Assembly (NCBI GenBank): GCA_038087875.1
Contig: CM075989.1
Span: 7,256,001-7,320,000 of the forward strand
Reading direction: 5' to 3'
Length of the DNA stretch: 64,000 nt
Origin: Malacoraja senta
Lineage: Eukaryota
Each line of letters begins with the position of its first letter. The first letter of the stretch is position 1. The translations under genes were made by a program, and so were the position numbers. Below, piece after piece: positions 1 through 64,000 of this stretch. The notes beneath the pieces were generated by a model that ran no database searches, had not been told where the DNA came from, and saw only the letters and a list, made by a program, of their open reading frames with translations.

Positions 1-409
1 ATCTGAACTGCGTCCATTGCATCAACCCCCTTCTGTAAATAAGGAGACTGACGATGTACACAATGCTCTAGACGTGGGCTTGCCAACTGAAGCCGAACCC
101 CTCCATTTGTTTTGTATTCTGTTCTGAGGGAAATGTGTGTGCAGTGGGTCAGGATGGAGAGCCTGCAGAGGGAAGAGGGGGGTATTGCTTGAATTCAGTG
201 TGGTGCCACTGGGGTTTAGACTACCCAAGTGGAATATGAAGTGCTGTGCTTTCAGTTTGGACTTGTCACTGCACTGGCTTCTCTCCTCAAAGATAAAGGA
301 AATGAAGGAATTGACTTGTTAAATTTGTTCTTTCGTTCTGTTTATGCTGGTGCAGAACTTGCACCGACTATTTTGCATGAGATTTAAGGAAAGGGTTATG
401 GCGAATTTC

Positions 410-612
410 ATAAGTTAAAGGAGCAAATTTACACCATTCGGCCCATCAAGTCTACTCTGGTATTCAATCATGGTTGATCTATCTTTCCCTCTCAACCTTC
501 TCCTCAAAACCCCTGACCCTATGCTAAACAAGAATCTGTCAATCCATGCTTTAACAATACCCAATGACTCAGCCTCCACAGTGATTTCCACAGATTCACC
601 ACCCTGGCTTTG
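410..612 (-). mobile_element. CR1-clade LINE 3' end fragment (decayed)
   Basis: Antisense of the CR1 3' terminus (ccattcggcccatcaagtctactc...ttccacagattcaccaccct), matching the other CR1 tails in the window. Confidence 0.7.
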
Positions 613-1689
613 AATTTGCTGCCGTGCCAGCATTCTGCAGCCAAATGATGATGTGAAGTTAGCTTGCACCTCCTTGCACTTGCTCCGCTATTAATCCCCT
701 CTGATAAAGATGGAAAATGCTGAATAGGTTTAGCAGATCAGGCAGCATGTGTGGAAAGGAAAACAGTTGTCGTTTTAGGTCTGGAACCCTTTCTCAGAAC
801 TGGGAAAGAGGAAAAAACAAATTAGTTTCCACTTAATAAATTTGTCATGGGATTACGTCCAGCAATTATTGCTTCAAAATATCTGCTGGTTGTCAGCATA
901 CCCAGACATTTGTCTCAATCACTTTGTCTCTAACTGATGAAGAATGGGCGAAAATGACTGCTAGATGTCTCTTGATTTGCTGTTGGGAGGATGGATGTGG
1001 TCTGGATTGTCTACTGTTTGACAATCGGCATAGATGGTTGATTGTGGTGGGGAAATGACCAAAGGATGTACCTGTGCAGCAGAAATTGAGTTCTGCCCCT
1101 TGAGCTGTGTACTTTTGTAAAATTCTTGCATTGTGTTAAACTCTTGAAAAAGTCGCACCTGGTAAACATCAATTCTGGATAGGGACCAAATTGCATTTTA
1201 GGTTTTCTTTTAGCGCGGAGCTCTTCACTAATTGATTTTTGTTTAGTCTGCATTTGTGGAGTTTATCGGTTAGCGGTTAGCTGCTGCACAGAGCTTCCAG
1301 TGAAGCTGTTATACTCCTGAAGCACACTTGTCTATTCAATTCTGTTGGGATGCAACTCTAAGGTTTGTCAACTGTTCAAGATTTCCTACATTTTCTAGTT
1401 GTCCGAACGTGCTACGAATTTAGATCATGGTTTAGTATTCTAATTGGTATGAAATAATGACAAATGGTGTCAATTAGCTGAGGTATGGATTAATGTATAG
1501 GTGTAAGAGATGTTGGCATGTGGTTAGAGAAGGTATAGTGAAACTCGATTTAAAGGGGATGTTCACTTAATACCTCTGTGCATCTTCTTAACACATTTAT
1601 CTTTTTTATCTGCGCTGGCTTTGTATTTACAAACATTTTATCCATACACCACAATACTGTTCAAACAGGGCTGGCTAACCCCCACTCCC

Positions 1690-2045
1690 CCCCCCCCCCC
1701 ATAGCCTCCAACCTTATTGGTTCCCAGCCCCCACGCGGCCCCTTTTTACCTTCTCCCCAAATTCCTTCAGCAGAACTGCCCTGGCAGACCCATCGTTTCT
1801 CCCTGCTCCTGCCCCACTGAAATAATTTCTACAAACCTCGATTCCATCCTATCTCCCTTCCCCCCCCCCCCCCGATCCATTCCCTTCCCACCTATGTCTA
1901 AGACATTAAGTTCTGAGGAAGTGTCCCGACCCAAAACTTCACCTGTTTCTTTTCTCCAGAGATGCTGCCTGACCTGCTGAGTTACTCCACCACTTTGTGT
2001 CTATCTCCGGCTTAAACCAGCATCCACAGCTCCTTCCTGCACAAC
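1690..2045 (+). mobile_element. Penelope-like element fragment: RT N-terminal motifs joined to the terminal-repeat tail
   Basis: ORF 1717-1980 reads PFYLLPKF..PGRPIVSPCSCPTEIIS..LDSILSP, the PLE RT finger motifs. The pLTR tail follows from about 1912 (ctgaggaagtgtcccgacccaaaac...gagttactccac...cagcatcc). Confidence 0.8.
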
Positions 2046-2239
2046 AATATCTCGTAGCCAGCTTTTCCTTCTCTTTTTACTGATTACACGGTGCTAATAT
2101 GGTTTGTTTTTCGCTGTGTTGATACAAGTGACAATAAAAAACCAATACCAGTTTGACCCGTTTTATTTTTCTTGATCACCTGTCCTTTATCCTCCAATAT
2201 AGTTCAGATGTAGGCATGTCTTTGACTTTTTGTGGACCT

Positions 2240-2452
2240 AGAACATGGTACAGCACAGGAACAGCCCTTTGGGCCCACAATGCATGTGCCAAACATGATG
2301 CCAAGTTAAACTGATCTCTCCTGCCTGTATGTGATCCACATCTCTCTATTCTCTGCATATCCATGAGTCTATCTGATGACTTCTTAAATCCCACCATCAT
2401 ATCTGTCTCCACCAACACCACCACCCCTGGCAACGTGTTCCAGGCACCCACC
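2240..2452 (-). mobile_element. CR1-clade LINE 3' end fragment
   Basis: Minus-strand translation GAWNTLPGVVV...FKKSSDRLMD followed by a CR1-type 3' UTR. Confidence 0.75.
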
Positions 2453-3854
2453 CCCTATACAATTGTGGAGGTCAGAGATGGGGAGATTTGAAATAAGGAT
2501 GAGAATTTTAAACAGCAATGTGTTATTGGATAGGGAGCAAACGCTGTTTAATTAATATCTGCTTGTTAATTGATTGCTGGCAGTCATTTTAATTGCATGA
2601 AATAACTCTCTGAACAAGAGAGTGGTTAATCTGAACACCACGATTTATCTGCCCTGCATCAGTCCCAGTTGTCTGAGAGTCGAGAGCTGCTAAATGATGG
2701 CCTTTGTGATGCACATTTTGGCACTTTATTGGAAAAAAAGCACCCTTGAGCTTTCAAAGCTAAAATATAACATGTCAAGTCAAGTGATTGAAGGCAGAAA
2801 TTCTCCACTCTAAACTCTCCGTTCCAAGGTAGGAAACCTTCAGATGTGTTTAATGACAAAGAGCTTTAGTTTGACAAATTCAGTAAACTTCCTGCTGTAG
2901 TTTAAACTATATTTCTTTGTTTGCGCCAACAGACGCACAGAATTATAGACGGGCCCTTTAGTTGAGGCCACGCTGGTTATGAAATAGTTACTGCATTTCA
3001 AGGGAGACGGGTTGCCCTCTCCTGCCATCTTTAAGTCTTTCGTGACATGAAGCAGTTGGAAATGTACGATTTGACATGAGTGAGTAATTGGAGCCTTTGG
3101 TGGGTTACATGCAGTAATACCTGTCATGAGTGAACACCCCTTTTAAAATGAAACCTTTTTGAACAGAAGACCACGGATGAATAATAAAGAGTGAAAATGT
3201 ACTGCCCAGCAAGTTTCTTTCCACACTGACTCACCACATCTATGATTCAGGCAGTTCGACGTAAAAATAGTTTGACAGGGGCATTGTTTGATCTTCAAAG
3301 AATATTGGGCATGTCATTAGGCCCTGTAAAGAGAAAAGAGGCACTTGCAATGGTTTTGAGGGTGGCTGGTTGAGGAAGTGGTGAGGGTGAGATATATAAA
3401 GAATTGAAGAGATGTTATGTTTCTGAAAGCGGGGAAAAGTCGCAATTATTGGACATTATAGACAATAGGTGCAGGAGTAGGCCATTCGTTCCTTCGAGCC
3501 AGCACCGCCATTCAATGTGATCATGGCTGATCATCCAAAATCAGTACCCCGTTCCTGCCTTCTCCCTGCGTTCATGAGTTTAAATATATATCTGTGCTGT
3601 GTTTAGTTATATTGCTTTTCACCAACTAGCTTTTTTTTTTTGGTGACATTTCCATGATAAGTATGGAACTGTCATGAATTATACATCTCTGCAGCCTTGG
3701 TACTGCTCCCCTACACTGGGACGTAGTTAGACCAGGCTTGGCCTCTGCTGTCTGTTGGCAAGAAAGGTCATTGCCATCTTTTCAATCCTTCTCCTACCTT
3801 AAGGAAATTTGTCCCAGTCACTGTCTCCATCCCGGTTACTATGTGGAACGAAAC

Positions 3855-4190
3855 AAGAGGTATACAAAATCATGAGGAATGGATCAAGTAAACGCAATCT
3901 CTTGCCCAGCATCGGAGAATCGAGAACCTTAGGTTTAAGGTGAGGGGGGAAGATTTAAAAGGAGCCTGAAGGGTAACGTTTTTACACAAACGGTGGTGGG
4001 TACATGGAACCTGCTTGTGGAGGATGTAGTTGAGACAGGTACTATTGTGACATTTAAGAAACATTTAGACAGGTACATGGATAGAGGGTAGGTTTAGAGG
4101 GATATGGGCCAAACACAGGCAGATGGGACATGTTGGTCAGTTTGGGCAAGTTGGGCTGAAGAGCCTGTTTCCACTCTATATGTCTCTAAG
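3855..4190 (+). mobile_element. CR1-clade LINE 3' fragment
   Basis: gaggtatacaaaatcatgagg...tttttacacaaacggtggtgggtacatggaac...gggctgaagagcctgtttcc; collinear with the copy at 16995-17418. Confidence 0.8.
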
Positions 4191-4614
4191 ATTATTTGGA
4201 ACCTTGGCATCATATTTGACCCTTAAGTTGACTTTTAGACTTCTAATCTGCGTCCATGTCCCTTTAACATTGCCCTATTCTGTCCCTGTTCATCGTCTGA
4301 AATCTTTAATCACATCTTTATTTCTAGAGTTGATAATACCAACACACTTGTTTTTACTCTCTTAAAAAAAAAAAACGGAGTTGATTCCAAAATGTTGCTG
4401 TTCACATCCACCAAGTTTTGTTCTCCTTTTACCCCATGCTTGCTGCTGGTTTAGACAGGTTCCAGTTAAGCAAAATCTTAAGTTTAATTTTTTTTCTTCC
4501 AAATGGCACATGGACGTTCTTGAACCTATCAGGTCTCCAGATCAATGGCCTTGTGTATCTGGGCGTTTCCAGCTCCACTTCCAGCCAATTTCAAATGGAT
4601 AAATGTAACACCAT

Positions 4615-4802
4615 GGGCGCCGCACGATTGCAGCCCCGCCAACAGTCTGTCTGTTTTTTCGTCTTTTTAATTTTTTTTATTGTGTGTTAAAAGTCTGTGT
4701 AAATGTTCTCTGGTTTGTTTTATGGAGGGGGTCGGGGGAAACCTTTTTCCAGTTTCTTACCTTGCCGGAGATGCGATTGTTTTCCAGGTCGCATCTGCGG
4801 TC
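4615..4802 (+). mobile_element. 5' portion of an unclassified GC-rich non-coding retroposon (family of 10605-11280 and 44745-45322)
   Basis: Reverse complement matches 45120-45320 (gcagcc..gccaac(a/g)gtctgtct, T-rich tract, ccttg(c/a)cggagatgcga). Confidence 0.6.
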
Positions 4803-4929
4803 AGTGTGAGAGTGGGAATGGGAAAGGGAATAAATGTGTTTACCACTCTGCAGCCTCTTGCTTTCCTGTGCATTGGAAATGCCGCACTAGGCCATGGTGC
4901 AATTAGTCAAGATACTTTCTAAAGAATGC

Positions 4930-5055
4930 CGGAAGGAACTGCAGATGCTGGTTTATACCAAAGATAGACACAAAGTGCTGGAGTAACTCAGCAGGTCAGG
5001 CAGCATCTCTGGAGAAAAAGGAGTGACGTTTCATGTCAGAAATCTTTTTCAGACT
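4930..5055 (-). mobile_element. PLE terminal-repeat (pLTR) fragment
   Basis: gaaggaactgcagatgctgg...gacacaaagtgctggagtaactcagc...gtgacgtttc...ttcagact, the antisense of the pLTR tail. Confidence 0.8.
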
Positions 5056-5429
5056 CTCGAGTCTACTTTCTAAAGTGCATCTGTAGAAGTTTGGGCATTC
5101 AGAAACATATCAAATCTCTTTGAACGTGAGGAAGTAGAAGGACTGGTGTGCCTTCATCATGATTACATCTGTGCTCTTCATCATCTCTGACTTTAATCAG
5201 TCTAGTGGTAGTGGTTGTAGCTTCAGCTGCAATTCCTTCCCTGAACCTCACCATCTCCTTTACATATTCTGTTGTGTTGCTGCAAGTAAGAATTTCATTG
5301 TTCTATCTGGGACGAATGACAATAAAACATTCATGACCCTTACTCCTTTAAAGCTGCTCCTTAATAGCAGCTCTTTATGCAAGCTTGCGGACATCTTCCG
5401 TAATATCTTTATTTACTTATTACTATTTA

Positions 5430-5640
5430 ATAACAATAATAATAGTAATACATTTTATTTATGGGCGCCTTTCAGGACTCTCAAGGACACCTTACAGATT
5501 GAAACAAGCAAATTACAAACATATAAACAAAATGAGACAAAAAAGAATTAGCAGGGACAGCAACAATACACAATTCAAAGAGAGAGCAGCGGCAGCTAGT
5601 CGCGCCAGTGTTCACGCACCAGGCCCCCTCTCCTTGTTAC
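5430..5640 (-). mobile_element. L2-clade LINE/SINE 3' tail
   Basis: Minus strand reads gtaaggtgtccttgagagtcctgaaaggcgcccataaataaaatgtattactattattattg. This is the typical L2-type stem-loop followed by a (TAT)n tail. Confidence 0.65.
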
Positions 5641-8600
5641 GTCCATGTGAAAAAAATCTCATGGTGCAAGGTGGAAAAGGTGCAAGGAGTTCACCAGATG
5701 TCCTGCCAACATTCTGCGTTTAGTCAACATCGCCACAGATGATTCATTGGTGACTCCCTCCTTTCCCTTTTGTGGGACCTTTGTGTGCAAGCAGGCAATA
5801 ATATTTACCTGTTTAACCATGATAGAACTCTGTAGTTCATTGTGCACTGAGATGTTGACAGAATGATAAGATACTGTAAATGCATAGTGTATTTGGAATC
5901 TGCTCCACCTGTTTAAAGGCAGTACTAGGCTTTCCTTTGAGTATCATGACCCAGTTCATTTGCACCCATAAGAGGCTTACAAAACCAGCGCCAAATTTGG
6001 CGCAATGAAAACTTGGCACTTGATTTGTAAAAGCAGTAGAACGCAGGTTAGAATGTATGAACATTATTTCTTCTCTTGACATTTTCTTGACCAAAAAAAA
6101 ATTTGGACTATTTCAGTGTTGAGAGTTTGCTTTTAAGGATTTCTGGTGGTTTGTTTGTATTTATTTGGGTAGGTGCGGAGAAGCAAATGTTCTGAGCTTT
6201 TAAGTGCTCCCTTTCTCAGGACTGAACTGCCGAAAGTGATGTTCGACTTATAAACGGCACCATTCATTCCCTGAAACCATTTATGTACAAGGAAACCAGC
6301 CTGTAAATTATGTCAAGTGGAAGGTTGTCTGTAAATAGTGCACTTTTTATTCCAGTCTAATTGCTCACTTCCTTAAGTTCGGTTTTATTCCCTTGCCAAC
6401 AGAGCACCCGACCACATGCTTTGCTCATCTCCATCATATATAATATGGCAGTCGGTAGCAGACAAAAGCCAATGGATTTCCCTGATCTTTGATTAAAGGT
6501 GAATAAAGAATTTCCTCCTAATTCTTTTCGCCCCTTATTTTCTTGCCTTGAATGTTGATTTGGAGATTTAATGTAAATACAGCAGAGTCCCTTGAGGTAT
6601 TATAGCAAAACTTTCTTCAGCAAAAACTTTCTTACAGTGATCTCATTTCCATGCCTGTGCTCATATCATTTTGTGTTCTCCATTTTCCTTTTAAAAAAAA
6701 ACTCAATCTTTGCTTCAAAAGCCATTTGAGCCAGTGTATTCTGTACTTCTAACATGTCTGTGTGGGAGGGATTCCTCTGATTTCTCTTTTTAAATGTTCT
6801 GATAATTATGAGTCGACGGCTCCTGTTACTAATTCACCAACCAGCTGGCACAATCTTTCACTAACTACTCTCTCAAAACGATTATGTTAAACATCTGTTG
6901 GATTTCTCCTTGAACTTCTCTCTTCCGGTGGAAAGGAGCAATTTTCTCCTTGTGCTTTTGTAACACTGAGCAGGGGATCATAAATTCTTTCTTGGATTGC
7001 AATATCCCGGGCATGAAACCCTCTGAACTGTATACTGTCCTACTGTGGTTCAACTAATGACACAAATAAAATATAATGTTGGTAGTCTATGTATCCTGTT
7101 TGCCTTTTGCCTTCCAGCTGTGTCTTGTAAGTATGTGTATAGCTGCACCTCCTAGATCCCACTTTCCCTCTGTTTGCATTAAGCAGGTGCTGGCTTTTGT
7201 CCAGGTGGCAGTCCTTTGAAATCTTAACCTGTGCTTGTAAGGCGTGACGATGTCGCTGCTGGGTTTAAGGTGCCTTCGCTGACCAAAAGTGATTGTCTAT
7301 CTTCACGGTGGCACCTCTTTATCTAATTCCGAGCACTATCACTGTCACTTCTTCCTCCGTGTACATGTTCATGGTCAGCAGCTGTGACCGTGACTGCACC
7401 CAATTTACCACCCCATCCACTGTCATTTCATTTCTATCTCACTCCCATTCTGTTCCTGTCGTCTGAATTATTTCAATACTGAGGAGTAATTGTATTCGCT
7501 CCTTCGTACTCAACCACAATCATTGCCAGATTTAAGCCAGTGCTATTTTCATTTTCACACCAGAATACAACATTTTGGGAAAAGCCACAAGAATGTGTCT
7601 CAATCGCCTGTTGTTCACAGCACAATTGGTGAGAATCTTCACTGGAGACCTTTGAGTGATCTTAATCCAACTTCAATGTTATATCTTGCACGATATGTTG
7701 TGGGCACCCTTAACCTTTACCAGTGGACTATGGTCGGCTTGTTTGTATTCATGTATAGTCTTTTATTTGACTGGATCGCGCGCAAACAAAAGCGATTCAC
7801 TGTACCTTGGTGCACATGGCTATAAACTAGGGTATTAGCTTTGTTTTCTCTCCTTCCCCCACCTCTTTCCTCCCGGTGTGTGATCAGAGGCAATTTACAA
7901 ACTGCTTGACCATGACTTCACATCAATCACAGCTGTCTCGCTCACGGGGTTATTGTGTTGATTAGTGCTAATTAATAATCCTTTGAACTAATTTTTTTTC
8001 CCATTGACACCATGGAATTCTTTAAATTATAATGCGTTTTGGAGAAGTTTGCAGTGCACTATTCTATTCTGGAGTTTCCAGATGCCATGTAGCAGCTTTG
8101 TTTGTGCTCTTGTATTAAGGGTTTCCTTTCCTCCCCTCCTGCCGAGTGTGCCTTATGTATTCTAGCTTACCTGCTGCTATAAGAGTGGACGTTTTCAAAG
8201 TGGAGCCAAGAAACGCTGCCCCGTGAGAGGGGGCGCTTAAGTGCAGTCCCTTGACACGGCCTGATAATGCTAATGGCTGCTTAAACACAAATGTGCTGGA
8301 AATGCACAGCAGGTAGAATTGCTTTGGAGAGGAAGATAGTTAGGGTTTCATGCTGGGACCCTTCTGCAAGAAGGCTTTTTAATGAACGATGTCGACATGC
8401 AGCGCTGGTTCAGATGTTAATTGATTGCTGCACTTATTTTATATTTCCAACATTTTTTTTTAAACCGGTTCTAAAATCCATTTGATTTTCATGGTTTCTC
8501 TGTAAGCAATTGAATAACCTAATTATTGGCAAAGCAAGTCTTTCAGCAAATTAGTGAGATGGAATAAAAAGTCTGGTGTTTAAAAAATAAAAAAAATAAA

Positions 8601-9096
8601 AAAATCTAGATTGATTGAACAGGAAATATTGGACCAAAAATGCAGGTCAGGCCATTCCCAGAGTATTGTCTACAAATTTGGTTCCCTGTGTTGTAAAACT
8701 ATTTGGTAGTGCAGAAATTGTTCACTGGACGAATGCCTGGGTTCAGGAGGTTGTCGTGTGACAAAGGAGCGAGTAGATTCACTGTAACCTCAAGAGCTTG
8801 GAGGAATAAGGTAAAATCTTGTCAACGTTCAACAGAATCTTGCACCTTGACATGGTGGATGGTGCGAGGTTTGCCTGTATTAGGGACGTCTGTTCTGAGG
8901 GACACAGTCTCAGCAAAAGGGTTGGCATTAAAGATTGAGATGATGAATTTCTGGTTGGAGGTGAGGATTCTGCATCTGAAAGTTGTGCAGCATCTTTAAT
9001 GCCGAGAGATTTTTCGATGAGTGACTAGAGTTTTGGAGATCAGACATAAGAATGGTTTGAGGTCAGCAATTAGATCAGCACAGGATCATGGGGTCT

Positions 9097-9770
9097 TGTG
9101 TAGGAAGGAACTGCAGATGCTGGAATAGCTACTTCCCCACAGCCATCAGGCTATTAAACTCGGCTCGGACAAAACTCTGAACATTAATAGCCCATTATCT
9201 GTTTATTTGCACTTTATCAGTTTATTCATGTGTGTATATATTTATATAATGGTATACGGACACACTGATCTGTTCTGTATTCATGCCTACAATGTTCTGT
9301 TGTGCTGAAGCAAAGCAAGAATTTTATTGTCCTATCAGGGACACATGACAATAAACTCTCTTGACTCTTGGTTTAAACTGAAGCTGGATTAGCTCAGTGG
9401 GACAGGCAGCTGAGGAGGAATGGGTGACGTTTCGGGTCGAGAACTTCTTCAGATTAGAGTCAGGGGAAAGGGAAATTAGTGATATAGACATTGACGTAGA
9501 GAGATATAGAATAAATGAACAAAAGTCATGCAAAAATAGTAACGATGATAAAGGAAACAGGCCATTTGTTAGCTGTTTGCTAGGTAAGAATGAGAAGCTG
9601 GTGCGACTAAGGTGGGGGAGGGTTCAAGAGAGAAGGAATGCAGTGGTTACTTGAAGTTAGAGAAATCATACCACAGGGTTGTAAGCTGCTCAAATGAAAT
9701 ATGAGATGCTGTTCCTACAATTTGCATTTAGTCTCACTCTGACAATGGAGGAGGCCTAGGACAGAAAGGT
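9097..9770 (-). mobile_element. PLE 3' fragment (GIY-YIG C-terminus plus pLTR) interrupted by a Rex1/Babar tail
   Basis: pLTR sequence resumes at about 9371 after the insert. 9650-9770 is antisense of the GIY-YIG C-terminus (QHLIF...). Confidence 0.7.
9122..9370 (+). mobile_element. Rex1/Babar LINE 3' end
   Basis: ggaatagctacttccccacagccatcaggctattaaac (NSYFPTAIRLLN) plus a 3' UTR nearly identical to 60660-60891. Confidence 0.85.
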
Positions 9771-10367
9771 CTTATGATTTCTTTATCTCTTTCAAGGGAA
9801 TTGAATCGGTTTGTAGCGATTTCAAGGTAGGGACATGACCATTATGAGCAGTCGCAGTAACACCCCCCCCCCTCCCTAATATGAAGATAATTTGTGCACA
9901 TACATCATCCACTCTTCAGAAGTATTGATGTTGATAATGGGACTTGCGACCCCAGAAAAAATATCTAAGCCGCTCTCGTAATGTGCCAATGTAATTTGAG
10001 TTCCATCATACGGGATATAGACACAAGAAGCTGGTGTAACTCAGCGGGTCAGACAGCATCTCTGGAGAAAAGGAATGGGTGACGTTTCAGGTCGACACCC
10101 TTCTATCAAGAATCGCAGCAGTTCTTACATTGATTACACAAAATATTTTTGTCAACAGTGGCAGCACTAATGTAAACCCCTCAAACAGCACCTTCCAAAC
10201 CAGTGACCTCCACCGTTTGGGCAGCTTTCAGCCCAGTGGTATGACTTTTGATTTCTCTAACTTCAAGTTCCCTCTCTCCACCCCTCCCCCACCCAAGTTG
10301 CACCAGCTTCTCGTTTTCATCCAACATACAGCTAACAATATAGCTGTTTCCTTTATCATAGTTATTT

Positions 10368-10581
10368 AAGATTGAGGGGGGATCTTATAGAAACTTACAA
10401 ATTTCTTAAGGGGTTGGACAGGCTAGATGCAGGAAGATTGTTCCCGATGTTCCCGATGTTGGGGAAGTCCAGAACAAGGGGTCATAGTTTAAGGATAAGG
10501 GGGAAGTCTTTTAGGACCGAGATGAGAAAAGAAAATTTCACACAGAGAGTGGTGAATCTGTGGAATTCTCTGCCACAGAAA
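10368..10581 (+). mobile_element. CR1-clade LINE ORF2 C-terminal fragment
   Basis: RGDLIETYKFLKGLDRLDAGRLFPM...FTQRVVNLWNSLPQK, with an internal 9-bp duplication ttcccgatg. Confidence 0.9.
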
Positions 10582-10604
10582 GAGATTAGAGAGAGAGATT
10601 AGAG

Positions 10605-11280
10605 ATTCCTTTATTTGTCATTCAGACCTTTCGGTCTGAATGAAATTTCGTTGCCTGCAGTCATACATATAATAATAAATAACAAAACACACAAATAAAC
10701 ACAAATTAACATCCACCACAGTGAGTTCACCAGGCACCTCCTCACTGTGATGGAGGCAAAAGTCTTAAAGTCTCTGTCTCTTCCCGCTTTGTTCTTCCTC
10801 TGCGCTGAGGCGATCCAGGCTTCTGACGTTGTGACCCCGCCGGGTGATGGTAAGTCAATCCCGCGGCTGAATCCGTGCTCCGTCCGCGACGGGCCGGTTC
10901 AAACTCCGCGGCCCGGGGTGGCCGAAGCTGCCGCCCTCCAGTCCAGCGGACGCAGCTGTAGTTGCGGGAGCCCCAGAAAAACAGGTCACCAACCTGTGAC
11001 CTGCGAGCTCCCGACGATGTCGTCCACCGGGCCCGCGGCCGAGCCTCCGGATTCAGGTCGCCACCAGTGTCTTTGGTCGCCACCGCTGGAACGCCACCGC
11101 AGCCCCGAAGTTGGCCAGCCCACGCTGGTAAGTCCTGGCTCTGCCTCCGGAGCCTCGAGGTCGGTCGCAGTTGGAGTTGGAGGTCGGCAGCTCCGCCATT
11201 AGGCCTCGGCGCAGACGGAGGCAGAGAAGGGGGATACGACAAGAAAAAGTCGCATTCCCCCGAAGGAAGAGACAAAATTC
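10605..11280 (-). mobile_element. Unclassified GC/CpG-rich non-coding retroposon with hairpin + AATAAA + short-repeat tail
   Basis: Shares blocks with 44745-45322 (aacatccaccacag..cactgtgatgga; gaaaaagtcgcat..aagga(a)agaga). The minus-strand end reads hairpin-acaaataaa-(aatctct)n. Confidence 0.6.
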
Positions 11281-11454
11281 ATGTTTCAACCTCCTTCTCT
11301 CCAGATATGCTGCCTGTCCCGCTGAGTTATTCCAGCTTTTTGTGTCTAAGTCTACCGCCAAGATGGACAATGGCAACAGGGACAAGGGACCACAACTGCC
11401 TGCAGTTCCTCCTCCAAGTCATCCACCATCCTGACTGCTGTTCCTTGTTGGAGA

Positions 11455-11610
11455 CGCAAGAAACTAAAGATGCTGGAATCTTGCATAGAACACAGTGCTG
11501 GAGTAACTCATAGGGTCTGAAGAAGGGGTGTCAACCTGAAAGATTGACTATCAAAGTTCTCCAGAGATGCTGCCTGTCCTGTTAAATTACTTCAGCACTT
11601 TGAGTTCCAT
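11455..11610. mobile_element. Fold-back PLE pLTR mini-element (decayed)
   Basis: Antisense arm gatgctgg...gtgctggagtaactca, followed by sense arm gtctgaagaaggg...ccagagatgctgcc...ttacttcagcactttg. Confidence 0.7.
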
Positions 11611-13253
11611 GCTGTTCCTTCTTGTTGCTGAACCCAAATTCTTGAACCCGAAGCACTAGCAAATTAAGAAGTTCATCGCTATCTTTTAAGTGCCTTGAGG
11701 GATGAGCAACATACTGTGACCCCACCAACAATGATTACATCCTGCAGAATAAGTCTCTCCAAAATGGCTGGACTCTCCAGGTTCCCATAGGATTGCAGCA
11801 GTTCTTGCATTGATCACACAAAATATATATTTTCAACCAAAGTATAACACAAAAATATTATGATTAGTAGCAGACCTGGTGCTTTTTATGGCAGGTAAGT
11901 TTGACGATGTTATAAAAAAAAAAAAAACATCAGTATCAGTAATTTACCTAGGTTGGTTGCCTTGCTTGTATTTCAGAACACTGGAGGCCAGTACATAAGT
12001 GGAGTGTAGTTCTTGACCTGCTCCTAGAACCTGTGCTGAACGATAATGAGTATCCATTCTTATTTTTCAGGCCGTTATTGCCTTCGGGCTGTTGTACACA
12101 GCGCGCAAGCTGGTGGTTCCTTGTATAATTGTAAAGCCGTTTTTTGGCCAGTGTTATCCTGCCTGTTGCCTTTGGGCTGCTGTCTGTGAAAGGAGGAACA
12201 GAGTCAGGCCTGTTTTCGTGCTGTATCAGGGTGAATGATTTTAAAATAATTCAATTCGGGGATGTGAAAAGGAACCTTGTTTTATAAATGCCCACTGCTT
12301 CTCCATGCAAACACTCTCTGACAGCTACAATTCACGAGTAATATTGAAGAAGGGAAGACTGATAAAGCTTGCATTGATGAGGAGCAGAGTCTGGATGTGA
12401 GCATAAGGTAGTATAATAGAAATCCCACATCAGCCTGTGACCGCCTATAATGTGGCAGTTGAGTTTTTGGGCTGTGCGGATTAAAGGGAAATGGACTTGT
12501 GTGTGCAGCTGTTTAGAATTGCAAAACACTGACTTAGTAGAAACCTTGATGGAAGTGCAAGAGGACTTCTCTATCGTAGCAGGAAGAAAAATTTGATACC
12601 TCTGCAAGAAAATGAGATCTGGCTTTCATGGGATCTCGGATAAAAATAAAATGGGACCCCTGGAACTCGTGGCTAGGTGTTGGGGCAAATGTGATAACTC
12701 AAAAATATCTCAAATATATTCAATTTCTAAACTGATAGCACTAAAAACAGCAGAAACAAATAAGCTTTTTTGGTATGAAGGGTCCTGATCCGAAATGTCA
12801 ACCATTCGTTTTCTCGAGAGATACTTAGTTACTCCAGCACTTTGTGTCTACCTTTAACACAAAAGACCAGCATTCACTGGGCTCTTGACCTCCCTCATCT
12901 CTCATCCATCTGTTGCCCTCCCAGATCTTAAAACATCCCCCAAATCAAGGTTCCCAACCCAAAAGGTTGCCTGTCCATTCCCTCCTCGGATGCTACCTGA
13001 CTTGCTGAATTCCTCCAGCACTTATTGTTCATTTCGCATTTGCCTGATTTTTGCCTCCAAGCAACAACACCCTTCCCTCTGTGCCATCTTCCACCTCTTG
13101 CCACCATGTGATGTTTACTGCTTTGATAATACAATTTAATGTGATTAATTATTGTCTCAATGTTTAATCGCCTTAAAAGTAAATCATTGTTTATTTGGCC
13201 TTGGTTTGTAAAATAAGGGTAAGAGTTGGTGTAATTTAGAATGGGAAGACCTA

Positions 13254-13652
13254 AAACATAGAAACATAGAAAATAGGTGCAGGAGTAGGCCATTCGGCCC
13301 TTCGAGCCTGCACCGCCATACGATATGATCATGGCTGATCATCCAACTCAGTATCCCATCCCTGCCTTCTCTCCATATCCCCTGATCCATTTAGCCACAA
13401 GGGCCACATCTAACTCCCTCTTAAATATAGCCAATGTACTGGCCTCAACTACCTTCTGTGGCAGAGAATTCCACAGATTCACCACTCTCTGTGTAAAAAT
13501 GATTTTCTCATCTCGGTCCTAAAGACTTCCCTCTTATCCTTAAACTGTGACCCCTAGTTCTGGACTTCCCCAACATCGGGAATAATCTTCCTGCATCTAG
13601 CCTGTCCAACCCTAGAAACCCTAAGTTTCTATAAGATCCCCCTCAATCTTCT
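13254..13652 (-). mobile_element. CR1 (HER1-like) LINE 3' fragment with (TTCTATGT)n tail
   Basis: Near-identical antisense of 58640-59049; begins with acatagaaacatagaaa repeats. Confidence 0.9.
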
Positions 13653-14483
13653 AAGTAAAGATCCCCCTCAATGGCTTCAGTAAAAATTGTAAGTAAGTAG
13701 AAAACTGGATTGGGATGAGTGATTCTAGTAGTCACTTTAATTATAATGAAGGCCTACCTTAAGCCTGTAAAACTAGACTTGTTCTAATCATTGGGCCTGC
13801 AGTGATTAGCTTTTATCATTAGCGTGGCCAATAAAACTTGAATTTGCCATTTTTTGTGAACTGGGCAGATGAATGAATGAAATGAGAGTGTGATATTTGG
13901 TGAAAATGAGCATTCTGCAAAGAATGAAACAATTGCTCACTGTCTGTGTACATGGTTTCAACGAGCAGTTAATTGCATCAGCTATGCGCTTATACGAGTC
14001 TGCAAGCAGGTAAACCACATAAAATAGGGCATTGAAGGAAGTGGATTTTCAGCCGTTCATTCCATTGTCGCAGTTTGTTGCAATACACTGATGCTCAGCT
14101 CGTTTTACAAAGTATATCAGTGTTGTGAAGAGAGATGCTGTACACACCACATTCTCTTGCACCACTACTGAACGGATTAACAGTCAATTGTTTACAGTTA
14201 GACTGTGCTGTATACTTTGTTAAAAATAACAGTTTAGAAACAGTCCATTGCACACGATGCACATTTTTTTCCCATTTTGTTCTTTGGATGTGGGGATCAT
14301 GACCAAAACCAGCATTCACTGCCCTTGTGTGGTTACTTGTGAGGTGTGTGGTAGTTCAGCGTTGCACAGTACTTTGATAGAGTAGGGTTGTCGAGCGCAT
14401 CTGTTGTTCTGGAGTCGGGTGTGGGGGCCAGATCAGGCAAGGGTTGTGCATTTCCTTCCTTAATGGCAACACTGCACAAAAGA

Positions 14484-14768
14484 GCGGCACGGTGGAGCAG
14501 CGGTATAGTTGCTGCCTTACCTAGCTGGAGACCCAGGTTCGATCCTGACCACAGGTGCTGTCTGTACAGAGTTTGTACGTTCTCCCTGTGACTGCATGGA
14601 TTTTCCCTAAGTGCGCCAGTTTCCTCCCACACTCCAAAGACCTACAGGTTTGTAAGTTAATTGGCTTCAGTAAAAATTGTAAGTCAGTAGAATAGTGCTA
14701 GTGTACAGGGATCGCTGGTCGGTATGGACTCAGTTGGACAAAGGCCTTTCTACACTGAACTAAACTAA
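14484..14768 (+). mobile_element. tRNA-derived V-SINE (HE1-like)
   Basis: A-box-like tggagcagcgg, B box ggttcgatcc, V-domain gagtttgtacgttctccc...gtttcctcccacactccaaagac, and (ctaaa)n tail. Confidence 0.85.
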
Positions 14769-15009
14769 TTAGATGTGTGGTTTTGTGGTTATCATTATTG
14801 TCCTCTTGTATATATGCCAGATTAATTTAAATTCTGCAGTACTGTGTAGCGAAATAATAGTGCAGACTTGGATTACTAATCAACCAACATCAATACTATG
14901 TCATCATACCTTTGTGAAAATGTTACCGATTGTGCCTATGTATAGTAAGATTTTCATTGAACTGCAAAAAGGGATTTCATTGTATCTAGGTATATGTGAC
15001 AACAATATA

Positions 15010-15240
15010 TCATAGTCATAGTGTGGGAACCTGCCCAACTTGCCCACACTGACCAACATGCCCCATCTTCACTCGTCCCACCTCCTTGCGTTTGGCTCAT
15101 ATCCCTCTAAACCTATCCCATCCATGTACCTGTCGAAATGTTTCTTAAACGGTGCAATAGTCCCTGCCTCAACTACCTCCTCCAGAAGCTCGTTCCATGC
15201 ACCCACCGCCCTTTGTGTAAGAAAAAATGTTGCCCCTCGG
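15010..15240 (-). mobile_element. CR1-clade LINE 3' fragment
   Basis: Minus translation TQRAVGAWNELLEEVVEAGTIAPFKKHFDRYMDGIGLEGY. Confidence 0.85.
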
Positions 15241-15284
15241 GTGAACCATTGAACCATTAAATCCCAGTTTTTGTCCTTTTATGA

Positions 15285-15490
15285 AGACACAAGAAACTAC
15301 AGATGCTAGAACCTTGAGCAAAACAGTGCTACAGGAACTCGGCAGGTCTGGCAGAATCTGCAGTGGGAATGGAGAGGCAACGTCTCTGGTTCAGGGTTCA
15401 GTCAGAAGAAGGGTCCCAACCCGAAGCACCACCTTGTCCATCCCCTTCACAGAGACTGCCAGACCCGCTGAATTCCTCCAGCACTTAGTG
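15285..15490. mobile_element. Fold-back PLE pLTR mini-element (decayed)
   Basis: Inverted pair of pLTR arms around ttcagtcagaagaagggtcccaacccgaag. Confidence 0.65.
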
Positions 15491-16994
15491 TTGTGGTTTG
15501 CCCTTTATGATATAGGCTCTGTTTTGTGTATGTATCAGTGGGTGAATTGATGCTTGAAATCTAAAACACACAACCAAGCATGTCATACACATTGTGTAGA
15601 TCGGAACAGCCTAGTGTGGGATGCTGGTTTTATTTGCAGATATCCACATTAAGATTTGCATTGAATTAAATTTAGACAAAACCCACAAAAGATTTTGACA
15701 GGAAATTTCACCAATTGACGTGCACTACTCACCAGGTTGGGTTTGCTTTGATCTCCTTCTAAGTGACAGCAAGATTGAGAGAAGATAGAGACACTGCAGT
15801 AAGTAGACATGGTCGCAGTATTTTACTCGGTTGTTGGCAAGGATCAGAAGTGGAGAGAGCTTGACTCTGCTCCTCCTTGCTGTCTGACATGGAGAAAGCC
15901 AGCGAGTTGTCTATTTCCTTCTACCGCCACTGCTCCACCACCTCACTCCCCACCTCCACGTATCTATAGCAACCTGCGTGTAAATGGAGGAAGGTAAACG
16001 TTATGTCTTCCACTTAGGATTTAATAAAAGTTAGATCTCAGACTGTGCCTCATACAAGACAAAACTTCCCTGCAGAGTAGTGGTAGCTGTGTAAACTAAT
16101 TTAGTGTGGGTATAAAATATCTTTAACCTTCACAGATGCTCTTGTGGCTGGGAGCTTTGGTTTAAATGCTGCTTTTTGGCAACTTTGATTTAATTACTTC
16201 ATGTTATTTGAACCAAAAGGAGCAGTGTCGGTTCACTCCTAGTCCCCATTTGCAGTGTTAATGTGAAAGGTTGTGGCCATTTTCATATGCTGTGCTGAAA
16301 CTTGTCTCTTTTCATTTCTATGCAGCGTCCTCCATTCTGTTGCTTGTTGTATGGAGGGCACATAGGTTCAGCAGAACACTCCATGCGTGAACTCTCTCAA
16401 TAACCCCAAAGAGCTTTTTGTTAATCCAGGGCCAAGGGTCCCGGGACTCTTGATTTCAAGGTTGGCATCTTGTAATTGTAATGCTGGAGAAGAAAGGCAA
16501 GGGGAATAGTATCACTGCTGTGCGGAGAGAGTCCTTTTGACAGGGAGCTTCATGAATCTGCTTGAGAAAAGCTTACACATTGTCTTCTCCCAGCGTTTAC
16601 GTGTGGAAATGTTCACACAAGTCCAGAAAGTTGTCCGAACTCCCGACAGTTTGGGTCAGGAGTGTCAGATACTTGTAATCCTTTTATTTCTGGCTATCAA
16701 AAAAACCTGTCAACACCCACGATGATAAATTGTCAGGAAGCATGCATGCAGTTGGCATTTTGGCATCAGTGGAAGCTGTTTTTAAATATTGGTTTAAGGG
16801 AAGTATTTAGAATTTCTGCTACTGAAGCAACCTCCCCTCTTAATTCCTTCTAACACAGCAATCTCTGCATTAATTTGCATTGATTTGAAACTGTTTTCAC
16901 AGCAGTACATCTGTGAATGTAGTGAGGTCAGAGAATGTTAGGGCTTGCCCAGCTCGATCGAGGTGCTCATCTGTGGAAAAGACAGGACATTTCT

Positions 16995-17418
16995 GTAGGG
17001 AGAGGTTGAGTAGGCTGGGTCTCTATTCCATGGAGTGTAGGAGGATGAGGGGAGATCTTAAAGAGGTATACAAAATCATGATGGGAATAGATCGGGTAGA
17101 TGCACAGAGTCTTTTACCCAGAGTAGGGGAATCGAGGACATAGGTTCAAGGTGAAGGGGAAAAGATTTAATAGGAATCCGAGGGGTAACCTTTTCACATA
17201 AAGGGTGGTGTGTGTGTGGAACAAGCTGCCAGAGGAGGTAGCTGAGGCTTGGACTATCCCATCGTTTAAGAAATAGTTGGACAGGTACATGGATAGGACA
17301 GGTTTGGAGGGTTATGGACCAAGCGCAGGCAAGTGGGACTAGTGTAGCTAGGACATTGTTGGGCGAGTTGGGCCGAAGGGCCTGTTTCCACACTGTATTT
17401 ATCTATGACTCTATGACA
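16995..17418 (+). mobile_element. CR1-clade LINE 3' fragment with (CTATGACT)n tail
   Basis: RERLSRLGLYSMECRRMRGDLKEVYKIM...; the 3' end is gggccgaagggcctgtttccacactgt...ctatgactctatgac. Confidence 0.9.
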
Positions 17419-17484
17419 TCCCTCTAGTGCTGGCTTACCAAATAGTTTAAATGTATCTCCTGCATTGCTTTTTCAGGGAAGCTT

Positions 17485-17900
17485 CTCCATTTCACACAGA
17501 CCAGACTCCCCACCATTGACTCCATCTAAACTTCATGTTGCTTCAGGAAAGTAGCCAACATAATCAGACCTTTTCCACCCTGGTCATTGCTCCTCCTTCC
17601 CACCCCGACCCCCTTCCAGACTCGGGAACAGCTTCCTCCCCTCTGTTATCAGGCTTCTGAACTGCCCTTCTATAAGTTAGGGTACTATCTGATTCTCTAC
17701 CCCATTGCGGCTCTTGGACTTTGTCTCTGGAACTGTTGTGCTGCAATCAAAGAATTATATTCTGCATCTTTCCCTTTACTTTATTTATGATAACCGAGTT
17801 TGGCTTGATTGTACATGTGTGTGATATAATCTGAATGAATGGTTAGTATGCAGAACAAAACCTTTCACTGTACCACAGTATATGTGACAATAATAAACTC
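17485..17900 (+). mobile_element. Rex1/Babar LINE 3' fragment (decayed)
   Basis: Remnants of the LPTIDSI and NSFFP..IRLLN blocks; ends in tttcactgtaccacagtatatgtgacaataataaac. Confidence 0.65.
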
Positions 17901-18559
17901 GGCATAAACCTTTCACGTTTTGAATAGCCCACTGTATAGCTAGTGGGGACCACCCATATTGTAATTGTTGTCCGCCATGCACTATGTATAGATAATCCTG
18001 CTTTTCCACTGACTGTTGAGAGATTAACATTGGACAAGACACTGGGAAGAGCTTGAACTACTTTAACAAGCGATTTTTGTAGTTTTATCAGAGGGGTGAA
18101 ACAGGATCACTGTTTAATATTTCACCTGATGGGCAACACCTCCAATAATCCAGAGCTGGATGTGTCAGGTTTGTGGAGTGAGAAAGCAATCTACTGAACC
18201 ATAGATAAATTGACATAACAATATCTTGAAGATCTTCTCAGATTAAACTCCTCTTGGAATATGAAGGTTCTTGCATTTGGCTTGGGGGTGCTAAGGATGT
18301 ATCTGGGATGGAAGCCTGGAAGGGAAAGACCAATACAAACGTTTTAGAATTGTAATTTAGTTCTTCAGTCAGCAAGCTGGGGCATGGCAAGACGAAGGAA
18401 GATAAAGCTTTGTCCAAGTGCAACAAGGCTCCAAGGTGGGGATATTGCTGGGAAGTGGGACATGGTAACATCAGTGCACGGAAGCAGAGGGGCGGCTGCT
18501 GGAAGCAATGGATGGAATATTTGCAGCGGTTGGGGTGTTGCTGCAGGAGGCTCTACAGC

Positions 18560-18890
18560 AGCCGTGCGATCGAGCGCAGCTGCACGGAGTGGCGGTGGAT
18601 GGAGCCGATGTCATCGTGCTGGGCCAGGCCGACCCCATCATCATCGATCCAGTGCCACCAGGACACCCGGCCTTAACGTGAGGAAATAAGAAATCTCACA
18701 GCTTTGGGCCAATGTTGAACTTTGCAGAGACTTGGAATTCGTAAGATGGTGCTGGAACGTGGCGACTCTCTGCGTGCTGTTCCTGTGGAGGGTCTACTGT
18801 GCTCATGTCAAGCATCATTTGACTGGATAGCATGCAGAACAAGCTTTTCACTATATCTCAGTACATGTAACAATAAATAAACAAAACTAA
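18560..18890 (+). mobile_element. GC-rich non-coding retroposon with Rex-type tail ('AAGATGGCG' family)
   Basis: Contains aagatggtgctggaacgtggcgactct, also seen in antisense at about 34445, 40130, 41850 and 47980. Ends in ttttcactatatctcagtacatgtaacaataaa. Confidence 0.5.
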
Positions 18891-19604
18891 ATGATAGTGA
18901 AGCAAGATCTCACTCAACATGTCTATGAATTCTATCCATCTATTATATGATTGCAAACGCAACAGAACATTTTCCAGTCTACTTCCTCCTGTGATACAGC
19001 AGTTTCATGTCTGCGGGCTGAGCACTGCATGAAGACTCTACTCCTAAACCAAATGAAGAATTTATCATCATTCCCTTGTCTAAAATTATCTTTCACAGCT
19101 CTCTGGTAATCCAGTTAAATAGAAAAGATGGACTTGCCCTTTGACACGCAGCTCCACCTGCTGAATGCTCGGTTCAATGTGTTCACAGCATGCTATTAAC
19201 CTTTACTTCAAAGGGTTCATTGGATTTTTTTGGGTCACTTGTTACAGGCAGGGTGTTTCCTTCACTTGCAGAATGACTCTGCTTTGGGTAAGAGATTCTC
19301 CTGCTCCCGATACACACTGTAGTAATCTGTTTTATTTCCGAAGATGATTTTTGCCTTGGTTTCTGCACTTCGTAACATCAGGGATGAACCAAATAGAATG
19401 ATCTAAAAAATATATACAATGGGTCGGTGGTCATCGTTGACCTTGGCACTTAAGTTCGATGATGGGATTGGAGAGGGCACAGATCAAGATCCGTGGCATT
19501 TTCCAGTGATTCCTGCTATTGAAAAGTGCCATGTCAAAGGCAGATCGGGAGCGAGCCTTGCATTCCTATAGTTGCCTTCACCTCGGAATGTTTGATGTTT
19601 TTGC

Positions 19605-20016
19605 AGTTTAGTTCAGAAACACAGCCTGGAAATAGGCCCTTTGGCACCCATTTGGCCCGCCATCGATGACCCTTTCACACCAGTCTGAAGAAGGGTCTCG
19701 ACCCAAAACATCACCGATTCCTTTTCTCCAGAGATGCTGTCTGACCTGCTGAGTTACTCCAGCTTTTTGTGTCTAGTTCTATGTTGCCCCATCTTTAAAT
19801 CCACTCCCTGCACACTAGGGGGAATTTACAGCAACCAATTAAGCCAAAAACCCGCACGTCTTTAGGATGAGGGAAGAAACCGGAGCACCCGGAAGAAACC
19901 CGCGCAATCACAGGGAGAGCATGCAAACTCCATACAGACAGCACCCGTGGTGAGGATTGAACCTGTGTCTCCAGCGCTGGGGCCGCAGCTCTATCTGCTG
20001 CACCACTGTGATGCCC
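19605..20016 (-). mobile_element. V-SINE (HE1-like) interrupted by a pLTR fragment at about 19682-19774
   Basis: Antisense SINE tail, V-domain and head. The inserted cagtctgaagaagggtctcgacccaaaac...ttactccagctttttgtgtc splits it. Confidence 0.85.
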
Positions 20017-20714
20017 CAGTTATTGGAGTGTTTTGTAGGAAATATTGTTCATAAGTCACAGGAGCAGAATTGGGCCTGGGCCATTTAGCCCATCGAGTCT
20101 ATGCCACCATTCAATCAAGGCGGATCTATCTTTCCATCTTAACCCCATTCTCCTGCCCTCTCACCCATAACCTCTTGACATTGATATATCACACGGAAGT
20201 TTTGTTTGAACATTTCCATTGTGGTATATCAAGTTTTTTTGTAATAAGAAATGAGAATAGGAAGCTTGGTGAAATGTCCTGTCATCTCCCTGGACCCTAG
20301 TTTAATTCAATGGAAATGTTCAAACAAAACTTCCGTGTGTGCTTTTCAGATCTCTTAAATCCCTTACTTTTTATAAGTGTTCCAATGATATTTTTGGCAT
20401 TTTAAAGCCGAGGGTGAAAGACGGCAAGATGAAGGAAGATAAAGCATTCAATGCTGCTTCTGTGTGGAGTTAGCACAGTGCCTCGCCAAGAGTCACAGGT
20501 TTCCAGCAGGCTCGGAGTTTAGTCCAGCAATAAGATCACTTTGTGATGTTGATTGAGGAATAAATAGTCGCTCAGCCATCTGGGTTCTGGGGATAGTTTC
20601 CCTTTTCTGCATTGATCTTTCTTGCTACTGAATGTTAGTTGATTTCCACAGGAGATTATGATGAAAGTCAATGCGCGCTACACCTGGCACATAAAGTGGA
20701 TGACGCATGCATTT

Positions 20715-20825
20715 AGGATCTTGGTTTAATCTTTACAAAATTGCACCTTTAGCAGTGCAGCACACCTTGCCTTTGCACTGGAAAACCAGCCAAGCATTTT
20801 GTGCTCCAGCCTCTGGAATGGGAAG
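20715..20825 (-). mobile_element. Ancient Deu-domain-type SINE remnant
   Basis: ggtttaat...gcacctttagcagtgcagcac...tgcactgga...ttttgtgctccagcctctggaatggga resembles the antisense of shark DeuSINE (SacSINE1-like) sequence as I recall it; heavily decayed. Confidence 0.45.
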
Positions 20826-20895
20826 CAATAAAACCACAAACATAGAACAGTACAGCACAGGATCAAGCCCTTTAGCCTGCACACCACCAGCCTCA

Positions 20896-21320
20896 AGGGC
20901 CTGTCCCACTTTCACAACTAAATTCAAAACCTCTGCCGGGTTTAAAGAACCTAAAAAAGAAAAATCAAGATCGTGGTAATCTACGAACTCCTCCGACCTT
21001 CCACGATTATGTTCACAAACTCCTACGAGTATGTCTACGAATTCCCATGACTATTCGATGTCCTCCTTACGAGTAAAAAGTTGCAATTTCTTTCATCCCG
21101 ACCATTTTGTTTAACTCGTCGACATTTTTTATCGGGCTGGAAAAAACGTCCCGACTTGCCTGATGCCACGTGTACCTACGGCTAGCATAACGAGCCGCTA
21201 CGATATATCTACAAACTCCTCCGACCTCTTACGGACACGTTAAGAACATTCTGCGAGTTTGAATTGAGGAGAAAACCCGGGAGAATTCGTGAATTACCTC
21301 GTGAAAGTGGGACAGGCCCT
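20896..21320. mobile_element. PIF/Harbinger-type MITE
   Basis: TIRs agggcctgtcccactttcac / gtgaaagtgggacaggccct; 3-bp TSD TCA (20893-20895, 21321-21323); no ORF. Confidence 0.85.
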
Positions 21321-21347
21321 TCAGGAATTCCCTCTGTAATCTGGCTT

Positions 21348-21720
21348 CTTTTTTTTTTTTTTTTTTTTAATTTTTATTTATTAGAAGTACATTACATTAC
21401 AACCACATACATTAGTACTCGTCACTTATGTCTTCTTACAATTAATGTACTCCATTTATTTTTTACACTAGAAAAAGAAAAGATTGAAAGAAAGAAGAAA
21501 GTGAAGGAAAAAGTGAAAGTGTAGAAAATGTGACGACAAAAAAGGACGAAGACCCTATAAGAGCAAAATTAAAAAACAAAAGAAAAAGAGTTAAGAAATA
21601 GACCCTAGAAAAGAAGGAGAAAGAGAAAGAGGAAAAAGAGAGAAACAAATATTTTTATGAGCATTACGTAAATGGGACATACCAACTCTTCAACTAGCAT
21701 CCCCCCTTACCTGACCTCAA
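21348..21720 (-). mobile_element. Poly(A)-tailed retrocopy 3' end (L1/Tx1-like UTR)
   Basis: The minus strand ends in taataaataaaaatt(a)n, preceded by a pyrimidine-rich UTR-like tract. No coding part is present. Confidence 0.5.
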
Positions 21721-22372
21721 TTTTTTTTTAAAGTACTAAAGTCTTAGCATTCCTTCCGAGCTAGGATACTGTTCAATTCACCTCGACCCCATTGAGGACA
21801 TTGGACTTTGTCTATAGAACTGATGTGCTACAATACAGAGAAATATATCCTACACTCTTTATCTTCCTCTTTGCTCTATCTATTGTATTTGCATTTGAAA
21901 TGATTGTATCTATGTATTGTAAATCTGATCTGTTTGGATAACATGCATAAACAAAGCTTTTCACTGTATCTCTGTACACATGACAATAATAAACCTAAAC
22001 CTGCTCCTGTTCTTAGCAAACAATCTTATTTCTGAATCTTTTCCACAACCATATTACTTTTGACTATTTTAAATTTGACAGGTTTGTTTAGCTTGCCATT
22101 GAGCACTTAACATTTCTTTTCGATGTTCATGTGCAAGTCATATTGTGTATTCACAATTCAATCACCTTTTAACACCCCACCAAGATTTTCTGCCTTGGTT
22201 TGGTTTTATTTCAGACCGACAAAAAGAAAGGGAATGTTATTCATTTGGGAGTTGTTTCTGTGAGCTATTCTATTTCACTGCCTTAAGTTGCAAAGGACAG
22301 TTATGATGAAAGTCAAGTGGTGCATGAAACCCGGTGCCTAAAGGGAAGGCCAGAATGATGAGGCAACTATTT

Positions 22373-22744
22373 AAGAAGGAACTGCAGATGCTGGAAAAGC
22401 AAAGGTAGACAAAAATGCTGGAGAAACTCAGCGGGTGAGGCGGCATTTATGGAGCGAAGGAAATAGGCGACGTTTCGGGTTGAGACCCTTCTTCAGACTG
22501 ATGTGGGGGTGGGGAGGGTGGGAAGAAGAAAGGAAGAGCAGGAGACAGTGGGCTGAGCGAGAGCTGGGAAGGGCAGGGGAAAGAAGGAAAAAGCACGGAC
22601 TACCAAAAATTGGAGAAGTCAATGTTCATACCGCTGGGGTGTAAACTACGAAATGTTTAAGAAGGAACTGCAGATGCTGGAATATCGAAGGTAGACAAAA
22701 ATGCTGGAGAAACTCAGTGGGTGAGGCAGCATCTATGGAGCGAA
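22373..22744 (-). mobile_element. Partial-tandem PLE insertion (pLTR + GIY-YIG end + pLTR)
   Basis: Two direct pLTR copies; flanking direct repeat gcaactattt(aa) at 22363 and 22745. Confidence 0.85.
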
Positions 22745-23939
22745 GCAACTATTTAAAATAGCTATCCTCGTGTGCAAAATCAACATGTTTGACAAATCAT
22801 ACTCTTCTCTGATAATGTACTTCAGATATATGCCAAATGCAAAGACTAACATTAACATGATGTCAAGGATGCACTTGGAACATAGAACAGTACATCACAG
22901 GAACAGGCCCTTCAGTCCACCATGATGCCAAGATAATCTCCTCTGCCTGCATGTTATCATTATTCCTCCATACCCTGCATATCCATTTAACTATGTAAAC
23001 GTTTTGTATGGGATATGGGCCAAATATAACTCGTATAAAGCTTGGTCAGCATTGATGAATTAGGCTGAAGAGCCTGTTTTCATGCCATATGACTCTCTCT
23101 GTGTGAACATTGTTTCTACAATCCCACCTCATCAAAAAGAACAGATCATGGGTCCTGAGGTTATCCCAACCCAAAAGAAGGCATCCCTGACAGAGTATCA
23201 CTCTCTCGATAGTGCAGTTTCTAATTTGCTTTGTTTCAAAGATGTTAAAAACCAATGCCTGCGTACTGACTATTTTGTTCATCTGCCCGAGACCACAAGG
23301 CCTTTAATAGCCAGCCAGTGACTCATGATGTGACTTGTTTATGTTGGAGAATGCGGAGGAAAGATTTTAAGAAAAAAGGGCTGAGCTTTGTGAAAGCGTG
23401 CGTTAGCAGAGTTTCCCAAAGATAACCAAAAAACCCAACTCCAACCCACATCATTAATGGCCCATGGCCCAACTACTACTGAAAGGTACCTCCAGTTGGC
23501 TGTCTCACCCTTCAAATCCAAGACTGGGAAAACGTCATTAGTTTCAGGGCACATTGGCTTTCACTCTCAGGAGAACTATTGGGTTGAGGGTGATTAGAGA
23601 ACATGGGGTTTTATAGAGAAGTGATCTTTTATAATTGGGGAGTGGCAAGAATGTGGATTGGATGATGGTAGCAGGGGGGTTTCTGCACCAGGAGCCAATG
23701 GAAGTCAATGAAAAGAGTTGTGTTTGAAAATATTTAATCATCTTTTGATCCCCTTGTGCCGACAGGAAAAGCATGCTTAGAGAAATAACCAGATAAAATA
23801 CAACTCATTCTCCTGGGCATACTAGCCTTAACATTGACTTTACTAATAGCAGGACCTCAATTATAGCCTCAATTTTCATTTTTGCAGGTGGCAAGATACT
23901 GACATGCCCAACCCATACTGTAACATCAGTGATAGAGTG

Positions 23940-24214
23940 CGGATAAAGGCCTTTCAGCCTACTGAATGAGTGCCAACCAGCGATTCCTGTACACAAGCAC
24001 TACTCGACACATTAGTTACAGTTTACATTTTTATCAAAGCAAATTGACTGACAAACCTGTACATCTTTGGAGTGTAGGAGGAGATCAGAGTACCCAGAGA
24101 AAACCCACGTGGCCACCGGGAGAACGTACAAACTCCATACAGCCAGCACTCTTAGTCAGGATCGAACTCTGGTCTCTGGCATTGTAAGGCAACAACACTA
24201 CTACTGCGCCACTG
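23940..24214 (-). mobile_element. V-SINE (HE1-like)
   Basis: Antisense V-domain (gggagaacgtacaaactcc) and B box (ggatcgaac). Confidence 0.85.
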
Positions 24215-24561
24215 TAGGATGGCATCTTTAAAGCGATGATTGCTGATGCAGACTTGCCCACATGCAACACCCAATTTCCTTCCATCTTCTCCCACCCCAA
24301 ACATTGTTGCTTTTAGCTTATAGTTATCTCCTTACCTTAGTGTTGGAGTCTTTCCTCTCTGCTTGCATCTTCTCTCGGGAGATCCTTAGCCATCTAACTC
24401 TATTGCAATTTCACTGATACTTCCCCTCTCTTGACCTCTGACCCTCTGTGCCTACTGACCTGTGTTAGCTCCTGGCCTGGTCACAATTTCTCCTCTGCTC
24501 CATATTTCCCTATAGCATAACTTTCCTCAAGTTATGGTGATCTGATCCCTTGAACATCTTG

Positions 24562-24859
24562 GTCGGTACAGTGGCACAGCGGTAGAGTTGCTGCCTTACA
24601 GCGCCAGAGACCCAGGTTCAATCCTGACTAAGGGTGTTGTCTGTATGGTGTTTGTACGTTCTCCCAGTGACCTGTGTGGGTTTTCTCCGGGTGCTCCGAT
24701 TTCCTCCCACATTCCAAAGACGTACAGGTTTGTAGGCTAATTGGCTTTGGTAAAATTGTAAATTGTCCCTAGTGAGTGTAGGATAGTATTAGTGTGCAGG
24801 GATCGCTGGTCGGCGTGGGCTGAAGGGTCTGTTTCCGTACTATATCTCTAAACTAAACT
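24562..24859 (+). mobile_element. V-SINE (HE1-like), near full length
   Basis: tggcacagcgg (A box), ggttcaatcc (B box), V-domain and ctctaaactaaact tail. Confidence 0.9.
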
Positions 24860-25161
24860 CCAAATTTTGCTACTCTGCTTTTTCAGAGGTCATGGCTGTT
24901 TGCACTAGAATTTCAATCCAAAGCTACTGAACCTTAAGCTTGGGTATTGTTTAAAGTTTATTTTTGTTCAGGCAACATTATAGGTCAAGAACCATCTGTG
25001 GAGCAACCTACCCCAGTCCATCATTTTATTCTTTCTTCACTTAAACCCCCTTTTTCTGTGACACTTAGTCTGCTACATTGCAGATGTTCTATTGCTCTGA
25101 CGTGAATCATTGATCATGCCGTTAACACTTTCTCTCTCCAGATATTACCTGGCCAAATATC

Positions 25162-25277
25162 AGGTAGACACAAAATGCTGGAGTAACTCAGCGAGACAGG
25201 CAGCATCTCTGGAGAGGAGGAATGGGTGATGTTTCGGGTCGAGACCCTTCTTCAGACTGATGTCAGGGGACCGGGTG
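25162..25277 (-). mobile_element. Solo pLTR mini-insertion
   Basis: 11-bp TSD ggccaaatatc (25151-25161, 25278-25288). Confidence 0.85.
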
Positions 25278-25492
25278 GGCCAAATATCTCCTGATATGAC
25301 TTGATGCCAACTTCAATAATGCTCACTCAGTACTAGTGAATGTCGACAGGTTACTTTCTCTGGTGTCTAATGCTATGCTGGATATACTTCATCTCAATGC
25401 TGAAATAGTGATGATCCTGTAGAATTTATGCAGAGTTGTCTATCAGGATATCCAAAGGTACCACATTCTAGAAGACCACAGGAATATACCTT

Positions 25493-25684
25493 GTTTAAGA
25501 AGGAACTGCAGATGCTGGAAAATCGAAGGTACACAAAAATGCTGGAGAAACTCAGCGGGTGCAGCAGCATCTATGGAGCGAAGGAGATAGGCAACCTTTC
25601 GGGCAGAAACTCTGAAGAAGTGTTTCGGCACGAAACGTTGCCTATCTCCTTCGCTCCATAGATGCTGCTGCACCCGCTGAGTTT
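25493..25684. mobile_element. Fold-back PLE pLTR mini-element
   Basis: Antisense arm 25493-25610 and sense arm 25611-25684; 17-bp TSD ccacaggaatatacctt (25476-25492, 25685-25701). Confidence 0.9.
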
Positions 25685-26134
25685 CCACAGGAATATACCT
25701 TCTTGTGCTAAACGTTGGGTTAATGGCTTAGAGTACGTATTTGGATTTGGGAATCAGGAGTCTGTTCTTGTTTAGATGTCCATTGCTCATAACTGAACTT
25801 GGTTCAATACCCACATGATTTTATAAAAATAAATCAAATTCTAGGTTCTCTTGGAAAGACATCTCATTAATTTACTTTTTGGACATTGCGTGTATTGGTT
25901 ATCCTAATATTTAATAGTACAAAAATGCACTTCTGATCAACCACCAGTCTTCCTAATTTAATTGATCTGACATATCAATCATATTATTGCACACTTACCA
26001 GCTTGTTGTTTATATTGCATCAAAAGATGACCAAAAAAAATAATACTTCAATTACCAGGGTAGACATTATTTACCTCAATTTAAATATTGTACTTACGTA
26101 AGTTGGCAAAAGTTGTACAAAATGCTGGAAACAG

Positions 26135-26435
26135 GGTGGCACGGTGGCGCAGCGGTTGAGTTGCTGCCTTACCCAGGTTCGATCCCAACTACAGGTGCCG
26201 TCTGTATGGAGTTTGTACGTTCTCCCCGTGATCGCGTGGGTTTTCTCCGAGATCTTTGGTTTCCATCCACACTCCAAAGACGTACACATTTGTAGGTTAA
26301 TTGGCTTGGGTTTGTATACTTGGTATAAGTGTAACTTGTCCCTAGTGTGTGTGTGTAGGCTTGTGTTAATGTGTGGGGATCGCTGGTCGGTGTGGGCCGA
26401 AGGGCCTGTTTCCACACTATCTATAAAACTAAAAC
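26135..26435 (+). mobile_element. V-SINE (HE1-like)
   Basis: tggcgcagcgg, ggttcgatcc, V-domain and gggccgaagggcctgtttcc tail. Confidence 0.9.
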
Positions 26436-26519
26436 TATTATTGATCTGAAATATCAACAGTTTCTCCTCCAGAGATGCTATCTACCTGAGTATATCCAGC
26501 GTATTGGTTTTTTTCAGGC

Positions 26520-27125
26520 TTCGGCCTATTGAGTCTACTCCGCCTGATCTAGAAGTGTCCCCATTGAGTCTATTCCGCCTAGTTTAATCATGACTGATCT
26601 AAATTTTCCTCTCAACACCATTCTTCTTCCTTCTCCCCATAACCTTTGATATCCTTACTAATCAAGTACCTGTAAATCTTTGCTTTAAAAATAACCAGTG
26701 TTCACAGCTGTCCACAGCTCCACAGCTGTCTGTGTCGATGAATTACACCGATTCATCACCCTCTGGCTAAAGAAATTCCTTCTCATCTCCTTTCTTAAAG
26801 GTAGGACCTTTTAGTCTGAGGCTGTGCCCTCTGGTCCGAGATTCACCGACTAGTCTCCACATCCACTCTATTCAGGCCTACACTAAGTTTCTATGAGATT
26901 TCTCCCCCCCCCCCCCCCCCCCCCCCCCATTCTTCTAAACTCCAGCAAGTACAAGTCCAGAGCCGTCAAATGCTCATCATACGTTAACCTAATCACCCAT
27001 GGGATCATTCTTGTAAACCTGCTCTGGACCTTTCCAATGCCAACTCATACCTCCTCAGATATGCGGCCCAAAACTGCTCACAATATTCCAAATGCGGTCT
27101 GACCAGTGCCTTATAAAGCCCCAGC
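26520..27125 (-). mobile_element. CR1-clade LINE 3' fragment
   Basis: Minus translation LYKALVRPHLEYCEQFWAAYLRRYELALER, then the CR1 C-terminus and 3' UTR. Confidence 0.85.
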
Positions 27126-27577
27126 ATTCCACAGACTCCATGAGATTCGAGATTATTGCTGGACAATGGATGGATTCCCACATGCATTCTTGTGAGCAGT
27201 GGGAGTTGGCAGAATTTGACCTTCGTGGCTTTCCTTCTTTTGACGTTGGTCCAGATTCTCTCAGTGTTCTGGCAACTGTATGTGAAGAAAGTTAACACTG
27301 GCTACATGGACTGAAAGAAATTGAGTTTTAACAAATGTTAAAGTGCAGTGACAAGGAAGGGTTTGGAATAAAGGGAAGGAAAGAATCTGGGACGGAGTAT
27401 CCGTGCAGTCCAGGAATGCTCCAAGTTGTTGAAAGATTTTGGCTGCCCCTCCTTCCATTTCCTGTTTCCACATTGTTTTGCTGCTAATTGTTCTCCCTAT
27501 TTCTCTTGCACTTCTCATTGTCTGACTCCCTTTGATAATTCTTTTCTCGCTTGATGTAGAGTGAGAGAATAGAAGTG

Positions 27578-27705
27578 AAGGAACAGGTGACGTTTCGGGT
27601 CAAGACCCTTCAGTCTGAAGAAGATTCTCGACCCGAATCGTCACCTATTCCTTTTCTCCAGGGATGCTGCCTGTCCCGCTGAGTTACTCCAGCATTTTGT
27701 GTCCA
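27578..27705. mobile_element. Fold-back PLE pLTR mini-element
   Basis: ggtgacgtttcgggtcaagaccc...gtctgaagaagattctcgacccgaatcgtcacc forms an inverted pair. Confidence 0.8.
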
Positions 27706-28059
27706 GTGTGTTTGCACGTTGTCACATTACTGTGTAAGATGCAGACTGTGGTGTTCACTGTGGTTAAAAATGACCTTTGTCATGCTCTGAATTTCAATTT
27801 CCATTTCACTGAAGGCGAGTCATCTGCAGCAAGTGGCCATTCTGCCCATTATGGCACTGCCAGCACTTTAAAATTGTCATTGCCTAGCCCTTTCATGTTC
27901 TTTCCCCAGGGCTCATTCCCCTCTTCATCTCGAAAATGACAATTAAATCTGCCTCCACCACTCCTTTCAGCACTAAGTTTCATCTGACCCCTGTCCTGCT
28001 CCCTCCTCTTTCAATCTGTTTCTGCAAACTTTAAATTTATCCTTGCTTCTCCATGTAGC

Positions 28060-28255
28060 AACAAAAAAGTGCAAAGTGTGGGAGTAACTCAGTGCGTCAA
28101 GCAGCATCTCTGGAGAAGATGGATGGGGCGTTTTGGGTCGAAACTCTTCTTCAGACTCAGTCTGAAGTAGGGTCCTGACTCAAAGGGTCGCCTATCCATG
28201 TTCTCCAGAGGTTCTGTCTGACCTGCTGAGTTTCTCCAGCACGTGGTGTCTTGTT
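28060..28255. mobile_element. Fold-back PLE pLTR mini-element
   Basis: Inverted arms meeting at ttcagactcagtctgaag. Confidence 0.75.
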
Positions 28256-29109
28256 TCTCCACCCTTTTCTCATCCCAAATGCTATTCCAAAAAATCTCCT
28301 CAAACCCTGTCAAGAGCCTTTGCAGGATTGGAACAATGTGTTGCACTGCCAGCTAATAGAACAAATGCAGATAATTCCACACCACTTTGTGTACACAGTT
28401 AAATGCCTGGTTAATTTTATCACCCGCTGAGCATTAAAGGTTGTGAACTTATTCAAAGAAGGGGAGAGAGGTGCTGACAAGCAAGTTAATTGTCCAATCT
28501 CATCCTGCGTATCATGGGTATTCATCTCTAATGTGTGTGGGTAGGCACTGCGGGAAGGATACAGATTCTGTGTTTGCTAAAACATTCATCACTCTCCAAT
28601 AAAGATGAATGACACAGATAATACATTTGTCAAAATCCCTTAAAGAAGTTCCAGGTAAATGGGTGCAGGCTGAATTGATGAGCTTTTCCTGAGATGTGGG
28701 TCTAAGTTGTTTTGAGGCAATAACATCTTACTGTTCAGTTATTGTTGTGGTCACTTTTGAAGAAACCTGAGAAGGCAAAGAAATGTGGCCATTGTCACTG
28801 ATTAATGTAGCTGAGAATATGATTTGCTTCACACCATGAATATCATCTAGCTCACCTCAGCCTTCTATGTTTAACCACCCATACACTATAGGTTCTTAAA
28901 ATATCTCACCTGTTTCCTGTGACAAAATCTGTCTTTTTTGTTTGGTTTATTGCTAAATATCTTGTATTAATAGTCTTTAATTTAGGAATTCTCCTGCAGT
29001 TCTTCCAGCTATTCTCCGTTCTGCTCTGCCCAATCTTAATTTCAATAACTTTTACTAGATTGCTCTCTAAATCTCACGTATTCATGGAGAAAATCTGTCA
29101 TGCTTGACT

Positions 29110-29695
29110 GTTCTATGTAACTCCAGGCCCACCTTCATCTACTGCATCTGGTGTTTCCAATGTGGGCTCCTGTACATCGGTGAGACCAAGCGTGCACCTA
29201 TGCTTGGTCCACCTAGGTCTACGCGATCTCCCAGTTGCCAACCATTTCAACTCCCCTTCCCATTCCCCTACTGGCCTTTCTGTCCTGGGCCTGCCAGAGT
29301 GAGGCCATACGCATATTGGAAGAACAGCTCTTCGTATTTCGCTTGGGTAGCTTACAATCCAGCGATATGAACATTGAATTAGCTAATTTTAAGTAACTTC
29401 TACTCACGCTCCCCTCCATACCCCTCCTTCCTGCACCCTAGTAGTTTAACCAGTTCCACAGTTCGCCACAATATATCCCGCTTGAGATCACACCTTCCGT
29501 AGCCAACAATTGGCCAACCAGGGCACCACCCTGCCTAAGGTCATCTGTTGCCAACCCCGATTAGTCCTGGTCTTTTCTCCCCTCCAGCTCTTCACCCCCA
29601 CCTCACCCCACCCCACATACTTGGAGAAGGGTCCCGATCCGAAATGTCACCTATGCATGTTCTCCAGACCCGCTGCTGCCTGACCCGCTGAGTGT
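29110..29695 (+). mobile_element. PLE GIY-YIG fragment plus 3' tail
   Basis: FIYCIWCFQCGLLYIGETKR (GIY-YIG signature); HFNSPSH and EEQL..RLGSLQ blocks follow in shifted frames; pLTR at about 29620-29695. Confidence 0.85.
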
Positions 29696-30624
29696 AATGA
29701 CTGGGCAGGTCACTCCCTTTGAAAGTAGCCGGGCGGTGGAGGCAGGTGGAAACGCGTGTTCCAATCAAAGTTGAATGTTCCAACCAGCTGCTTTTCCTCG
29801 ATTGTTATGAGGGGTGAGGCAGGATTCGAGATCACTTTGTTGGCTGGTCATGTGGTCATAAGAGCAGAATTAGGCCATTAGGCCCATCAAGTCTACTCCG
29901 CCATTCAATCATTGCTGATCTATTTCTCCCATTCGCCTGCCATCTCCCCATAACCCCTGACAACCGTACTAATCACGATTTCTTTCATTTTTGTAAATCT
30001 TGTTAACGGGCTCAATTACAGTTTCAACAGTACAGGAGGTAGTGGGGGGGGAGACGAGTTCAAATAAAGGGCTAGACTACGTTAATCATCTCTATAATAG
30101 TGATGCCCTTGCAAATATCTACCCTTGGTGGGCCGAAGCACCTGTTTCCCTGCTGTATCTCTAAGTGCTTCAACTTATCAAAGACTTTCTCCGTGTTTAT
30201 GAACATTCTTGGAGTGCCGATCAGAGTCAAGTCCTTTCCAGTCATTTCCTTTCACAGGACACAGCAAACTGCTGGCTTCCTTGTTTTGGCTGACACTCCA
30301 ACTGTTGTCCATGTATTTTGTTTCACCGCCCGTCAAAGTTCAGCGGATCAGATGGTGACAGGTTGTATAGAACATACAGAAACCACCGTTGGACATAATT
30401 TGCATTGGAATTTGTTTATATAAAAGAGCTATTCTAATAAAGAGAAATTTTAATGGGATATGCCTGGATTGTTACTGATGTTTATCTGGTTTACCCAACT
30501 TGGGAATATATTCACTCAACGTGGTCAAAGGTGATCACCCACAGGGCAGTTCAGCTCCACTGCTTTTTATACTGCGTTCAAGTCTAAAGGTTGTGCATTC
30601 AAATCTTACTTCAAGTTTAGTTTA

Positions 30625-31758
30625 AGGTAGATAAAAATGCTGGAGAAACTCAGCGGGTGAGGCAGCATCTATGGAGCGAAGGAAATGGGCGACGTTTCGG
30701 GTCGAGACCCTTCTTCAGACTGATGTGAGTGTGGGGGGGGGGGGGTGGGGCAGGAAAAATAAAGGAGTAGGCGGAGACAGTGGGCTGTGGGAGAGCTGGA
30801 AAGGGGAGAGGAAAGAAGGAGAAAGCAGGGACTACCTGAAATTGGAGAAGTCAATGTTCATACCACTGGGTGTAAACTACCCAAGCAAAATATGAGGTGC
30901 TGCTCCTCCAATTTACGGTGGGCCTCGCTCTGGCCATGGAGGAGGCCCAGGACAGGAAGGTCGGATTCAGAATGGGAGGGGGAGTTGAAGTGCTGAGCCA
31001 TCGGGAGATCAGGTTGGTTATTGCGAACCGAGCAGAGGTCTTGGGCGAAGCGATCGCCAAGCCTACGCTTGGTCTCACTGACGTAGAGCAGCTGACACCT
31101 AGAGCAGCGGATGCAATAGATGAGGTTGGAGGAGGTGCAGGTGAACCTCTGCCGCACCTGGAAAGACTGCTTGGGTCCTTGAATGGAGTCGAGGGGGGAA
31201 GGTAAAGCGACAAGTGTAGCATTTCCTGCGGTTGCAAGGGAAAGTGCCAGGAGAGGGGGTGGTTTGTGTGGGAAGGGACAACTTGACCAGGGAGTTATGG
31301 AGGGAGCGGTCTCTGCGGAAAGCCGAAAGGGGAGGAGATGGGAAGATGTGGCCAGTGGTGGGATCCTGTTGGAGGTGACGAAAATGTCGGAGGATTATTT
31401 GTTGTACGTGACGGCTGGTAGGGTGGAAGGTGAGGACAAGGGGGACTCTGCCCTTGTTACGAGTAGGGGGATGGGGAGTGAGAGCAGAGTTACGGGGTAT
31501 AGAAAAGACCCTGGTGAGAGCCTCAACTATAGTAGAAGAGGGGAACCCCCGTTCCCTGAAGAATGAAGACATCTCCGATGCCCTGGTTTGGAACACCTCA
31601 TCCTGGGTGCAGATGCGGCATAGACGGAGGAATTGGGAGTAGGGGATGGAGTCCTTTCAGGAAGCAGGGTGGGAAGAAGTGTAGTCCAGATAGCCACGGG
31701 AGTCAGTGGGTTTGTAGTCTATCACCTGTCGGTCAGTAGTCTATCACCTGCGATGGAG
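30625..31758 (-). mobile_element. Penelope-like retroelement (Neptune-type architecture), 5'-truncated and frameshifted
   Basis: RT thumb (DSIPYSQFLRLCRIC), linker RVPLVLTFHP..SAFRRDRSL, Cys cluster CNRRKCYTC, and GIY-YIG NLIYCIRCSRCQLLYVSETKRRL..HFNSPSH..EEQHLIF. A pyrimidine tract and pLTR follow. Probable TSD agtttagttta (30614-30624, 31759-31769). Confidence 0.92.
30691..30718 (-). ncRNA. Minimal hammerhead-ribozyme-like core in the PLE pLTR
   Basis: Minus strand reads CTGAAGA-A-GGGT(CTCG)ACCC-GAAA-C-GTC. It has the core boxes, a 4-bp helix II and a palindromic ACGT helix III; helix I is only about 2 bp in this copy. Confidence 0.6.
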
Positions 31759-32465
31759 AGTTTAGTTTAGTTTAGAGCAAAGATCCTATAGCGCAGGAGG
31801 ATCTTTGGTTTAGAGATACAGGGCCCTGGAAACGGGGCCTTCGGCCCACTGAGTCCGCACCGACCAGCGATCACACATTAACACTGTGCTGCACACACAA
31901 GGGACAATTACATTCATACCAAGCCAATTAACCTACAAAAACCTGTACGTGTTGGGAGTGTGGGAAGAAACTGAAAATCTTGGTGAAAACCCACTCGATC
32001 ACGGGGAGAACAGGCGGCACAGTGGCGCAGCGGTAGAGTTGCCGCCTTACAGCGCTTGCAGCGCCGAAAACCCAGGTTCGATCCTGACTATGGCCGCTGT
32101 CTGTATGGAGTTTGCACGTACTCCCCGTAACCTGCGTGTTTTTTCTCCGAGATCTTCAGTTTCCTCCTGCACTCCAAAGACGTACAGGTTTGTAGGTTAA
32201 TTGGCTTGGTAAATGTAAAAATTGTCGACCAGCGATCGCTCCGTACACTAACACTGATGCACACACTAGGAACAATTTACAATTTTTGCCAAAACCAATT
32301 AACCTACAAACCTGTACGTCCTTGGAGTGTGGGAGGAAACCGGAGCACCTGGAGAAAACACGCGGTCACAAGGAGAATGTACAAACTCCAGACAGACAGC
32401 ACCCGTAGTCGGGATTGAACCCAGATCTCTGCAAGGCAACAACTTTACCTCGATGTCACTGTGCC
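31759..32465. mobile_element. Cluster of three V-SINE pieces (minus 31759-32010, plus 32012-32225, minus 32226-32465)
   Basis: V-domain, head and tail sequences recognisable in alternating orientation. Confidence 0.85.
31778..31807. mobile_element. 30-bp hAT-type miniature element
   Basis: Perfect 10-bp TIRs caaagatcct / aggatctttg with a 10-nt spacer; 8-bp TSD gtttagag (31770-31777, 31808-31815). Confidence 0.75.
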
Positions 32466-33519
32466 ACTCCAGTGGTTCAGTGGTAGAGTCCCTATTAATT
32501 TCGGTCCCTATGTCCTTACAATTGATCCAGGCCTCCACATGTTAATTTAACGGCAGGAGTTTTGCCTGTCCGGAAGCCTCAATCCCAAGAGTAGAGTATT
32601 TTGGTGTCGTGTGTGTCGGAAACGAGTGAGGAAATTCTTCCTCTTCAATGAAGAGGCTCATTGCAATACCAGCTGGATTGTGCATAAGACCCAGTCATGC
32701 AAATCCTTGCACAACCAGAATACTATAACTGTCTAAACTCAGAGAATAGTCTTTCTCTTCCGTGACAGAACTCAAGAACATCTGTGATCTTTCAAGGGAA
32801 CTCTTATTATAATAAGTTATCGTCTGTGCCTCCAAATTGTATACTCGGATTGCAGAATACGATCTGTATTTGGCTCGGTGACTTGAGGCTGTGTGTTATA
32901 TAAATGAATCTTGACCTGACTAATGGCTTTTTGAGAACAGGATGAGATCAGTTGGAATAATCAGAACCAGCTGATATAACTCATCTAATACTTACTTCTA
33001 CAGTAGTTTTGTGATTATGTTTCCACAATAGGATAATAAGCTTTGATTATTTTCTCCATTTAAAAAAAATATTTTGGCCTGTAGGGTTTTTCTGTTAGCC
33101 TTTGGGCCTTGTTTATTCTTGTTGGTGAACGCATTGAAGTGTTGAGCAAGGCAGCAAAGGGTCCTGCCCAAGTGTGGGTGCCGCGTGCAAGCTGAGAATT
33201 GGTGTTGTTCACGTCTGAAATGATAATGCGTTAATCCACTGTCTCACTGTGGCGCACAGCGGGAATATGGTTCTATTGTACGTCTAGCCCTGAGGCGCGA
33301 GCATATGTTGGTTGATTTATCGATTGTAATTTTTGCTGGCTTCTTCCTAAAAGGTTGTTTCATTTGGAGATCATTATTTAATCTGTCGGGCAGATTAAAT
33401 GGAAGAAAATGCCCAGCACACACTGATGCTGAGGTTAGCATTTTGTGATGTGTCGGGCTCTCAAGAAGCTAAATGATTTTCATGCCTCGGGTGGAGAAAT
33501 ATAAAAGATAGTTGATTAA

Positions 33520-34160
33520 AGCCCCTGTCCCACTTACGTGTCCTTGGCACGCTAATTACGCGACCTCGTGGTCACGTTGAGGCGCGACGGTCCCGCACGA
33601 CGTCATTTGAAGATGGACACAAAATGCCGGAGTAACTCAGTGGGACCGGCAGCATCTTTGGAGAGAAGGATGTTTCGGGTCGAGACTCTTCTTCAGTCTG
33701 AAAGAAGGGTCTTGACCCGAAACATCATCCATTCCTTCTCTCCAGAGACGCTGCCGGTCCCGCTGAGTTACTCCGGCATTTTGTGTCCATCTTCAATTTT
33801 CTTGGCTCCGCTCTGGGAGTAGAGATGGGGGCGGATCTGGACCGCAACGGCCGTGAGCCCCAGGCCGAGCTCGGCGATCGTTTGCCTGCTTCTGTTGTTG
33901 TTGGAGGTGAGACGTTGCGTCGCGCCAGGGTCTTGGGCCTGTCCCACTTTGGCCGTCAGTTACGCGACAGGCCGGTGGCGCGTGAAGATTTAATTAGCTA
34001 CAAAATTTCGGAGCGCCGCGCGATACCGCGCTCAACTCCATACCCCTCCGCGCTTCTCAGTGGAACCGGCCCCGCGCGGCCACACGATGCTTGTGCGCCT
34101 CAACGCGGCGATGAGGTCGTGTAATTTGCGTGCCAAGGACATGTAAGTGGGACAGGGCCT
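33520..34160. mobile_element. PIF/Harbinger-type MITE containing a nested fold-back pLTR (about 33607-33795)
   Basis: Imperfect TIRs of about 66 bp starting agcccctgtcccactta / ending taagtgggacagggcct; TSD TAA (33517-33519, 34161-34163). Confidence 0.88.
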
Positions 34161-34334
34161 TAAGTTATTGTTGCCTTAATCAACTCGTACCTTGGGAGAA
34201 TCTTTGGTTGAACCAACCTAGCTTTAATTCTCAATCTATTTTTTGTGTCAGTAGAACTAGGTAAATATGTTTTAATGGAGCACAATATGATTTGGGTGTT
34301 GGGAACATGTTTCAATGGTTCTTTTATTATCAAG

Positions 34335-34700
34335 ATACAGTGATATTTATTTTGCATACAGAACAGTAAGGTTATCACCATACATAAGTACAATCCCCGA
34401 TTAAGTACCAAATGCTTGTGAACAGCCCACTGAGTCCATCTGCAAGAGTCGCCAGGTTTTGGCGCCATTTTCAAGGTCCCAGCTGCAGGTGGCCAGAAAA
34501 GCCCATGGCGTAGTCTCCATTCAGATCGCCAGTGAACCATCATCCCCCTCTCACCTGACCTTCGGCCTTCATGCCGCAGGGGGTGACTTCTGCAACCGAT
34601 CATGTATGACGCCCGGTTCATCTTCTCGACCCTCCAACGTCCTCCACCTACCAGTTCCTGGTTCCTCGGGAGCAGGAGACGAGTCTTGGGCGAGGCTCCT
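34335..34700 (-). mobile_element. GC-rich non-coding retroposon ('AAGATGGCG' family)
   Basis: gcaagagtcgccaggttttggcgccattttcaaggtcc motif, with an antisense Rex-like tail at the left end. Confidence 0.5.
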
Positions 34701-34949
34701 ACTCCAGATGGGTTCCCCGGCCAGGCCTGCTGCTTGCCGGGGTGTGTCAGCGGCCCGTGGCCCTTCGGGAGCTTCTGCCGCGCATGATCTAGTGAATGGT
34801 TTGCCAAGTGCTCCGTGCCAGAGATGTGACTGCTCCGACAACTGATTAGACATTAAGTTTGATGGGGCTTGAAGAAAATGGAGTTTTCCTCTCCCTAGGG
34901 TGTAGATAATTTTCCAAAAGGGGTGTGTTTCTGCAGTGCTCTTATTTTT

Positions 34950-35175
34950 GTGTAGGATGGAACTGCAGATGTAGGTTTAAAATGATGATAGACACAAAAT
35001 GTTGGTGTAACTCAGCGGGACAGGCAGCACCTCTGGATAGAAGGAATGGGTGATGTTTCGGGTTGAGTCCCTTCTCAAGGATGGTCTGAAGAAGGGTCAC
35101 AACCCGAAACGTCACCCATTCCTTCAGTCCAGTGATACTGCCTGTCCCGCTGAGTTACTCCAGCATTTTGTGTGC
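34950..35175. mobile_element. Fold-back PLE pLTR mini-element
   Basis: Antisense arm 34950-35075; sense arm 35084-35175. Confidence 0.85.
35077..35124 (+). ncRNA. Most complete hammerhead-ribozyme-like motif (type I, minimal)
   Basis: aaggatggt-CTGAAGA-a-gggt(caca)accc-GAAA-c-GTC-acccattcctt. Helix I can form 9 bp with two single-nucleotide bulges. Confidence 0.6.
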
Positions 35176-35994
35176 TCATTTTGTCTGGCACTTGAACCCT
35201 GATAAATAGAATACCAAAACTTGCTGTTGCTGTACATGGATTTAGTGTTGGTAGCTCAGTATTGTCTGATTTTGATGCCATGTATTTGTCTGAACTAAAT
35301 GCTGGCAGAGCTGTACTTTCCTCCGAAGATGCAAGCGTGGCCCATTGAATAGAGTGAAGGTGTCTCCAGTAGAGCTGTTTTTCACTGTGCAGTTTAAAAA
35401 AGGTGCACACATTCTTAATTCCACAGCCAGTCTGAATCAACTTGCACAATAAGTTCGGTCATTAACTGGACGTTGATGTTAGCAGGCCAAAGGTGATGAA
35501 GATGTCCTTGCCAAATCTGCTCTGATATCTCCATAGCTACCTGTTGTAAGCGTATGGGTGGCAGATTAAGCAAATAATGAAAGTTTTATTGAAGAAGAGA
35601 CAAAGTGCTGGAGTAACTCAGCGGGTCAGGCAGCATCCCAGGAGAACATGGAGAGGTGATGCTGGGAGGAGAAAGGGAAAAGGTTATGCAGTAGTTACCT
35701 AAAATTGGAGAATTCAATCTGCATAACGTTGGGTTGTCAGCTAGGCCGCTTCTGCCGCTGCTGCAGCTTAGTGTAAGTGCTGTACGTGAGCACAGGCCAC
35801 GCAATGAGCTTTCAAACGAGTTTGCCTTGATGGAGGCTAATCCTTCGTCAGAGGGTTCCATCTTTGGTGCAGAGCCTTGCGGAGTCATTGTGCAGAGAGA
35901 TAGATGTGTACCAGTCACAAAGGTAATGAACAATTCAGCACTCCATCACAGAGAGGTGACCTTGACCTTGCTGCATGTTGGGCAGCAGCTGGTG

Positions 35995-36665
35995 CAGTGG
36001 GGTGTGTGCAGGTGCTGTGGGGTGCGCGCAGGTGCTGTGGGGTGTGTCACTGCTGGTGTGTAGAATTCTGGCTGGTACTGTGAGTTCGGGTGGGGGGGGG
36101 GTTCTGTTGGTACTGTAGGATTTGGGGCATGTCTGCTGGTACTGTGGGTTGCTGGCTCGTGGTGTGTGGATGTAGAGTATCTGCTAGTGGTGTGGGTGTG
36201 TCTGCTGGTACTGTGAGTATATAAGGCGTCTGCTGGTGAGATGGCTATGTCTGCTGATATTGTGGGTGTGTAGGCTGTCCACTGATAATGTGTGGGATAT
36301 GTCTGCTGGTACTGTGGAGTGTGGGGCATGTCAACTGGTACTGTGAGGTGTGTAAAGGATGTCTGCTGGTGGTGTCAGGTGTATAGAGTGTCTGCTGGTG
36401 TGTGGCCAGCTGTGCTGGTATTGTGGGGGGTGGAGCATATCTGCTGGTATTGTGAAGTGTGGGGGTGTCTGCTGGTATTGTGGGGTGTGGGGCATGTCTG
36501 CTGGTATTGTGGGGTTTGGGCATGTCTGCTGGTATTGTGGGGTGTCTACCGGTACTGTGGGATGTGCAGTGTGTGCTGGTGGTGTGGGACATGTCTGCTG
36601 GTATTGGTGGGTGTGTGCTTCTGCTGGTATTGTGGGGGTGTCTACTGGTACCGTGTGGTGCGAGA
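35995..36665. repeat. Degenerate G/T-rich minisatellite
   Basis: About 20 imperfect units built on GTCTGCTGGTAYTGTGGG, spaced about 20-30 nt apart. Confidence 0.9.
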
Positions 36666-37326
36666 TGGTGGTGCAGCAGCGGCACATGTTTCAGTGGAAG
36701 GAGAGGGAGACGAGTTCCATCAGGCAAATCCAATAGCAACGCTGAGTACTCTGGTTACTCTCAGCATTCAGCACAGCAGCAGGATGCTGGGCTTAGCAGG
36801 TTAAAACTAATATTTGTACTTCACACAAGCCGTTGTCCGCCTTTCCATTCAAGCACCCAGATTTCTGTGGCCCTAACGACGTAGCTTTCTACTCCATTAC
36901 TCTTTTGCTTTCCTCTCGAGTATCACTGCTGCTCTCCTCATTCAAGCAACGTTGCTGTGTTTAATATCCAGCTTCACTTTTGCGGCTTCTCAGTTTCATC
37001 TATAAACTCACTTCTGTTCTAATCCTTGTGATTCTTTGCACTTTGCTCAAATGCTAGCACAATATATTTATAATACGGTGACGATCTTTGTGGTCCATAC
37101 TCCAGATGGCTAAACAAGACTTGGTATGCTCAATGTATCTTGTCAGTTTCACAAATAATTCCCAAGTCTTAGTTTGCTCTGTGTTTAGTTTGGTTTATTG
37201 TCATGTGTACCGAGGTACAGTGGAAAGCTAACCAGTCAGCAGAAAGACAATACATGATTGCAATGGAGCCATCCACAGAGTACAGATACATGATAAAGGG
37301 AATAACGTGTCTGGCATTCATAGTTA

Positions 37327-37612
37327 AGGGGCTGTCCCACTGTACGAGCTAATTCAAGAGCTCTCCCGAGTTTAAATAAAAATCAAACTCGTGGTAAGTA
37401 CGTAGCGGGTACGTCGGAGCTCGGGACGCTAACGGCAGGTACTCGGGAAACACGGTAAGCTCGTGAAGACTCGTGAAGATTTTTCAACATGTTGAAAAAT
37501 GTCCACGAGAGCCCCGAGTACCTACGAGCGGCTATTACCGTAATTCTCCGAGTTCGAATCAGGGGGAACTCGGGAGAACTCTTGAATTAGCTCATACAGT
37601 GGGACAGCCCCA
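37327..37612. mobile_element. PIF/Harbinger-type MITE
   Basis: TIRs aggggctgtcccactgtacgagctaattcaagag / ctcttgaattagctcatacagtgggacagcccca; TSD TTA (37324-37326, 37613-37615). Confidence 0.88.
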
Positions 37613-38569
37613 TTAGTTCTTCTTCACCTTCACTCCTGGAGCCCTGGATTCTAACTACTGCTCCATGACTGATTATCCAATGGTTTCTTGTGCTTTTTTG
37701 TGCCATGGAATATTATCCAGATGGAGATTAATTTGACAGTAACACATCCATTCATCTTCTGTTATTTTCTCAATCTCGGCAGCTGCTCTACTTCCCCTTG
37801 ACCCCTGCAGATGTTGATATTGGAGTTGGGTATTCTGTGTTTACATTGTGAAAATCAGTTGTCACATCATCAATCCTGGCAAAACCCCAATTTCCCGGCA
37901 TTTCCTCGTCCAACCCAGTGGCCTTGGGTTGAATTGCAGGTGCTGGTTCACAAAAAAAGAGGCAAAGTGCTGGAGTAACTTGTCGGGTCAGGCAGCAGCC
38001 AATGTTTCAATGGTATGTTATTTGTCACTTGTACTGAGGTACATTGAAATTCATGTTTGTATACAGTTCAGTACATATCACTGTACATAAGTACTTGGAT
38101 ACATCTTAGATAAGCACCTCAGATAGAGTACAAGTGCATCTCGGTACACTGAGACAGGATGCAGAGTAGCCTGTTTGGTGTCATATTCAAGTCTCAGTTG
38201 TTGTAAGTGCAGCGTGCGTTCACCCATCCATGAAGGGCCGTTGTCCAGGGCCGGCCTGGCCAAGCGTAGCCGTGGTGTTCTCCGCCGCTGTCGGCCGCGT
38301 CCGGTCCACGTTCTCGCCCTCTTGGTCCAGCTGTGCCCCAGGCTGTTCCTGGGCCTCCAGCTGCCCACTACATCGTGGAGGCAGTGAACTCTCTCGTGCG
38401 TCGGTGATGTCTCAGGTCGGGTCCCGAATCTTGGTGGCCTTAATTTCTCCCCTTTCTCACCTTGGGTTCTGTTCTGATACCTGTCTCCTACATCTGCACT
38501 CCGTATGGTCTTAGTCAGCAGTGCACCATGCAGCATCTTTTCCAGCCCCAGTCAAAGGCTTGATTCTCA

Positions 38570-39000
38570 GTTTAGTTTATTCTCATGTGTACCAAGGTAC
38601 AGTGAAAAGCTTTTGTTGTGTACTAACCAATCTGTGGAAAGACATACATGATTGCATTCGAGCCATTCACAGTGTATCGATACATGATAAGGGAATAATG
38701 TTTGGTGCAAGGTAAAGCCAGTAAAGTCCGATCAAAGATAGTTTGAGGGTCACCAATGAGGTAGATAGTAGTTCAGGACTACTCCCTAGTTGAGGTAGGA
38801 TGGTTCAGTTGCCTGATAACAGCTGGGAAGAAACTGTCCCTGAATCTGGTGGTGTAGGAAGGCACTGCAGATGCTGGTTTAAACCAAAGATAGACACAAA
38901 ATACTGGAGTAACTCAGCGGGACAGGCAGCATCTCTGGAGAGAAGGAATGGGTGACGTTTCGGGTCGAGACCTGAATCTGGTGGTGTGTGTTTTCACAAT
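38570..39000 (-). mobile_element. Rex1/Babar LINE 3' fragment with a nested pLTR insertion (38856-38970)
   Basis: Antisense of RFRDSFFPAVIRQLN plus UTR. The nested pLTR is flanked by a 17-bp TSD cctgaatctggtggtgt (38839-38855, 38971-38987). Confidence 0.85.
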
Positions 39001-39440
39001 GCAATGGTTTAGTTGTGAGGAAACGCTCGAGAGTTTCAGTGGAGTTGGCTGTGTGCTGGAGAGCTTGGATGCTGCAAGAGTTTGCCTGCAGTCAGCATGT
39101 GGTGCAGTGCAAGAGCAGAAAACCACAGGCATGTGCGCATTTCTTCCACCGTTCTCCATCTGCACTCTGCAGTCCAGCTTTCACCCCTGGTGGGGCTTTG
39201 TTGTGCTGAAGCCAATTTGCTTTTCAACTTCAGTCAAGGCTACGTTGCAGCTACTAGCTTGTATGGTGTCACTTAGAGCAGACGGGAGCTGAGTCATACT
39301 GCCGACTGTGAGTTGTCTCTTGCAAGGGCAAGGAAGCTGTTTAAATGTAGTCACTTTGCTAAGAATATATTAAAATATGAATATACGAGGAACTGCACAT
39401 GCTGGAATCTTGGGCAAACACAAGTTGTTGAAGTATCTTT

Positions 39441-39725
39441 GGGCGGCACGGTGGCACAGCAGTAGAGCTGCTACCTCACAGAGTCCCAGGTTCAAGCCTG
39501 ACCTCGAGTAATGTCCGTGTGGAGTTTGCACGTTCCCCCCCTGACTGCATGGGTTTCCTCCGGGTGCTCTGGTTTCCTCCCACATCCCAAAGACGTGCAA
39601 GTTTGTAGGTTAATTGGCCTCTGTAAGTTGCCCCTAGTGTGCAGTGGGATAACTAGTGTGAGTGGGCGATCAGTGATAGGTGTGGACTCGGTGGGTCAAA
39701 GTGCCTGTTTCCATGCTGTATTCCT
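39441..39725 (+). mobile_element. V-SINE (HE1-like) inserted in a pLTR fragment
   Basis: Head, V-domain (ggagtttgcacgttc..gggtttcctccgggtgctctggtttcctcccaca) and tail; pLTR sequence lies on both sides. Confidence 0.85.
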
Positions 39726-41292
39726 AAAAAAAACACTAGACTGGTCAGGCAGCACAGGGGGAGGGAATGGACAGGTGACATTTTGGGTCGGGACCCTTCT
39801 TCAAATTGATAACATGACATTTTTTTTTTATTGAACCATGTTATTATTTTGCAGTAAATCCCCGGTGATGTGAATTCCTTTTTGGAGGCACTGCCTGCTG
39901 TCATGTTGAATGGTTTAGCCCTCTGGATATTCACTCGATCTCTCTATTTGCGATGTGTTGCTGTGCTAAAACCAGAATGTATGTCTCTTCACTGCTGCTC
40001 CATCTCGGACCACGGCAGTCCTATGATAAAAAATACATGTCCTCCCCAGGTTCAGTGGTCAAATGGAGCTTTATTTGTCACTTGTGCATCTGCACAGTGA
40101 AACTCTTTTTTGCATATTTACACATTTCAGGCGCCGCCATTTTTTGGCACCATTTCCAAAGTCTCCTCTGTCTAGTGGAGTGGCTCCTGATCCAGGTAAA
40201 CCCCAGGCTCCATCGCCTTCGACCAGATGGTTCCGCTAACTAATGTCCCTCTCCTCGCCCGGCCATCTTGTGCCCTGGGGACGCCTCCTTGACTGACCTT
40301 GAAGGCTCTGCAGGCATTGCCCCCCAGTTCACCGTCCTACCGGCCCTTGCTCCTCTCGCCCGACGTCTCCAGCAGCTCCCTCATCGGTTCTCCGGTCTTG
40401 TGGGGACGAGCAGGGCCAGGGCTCGATGGCTTCCCTCGACAGGCTGCGGTCGGCAGAGCCTCCGGGCGAGTTCCCGGCTCCACCAGCCTTCACAGCAGGG
40501 CTTTATTCCTGAGAACAGTTCAAGATTAAAACTGTCTGCAGGTTGGAAATGCAACCGTGAGCAGAGTTTGTACAAGGCAGAAGATGCTTGCAGTTGTGCA
40601 GCAGTCAGCAAATCCACCCTGCGGTTCACCAAATACGCTCACGTGTACACACAGTATATAGGTTGTGTGTCATTAGCTGGTGAGGAATTTACTCTGCTGG
40701 TGAGTGAGATGTGCTCTGTACCTCCAGAAGTTTAGTCCTCTGGCTCCGTGTTAATAATTCAACCAGCATCCAGGCCATTCCCAAGAAGCATTGACATAAA
40801 ACCTCCATGGTTCTTATTCCTGTAGAGCCCTGGCGAGAATTTTGCTTTCTGGAAGTTTTACTACCTTGTCACCCATATGTTGCCTCAACAGAGCTGAAAT
40901 AGCCCTTGAGAGGAAGAATGAGAGGAGACTGGATAGAGTGTGATTGATTCATGGCATGTGATGCTGGAGTTTGCAAGTCCTCTCTGCTGATCTGTTGAAT
41001 TTGCCAGTTCTGTTGTGGTGTCTAAAAAATTCTGTAGCTTCTCTGATCAAAGTGCAAGAGCCACAAACAGCGTGGATGTTGGTTCGCTGGAAGGTTGACT
41101 CAATGCATTCCTCCCTGACGTCACTCATCAGCTCACACATCGTGAATGTCTTGCAGACTCTGATTCTGTCTGGTCATAGATATTATGAAAATGTCTAGAA
41201 GGAAAGGAAAAATAAATTAAAGATTTTTTGGGGGGAGGAGATTTGGTGTCTGTAATTCGCTGAGTTCCTCAACAAAACTTTATTTAAATTTC

Positions 41293-41422
41293 CTTTCTTC
41301 TCCTTTCTTCTCCCCACCCCCTATCAGTCTGAAAAAGGGTTTCGGTCCGAAACGTTACCTATTTCCTTCGCTCCATAGATGCTGCTGCACCCGCTGAGTT
41401 TCTCCAGCATTTTTGTGTACCT
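41293..41422 (+). mobile_element. Solo pLTR mini-insertion
   Basis: 14-bp TSD tttatttaaatttc (41279-41292, 41423-41436). Confidence 0.85.
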
Positions 41423-41499
41423 TTTATTTAAATTTCATTGATTCATCACCAAGACCAGTGAATCTGAAGGATGGAATATGAATGAGCTCCAAGAGCTGC

Positions 41500-41690
41500 A
41501 TCTCTCTCTCCCCTGACCCATCCATATCTTTAGTTTCCCTCTCCCCTGACTCTCAGTCTGAAGAAAGGTCTCAACCCGAAACATCACCCATTCCTTCTCT
41601 CCAGAGATGCTGCCTGCCCTGCTGGGTTACTCTGACATTTTGTGTCCATCTTCAGTGTCATTTAGCATCCGTAGTTCCTTCCTGCACACC
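41500..41690 (+). mobile_element. PLE 3' tail/pLTR
   Basis: ctcagtctgaagaaaggtctcaacccgaaacatcacccattcc...gtagttccttcctgcac. Confidence 0.8.
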
Positions 41691-42770
41691 TCTCATCCAG
41701 CAATGGCTTGCTAAAGGGCCGTTACATGATGCAGGTGGCATGCAATGATTCGATTATACTTTATTGTCACGTGTACCGAGGTACAGTGAATGCTTTCTTT
41801 TGCATACAATCCAGTAAACACGCACAACAGCCCTCACCTGGGCAGTGTAGAAGAGTCACCTTGTTTCTGGTGCTGACAAAGTTACAAAAAGTTAATCAAA
41901 CAGTTTTATCTTCTGCCCACATCGGCAAACCAGGCCTGCTGCCGCATGTGGCCACAGGCGGTCCCCCGCCAGCTTCCCCCATCGTTCTCGGTGCCTCTAC
42001 ATCTGGTCCCCCCATCATTCTCGGTCCCCCCTCGCCAGGTCCCCTCATCCTTGTCAGCGGCCCTACACCAGGCAGCTCTCTGCTACACGGGTCTCCCTCC
42101 GCTCTCGACGGTCGCGACAGAAAAGATAGTTGTGTTTAGCCAAGAGTTCATGGGTTTTGGGCAACGTTTATCCCACAGCGAGAACCACCAAAGTATAGAC
42201 AGACATTGATCTCACTGACGTACAAGCTAGATAATGAATACGTTTGTTCAAACAGAGCACACATTGGGCATTGGTAAGCAGGGTATTTTAGGGCGTAGGT
42301 GCCACTGACGTCACTGGGGATGACACTTTCTATCACAAGACTGAGAAGGAATCCATTGTGTCCATCTGCACACACAAACAGAGCCTTACTTTAATATCTC
42401 AGCAAACAAATGATATCTTTGGCAGCACAACTTGCTTTCCAGTTACATGAAACAATCTATTTAAATATTTTAACCACAATAAAAAAAACTTCAGTTGTGT
42501 TTATTTTTGGTGACGTTAGGGGATGACTTTTTAAAAAACTTGTCAGTGTTCTGCAGTCAGATATGAAGTTCAAACGCGTAATCTCTCAACAGTCTCTTGA
42601 AGGGTTATGCTGCATCTTGCGGTTTTCTGCCTGAAGAGTATGCAAGAGTCCTTCCCTCATAATCCTCCCATGATCATTGCTCGGCAGTACTTGAGACTCC
42701 TGTGGAGTTTGTATTTATTCAGATATGGCGCCAAGTGTAAGGGACTTTCTGAAAAATCTTCAATATCATG

Positions 42771-43640
42771 GGCGACACGGTGGCACAGCGGTAGAGTTGC
42801 TGTCTTACCATGCCTGATACCTGGCTTAGATTCTGACCACAGGTCCAAGATTCAAGATTCAAGAGAGTTTATTGTCATGTGTCCCAGATCGGACAATGAA
42901 ATTCTTGCTTTGCTTCAGCACAACAGAATATAGTAGGTATAAATAAATACAGAACAGAACTGATCAGTGTGACCATACACCAATGAATATATATATACAC
43001 ACATAAATAAACAGATAAAGTGCAATGGGCTATTAATGATCAGAGTTTTGTTTTAGTTGAGTTTAATAGCCTGATAGCTGTGGGGAAGCAGCTATTCCTG
43101 AACCTGGATGTTGCAGATTTCAGGCTCCTGTACCTTCTCCCTGAATGCAGCGGGGAGATGAGTGTGTGGCCAGGATGGTGTGGGTCCTTGATGATGCTGC
43201 CAGCCTTTTTGAGGCAGCGACTGCGATAGATCCCCTCGATGGAAGGGAGGTCAGAGACGATGATGGACTGGGCAGTGTTTACTACTTTTTGTAGTCTGTT
43301 CCGCTCCTGGGCGCTCAAGTTGCCGAACCAAGCCACGATGCAACCGGTCAGCATGCTCTCTACTGTGCACCTGTAGAAGTTCGAGAGAGTCCTCCTTGAC
43401 AAACCGACTCTCCGTAACCTTCTGTATGGAGTTTGCACGTTCTTCATGTGACCACCTGGGTATTCTCCGGTTTCTCCCACATTCCAAAAACGTGCGGGGT
43501 TGTAGGCTAATTGTAAATTGTCCCTAGTGTGTGTGGGAGAGAACTAGTCTACGGGTGACCATTGGGCGGCGGGAACTCGGTGGGCCAAAGGGCCTGTTTC
43601 CACGCTGTGTCTCTAAACTAGAAAACGGAACTAAACTAAA
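42771..43640 (+). mobile_element. V-SINE split by a Rex1/Babar insertion (head 42771-42843, remainder about 43421-43640)
   Basis: The SINE head stops after the B-box region and resumes at tctgtatggagtttgcacgttc. Confidence 0.8.
42847..43422 (-). mobile_element. Rex1/Babar LINE 3' fragment
   Basis: RRLRRVGLSRRTLSNFYRCTVESMLTGCIVAWFGN...LHSGRRYRSLK..RFRNSCFPTAIRLLN; ends in a (cttgaat)n tail. Confidence 0.92.
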
Positions 43641-44744
43641 TCAGCATCATAGCTTGATAACTGGAAGCACTGGGACACCATTTGGCCCCTAGTGGCCTTT
43701 AAATAAAGTCATGTTATTATATTCCCTCTGTAATTCTTTGCAGACTAACTTTAAATATCTTGTTTCCCACAGTATTTAAATATCTCTCTTTTTCTATCTT
43801 TAATATTCTATATGGTTGTGGCAGACATTCCAAATATTCATCTTCCTGGCAAAGCAGTTCCTCCTCCACTCTGACCTGAATGGTAAAAACCGTTGGCGTG
43901 AACGCACCAGCCAGGCAAAATGCCAATTGTGCATCTACCCTTCCGAGTCCTGAAGACTTTTCGATCATCTCATTCTTCCAAGCCTTCGGGGTACAGCATA
44001 GCTCTTCGTCATATAAGATATACAGCACAGGACCTGGTCCACTCATTGTCACGTATATGAGGATATAGCGCATGCTACTCATCAGCTAAAGAAACCAAAA
44101 ACAAGTAACTGACCTGAAACTTGAAACTCGCTGACAGTTATATTTTTACTAAGCTAATCATCCTGAGCTATGCCAAAACACCATCGCCCAACCCATCCAC
44201 ACCAGAAAGATTTATCAGAAATATGCCTGACCAGACTCACTTAATTGTGCCTTTGGCTTGCTTAGCCTGGTTCCATTCCAGGTCATTCTGGCATTTGCAC
44301 TGGGTGTAATGGGTAGGAGCTGATCAGCAAATAAATAATTCATACACCAAGCCCTTTCCCATGTGGTTGTTGGCAGTCCATCCAAATGACCCCTCTATTG
44401 TGCTCTTAATTATGCTGCGCCCTTCTCCCTCTTACCTACAATTGTACGATATTGAATTGCTCTCTGAAGAAAATTATTCTTTGCCGTCGCCATTGCCACC
44501 GCAGTCCTTAATGTTGGTAATCCTAAAGTTAGTTCAAATGTTTCCTTCTCGCTTGTAACCTGAACCACAACTCTCTCTTGGAACTGAGCACCACTAAGGT
44601 CGCTGAATGTGCTTTGGTTTTTGCACTCTCGTGGTCTAGTTTACTTGGAATAACTAATTTATTGTATTTTGTCATCTTGTTCTTGCATCTGAGGTGCCTC
44701 TGCAGTTCCAGAAGTAAGAATTTTATTGTTCCGGTTCATACCGT

Positions 44745-45322
44745 AATCGTAATCAATTTATTAGCCAAGTATGTTTTGCAACATACAAACATTTTATTTT
44801 GCCATACAGTCATACCAAAAAAAAGCGACAAGACACACAACTACATAAAAATGAACATAAACATCCACCACAGCAGCTCCACCACATTCCCCACTGTGAT
44901 GGAAGGCAATAAAGTCTTATCTTCTTTTCTCATTTCCTCCCGCGGTCGAGGCAGTCGAACCATCCGCAGTCAGGGCAATCGAAGCTCCCACAGCCAGCGA
45001 TCGAGGCTACTGCGACGGGGCTGCCGCGTAGGGGTGGTCGAAGCTTCTGCGTTTGGAGCTCCCGAAGTCGATCACTGGCAAAGGGACTGCGAGCTCCGCG
45101 ATGTTAGGCCGCAATGCGGACGGAGGTCCGACACGAAAAAAGTCGCATCTCCGTCAAGGAAAGAGATTTAAAAAGTTCCTTCCCCCCCCCCCCCCCCCAC
45201 CTCCCACATAATACAAAACTAAAGCTACACTAAAACATACATTTAACAACAGACTAAAAACAACAAAGAAGAAAAAGACAAGACAGACCGTTGGCAGAGG
45301 CAGCCATTGTTCGGTGCCACGG
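44745..45322 (-). mobile_element. Unclassified GC-rich non-coding retroposon, apparently full length
   Basis: Shares blocks with 10605-11280 and 4615-4802. The minus-strand end reads hairpin-ctaataaa-tt(gattac)2. Confidence 0.6.
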
Positions 45323-45429
45323 TGTATTTGACATAAATACTTTTGTCTCGATTTCTGAAGAACCAACTTGCCAAATTCCCAACAACTTTGGCATTTGGCC
45401 TCCAGTCATCCAGTGCATTGACCTCAGCT

Positions 45430-45711
45430 CAGCTGCGTTACAGCGCCAGAGACCCGGGTTCAATGCTGATTACGGGTGCAGTTTGTATGTTCGCCCCGTG
45501 ACCCGCCTGTGTTTCCCCCCGGGAGCTCCGGTTTCCTCCCACATTCCAAAGACATACAGGTTTGAAGGCTAATTGGCTTGGTAAATTTGTAAATTGTCCC
45601 TAGTGTGTAGGATAGTGTTAGTGTGCGGGGATCGCTGGTTGGCGTGGACTTGGTGGGCCGAAGGGCCTGTTTCCGTGCTGTATCTCTAAAACAGAAAAAA
45701 ACTAAACTAAA
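45430..45711 (+). mobile_element. V-SINE (HE1-like)
   Basis: gacccgggttcaat, V-domain and gggccgaagggcctgtttcc..ctaaactaaa. Confidence 0.85.
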
Positions 45712-46029
45712 ACACTTCCCCCAGTTTCCTGCCTACGCCAGTGTTTTTCCCTCGACCCAGAATCTAGGAATTAGCATTGGAGCCTGCCTTGACCCAAGGG
45801 AGAAGTTTCTCTTCTGGGAAGAAGTCTTGTGCTGACACTCGCTATGCAAACATTTCAGCTTTATTAGCTTTGTCTCTTAAATGTAAAAAAAGTAGAAGTT
45901 GGCAAACTGAATACTCCTTAAGAGAAGCAGTAAACTCAACATTCAGAAGGAGCTGAGCCAAGTACAAGATAATAAGCAGCATTTGATTTGCCAGAGTAAA
46001 ATTCCTGGAGTACTTTGGTCTTCTAAGAT

Positions 46030-46252
46030 AGGACACAAAATGCTGGAGTAACTCAGCAGGTCACACAGCACCTCGAGAGAAAAGGAATAGATGATGTTTC
46101 GGGTCGGAACCCTTCAGATTGTCCCAGTCCAAAGAAGGGTTCCGAGCCGAAACGTCACCTTTTCTCCAGAGATGCTGCTGACTCGCTGAGTTACTCCAGC
46201 ACTTTGTGTTCATCTTCAATATGAACCAGCATCTGCAGTTCCTAGCTACACA
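46030..46252. mobile_element. Fold-back PLE pLTR mini-element inserted in a CR1 remnant
   Basis: Inverted arms; CR1 sequence (WSPYLRK..LAMEGV) resumes at about 46254. Confidence 0.8.
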
Positions 46253-47632
46253 CTGGTCTCCTTATCTAAGAAAGTCTATACTTGCCATGGAGGGAGTGTA
46301 ATGAAGGTCGACCACCCTGATGCCTGCGATGCTGGAATGGCGATATGAGGAAAGAGCGGGTCAGGTCGGGCTGTGCTCACTAAAGTAAAAATGGAGAACG
46401 CTGGAAACACTCACCAAGTCAGACAGAACCTGTGGAAGGAAAAACTTTTCCAGTTTGGGAGCCTTCAACAGAATTGGGAAAGAGAAAATAAGGCTAGTTT
46501 TTTTTAAAGCAGAAAAGGCAGTACCTTTTCTCACGGTGGAAGCGTCAAAGACTAGAGGGCAAAACTTTCAGATCACGGGGGGGGGGGGGGGGGGGTTTAA
46601 AACAGATGTGCAGGCAAGTTTTTCCCCCCAGAGTGGTTGATGCCTGGAACATACTGGCAGGGATGATGGTGGAGGCAGATAAGTGACATTAAAAGGCTTT
46701 TATAAAGGAACATGGATATGCAGGGAAAGATAGTATGTGGAGCACATGCAGGCGGGATTGGTTTAATTTGGCATGTTCGGCACAGATATTGTGGGCCAAA
46801 AGGCCAGTTTCTATGCTGTACTGTTCCATGTCAGTGGGGGGGGGTGACGTTTAATTTTCATTTTGTGTTCATTGGAGTTCAGAACAACGAGATTGGATTT
46901 TGCTGACATATGTTAAATTCTGACCGGTCTTGACGAAATGAATGGCAGAGTGGGGAGAGAATGGAATGAGCTTCAATCTCGTGATATGGTATATGATAAA
47001 TGAGACTTAGCTGAGAGAAGCACTTTTCTCATCTGCTACTGAGCCTACAAAATTCTCTCAGAGCGCTGTTGAGACCACGTTGCTGAATATATTTACGAAG
47101 AAGGTAAATAAATTTCTGTACACAAGGCATCAGAAAGTATGGAGTGGTTGGCAATAGGGTATTCAAATCGAAGATGGCAGGATCATTGGAGCAAGATTCA
47201 ATGCTGAATCGTATCCTGCTACTAATTTCTGTGCTGTTTGAAACAGCACTTTTCAACCCAAGAGCTGAACATGAATATGGGTTGCATTGAGGTGTGACAA
47301 ACACTTTTATAAAACTCTCTACTGTAGTAAATTGAACGAAATTTGCACTTTACGCTGCCTCGGGAAAACAGCTAACATCATTGCCCACTCACACCCCAGT
47401 CATTCCCTCTTCCCCCCCCCCTCCCCCTCCCGTCGGGCAGAAGATACAAATGCTTCAAAGCACATACCACCAGATTCAAGAACAGCTTCATCCAATGGTT
47501 CAGTGGTGATTTTATTGCCACATGTACAAAGTGCTCAGTGAAATTCTTTTCTTACGAACAGTCTAGTAGAGTATTGCCATACGCAAGCGCATCCCCAATT
47601 AGCAAGTGTACCGAAATGACCTGCTGATTCCG

Positions 47633-47980
47633 CATAGAAACATAGAAACATAGAAACATAGAAAGTAGGTGCGAGAGTAGACCACCAGGCCCATCGAGCC
47701 CGCACCGCCATTCGCTCATGGCTGAACACTAAACAGACACCCTTACCCACAAACAGTAGACACAAGACACAGAACACAAGACACTACCCTCCCCTTTATA
47801 TCGCTATCACCCCTCTCCACCCCAAGAACCGCGTGATCTCCTGGGGGAGGCAAAAAACCGGATAAAAACCCAGGTCCAATTCGGGAAAAAAATCCGGGAA
47901 ATTCCTCTCCGACCCCAATCCAGGCGATCGACACTTGTCCAGGAGATCACTCAGGTCTTACTATACTAACCATACCTAGG
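47633..47980 (-). mobile_element. CR1-clade LINE long 3' UTR with (TTCTATGT)n tail
   Basis: catagaaa x4 followed by a CR1-type terminal block (ggtgcgagagtagacc..cgagcccgcaccgccattc); internal 12-bp inverted repeat. Confidence 0.75.
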
Positions 47981-49339
47981 CGCCATGTTTTGACGCCATT
48001 TTCAAAGTCCAGTCCATGCTCCAGTTGCTATGAGCGTTGCCTGATCCAGGCAAGCCCCGGCTGCTGCAGACCTCCAGCCATCGCCTTCCTTGGACATGTG
48101 GAGCAACCAGCTAACCTGCATCTCTCCACCCCCCCCCCCCCTCCCCTCGCCCATCCACCTTTATTCCCTGAGGTACATCGCCGCCATTATCAGACCCCTC
48201 ATAAACTACGGATGTATTCCTGATCTTCCAATCTACGCCTTTAAATGAAAACTCTTTGTGGTTATGTTCATTGGTAATTCCCCAATCAGCCACTGCTCTG
48301 CCTCTCCACCCTGATCTCTAACCTTTGCCCAACTTCCGGGATGAATGACAACGAAAAGTTGCTCTCAGTGGAGCTGCACCATGGCCGTCTGTTGCAATGC
48401 TTGCCTACCGACCGGTACAGGAGCTAAAAATATCTGACCTGGCCCCAGGAAGTTAAGTGCGCACTGTTTTAGTCACATATTTTGCAAGTCAAAGAATGCA
48501 TTGCAGCTCCAGTTCCTTGTGCTGGAAAGTATTATGAGCCAAGCTGAACACTTGCCATATGTTTCCTCAGCATAACACTGCTCTCAAAGATACGTCCCTC
48601 CTGCACCCAGTAAAGGATGCGTTCACACAGATTAGCAGGGCAGTCTTGACAGCAGCTTGTGTCAGAGTGTTCCTTGTTTATGTCGGTTGCCATGGGATCA
48701 TGCAGATGATACTATATGGTCTCAAGTACTCAAAGTTCAAACTTTGACCCGAGTCTCTGAACACTGCAGACCATCTTGAAGCAGTGATTTCATTCTCTCT
48801 GACCCCTTTATTTGGCAACAGGCAAATGGTCCCTGCATTCTGTAATCTGTTGACTCCCTCTGCAGAAGTGCGTCAATTAGTTGCACAATGCAAGATAGGA
48901 TCCACAAATTACTCCTGTTTCGTGCATTTTCTTTTCCAATGTTTCCTAAGATTGCTATTATGCAAATCTCCCTGAATTGGTTTGTTGCCCAATACACTGG
49001 CTCTACCTACTGTCAAATGTCCTTGAGTTCAACGTGGTCATATTGCTCCTTGTGGAATTTCCTGGGGTACCTTGTGTGGGCATACGACAAATGATTGCTT
49101 GGTAGGTTTACACTTGCTGAACTTGCAAAGGGTGCTTTTGGACATTCAATGAAAGATCAGTCTGAAGGGTCTCGACCGGAAACATCACCCATTCTTTTTC
49201 TCCAGAGATGATGCCTGTCCCGCTGAGTTACTCCAACATTTTGTGTCTATCTTCGATTTAAACCAGCATCTGCAGTTCCTTCCTACATATTCAATAAAAA
49301 CATGGTTCTTTCCATGCATGAATCCAGGTTATTTTAAAG

Positions 49340-49850
49340 GAACCTTCAGCCCACAATGTCCATGGCAAGCATGATGCCAAGTTAAACTAATCTCTTCTGT
49401 CTGCACATGATCCACGTCCATCCATTCCCTGCATATCTATGTGCCTATCTAAAAGCTTAAATGCCACTATTGTATCTCCACCACCACCATGCCTGCCAGC
49501 ACATTCCATGCACTCAACACTGGGTTTAAAAAGGAATTGGAGTCATAGACATACAGCGTGGAAACACGTCCTTCAACTGGCTCACGCCGGCCAACATGCC
49601 CCATCGACACTGGTCCCGTGCTTGGCCTATAACCCTCTAAACCTATCCTATCAATGTACCTGTCCAAATGTCTCTTAAATGTAACAATAGTACCTGCCTC
49701 AACTACCTTCCACATACCCACCACCCTTTGTGTGGTTAAAAAAGAAATTACCCCTCGGGTTCCTATTAAATCTGCCCCCTCACGTTAAACCTTTGTCCTC
49801 CTATGCTCTCTATTCTCCTACTCTGGGCAAAAGACTCTGCATTTACCTGA
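49340..49850 (-). mobile_element. Two adjacent CR1-clade 3' fragments
   Basis: Minus translation VVEAGTIVTFKRHLDRYIDRIGLEGY plus CR1 UTRs. Confidence 0.75.
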
Positions 49851-50131
49851 TCGCCTCTTAATTCCTTTAAACATTACCCCTCTCACCTGAAAGCAATGCC
49901 CTCCAGTCTTTGGCATTTCCACTCTCGGGGAGTGGGGGGGAAGGGGTGGAAGGTTCTGACTGTCTACCTTATCAATGACTCATAATTTTATGTATTTTTA
50001 ACAGATCTCCCTTCAGCATCCAACACTCCAGGGAAAACAATTTAGGTTTGTCCAAATGTCTGAAGAAGGGTCTCGACCCAAAACGTCACCCATTCCTTCT
50101 CTCCAGAGATGCTGCCTGTCCCGCTGAGTTA

Positions 50132-50348
50132 AGGGCCTGTCCCATTTTCACGACCTTTTTTACTCGTGGATATTTTTCATCAGGCTAGAAAAAACACCCC
50201 GACCTACTTGATGCCACGAGTACCTACGACTAGCATCACGACCTACCTACGACCTACATACCACCTCGTGACGACCATGCTGCGAGTTTGAGTCAAGGGC
50301 AAACTCGGCAGAGGTCGTGAATTAGGTCGTGAAAGTGGGACAGGCCCT
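50132..50348. mobile_element. PIF/Harbinger-type MITE inserted into a pLTR
   Basis: TIRs agggcctgtcccattttcacgacc / ggtcgtgaaagtgggacaggccct; flanks TTA/TAA (one mismatch). Internal sequence is related to 20896-21320. Confidence 0.85.
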
Positions 50349-50899
50349 TAATTCCATCGATAATTGTATCGATCTTAGGTTTGCCCAACCCTTACTGCCC
50401 TCTAAACCAGGCAGCATTCTGGTAAAAGTTACTATAAATCCTTTGCCCCTATGGTCTGTGCTGTTGGTAGAAAGGAAGAAATTGCATTTGTGTTGTCTCC
50501 ATGCTGAAGCAGTCAAAGCAAAAGTTCTCCAATGCCTATGTAAGTAAATGCAGACATACTTAGACATAAAACAAACAATAATAGTGCAAAATTAGGAGGT
50601 TGTAATGTTTAATAGCCTGATGGTTGTAGGGAAGAAGCTGTTCTTGAACCTGTACGTTAGTTTTCAGGCTCCCAAATCTTACTCACGATGACAGGAGTGA
50701 AATTAGAGAGTGGTCAGGGTGATGCTGGCTGTCGTTTTGAGGCAGCGATTCCTGTAGATCCCTTCGGGGTGGTCAATGCCCGTGATGGACTGGGCAGTGC
50801 TCACCATTTTATGCAGTTGTCTTCGTTCCTGGCCGTTTGCTGGCCACAACACATGGCCAAACGAATGGACTACATTTATAACCAAAAATAAACCCACCC

Positions 50900-51320
50900 T
50901 ATGTGCTGGAATAGCTCAGTGGGTCAGGCAGCATTCCTAGAGAACATGGACACTTGACGTTCCAGGTGGGACCCGTACTTCAGACTGGTGGGAAGAAAGC
51001 TGAAGACCGGAGGGGCAGGACGAAGCGTGGCACGTAATAGATAATCTATTACCTGCCACGCTTTGTTCTGCCCTCCCCCTCTCTCTGCTAGCTTTTTTTC
51101 TCTTCTCTCCCTCATTCCCTCTCCTCACCCCCATCTCCTCTAGTTTTCTTTCATCCCTCTTCCCCTCACCCCCATCTTCCCAACCTATCTGAAGGAGAGT
51201 CCCGATCCAAAATGTCACCTATTCATGGTCTCCAGGGACGCTGTCTGACCCGCTGAGTTACTCCAGCACTCTTGATTTTTGTTCTTGTAAACCAACATCC
51301 GCAGTTCCTAGTTTCTACAT
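50900..51320. mobile_element. Fold-back PLE element with long arms
   Basis: Antisense pLTR 50900-51045 and sense pLTR 51050-51320, separated by purine/pyrimidine tracts. Confidence 0.7.
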
Positions 51321-51883
51321 TTAGACCCAACTGGTAGTGCAGATACTGCTTCAGCTGACGGTCCCATCGGTGTCTTGGACAAGGCAGCACTCCATCAAAG
51401 TTGCATTTAAAATGTTGATGTGTTGTCTGCTTGGTTACAGTGCGATAGGATTCGAACCGCTGCATCTGATGATACGGGGGGGGTGTCCTTTGTGCCACTG
51501 AGCCACAACTGAAAGCAGGGGAAGGAAAGCATAAGCATTGATTTTGCTTGACGTATATCTTTTGCTTATCAGGCAACACTTGTAAAATGCAACATAATCT
51601 CTAGTAGGAAGGAAGGAAGGTTCTGGTATTGGTCCAAGTCTGGCGGCTGACTGTGTCTCGCTTTTAATTGGATTTGACAAGCCATTCAACTTCAGGATCA
51701 CTGCTGTCAGGTTAGGTTCTGTGCTCAGTGACTGCCTCAGATAGTTGGGATTCACAATGGTTGTGTAACAATAAGGATCACGGGGTAGAAATTGGTCAGA
51801 GCCCTGGATGTGTGTCCCCATCACTCCTGCATCCCAAGCCTTACTTTGATCGAGGATATTTATGCGTTACTTCCAGCTAAAGG

Positions 51884-52208
51884 TTAGTTTAGTTTAGTTT
51901 AGAGATACAGCATGGAAACAGGCCCTTCTGCCCACTGGGTCTGCGCCGACCAGCGATCCCAGCACATTAACACTATCCTACACCCACGAGGGACAATTTT
52001 TACATTTACACCAAGCCAATTAACCTGCAAACCTGTACGTCTTTGGAATGTGGGAGAAAAACGAAGATCTCGGAGAAAACCCACGCATGTCACGGGGAGA
52101 ACCTGCAAACTCCGTACAGACAGCACCAGTAGTCAGGATCGAACCCGCGTCTCCGGCGCTGTATTCGCTGTAAGGCAGCAACTCTACCGCTGTGGCACCC
52201 TGCTGCCC
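51884..52208 (-). mobile_element. V-SINE (HE1-like), full length
   Basis: (tttag)n antisense tail, V-domain, ggatcgaacc B box and head. Confidence 0.9.
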
Positions 52209-52379
52209 ATCGGACTATTAAGCTGCTGTGCTACTGAATAAGATGTTAAACTGGATGGCTTTCAGCTATGTGTAGAAGATTCCAAAGCCGTGTTGGAAAT
52301 AGGAGATTTTGGGTGGTCTGACAAAAATAATTGTCCAATTATCTCATTGCCTCGCATTTATCCTTTGCTTTTTAATTAT

Positions 52380-52690
52380 TAATTAATTTCATTTGCCTTT
52401 GGCAAAGCTAGCAGATGCCAGTGACTACTTTTGCAGTCGTCTACTAAAAGTGCTGGTAGGCAATGAAGCCCTGGATGTACAGTTGTGGATGGAGCAGCAA
52501 TATCTTCCCAAGTCTGGGTGAAGGGCGGTTTGGAAGGGGACCTGCAGATGATGGTATTTCCATGCACAGACTCTTTGCAGCCGTAGTTTCCACGATGGTC
52601 GTGGCCTCGTGTTGCGAGATGCTGTCAGAATAGCCTGCGTATTTAAAAAATAATGCAGCATGCCTATTTACAATACAGTACCCACATGGA
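52380..52690 (-). mobile_element. Ancient LINE 3' remnant (CR1 group)
   Basis: Minus frame AWKYHHLQVPFQTALHPDLG; similar decayed pieces occur at 11380-11750. Confidence 0.45.
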
Positions 52691-54639
52691 AGAAGTGACT
52701 GGGACTGCCAAGTCCAATCTCTGATGGTGGATGTAACCAGATACATATCTATTGAAACAGCAACTGCACCACAGCCTGTTGTTCATTCTGTTAAGCAGCT
52801 GATTCTGAAGGACTTCCGAATATCCTGTGGTTATTGAAAATACGTTTAAATGCAAGTTCCTTTTTCTCTCTTGTTGCTATACTTCATAGCCAATGCGTCT
52901 TAGCATAGAACATAGAACAGTACAGAACAGAAACAGGCCCTTTAGTCCACGATGTCAGTAAGATTAACAAAGTCACAAGGAACTGCAGATGCTGGCTTAC
53001 AAAAAAGACAGTACTGGAGTAATTCGGCAGATCAGGCTGCATCTGAGGGCATTCGATCCAATTTGAGATCCCAGCTAACAAGACAGATGTGTACAGCAAT
53101 TCATTCTTCCCCCGCACAATTAAAGCATGGAATAGTCTTCACTCTACCATGGTTACCCAACCAGATGCAACTAAATTTAAGGTAGCTCTTTTTTCCCAAG
53201 ACCCCTTTCTTGCTTAAGGCCTCCCTCCACCACCTCCAGTTTAAATTCCATTTGGAATATTTTGGAGGACCAGGAAATCAAAAAAATCTCTGAAGAAAAT
53301 GGAGAGGTGACGTTTTGGGCCGGGATGCTTCTTGAGAATACATCGGTCTTCCTTAACATTAGTACATGAAGGTATAGGAGAGCCCAAGTTACTCTGGTAG
53401 GAAGTTGTTGAAGGCATGGGTGAGGAGAGCACACATTATGGGGAGGTGAAATGGAAGCAGTGTGACTCTGGCCACAGAACCAGAGCACTTTAGCCACAAT
53501 CTCCCTTGTGGAGCCGCCTTGGATCCAGCACCGTCAAACTAGAAACTGTCAAAACCTGGTTAAAGACACTGGAGGAAGTCGGTGTAGAACATTGACACAA
53601 AATGCTGGAGTAACTCAGCAGGACAGGCAGCGTCTCTGGAGAGAAGGAATGGGTGAGTTTCGGGACGAGACCCTTCTTCAGACTTTTAGAACATCGCGCC
53701 ATGTTGAAAGTGTAAAACTGGGCAACATAAGGCGACAAATCAAACTGCTGGTGGATAAGTAGGTAATTCATTATATTTTGCTTCAGCGTGGAATAATTAA
53801 CACTTGGATTGGTTATCCTGGTCCAGAAGTGGAAACAAAGCACCCGAGTCATTTAAGGCTCATACGAATTCCATGCTGGTGTCACATATGGTCAGTCAAG
53901 ATGGATGGATAGAACAGTGTTTCCATTCCATCCATCCATGCTGCAAGGCCCTGTTCATTACACAATGCTTTGAGGCTATTTGGAACAAAAGCAGTTCAAC
54001 AAAAATTCTGCCTTAGTTAATGAACATTAGAAATTACTGAGGCGGTGGGAAGAAGTTAAATTGAGAATTGCTTCCCCTTTCCCCCAGCTGGGCCCCAAAG
54101 GGATGGTTTCTGGTTGAAATATTGAGTAAATCTTTCCACATCAGAGTCAAAAGCACTTTGAATTAAAACAATGCACACTGGCCAATTTGAAGCTTTTCAC
54201 ATCCCAGTTTATATGGTCTAATACTAGGTGCAATGTCCGGAAAACTAGTTTGGTTATGCTTCATTTGGTTGTTAATCAGTGTTGCCAAGTGGCTGGTTGG
54301 GGCAGCAGCTGTTTCAATACATTTAATCACTTCAGTCACCATTGGCAGAGGGAGTCGCGGAGGTTTTTTAGTTAATTAGAAGCAAGTTGTGGGCTTTTTT
54401 GGGATGAGAGGAAGCAAACCGCTTCATTTTTAGCTTGGCCACTTCAAAAACAAAAAGTTATCCTTAACAAGAACAGTTGATGCCAGCTGCAATCCAAAAT
54501 AAATGTGAGAATTCTTTGACAGGGCAGGTCTTCCCCAGATTATGCAAGTCCAGTTTGCGTAAAGTCCATACACGTGAATGAGCATCTCAGGGACAGGCGA
54601 GATGGGTTTGCTAGCTGCAGTAGGGCTGCAGAGAACAGG

Positions 54640-54902
54640 GCAGAAACAGGCCCTTCGGTCCACTGAGTCCACGCCGACCAGCGATCCCAACACACGAGCT
54701 CTTGGGACAAATTACAATTTTTATTGAAGCCACAAACCTGTACGTCTTTAGAGTGTGGGAGGAAACCAGAGCCCCGGAGAAAACCCACGCAGTCACAGGG
54801 AGAACGCACAAATCCCATACACACAGCACCCAGAGTCAGGATTGTACCCGTGTCTCTGGTGCTGTAAGGTAGCAACTCTACCGCTGCACCACCGTGCTGC
54901 CG
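54640..54902 (-). mobile_element. V-SINE (HE1-like)
   Basis: Antisense tail, V-domain and head. Confidence 0.85.
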
Positions 54903-55011
54903 TTTGGGACTTGGACTGTCCTTGACAAATTTTGCTACATCGTACCCAGGAGAATACATTCTATTTAACAAGTTGGTGTCCATTTTGCGAATCCAATATA
55001 GAGATTCGCCA

Positions 55012-55316
55012 GGGGCCTCCTCCGTGGCCAAAGTGAGCACCACCGGAAATTGTAGGAGCAGCACCTCATATTTCGCTTGGGCAGTTTATACAGCAGCGGC
55101 ATGAACATTGACCTCTAATTTCCAGTAGCCCTTGCTGTCTCCTCCCCTTCTCAGCTCTCCCTCAGCCTTCTGGCTCCTCCTCTTCCTTTCTTTTTCCAGC
55201 CCCCCCCCCAACCTACATCAGTCTGAAGGAGGGTTTCGGCCCGAAACGTTGCCAATTTCCTTCGCTCCATAGATGCTGCCGCACCCGCTGAGTTTCTCCA
55301 GCACTTTTGTCTACCC
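55012..55316 (+). mobile_element. PLE GIY-YIG C-terminus plus pLTR
   Basis: EQHLIFRLGSL block, pyrimidine tract and pLTR; 13-bp TSD tagagatt(c/t)gcca (54999-55011, 55317-55329). Confidence 0.88.
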
Positions 55317-55752
55317 TAGAGATTTGCCATCTGGGCCAGCAGCAGTGTCCTGTTTTAAAACCTTCAATAGCTTTTATTAACTTTCTAAATGCAGTAAGAT
55401 CTTTGCAAAGGAATAATTTGGCATAGCTGGTGGACCTGCTGCCTCAGTGCCAGAGACCCAGATTCGACACTGAGCTCAGGAACTATCTATTTTGCGTTTG
55501 CACGTTCTCCCTGTGGCCACGTGGAGATCCGCACAACTCCGGATTCCTCCCATATTCCAGAGATGTGCGGGCTTGTTGGTTAATTGCTCTCTTGAAAATT
55601 GCCCCAAGTGTGTAGGGAGTGGATGACAAGGTGGGATAAGATAGAACTAGTGTGAAGGGGTGAGCAATCGAAACGTCACCCATTCTTTTTCTTCCAGAGA
55701 TGTTGCCTGACCCGATGTTGCCTACTCCAGCACTTTGTGTCTGTCTATCATA

Positions 55753-56165
55753 CATAGAAACATAGAAAATAGGTGCAAGAGGAGGCCATTCGGCCCTTCA
55801 AGCCAGCACCGCCATTCATTGTGATCATGGCTGATCGTCCCCAATGAATAACCCGTGCCTGCCTTCTCCCCATATCCCTTGACTCCACTAGCCCCTAGAG
55901 CTCTATCTAACTCTCTCTTAAATCCATCCAGTGACTTGGCCTCCACTGCCCTCTGTGGCAGGGAATTCCACAAGTTCACAACTCTCTGGGTGGAAACGAT
56001 TTTTCTCACCTCAGTCTTAAATGACCTCCCCTTTATTCTAAGACTGTGGCCCCTGGTTCTGGACTCGCCCAACATTGGGAACATTTTTCCTGCATCTAGC
56101 TTGTCCATTCCTTTTATAATTTCATATGTTTCTATAAGATCCCCCTCATCCTTCTAAACTCCAGT
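55753..56165 (-). mobile_element. CR1 (HER1-like) LINE 3' fragment
   Basis: DKLDAGKMFPMLGESRTRGHSLRIKG..TQRVVNLWNSLPQ..GYGEKAGTGY plus (TTCTATGT)n tail. Confidence 0.92.
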
Positions 56166-56344
56166 GAATAGTCTAGTGTACTTAGAAAAGCTGATAATTT
56201 GTGTATTCATTTCTGTTGTTATTGCATCAAAAATCCCTGTAATGCTTCAGCAAGTAAAAAATATAATTGTTTTGGTGCATATAATAAAAATAAACACACT
56301 TAATCTTGATGTAGCTGGGATGAGTTGGGCTGAACAGTCCGTTA

Positions 56345-56643
56345 TTAGTTTTAGTTTAGAGATGTAGCATGGAAACAGTCCCTTCGGCCTACGGTGTCCA
56401 TGCTGGCCAGCGATCCGCGTGGACTAGCGCTATCTGACACACTAGGGACAGTTTACAATGTTTCCCGAAGCTAAATTAACCTACAAACCTGTATGTCTTT
56501 GGAGCGTTGGAGGAAACTCCATGACCTGCAGTAAACCCACAAAGGTCACGGGGAGAACGTACAAACTCCGTACAGGCAGCACCCGTGGTTGGGGCATCTG
56601 GCGCTGCAAGGCAGCAACTCTACAGTCGGGTCACCGAGTCGCC
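56345..56643 (-). mobile_element. V-SINE (HE1-like)
   Basis: Antisense tail, V-domain (ggggagaacgtacaaactccg) and head. Confidence 0.85.
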
Positions 56644-56996
56644 CTTTTGTACAGTACAACACAGAATCTAAAGTCTTCCTGATTTACGAAAGGGTTATGA
56701 TCCAGGAAACAGACAAATCAATTTGCAAGTGGAAGAGGTTGGGTGAAAGGGATTTTGGCAATGTTGGCATTTTATACACGCAGTGGAAGAGAATGGCATA
56801 TGATGGTAAGAAAATAGAATCATCTATTGAGGATATCCCATTCCCCAATGGGTCAATGTTGTTCCAGTGAATTTTTTGAAATTGAGAGATACCTATATCA
56901 TGTTTCTCATCACATAACAGGATGGTAATATAATTGCAGGCTGCTTTTACATTCAACTTGTGGGAGGGAAGGAGTCATCAGAAGAGGCAGTGTGAT

Positions 56997-57196
56997 NNNN
57001 NNNNNNNNNNNNNNNNNNNNNNNNNNNNNNNNNNNNNNNNNNNNNNNNNNNNNNNNNNNNNNNNNNNNNNNNNNNNNNNNNNNNNNNNNNNNNNNNNNNN
57101 NNNNNNNNNNNNNNNNNNNNNNNNNNNNNNNNNNNNNNNNNNNNNNNNNNNNNNNNNNNNNNNNNNNNNNNNNNNNNNNNNNNNNNNNNNNNNNNN
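56997..57196. other. Assembly gap (200 N)
   Basis: Run of N; the round length suggests a placeholder of unknown true size. Confidence 0.99.
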
Positions 57197-57217
57197 ATGC
57201 CCATTACTGTTGTTTAT

Positions 57218-57555
57218 ATCTCTTTCCCCCCCCCTCTCTTCCCCCTCTCTTCCCCCCACTCTTCCCCTCGCTCTCTTCTCCCCCTCTCCCCTCCTCTCTT
57301 CCCCCCGCACTCTCTTCCCCCCCTCTCTTCCCACCGCACTCTCTTCCCCCCGCCCTCTTCCCCCCCACCACTCTCTTCCCCCTCACTCTCTTCCCCCCCA
57401 CTCTCTTCCCCCCCACCCTCTTCCCCGCTCTCTTCGCCCCCTCTCTCCCCCCTCTCTTCCCCCCCCTCTCTTTCCCCTCCCTCTCTTTCCCCCCCCTCTC
57501 TTTCCCCCCCGCTCTCTTCCCCCCCTCTCTACTCCTCCTCCCCCCTCACTCTCCA
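57218..57555. repeat. Polypyrimidine low-complexity repeat (CTCTCTTCCCCC)n
   Basis: Almost purely C/T tandem units immediately right of the gap. Confidence 0.95.
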
Positions 57556-58299
57556 CATCACCATCTATGTGTGGATGGAGTCAATGGAAGGGAGGTTGTA
57601 TGGGCAGGTTAATATCTAAAATTCAGCACTCTGTGAAAAAGTCTGAAGAAGGGTCTTGATCCGAAACATCACCCATTCCTTCTATCCAGAGATGCTGCTT
57701 GTCCTGCTGAGCTACTCCAGCACTTTGTGTCAATCTTGAGAGTTAAATGTTTGTTGTTTATTTATTGTCAGTGCCAATTCTATTTCGATAAATTAACATC
57801 CAAAACTTCATGCGTTTGCCAACACTATTTATTATCATTATAGTTGATTATTTCAACATATACCCAGTGAAAAAACTTTCCTTTGCGTGCTATCCAAAGA
57901 CAAGACGACGCATGGCTATTCATATCTCACCAATACTAATGTTTTCCCAATGGTTACCACTGTAGCCTTCAATATGAGCCAGAAATAACGGATGAACTAT
58001 TTGAACTGTGCATTGATTACTCTTGATGCATGTTATGGCCAAAGACAAAGGTGGCATTGATGAGCTGCAGTGCTGCTCAGAACCTGTGTACTTGAACTTG
58101 CCTACACATGAAGTACCCATGGTTGCAGGTCTTTGATAATAATGGCACCAATTTGCTGCAATTTCATTAAGGTTATCACACAAAGCATAACATTCATCCT
58201 TAAATTGCACTCATTTGAGGGCTGGTCTCCTCCGTGCCACTTGGGTTGAACCAGGTTGGCCAATTATTCATGAACTTTTAAGTTGTACCTTATCCCGAA

Positions 58300-59049
58300 C
58301 CTTCTAAATGGTGGCCGGCTGGGAAAAGGGGAGATGCAGCGAGACCTGGGTGTCATGGTACACCAGTCATTGAAAGTAGGCATGCAGGTGCAGCAGGCAG
58401 TGAAGAAAGCGAATGGTATGTTAGCTTTCATAGCAAAAGGATTTGAGTATAGGAGCAGGGAGGTTCTACTGCAGTTGTACAGGGTCTTGGTGAGACCACA
58501 CCTGGAGTATTGCGTACAGTTTTGGTCTCCAAATCTGAGGAAGGACATTATTGCCATAGAGGGAGTGCAGAGAAGGTTCACCAGACTGATTCCTGGGATG
58601 TCAGGACTGTCTTATGAAGAAAGACTTGGTTTATGCTCTCTAGAATTTAGGAGATTGAGAGGGGATCTTATAGAAACTTACAAAATTCTTAAGGGGTTGG
58701 ACAGGCTAGATGCAGGAAGATTGCTCCCGATGTTGGGGAAGTCCAGGACAAGGGGTCACAGCTTAAGGATAAGGGGGAAATCCTTTAAAACCGAGATGAG
58801 AAGAACTTTTTTCACACAGAGAGTGGTGAATCTCTGGAACTCTCTGCCACAGAGGGTAGTCGAGGCCAGTTCATTGGCTATATTTAAGAGGGAGTTAGAT
58901 GTGGCTAAAGGGATCAGAGGGTATGGAGAGAAGGCAGGTACGGGATACTGAGTTGGATGATCAGCCATGATCATATTGAATGGCGGTGCAGGCTCGAAGG
59001 GCCGAATGGCCTACTCCTGCACCTAATTTCTATGTTTCTATGTTTCTAT
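58300..59049 (+). pseudogene. CR1 (HER1-like) LINE ORF2 C-terminal fragment with complete 3' UTR
   Basis: RDLGVMVHQSLKV..KKANGML..LYRVLVRPHLEYCVQFWSP..EGVQRRFTRLIPG..RRLRGDLIETYK..FFTQRVVNLWNSLP; tail ttctatgt x3. It is 5'-truncated and lacks the catalytic RT motifs. Confidence 0.95.
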
Positions 59050-59222
59050 GAAAGTCTATCACTGGGACCATCGATACTCACTCCCATTACAACATGTGCC
59101 TCGCGTTCTGTCTCTTGTCAACCGCTGCTGAAATCCTCAAGTATGTTGCCTAATACCTCCAGGCTTGACTATTACTGTAATCCCCAGGTGATTTTTCTGA
59201 GTCATGTAGTCATCTACTGCAT

Positions 59223-59315
59223 AGGTAGACAAAAATGCTGGAGAAACTCAGCGGGTGAGGCAGCATCTATGGAGCGAAGGAAATAGGCAACGTTTCGGGT
59301 CGAGACCCTTCTTCA
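59223..59315 (-). mobile_element. pLTR fragment
   Basis: aggtagacaaaaatgctggagaaactcagc...caacgtttcgggtcgagacccttcttca. Confidence 0.85.
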
Positions 59316-59844
59316 AGAACCGGAAATATCTTCAACCATCATTTCCTCCTATTTCCTATTTAAGATATTTCCTCAATATCTGAATTCCTGCCCTGGCTAT
59401 TTGTCATTAGTCCCCTTGAATCCTTTAGTGGTTTAATAACTATCTGTTGAAGTACCTTGGATTGTTCTACCTTTCAGAAATTATTTAAATGTACATTATT
59501 GTTGTAAATTCATCAAAATCAATTGTGCTTTTACTTTCTTGCATATTCTGCTTGGTGTAAACCAGATTCTTTTATAAATCTAATTATACAATATCCTCAT
59601 CATGTATTAGACCTTTTATTTCTTAAATTCACAGTGGACCCTAACCGCTATTTGACATTCCATTTTAACAAAAAAGCTATTCCTTTTTAAGTTTAGTTTT
59701 CTTGTGTGTAACATTGTCAGTACAGAGAATGAGCTGTTGGAATTCCCTGTGTGAATTGCCTTTCACCAGGACTACTGTGCTTGGCTTCAGTCCTGGGGTT
59801 TGAGTGTGAGTACCAGTCTTCTAGCTCTGTGTTAACCATCTTAG

Positions 59845-60200
59845 AGTAATAGGGTCATACAGTGTCGTAACAGGCCCTTTCGCCCAACTTGCACACACCC
59901 ACCATTTACACCAGTCCCACTTGCCTGTGTTTGGCCCATATCCCTCTAAATCTGTCCCTTCCATGTCCCTGTCTAGTTGCTTCTTAACCGTTGCGTAAAT
60001 CTCTGCCTCAACGACCTCCTCCGGCAGCTCGTTCCATACACCCACCACCTGTTGTGTAAAAACGTTATCCCATCAGATTGCTATAAAATCTTTCCCCCTT
60101 CACCTTAAACATATATCCTCTGGTTCCCGACACCCCTACTCTGAGCAAGAGACTCTGTGCGTCTACCTGAACTATTCCTCTCATGATTTTATACACCTCT
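59845..60200 (-). mobile_element. CR1-clade LINE 3' fragment
   Basis: VGVWNELPEEVVEAEIYATVKKQLDRDMEGTDLEGYGPN. Confidence 0.85.
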
Positions 60201-60275
60201 AAGATATACACCTCTATATACACCTCTATCTTCTTTCAGAGAAATGAATGAGAACCTAATAGGTAATGTTGGAAT

Positions 60276-60891
60276 CCTGGTCCGAGAACACTGATGCCAT
60301 TATTAAGAAAGCACATCAGCGCCTCTACTTCCTGAGAAGATTACGGAGAGTCGGTTTGTCAAGGAGGACTCTCTCTAACTTCTACAGGTGCACAGTAGAG
60401 AGCATGCTGACCGGTTGCATCGTGGCTTGGTTCGGCAACTTGAGCGCCCTGGAGAGGAAAAGCCTACAAAAAGTAGTAAACACTGCCCAGTCCATCATTG
60501 GCTCTGACCTCCCTTCCATCGAGGGGATCTATCACAGTCGCTGCCTCAAAAAGGCTGGCAGTATCATCAAGGACCCACACCATCCTGGCCACACACTCAT
60601 CTCCCTACTACCTTCAGGTAGAAGGTACAGGAGCCTGAAGACTACAACGACCAGGTTCAGGAATAGCTACTTCCCCACAGCCATCAGGCTATTAAACCTG
60701 GCTCAGACATAACACTGAACTTTATTAGCCAATACTGTTATTTGCACTTTATCAGTATATTGATTCATGTGTGTATATATTTATAGAATGCCTTGTAGTC
60801 AATGCCTACTATGTTCTGTTGTGCTGAAGCAAAGCAAGAATTTCATTGTCCTATCAGGGACACATGACAATAAACTCACTTGAACTTGAAC
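60276..60891 (+). mobile_element. Rex1/Babar LINE 3' fragment
   Basis: SWSENTDAIIKKAHQRLYFLRRLRR..FYRCTVESMLTGCIVAWFGN..LPSGRRYRS..RFRNSYFPTAIRLLN; UTR ends gacaataaa..(cttgaa)2. Confidence 0.93.
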
Positions 60892-62622
60892 TAATCCCTG
60901 ATGCCTCAGGATCTGTGTTTTTTGCGATTGGGAAAAACTGTTCTTGATATCTTTATAGGATTCTTTGCAGCTCTTGCAATTGACTTGCAAGTGTTGGTTA
61001 ACTTAAAAGCTACAGCATCTCACTTCTGAATCTGATTTCTTGCCCTGACTAAGGCTTCCTGGAAGGTGGCGTGGGAAGGAGCCTGTAGGATTGATAAATG
61101 GACCCATGTACAGAACCGTCGCATTAATAGAACAACTGTAGTTTTCTAGAGCTTTATTCTTGGTTAATTCTCCCATGATGTTGAGTGCATGTACCTTCAA
61201 TGCTCTGTCGATTTTCTATCCAAATTCTCTCAAAAAACCGAACCAGTTCTAGATCCATTGCAGTACATGAGCGTAATGGGCACCCCTTACAACAGACAGT
61301 CCATCAATGAATCCCCACCCCCCCCCCGCCCCCAGTCAAAGACTCTCCTTCAGAAATGCTTGAAGATCATTACTCAAAGGTCAGTGCAGAGGCTTTCATT
61401 TACATTTAGTTCCTCAGTCTCTATTATTCAGATACACGAGGAAATGCAGATGTTAGTTTATTTAAAAAAAGACACAAAGTGCTGGAGTAGGTCAGCGGGT
61501 CAGATAGCACTTCTCTTCCAGCTTTCTCTCATTCCCCCCCCCCTCCCACCCCCCGCCTCATCAAGGATCCCAATCTGCAGTATTGACCATTCTCCTTCAC
61601 CAGAGATGCTGCCTGACCCGTTGAGTTACTCCAGCACTTTGTGTCCAAACTATCATGTGCCAGCTTGGTCCTCATCAAAGCCATTGGGTAGTAGCTCTAC
61701 CAGCTGCGCCACTGTGGTACCTTTCTGCATTCCAGATCTATGTTGGCCACTTAAAAGCCTTACTGTTCTTGTGTCCATGGCCCATGGATCCTTGTTAATG
61801 ACATTGCCACCAGTGAAACAGATTCCCCTGAAGTACTTTTGTTAAAACTCTCGATTTTAAACACATCTGTCTTTGCTTCAAGGAGAATGATCATGGTTCT
61901 TCCATGTAAAGTCTCTGACACTTAGTACCAAGTTGGCAAACTTCCTCTGCCTCCTCTCCAAAGTCGGGTCTAGAGGATTGGATTGCCAAGGACTAGCCAG
62001 TGATTTATAAAAGATGGCATGACTTCCTTGTTTAGTATTCAAGGCAGTCATTTATAAAGTTATTTTTTTTAAATAAGCTCCAGCAACCTGGCCCATCAGT
62101 TCAAAGATGATTATATGTGAATTGGCCGTTCTTTTTAAAATTTTATTTATTCACAGGATGTGAATGTTGGCCCAACCTGTCGGCATTTATTCCGAATTCC
62201 TGAATGGCTCCCAAATATAATGGTCCTCGACACCAGTTAAAAGTCACCCTGCTGGTGGCCTTGCCGAGGCAGTGTGAAGTGTGGATGGAGTCAATGGACG
62301 GGAGGTTGGGTATGGGCTGGGTAAAGATTCAGAACTCTGTGAAGAAGTCTAAAGAAGGGACTCGACCCAAAACATCACCTATTCCTTCTCTCCAGAGATG
62401 GCGTCTGACCCACTGAGTTACACCAGCATTTTGTATCTATCTTCAAAGAAATTTCTCACTCCAGTCCAAAATTGTTGACCGCTTATTTTGAGAGCATCTC
62501 TCCATCATGGCGAACACTTCACCAAGTTAGCTTTCTTTCATTCTTTTAAACTTTAAAGAATTATGACCGAAAAGACTCCCTAATGTGACCTCGATGATGA
62601 CATTTGCTCCTGTGCCAACGTA

Positions 62623-64000
62623 CAGTGCCTTCCATAATGTTTGGGACAAAGACCCATCATTTATTTGTTTGCCTCTGTACTTCACAATTTGAGATTTGTA
62701 ATACAAAAAATCACATGTGGTTAGTGCACGTTGTCAGATTTTAATAAAGGACATTTTTATACATTTTGGTTTCACCATGTAGAAATTACAGCAGTGTTTA
62801 TACATAGTGTCCCCAGTTCAGGGCACAGCAGTGTCATGTAAATTAAAGTAGTCATTTTTAGTATTTTGTTGCATATCCTTTGCATGCAATGACTGCTTGA
62901 AGTCTGCGATTCATGGACATCACCAGTTGCTGGGTGGCTTCTCTAGTGATGCTCTGCCAGGCCTGTATTGCAGCCATCTTTAGCTAATGCTTGTTTTTGG
63001 GACTAATCCCCTTCAGTTTTCTCTTCAGCATATACAAGGCATACTCAATTAGGTTCAGATCGCGTGATTGACTTGGCCACTCAAGAATTAACCATTTTTT
63101 AGCTTTGAAAAATTCCTTGGTTGCTTTAGCAGTATGTTTGGGATCATTGTCTTGCTGAATGAAGCGCCGGCCAATGAGTTTTGAGGCATTTGTTTGAACT
63201 TGAGCAGATAGGATGTTTCTATACACTTCAGAATTCATTATGCTACTACCATCAGCAGTTGTATCATCATTGAAGATAAGTGAGCCAGTGCCTTCAGCAG
63301 CCATACATGCCCAGACCATAACACCCCCACCACCGTGTTTCACACATGAGGTAGTATGCTTTGGATCTTAGGCAGTTCCTTCTCACCTCCATATTTTGTT
63401 CTTGCCATCACTCCGATATAGGTTAATCTTCGTCTCATCTGTCCACAATACCTTTTTCCAGAACTGTGGTTGCTCCTTTAAATACTTCTTAGCAAACTAA
63501 CCTGGCCATCCTATTTTTGCGGCTAACTAATGATTTGCATCATGCAGTGTAGCCTCTGTATTTCTGTTCATGAAGTCTTCTGCGGACAGTGGTCATTGAC
63601 AATTCCACACCTGACTCCTGAAGAGTGTTTCTGATCTGTCGGACAGATGTTTGGGGTTTTTTCTTTATTATAGAGAGAATTCTTCTGTCATCAGCTGTGG
63701 AGGTCTTCCTTGGCCAGCCAGTCCCTTTGCGATTAGTAAGCTCACCAGTGCTCTCTTTCTTCTTAATGATGTTCCAAACAGTTGATTTTGGTAAGCCTAA
63801 GGTTTGGCTGATGTCTCTAACAGTTTTATTCTTGTTTCTCAGTCTCATAACGGCTTCTTTGACTTTCATTGGCACAACTTTGGTCCTCATGTTGATAAAC
63901 AGCAATAAAAGTTTCCAAAGGTGATGGAAAGACTGGAGGAAAGACTAGGTGCTGAGAGCTCTCTTATACCTTCATTAAGGAGGCAATTAAACGCACCTGA
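62623..64000 (-). mobile_element. Tc1-family DNA transposon (other end beyond the window)
   Basis: TA (62621-62622) followed by the CAGTG terminus; transposase remnants inside. Confidence 0.93.
62858..63890 (-). pseudogene. Tc1 DD34E transposase, inactivated by stops and a frameshift
   Basis: N-terminal HTH with GWPRKT (GRPR-like), LWTDETKINL (D1), KHGGGGVMVWACM, QQDNDPKH (D2), then 34 residues to E in DLNLIE; C-terminus CKGYATKY*. In-frame stops at 63540 and 62984. Confidence 0.93.

Follow-up and report, generated by a model that had tools for sequence, protein, structure and literature searches.

On the minus strand of the window, by which we mean the whole stretch of 64,000 nucleotides that was analysed, positions 31758 to 30625 hold a 5′-truncated, dead Penelope-like element (PLE), which reads from the remnant of a coding sequence through a pyrimidine-rich tract and a minimal hammerhead into a short 3′ segment (Table 1). 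These limits had been drawn in an earlier sequence-only reading and are right, the element being bounded by an 11-bp TAAACTAAACT repeat, the true length of which is ambiguous because it is located in a (TAAAC)n run.

Table 1. Features of the PLE at 30625-31758 and of a related partial tandem in the window
Feature	Positions	Strand	Basis
Candidate target-site duplication TAAACTAAACT, 5′ copy, inside (TAAAC)n run	31759-31769	-	sequence
22-nt tandem duplication at the truncated 5′ end; frame broken at the RT-core end	31706-31749	-	sequence
RT-core end, thumb (YKPTDS...SSHP...IPYSQFLR) and linker; in-frame TGA 31659-31657	31200-31758	-	alignment
Zn-finger-like linker motif C-NRRK-C-YT-C (CX2-5CxxC, Neptune/Nematis); frameshift just past it, near 31195	31207-31239	-	alignment, PMC8557442 (cited passages)
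GIY-YIG endonuclease (EN) with CCHH (CxxC...HFNSPSH); frameshift near 30867; stop TAG 30834-30832	30832-31199	-	alignment
Pyrimidine/C-rich tract of the pLTR, varying between subfamilies	about 30724-30831	-	sequence
Palindrome TCAG-T-CTGA, also initiator-like TCA(+1)GTCT; 5′-end hotspot of the short copies; overlaps the helix I 5′ strand and C3-A6	30715-30723	-	sequence; putative role as transcription start (TSS)
Minimal type I hammerhead, 2-bp helix I	30689-30720	-	consensus fit, distant-locus model
3′ pLTR segment: CCUUC, AGAUGCUG arm, GCUG..CAGC hairpin; ends at the short, tail-less 3′ terminus	30625-30688	-	sequence, predicted fold
Candidate target-site duplication, 3′ copy	30614-30624	-	sequence
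Partial tandem of the same subfamily: 3′ fragment and 34-nt tail, then EN end, pLTR, hammerhead and tail	22368-22748	-	sequence

Just 5′ of the element lies a short inverted repeat with 15-nt arms (31773-31812), next to a cluster of nested, inverted SINE-like repeats (31820-32470) which we take to resemble tRNA-derived fish SINEs; ARAGORN found no tRNA in this SINE-like region. Elsewhere in the window, open frames at 58274-58948 (+) and 43543-43043 (-) resemble C-terminal remnants of LINE RTs, presumably CR1-like and Rex/RTE-like, and a run of N (assembly gap) at about 56990-57200 adjoins a low-complexity C/T tract.

The coding remnant

The GIY-YIG coding sequence recognised in the sequence-only reading is real: in tblastn searches 31722-30867 joined full-length RT+GIY-YIG proteins at E values of 1e-57 to 1e-60, and the match is colinear with the last third of these relatives. 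The frame covering the thumb and linker had 3661 relatives at E up to 0.001, and of the 14 scanned with Pfam 11 had GIY-YIG and 10 had RVT_1, while the broken reading-frame pieces of the element itself gave no Pfam domain (0/3). The closest named proteins, at 55-67% identity, are PLE remnants of whale shark and stingray; six of the ten relatives looked up were named proteins, all from whale shark or Hypanus sabinus, so that the host is probably an elasmobranch.

The colinear protein match reveals the layout of an EN+ PLE, where RT is followed by a C-terminal GIY-YIG in a single ORF, even though the RT core has been truncated away and the frame is broken by the 22-nt duplication, the TGA at 31659-31657 and the two frameshifts near 31195 and 30867. 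The endonuclease retains the CCHH motif of EN+ PLEs, as C-SR-C ... H-FNSPS-H aligned with the relatives, and carries two catalytic changes, from the YIG glycine to S and from the EH histidine to D. A CX2-5CxxC linker is characteristic of Neptune and Nematis (PMC8557442; this and the other papers are cited here for selected passages), and such a linker, CNRRKCYTC, is present between RT and EN. Because the RT core is missing, the placement in a Neptune-like clade comes from this motif, which is common to Nematis, and not from an RT tree. The identity of 30625-31758 as a PLE is well supported.

The hammerhead and its relatives in distant loci

The motif downstream reads as it had first been written, CTGAAGA-A-GGGT-CTCG-ACCC-GAAA-C-G-T-C, at 30718-30691 on the minus strand, and its position is also as described, past the ORF stop TAG (30834-30832) and the pyrimidine tract, 114 nt after the stop. 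Its landmarks are C3 at 30718, the extra A at 30711, helix II at 30710-30707/30702-30699, GAAA at 30698-30695, a loopless helix III made of the palindrome ACGU at 30695-30692, and the cleavage triplet GUC ending at 30691. The catalytic core (C3-A9, G12-A14, A15.1-U16.1 and H17, with the extra base after A9 and G10.1-C11.1) is entirely intact, and the motif fits the published min-HHR consensus, CUGANGAH-G..C-GAAAN-palindrome-NUH (PMC4209133), and helix I, estimated at about 2 bp beforehand, is exactly that (U2.1-G1.1 and G2.2-C1.2). The exact core pattern occurs four times in the 64-kb window where shuffles expect 0, and 27 times if up to three changes are allowed; the full hammerhead descriptor accepts three copies in the window, our element among them. 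An intron like that of D. virilis, which would run from the GT at the stop codon to the CAG ahead of the core, was considered as well and is unsupported, as no spliced junction was seen in the window or among the 15 joints listed for contigs of outside runs.

Two results could be taken to mean that the motif is a chance resemblance in the 3′ UTR of an ordinary retrotransposon. Rfam covariance models gave no hammerhead family at E up to 5 in the window or up to 10 in 261 bp, and the proposed comparison of core with flank gave little contrast: counted in the 27 full-span arms of the window, the core is conserved at 268/297 and the 3′ flank at 1246/1458, a slight excess when pooled (p 0.03) that did not hold per column (p 0.14). 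However, the latter test is weak inside one genome because the copies decay neutrally and the core CpGs mutate freely (the commonest core changes are CpG decay, G12>A in 7/27 and G16.2>A in 11/27), so that weak in-window conservation of the core is what dead copies should show. Some miRNA-type Rfam matches in the window fall on inverted PLE pairs (33621-33782, 25552-25679).

The distant loci speak against chance. We fetched 80 distant RT+GIY-YIG loci, 49 of which cover the EN end and 250 nt or more beyond it, and in 18 of these 49 the motif stands on the sense strand 97-537 nt downstream of the EN end, compared with 149 nt in our element. The same descriptor gave 0/49 on the antisense strand, a mean of 0.02 in shuffles and one match within ORFs; in its strict form it found no motif in 31 of the 49. 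Three pairs among the distant loci are near-duplicates, and after setting aside two duplicates and three loci with a longer helix III, 13 of the 18 were left for analysis of pairing. In these, helices I-III covary, with 39 two-sided changes matched by 0/500 shuffles, a result that is partly circular because the set was picked by a pairing descriptor; helix III positions 15.2-16.2 are UA in seven, CG in four, AU in one and GC in one. A model built from only those 13 loci matches the element at 26.2 bits (E 2.8e-5); of its matches in the window, 33 in all, 29 are PLE cores. With this match, the strand- and position-specific occurrence in distant PLEs and the fit to the published consensus, the chance reading is largely refuted and we regard it as extremely improbable. 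The hammerhead is a real, inherited motif of PLEs, and the sequence-only claim of a PLE with a minimal type I hammerhead, a palindromic helix III and an extra A after A9, which are published traits (PMC4209133), is supported by the tests across lineages. A second hammerhead was seen upstream in three distant loci, inverted in L013:1087 and direct in L027:29 and L061:1675, which are the usual pLTR arrangements.

Whether the hammerhead of this copy would cleave is doubtful, because helix I is only 2 bp and its active dimer is predicted to fold worst of the 17 compared. Helix I is 3-6 bp in 18/18 distant matches, though the descriptor allowed 2, and the predicted gap between the active dimer and the best dimer fold is 18.6 kcal/mol here but only 4.6-14.9 kcal/mol in 16 relatives. 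In the predicted folds helix II has a probability of about 0, the core GAAGG pairs with the downstream CCUUC in what would be an off-state, and two strands would prefer to pair via the UCAG-U-CUGA palindrome. It can be hypothesized from this that the hammerhead is vestigial and never cleaves, the core being kept by descent or by selection on the overlapping palindrome or promoter. The perfect 5-bp helix I of an older window copy at 800-710, which implies that the stem may have shrunk, would agree with such a loss, as would the in vitro cleavage of only one of nine Xenopus retrozyme dimers (bioRxiv 2026.07.22.740005). Nevertheless, the majority base fits the hammerhead consensus at every core position, across subfamilies with differing 3′ flanks, and position 1.1 holds a base that pairs with U2.1, A or G, in 23/24 copies; 2-bp helix I motifs have been published for D. 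virilis, Culex and Oikopleura (PMC4209133); and cleavage by the anole PLE ribozyme requires the PLE protein (PMC11167929), a dependence invisible to nearest-neighbour folding. We therefore hold a purely vestigial hammerhead to be a serious possibility but short of even odds. Since helix I has 2 bp, or 3 bp with a bulge in some copies (an extra A-U pair past the bulge in 8 of 21 scored, where our element has C), and the GAAGG/CCUUC fold competes, the hammerhead of this lineage probably cleaves, if at all, only as a dimer helped by protein.

Older and more diverged 3′ units are found at 800-710 (-), where helix I is CAGTT/AACTG, and at 46473-46395 (-). At 25612-25640 (+) helix II has changed on both sides from G-C to U-A (GTG/CAC), its loop is UUCG and the cleavage triplet is GUU, in a single copy that may be due to chance.

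The short repeats, their ends and a possible route of insertion

A profile of the 3′ 100 nt found 53 arms in the window, covering 4413 bp, and none in the reversed window. By hand count these arms represent about 41 insertions, with 10 head-to-head pairs, one partial tandem and one that is split. The element had been called the parent of the many short repeats, which is true loosely at most: its diagnostic 3′ sequence occurs in 8 of the 53 arms, itself included, and since it is also dead, 5′-truncated and tail-less, it is not the parent but a longer sibling. The other arms belong to sister subfamilies with longer EN remnants of their own at 9771-9381, 29071-29693 and 41537-41688. The best explanation of the short repeats is that they are copies of the 3′ end, from this and the sister subfamilies, which decay neutrally.

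The short repeats of 100-135 bp could alternatively form a separate, non-autonomous, SINE- or retrozyme-like family copied from short transcripts. Their 5′ and 3′ ends are sharp and common to copies; in contigs of four outside runs the 3′ unit is about 5-20 times deeper than the EN part (as summed contig depth, which is not copy number, and in which the EN part may be under-represented because the subfamilies differ more there); and in 4/4 of these runs the short unit is joined head to tail, 30720 leading back to 30634. On the other hand, the subfamily diagnostics are identical in short and long copies, other 5′ ends are spread out between +55 and positions past -100, and the window holds no tandem array of hammerhead units. 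Moreover, a template for the anole RT had to include 172 nt of ORF in addition to the pLTR (PMC11167929), and since the short units stop at or before the tail, transcripts made from them may be unsuitable as substrates. A separate family is thus unlikely, and we retain the origin of the short repeats as 3′-end copies.

Several rearranged units accompany these copies. At 1735-2042 (+) an RT N-terminal fragment (FYLLPK..GRPIVS..CPTE) stands about 60 nt upstream of a hammerhead and tail unit, as an internally deleted or template-switched PLE might; at 35734-35595 (-) an internal deletion joins the EN end to the 3′ unit, with most of the hammerhead gone; and the units at 57565-57737 and 62270-62444 (+) have about 75 nt of non-PLE upstream sequence in common and different 3′ flanks, either an old local duplication or a chimeric unit. 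In outside contigs (13 of X19 and 2 of X1) a joint from 30721 to 30684 is a 38-nt direct duplication of the core, whose two adjacent cores would make a natural dimer.

At the 3′ side, an optional 34-nt tail follows 14 of the 3′ units, and with the inverted and partial-tandem insertions the family shows the optional 30-40 bp tail and the insertion types of EN+ PLEs, our element being tail-less. The downstream stems that the sequence-only reading had noticed are present as sequence, GCTG..CAGC here and AGATGCTG..CAGCATCT in tailed copies, where the pLTR is paired with the 34-nt tail; they show no covariation beyond relatedness in the window, as the pairing of the two structures was equalled by 27/500 and 34/500 shuffles and RNAalifold gave no consensus structure for the window copies. 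Each of the two 3′ ends lies 20-26 nt past a CCAGCAT arm able to pair with the same ATGCTG, and this pairing, on which the covariation is neutral, is a possible basis for two RT start sites. Tail motifs with no remaining pLTR at 9123 (-) and 39405 (-) are possible tail-only insertions. Target duplications of at least 10 nt were flagged for 8/53 arms, compared with 18/300 random pairings; five are at junctions, where they are 10-17 bp long and mostly AT-rich, and three look spurious.

If our element behaved like the anole PLE (PMC11167929), its protein would have nicked AT-rich DNA, and reverse transcription would have started at either of two positions within uncleaved pLTR RNA, leaving either the short end, as in our element, or the end with a 34-nt tail. 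It would then have run through the hammerhead and the endonuclease and halted at the end of the RT region, and the hammerhead would not have been needed for insertion. Taken as a whole, the best explanation, to which we give a probability of about 85%, is a dead, Neptune-like EN+ PLE insertion that was presumably primed internally on uncleaved pLTR RNA, in which the hammerhead is inherited and dispensable for insertion.

At the 5′ side, 27 of the 53 arms were called with ends within -6..+1 of C3, and 21 (about 17 insertions) after a filter that removed the six arms with pyrimidine-rich upstream DNA, the automated calls being imperfect, with an upstream lean and stops at indels of the pyrimidine tract. 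By inspection, about eight arms end inside the 110-nt upstream tract. Among the loose ends listed for contigs of the four outside runs, the ends also pile at 30720-30723, with a consensus agreement of 0.32-0.45. None of the 53 arms has a 5′ end clearly at the cleavage site, the one called near it depending on a 2-point chance extension. These ends, 21 near the edge of the core and none clearly at the cleavage site, suggest run-off copies of uncleaved RNA.

The palindrome at this hotspot hints at how such copies might arise. TCAGTCT presumably fits initiator consensus sequences, and initiators have been described in PLE pLTRs (PMC2377424, PMC3846280). The short repeats could then be run-off cDNAs of a 'strong-stop'-like kind: transcription of the pLTR would start 3 nt ahead of the hammerhead core, on the A of TCAGT, reverse transcription would be primed internally about 95 or 130 nt downstream and would reach the 5′ end of the RNA, and the cDNA would be joined to a target to give a short copy. 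A fold-back on the TCAG-T-CTGA palindrome would give a head-to-head pair, self-priming having been proposed for the head-to-head inversions of PLEs (PMC3846280), and a jump to another RNA would give a partial tandem. This route would explain the sharp hotspot, the use of uncleaved RNA and, since only 3 nt would precede C3, the shrunken helix I. However, the initiator-like motif was seen at the equivalent spot in 0/18 distant PLE loci, so that the idea of a transcription start is family-specific at best, and fold-back on the palindrome alone, or RT failing at the entry to the C-rich tract, are alternative sources of the hotspot. We put the run-off route forward tentatively, with clearly less than an even chance.

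Relation to known systems

PLE hammerheads, tails, inversions and dispersed single motifs from truncated PLEs are already published (also PMC6765202, PMC8969392), and the element itself is ordinary. Our motif has the traits of PLE min-HHRs (PMC4209133), namely the CUGANGA core, a nucleotide after A9, G10.1-C11.1, a loopless palindromic helix III, a U-rich upstream tract and a position in the 3′ pLTR of 5′-truncated PLEs, with the Acropora Neptune and Crassostrea motifs as the closest look-alikes among those listed in the cited passages. It differs in its 2-bp helix I, against a 3-bp consensus, and in its helix II of only 4-5 bp. The alignment rows of Fig. S3 in that paper, as far as cited here, include no cartilaginous fish, and in the literature searched, which lay outside Repbase, Dfam and some supplements and was covered in selected passages, we found no account of elasmobranch PLE hammerheads or of a 5′-end hotspot at the hammerhead edge.

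The Neptune clade (Craig et al. 2021, PMC8557442) shares the C-terminal GIY-YIG with CCHH, the CX2-5CxxC linker, a microsatellite-like insertion site, inverted and partial-tandem insertions and a 30-40 bp tail; unlike full members, our element has only the last third of the ORF left, and its assignment to Neptune/Nematis is made by the linker motif. PAc, a Poseidon of Anolis carolinensis (Frangieh et al. 2024, PMC11167929), is alike in its two 3′ ends about 34 nt apart, its AC-rich termini, its AT-rich targets and the uncleaved hammerhead kept in genomic copies, but belongs to another clade, Poseidon, which is without the linker finger, and the cited passages of that account mention no clustering of 5′ ends at the edge of the hammerhead. 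Short pLTR-derived units with a type I hammerhead are likewise seen in non-LTR retrozymes (Li et al., bioRxiv 10.64898/2026.07.22.740005), which have been reported from one chondrichthyan. They are defined as tandem arrays of non-coding hammerhead units, whereas the window copies are dispersed monomers and inverted pairs with no such array among them, and our element is a single copy that keeps coding sequence; rare tandem joints of the hammerhead unit do occur in contigs of the outside runs.

The family as a whole preserves, like a large fossil record, the products of PLE reactions. What was shown in vitro in 2024 for a Poseidon PLE, internal priming on uncleaved RNA, agrees with three features of this family from a second, Neptune-like clade: its two 3′ ends, the AT-rich duplications at its targets and the absence of 5′ ends from the cleavage site. 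Were the hotspot a transcription start, solo pLTRs, inverted pairs and partial tandems would all have a simple source, and their origin is a part of the PLE cycle that is still open. And if the density of the window, about 41 insertions per 64 kb or 7% of bases, held across the genome, the number of hammerhead-like units would be far above that reported for coelacanth and Xenopus, which is 4,000-9,000 per genome.
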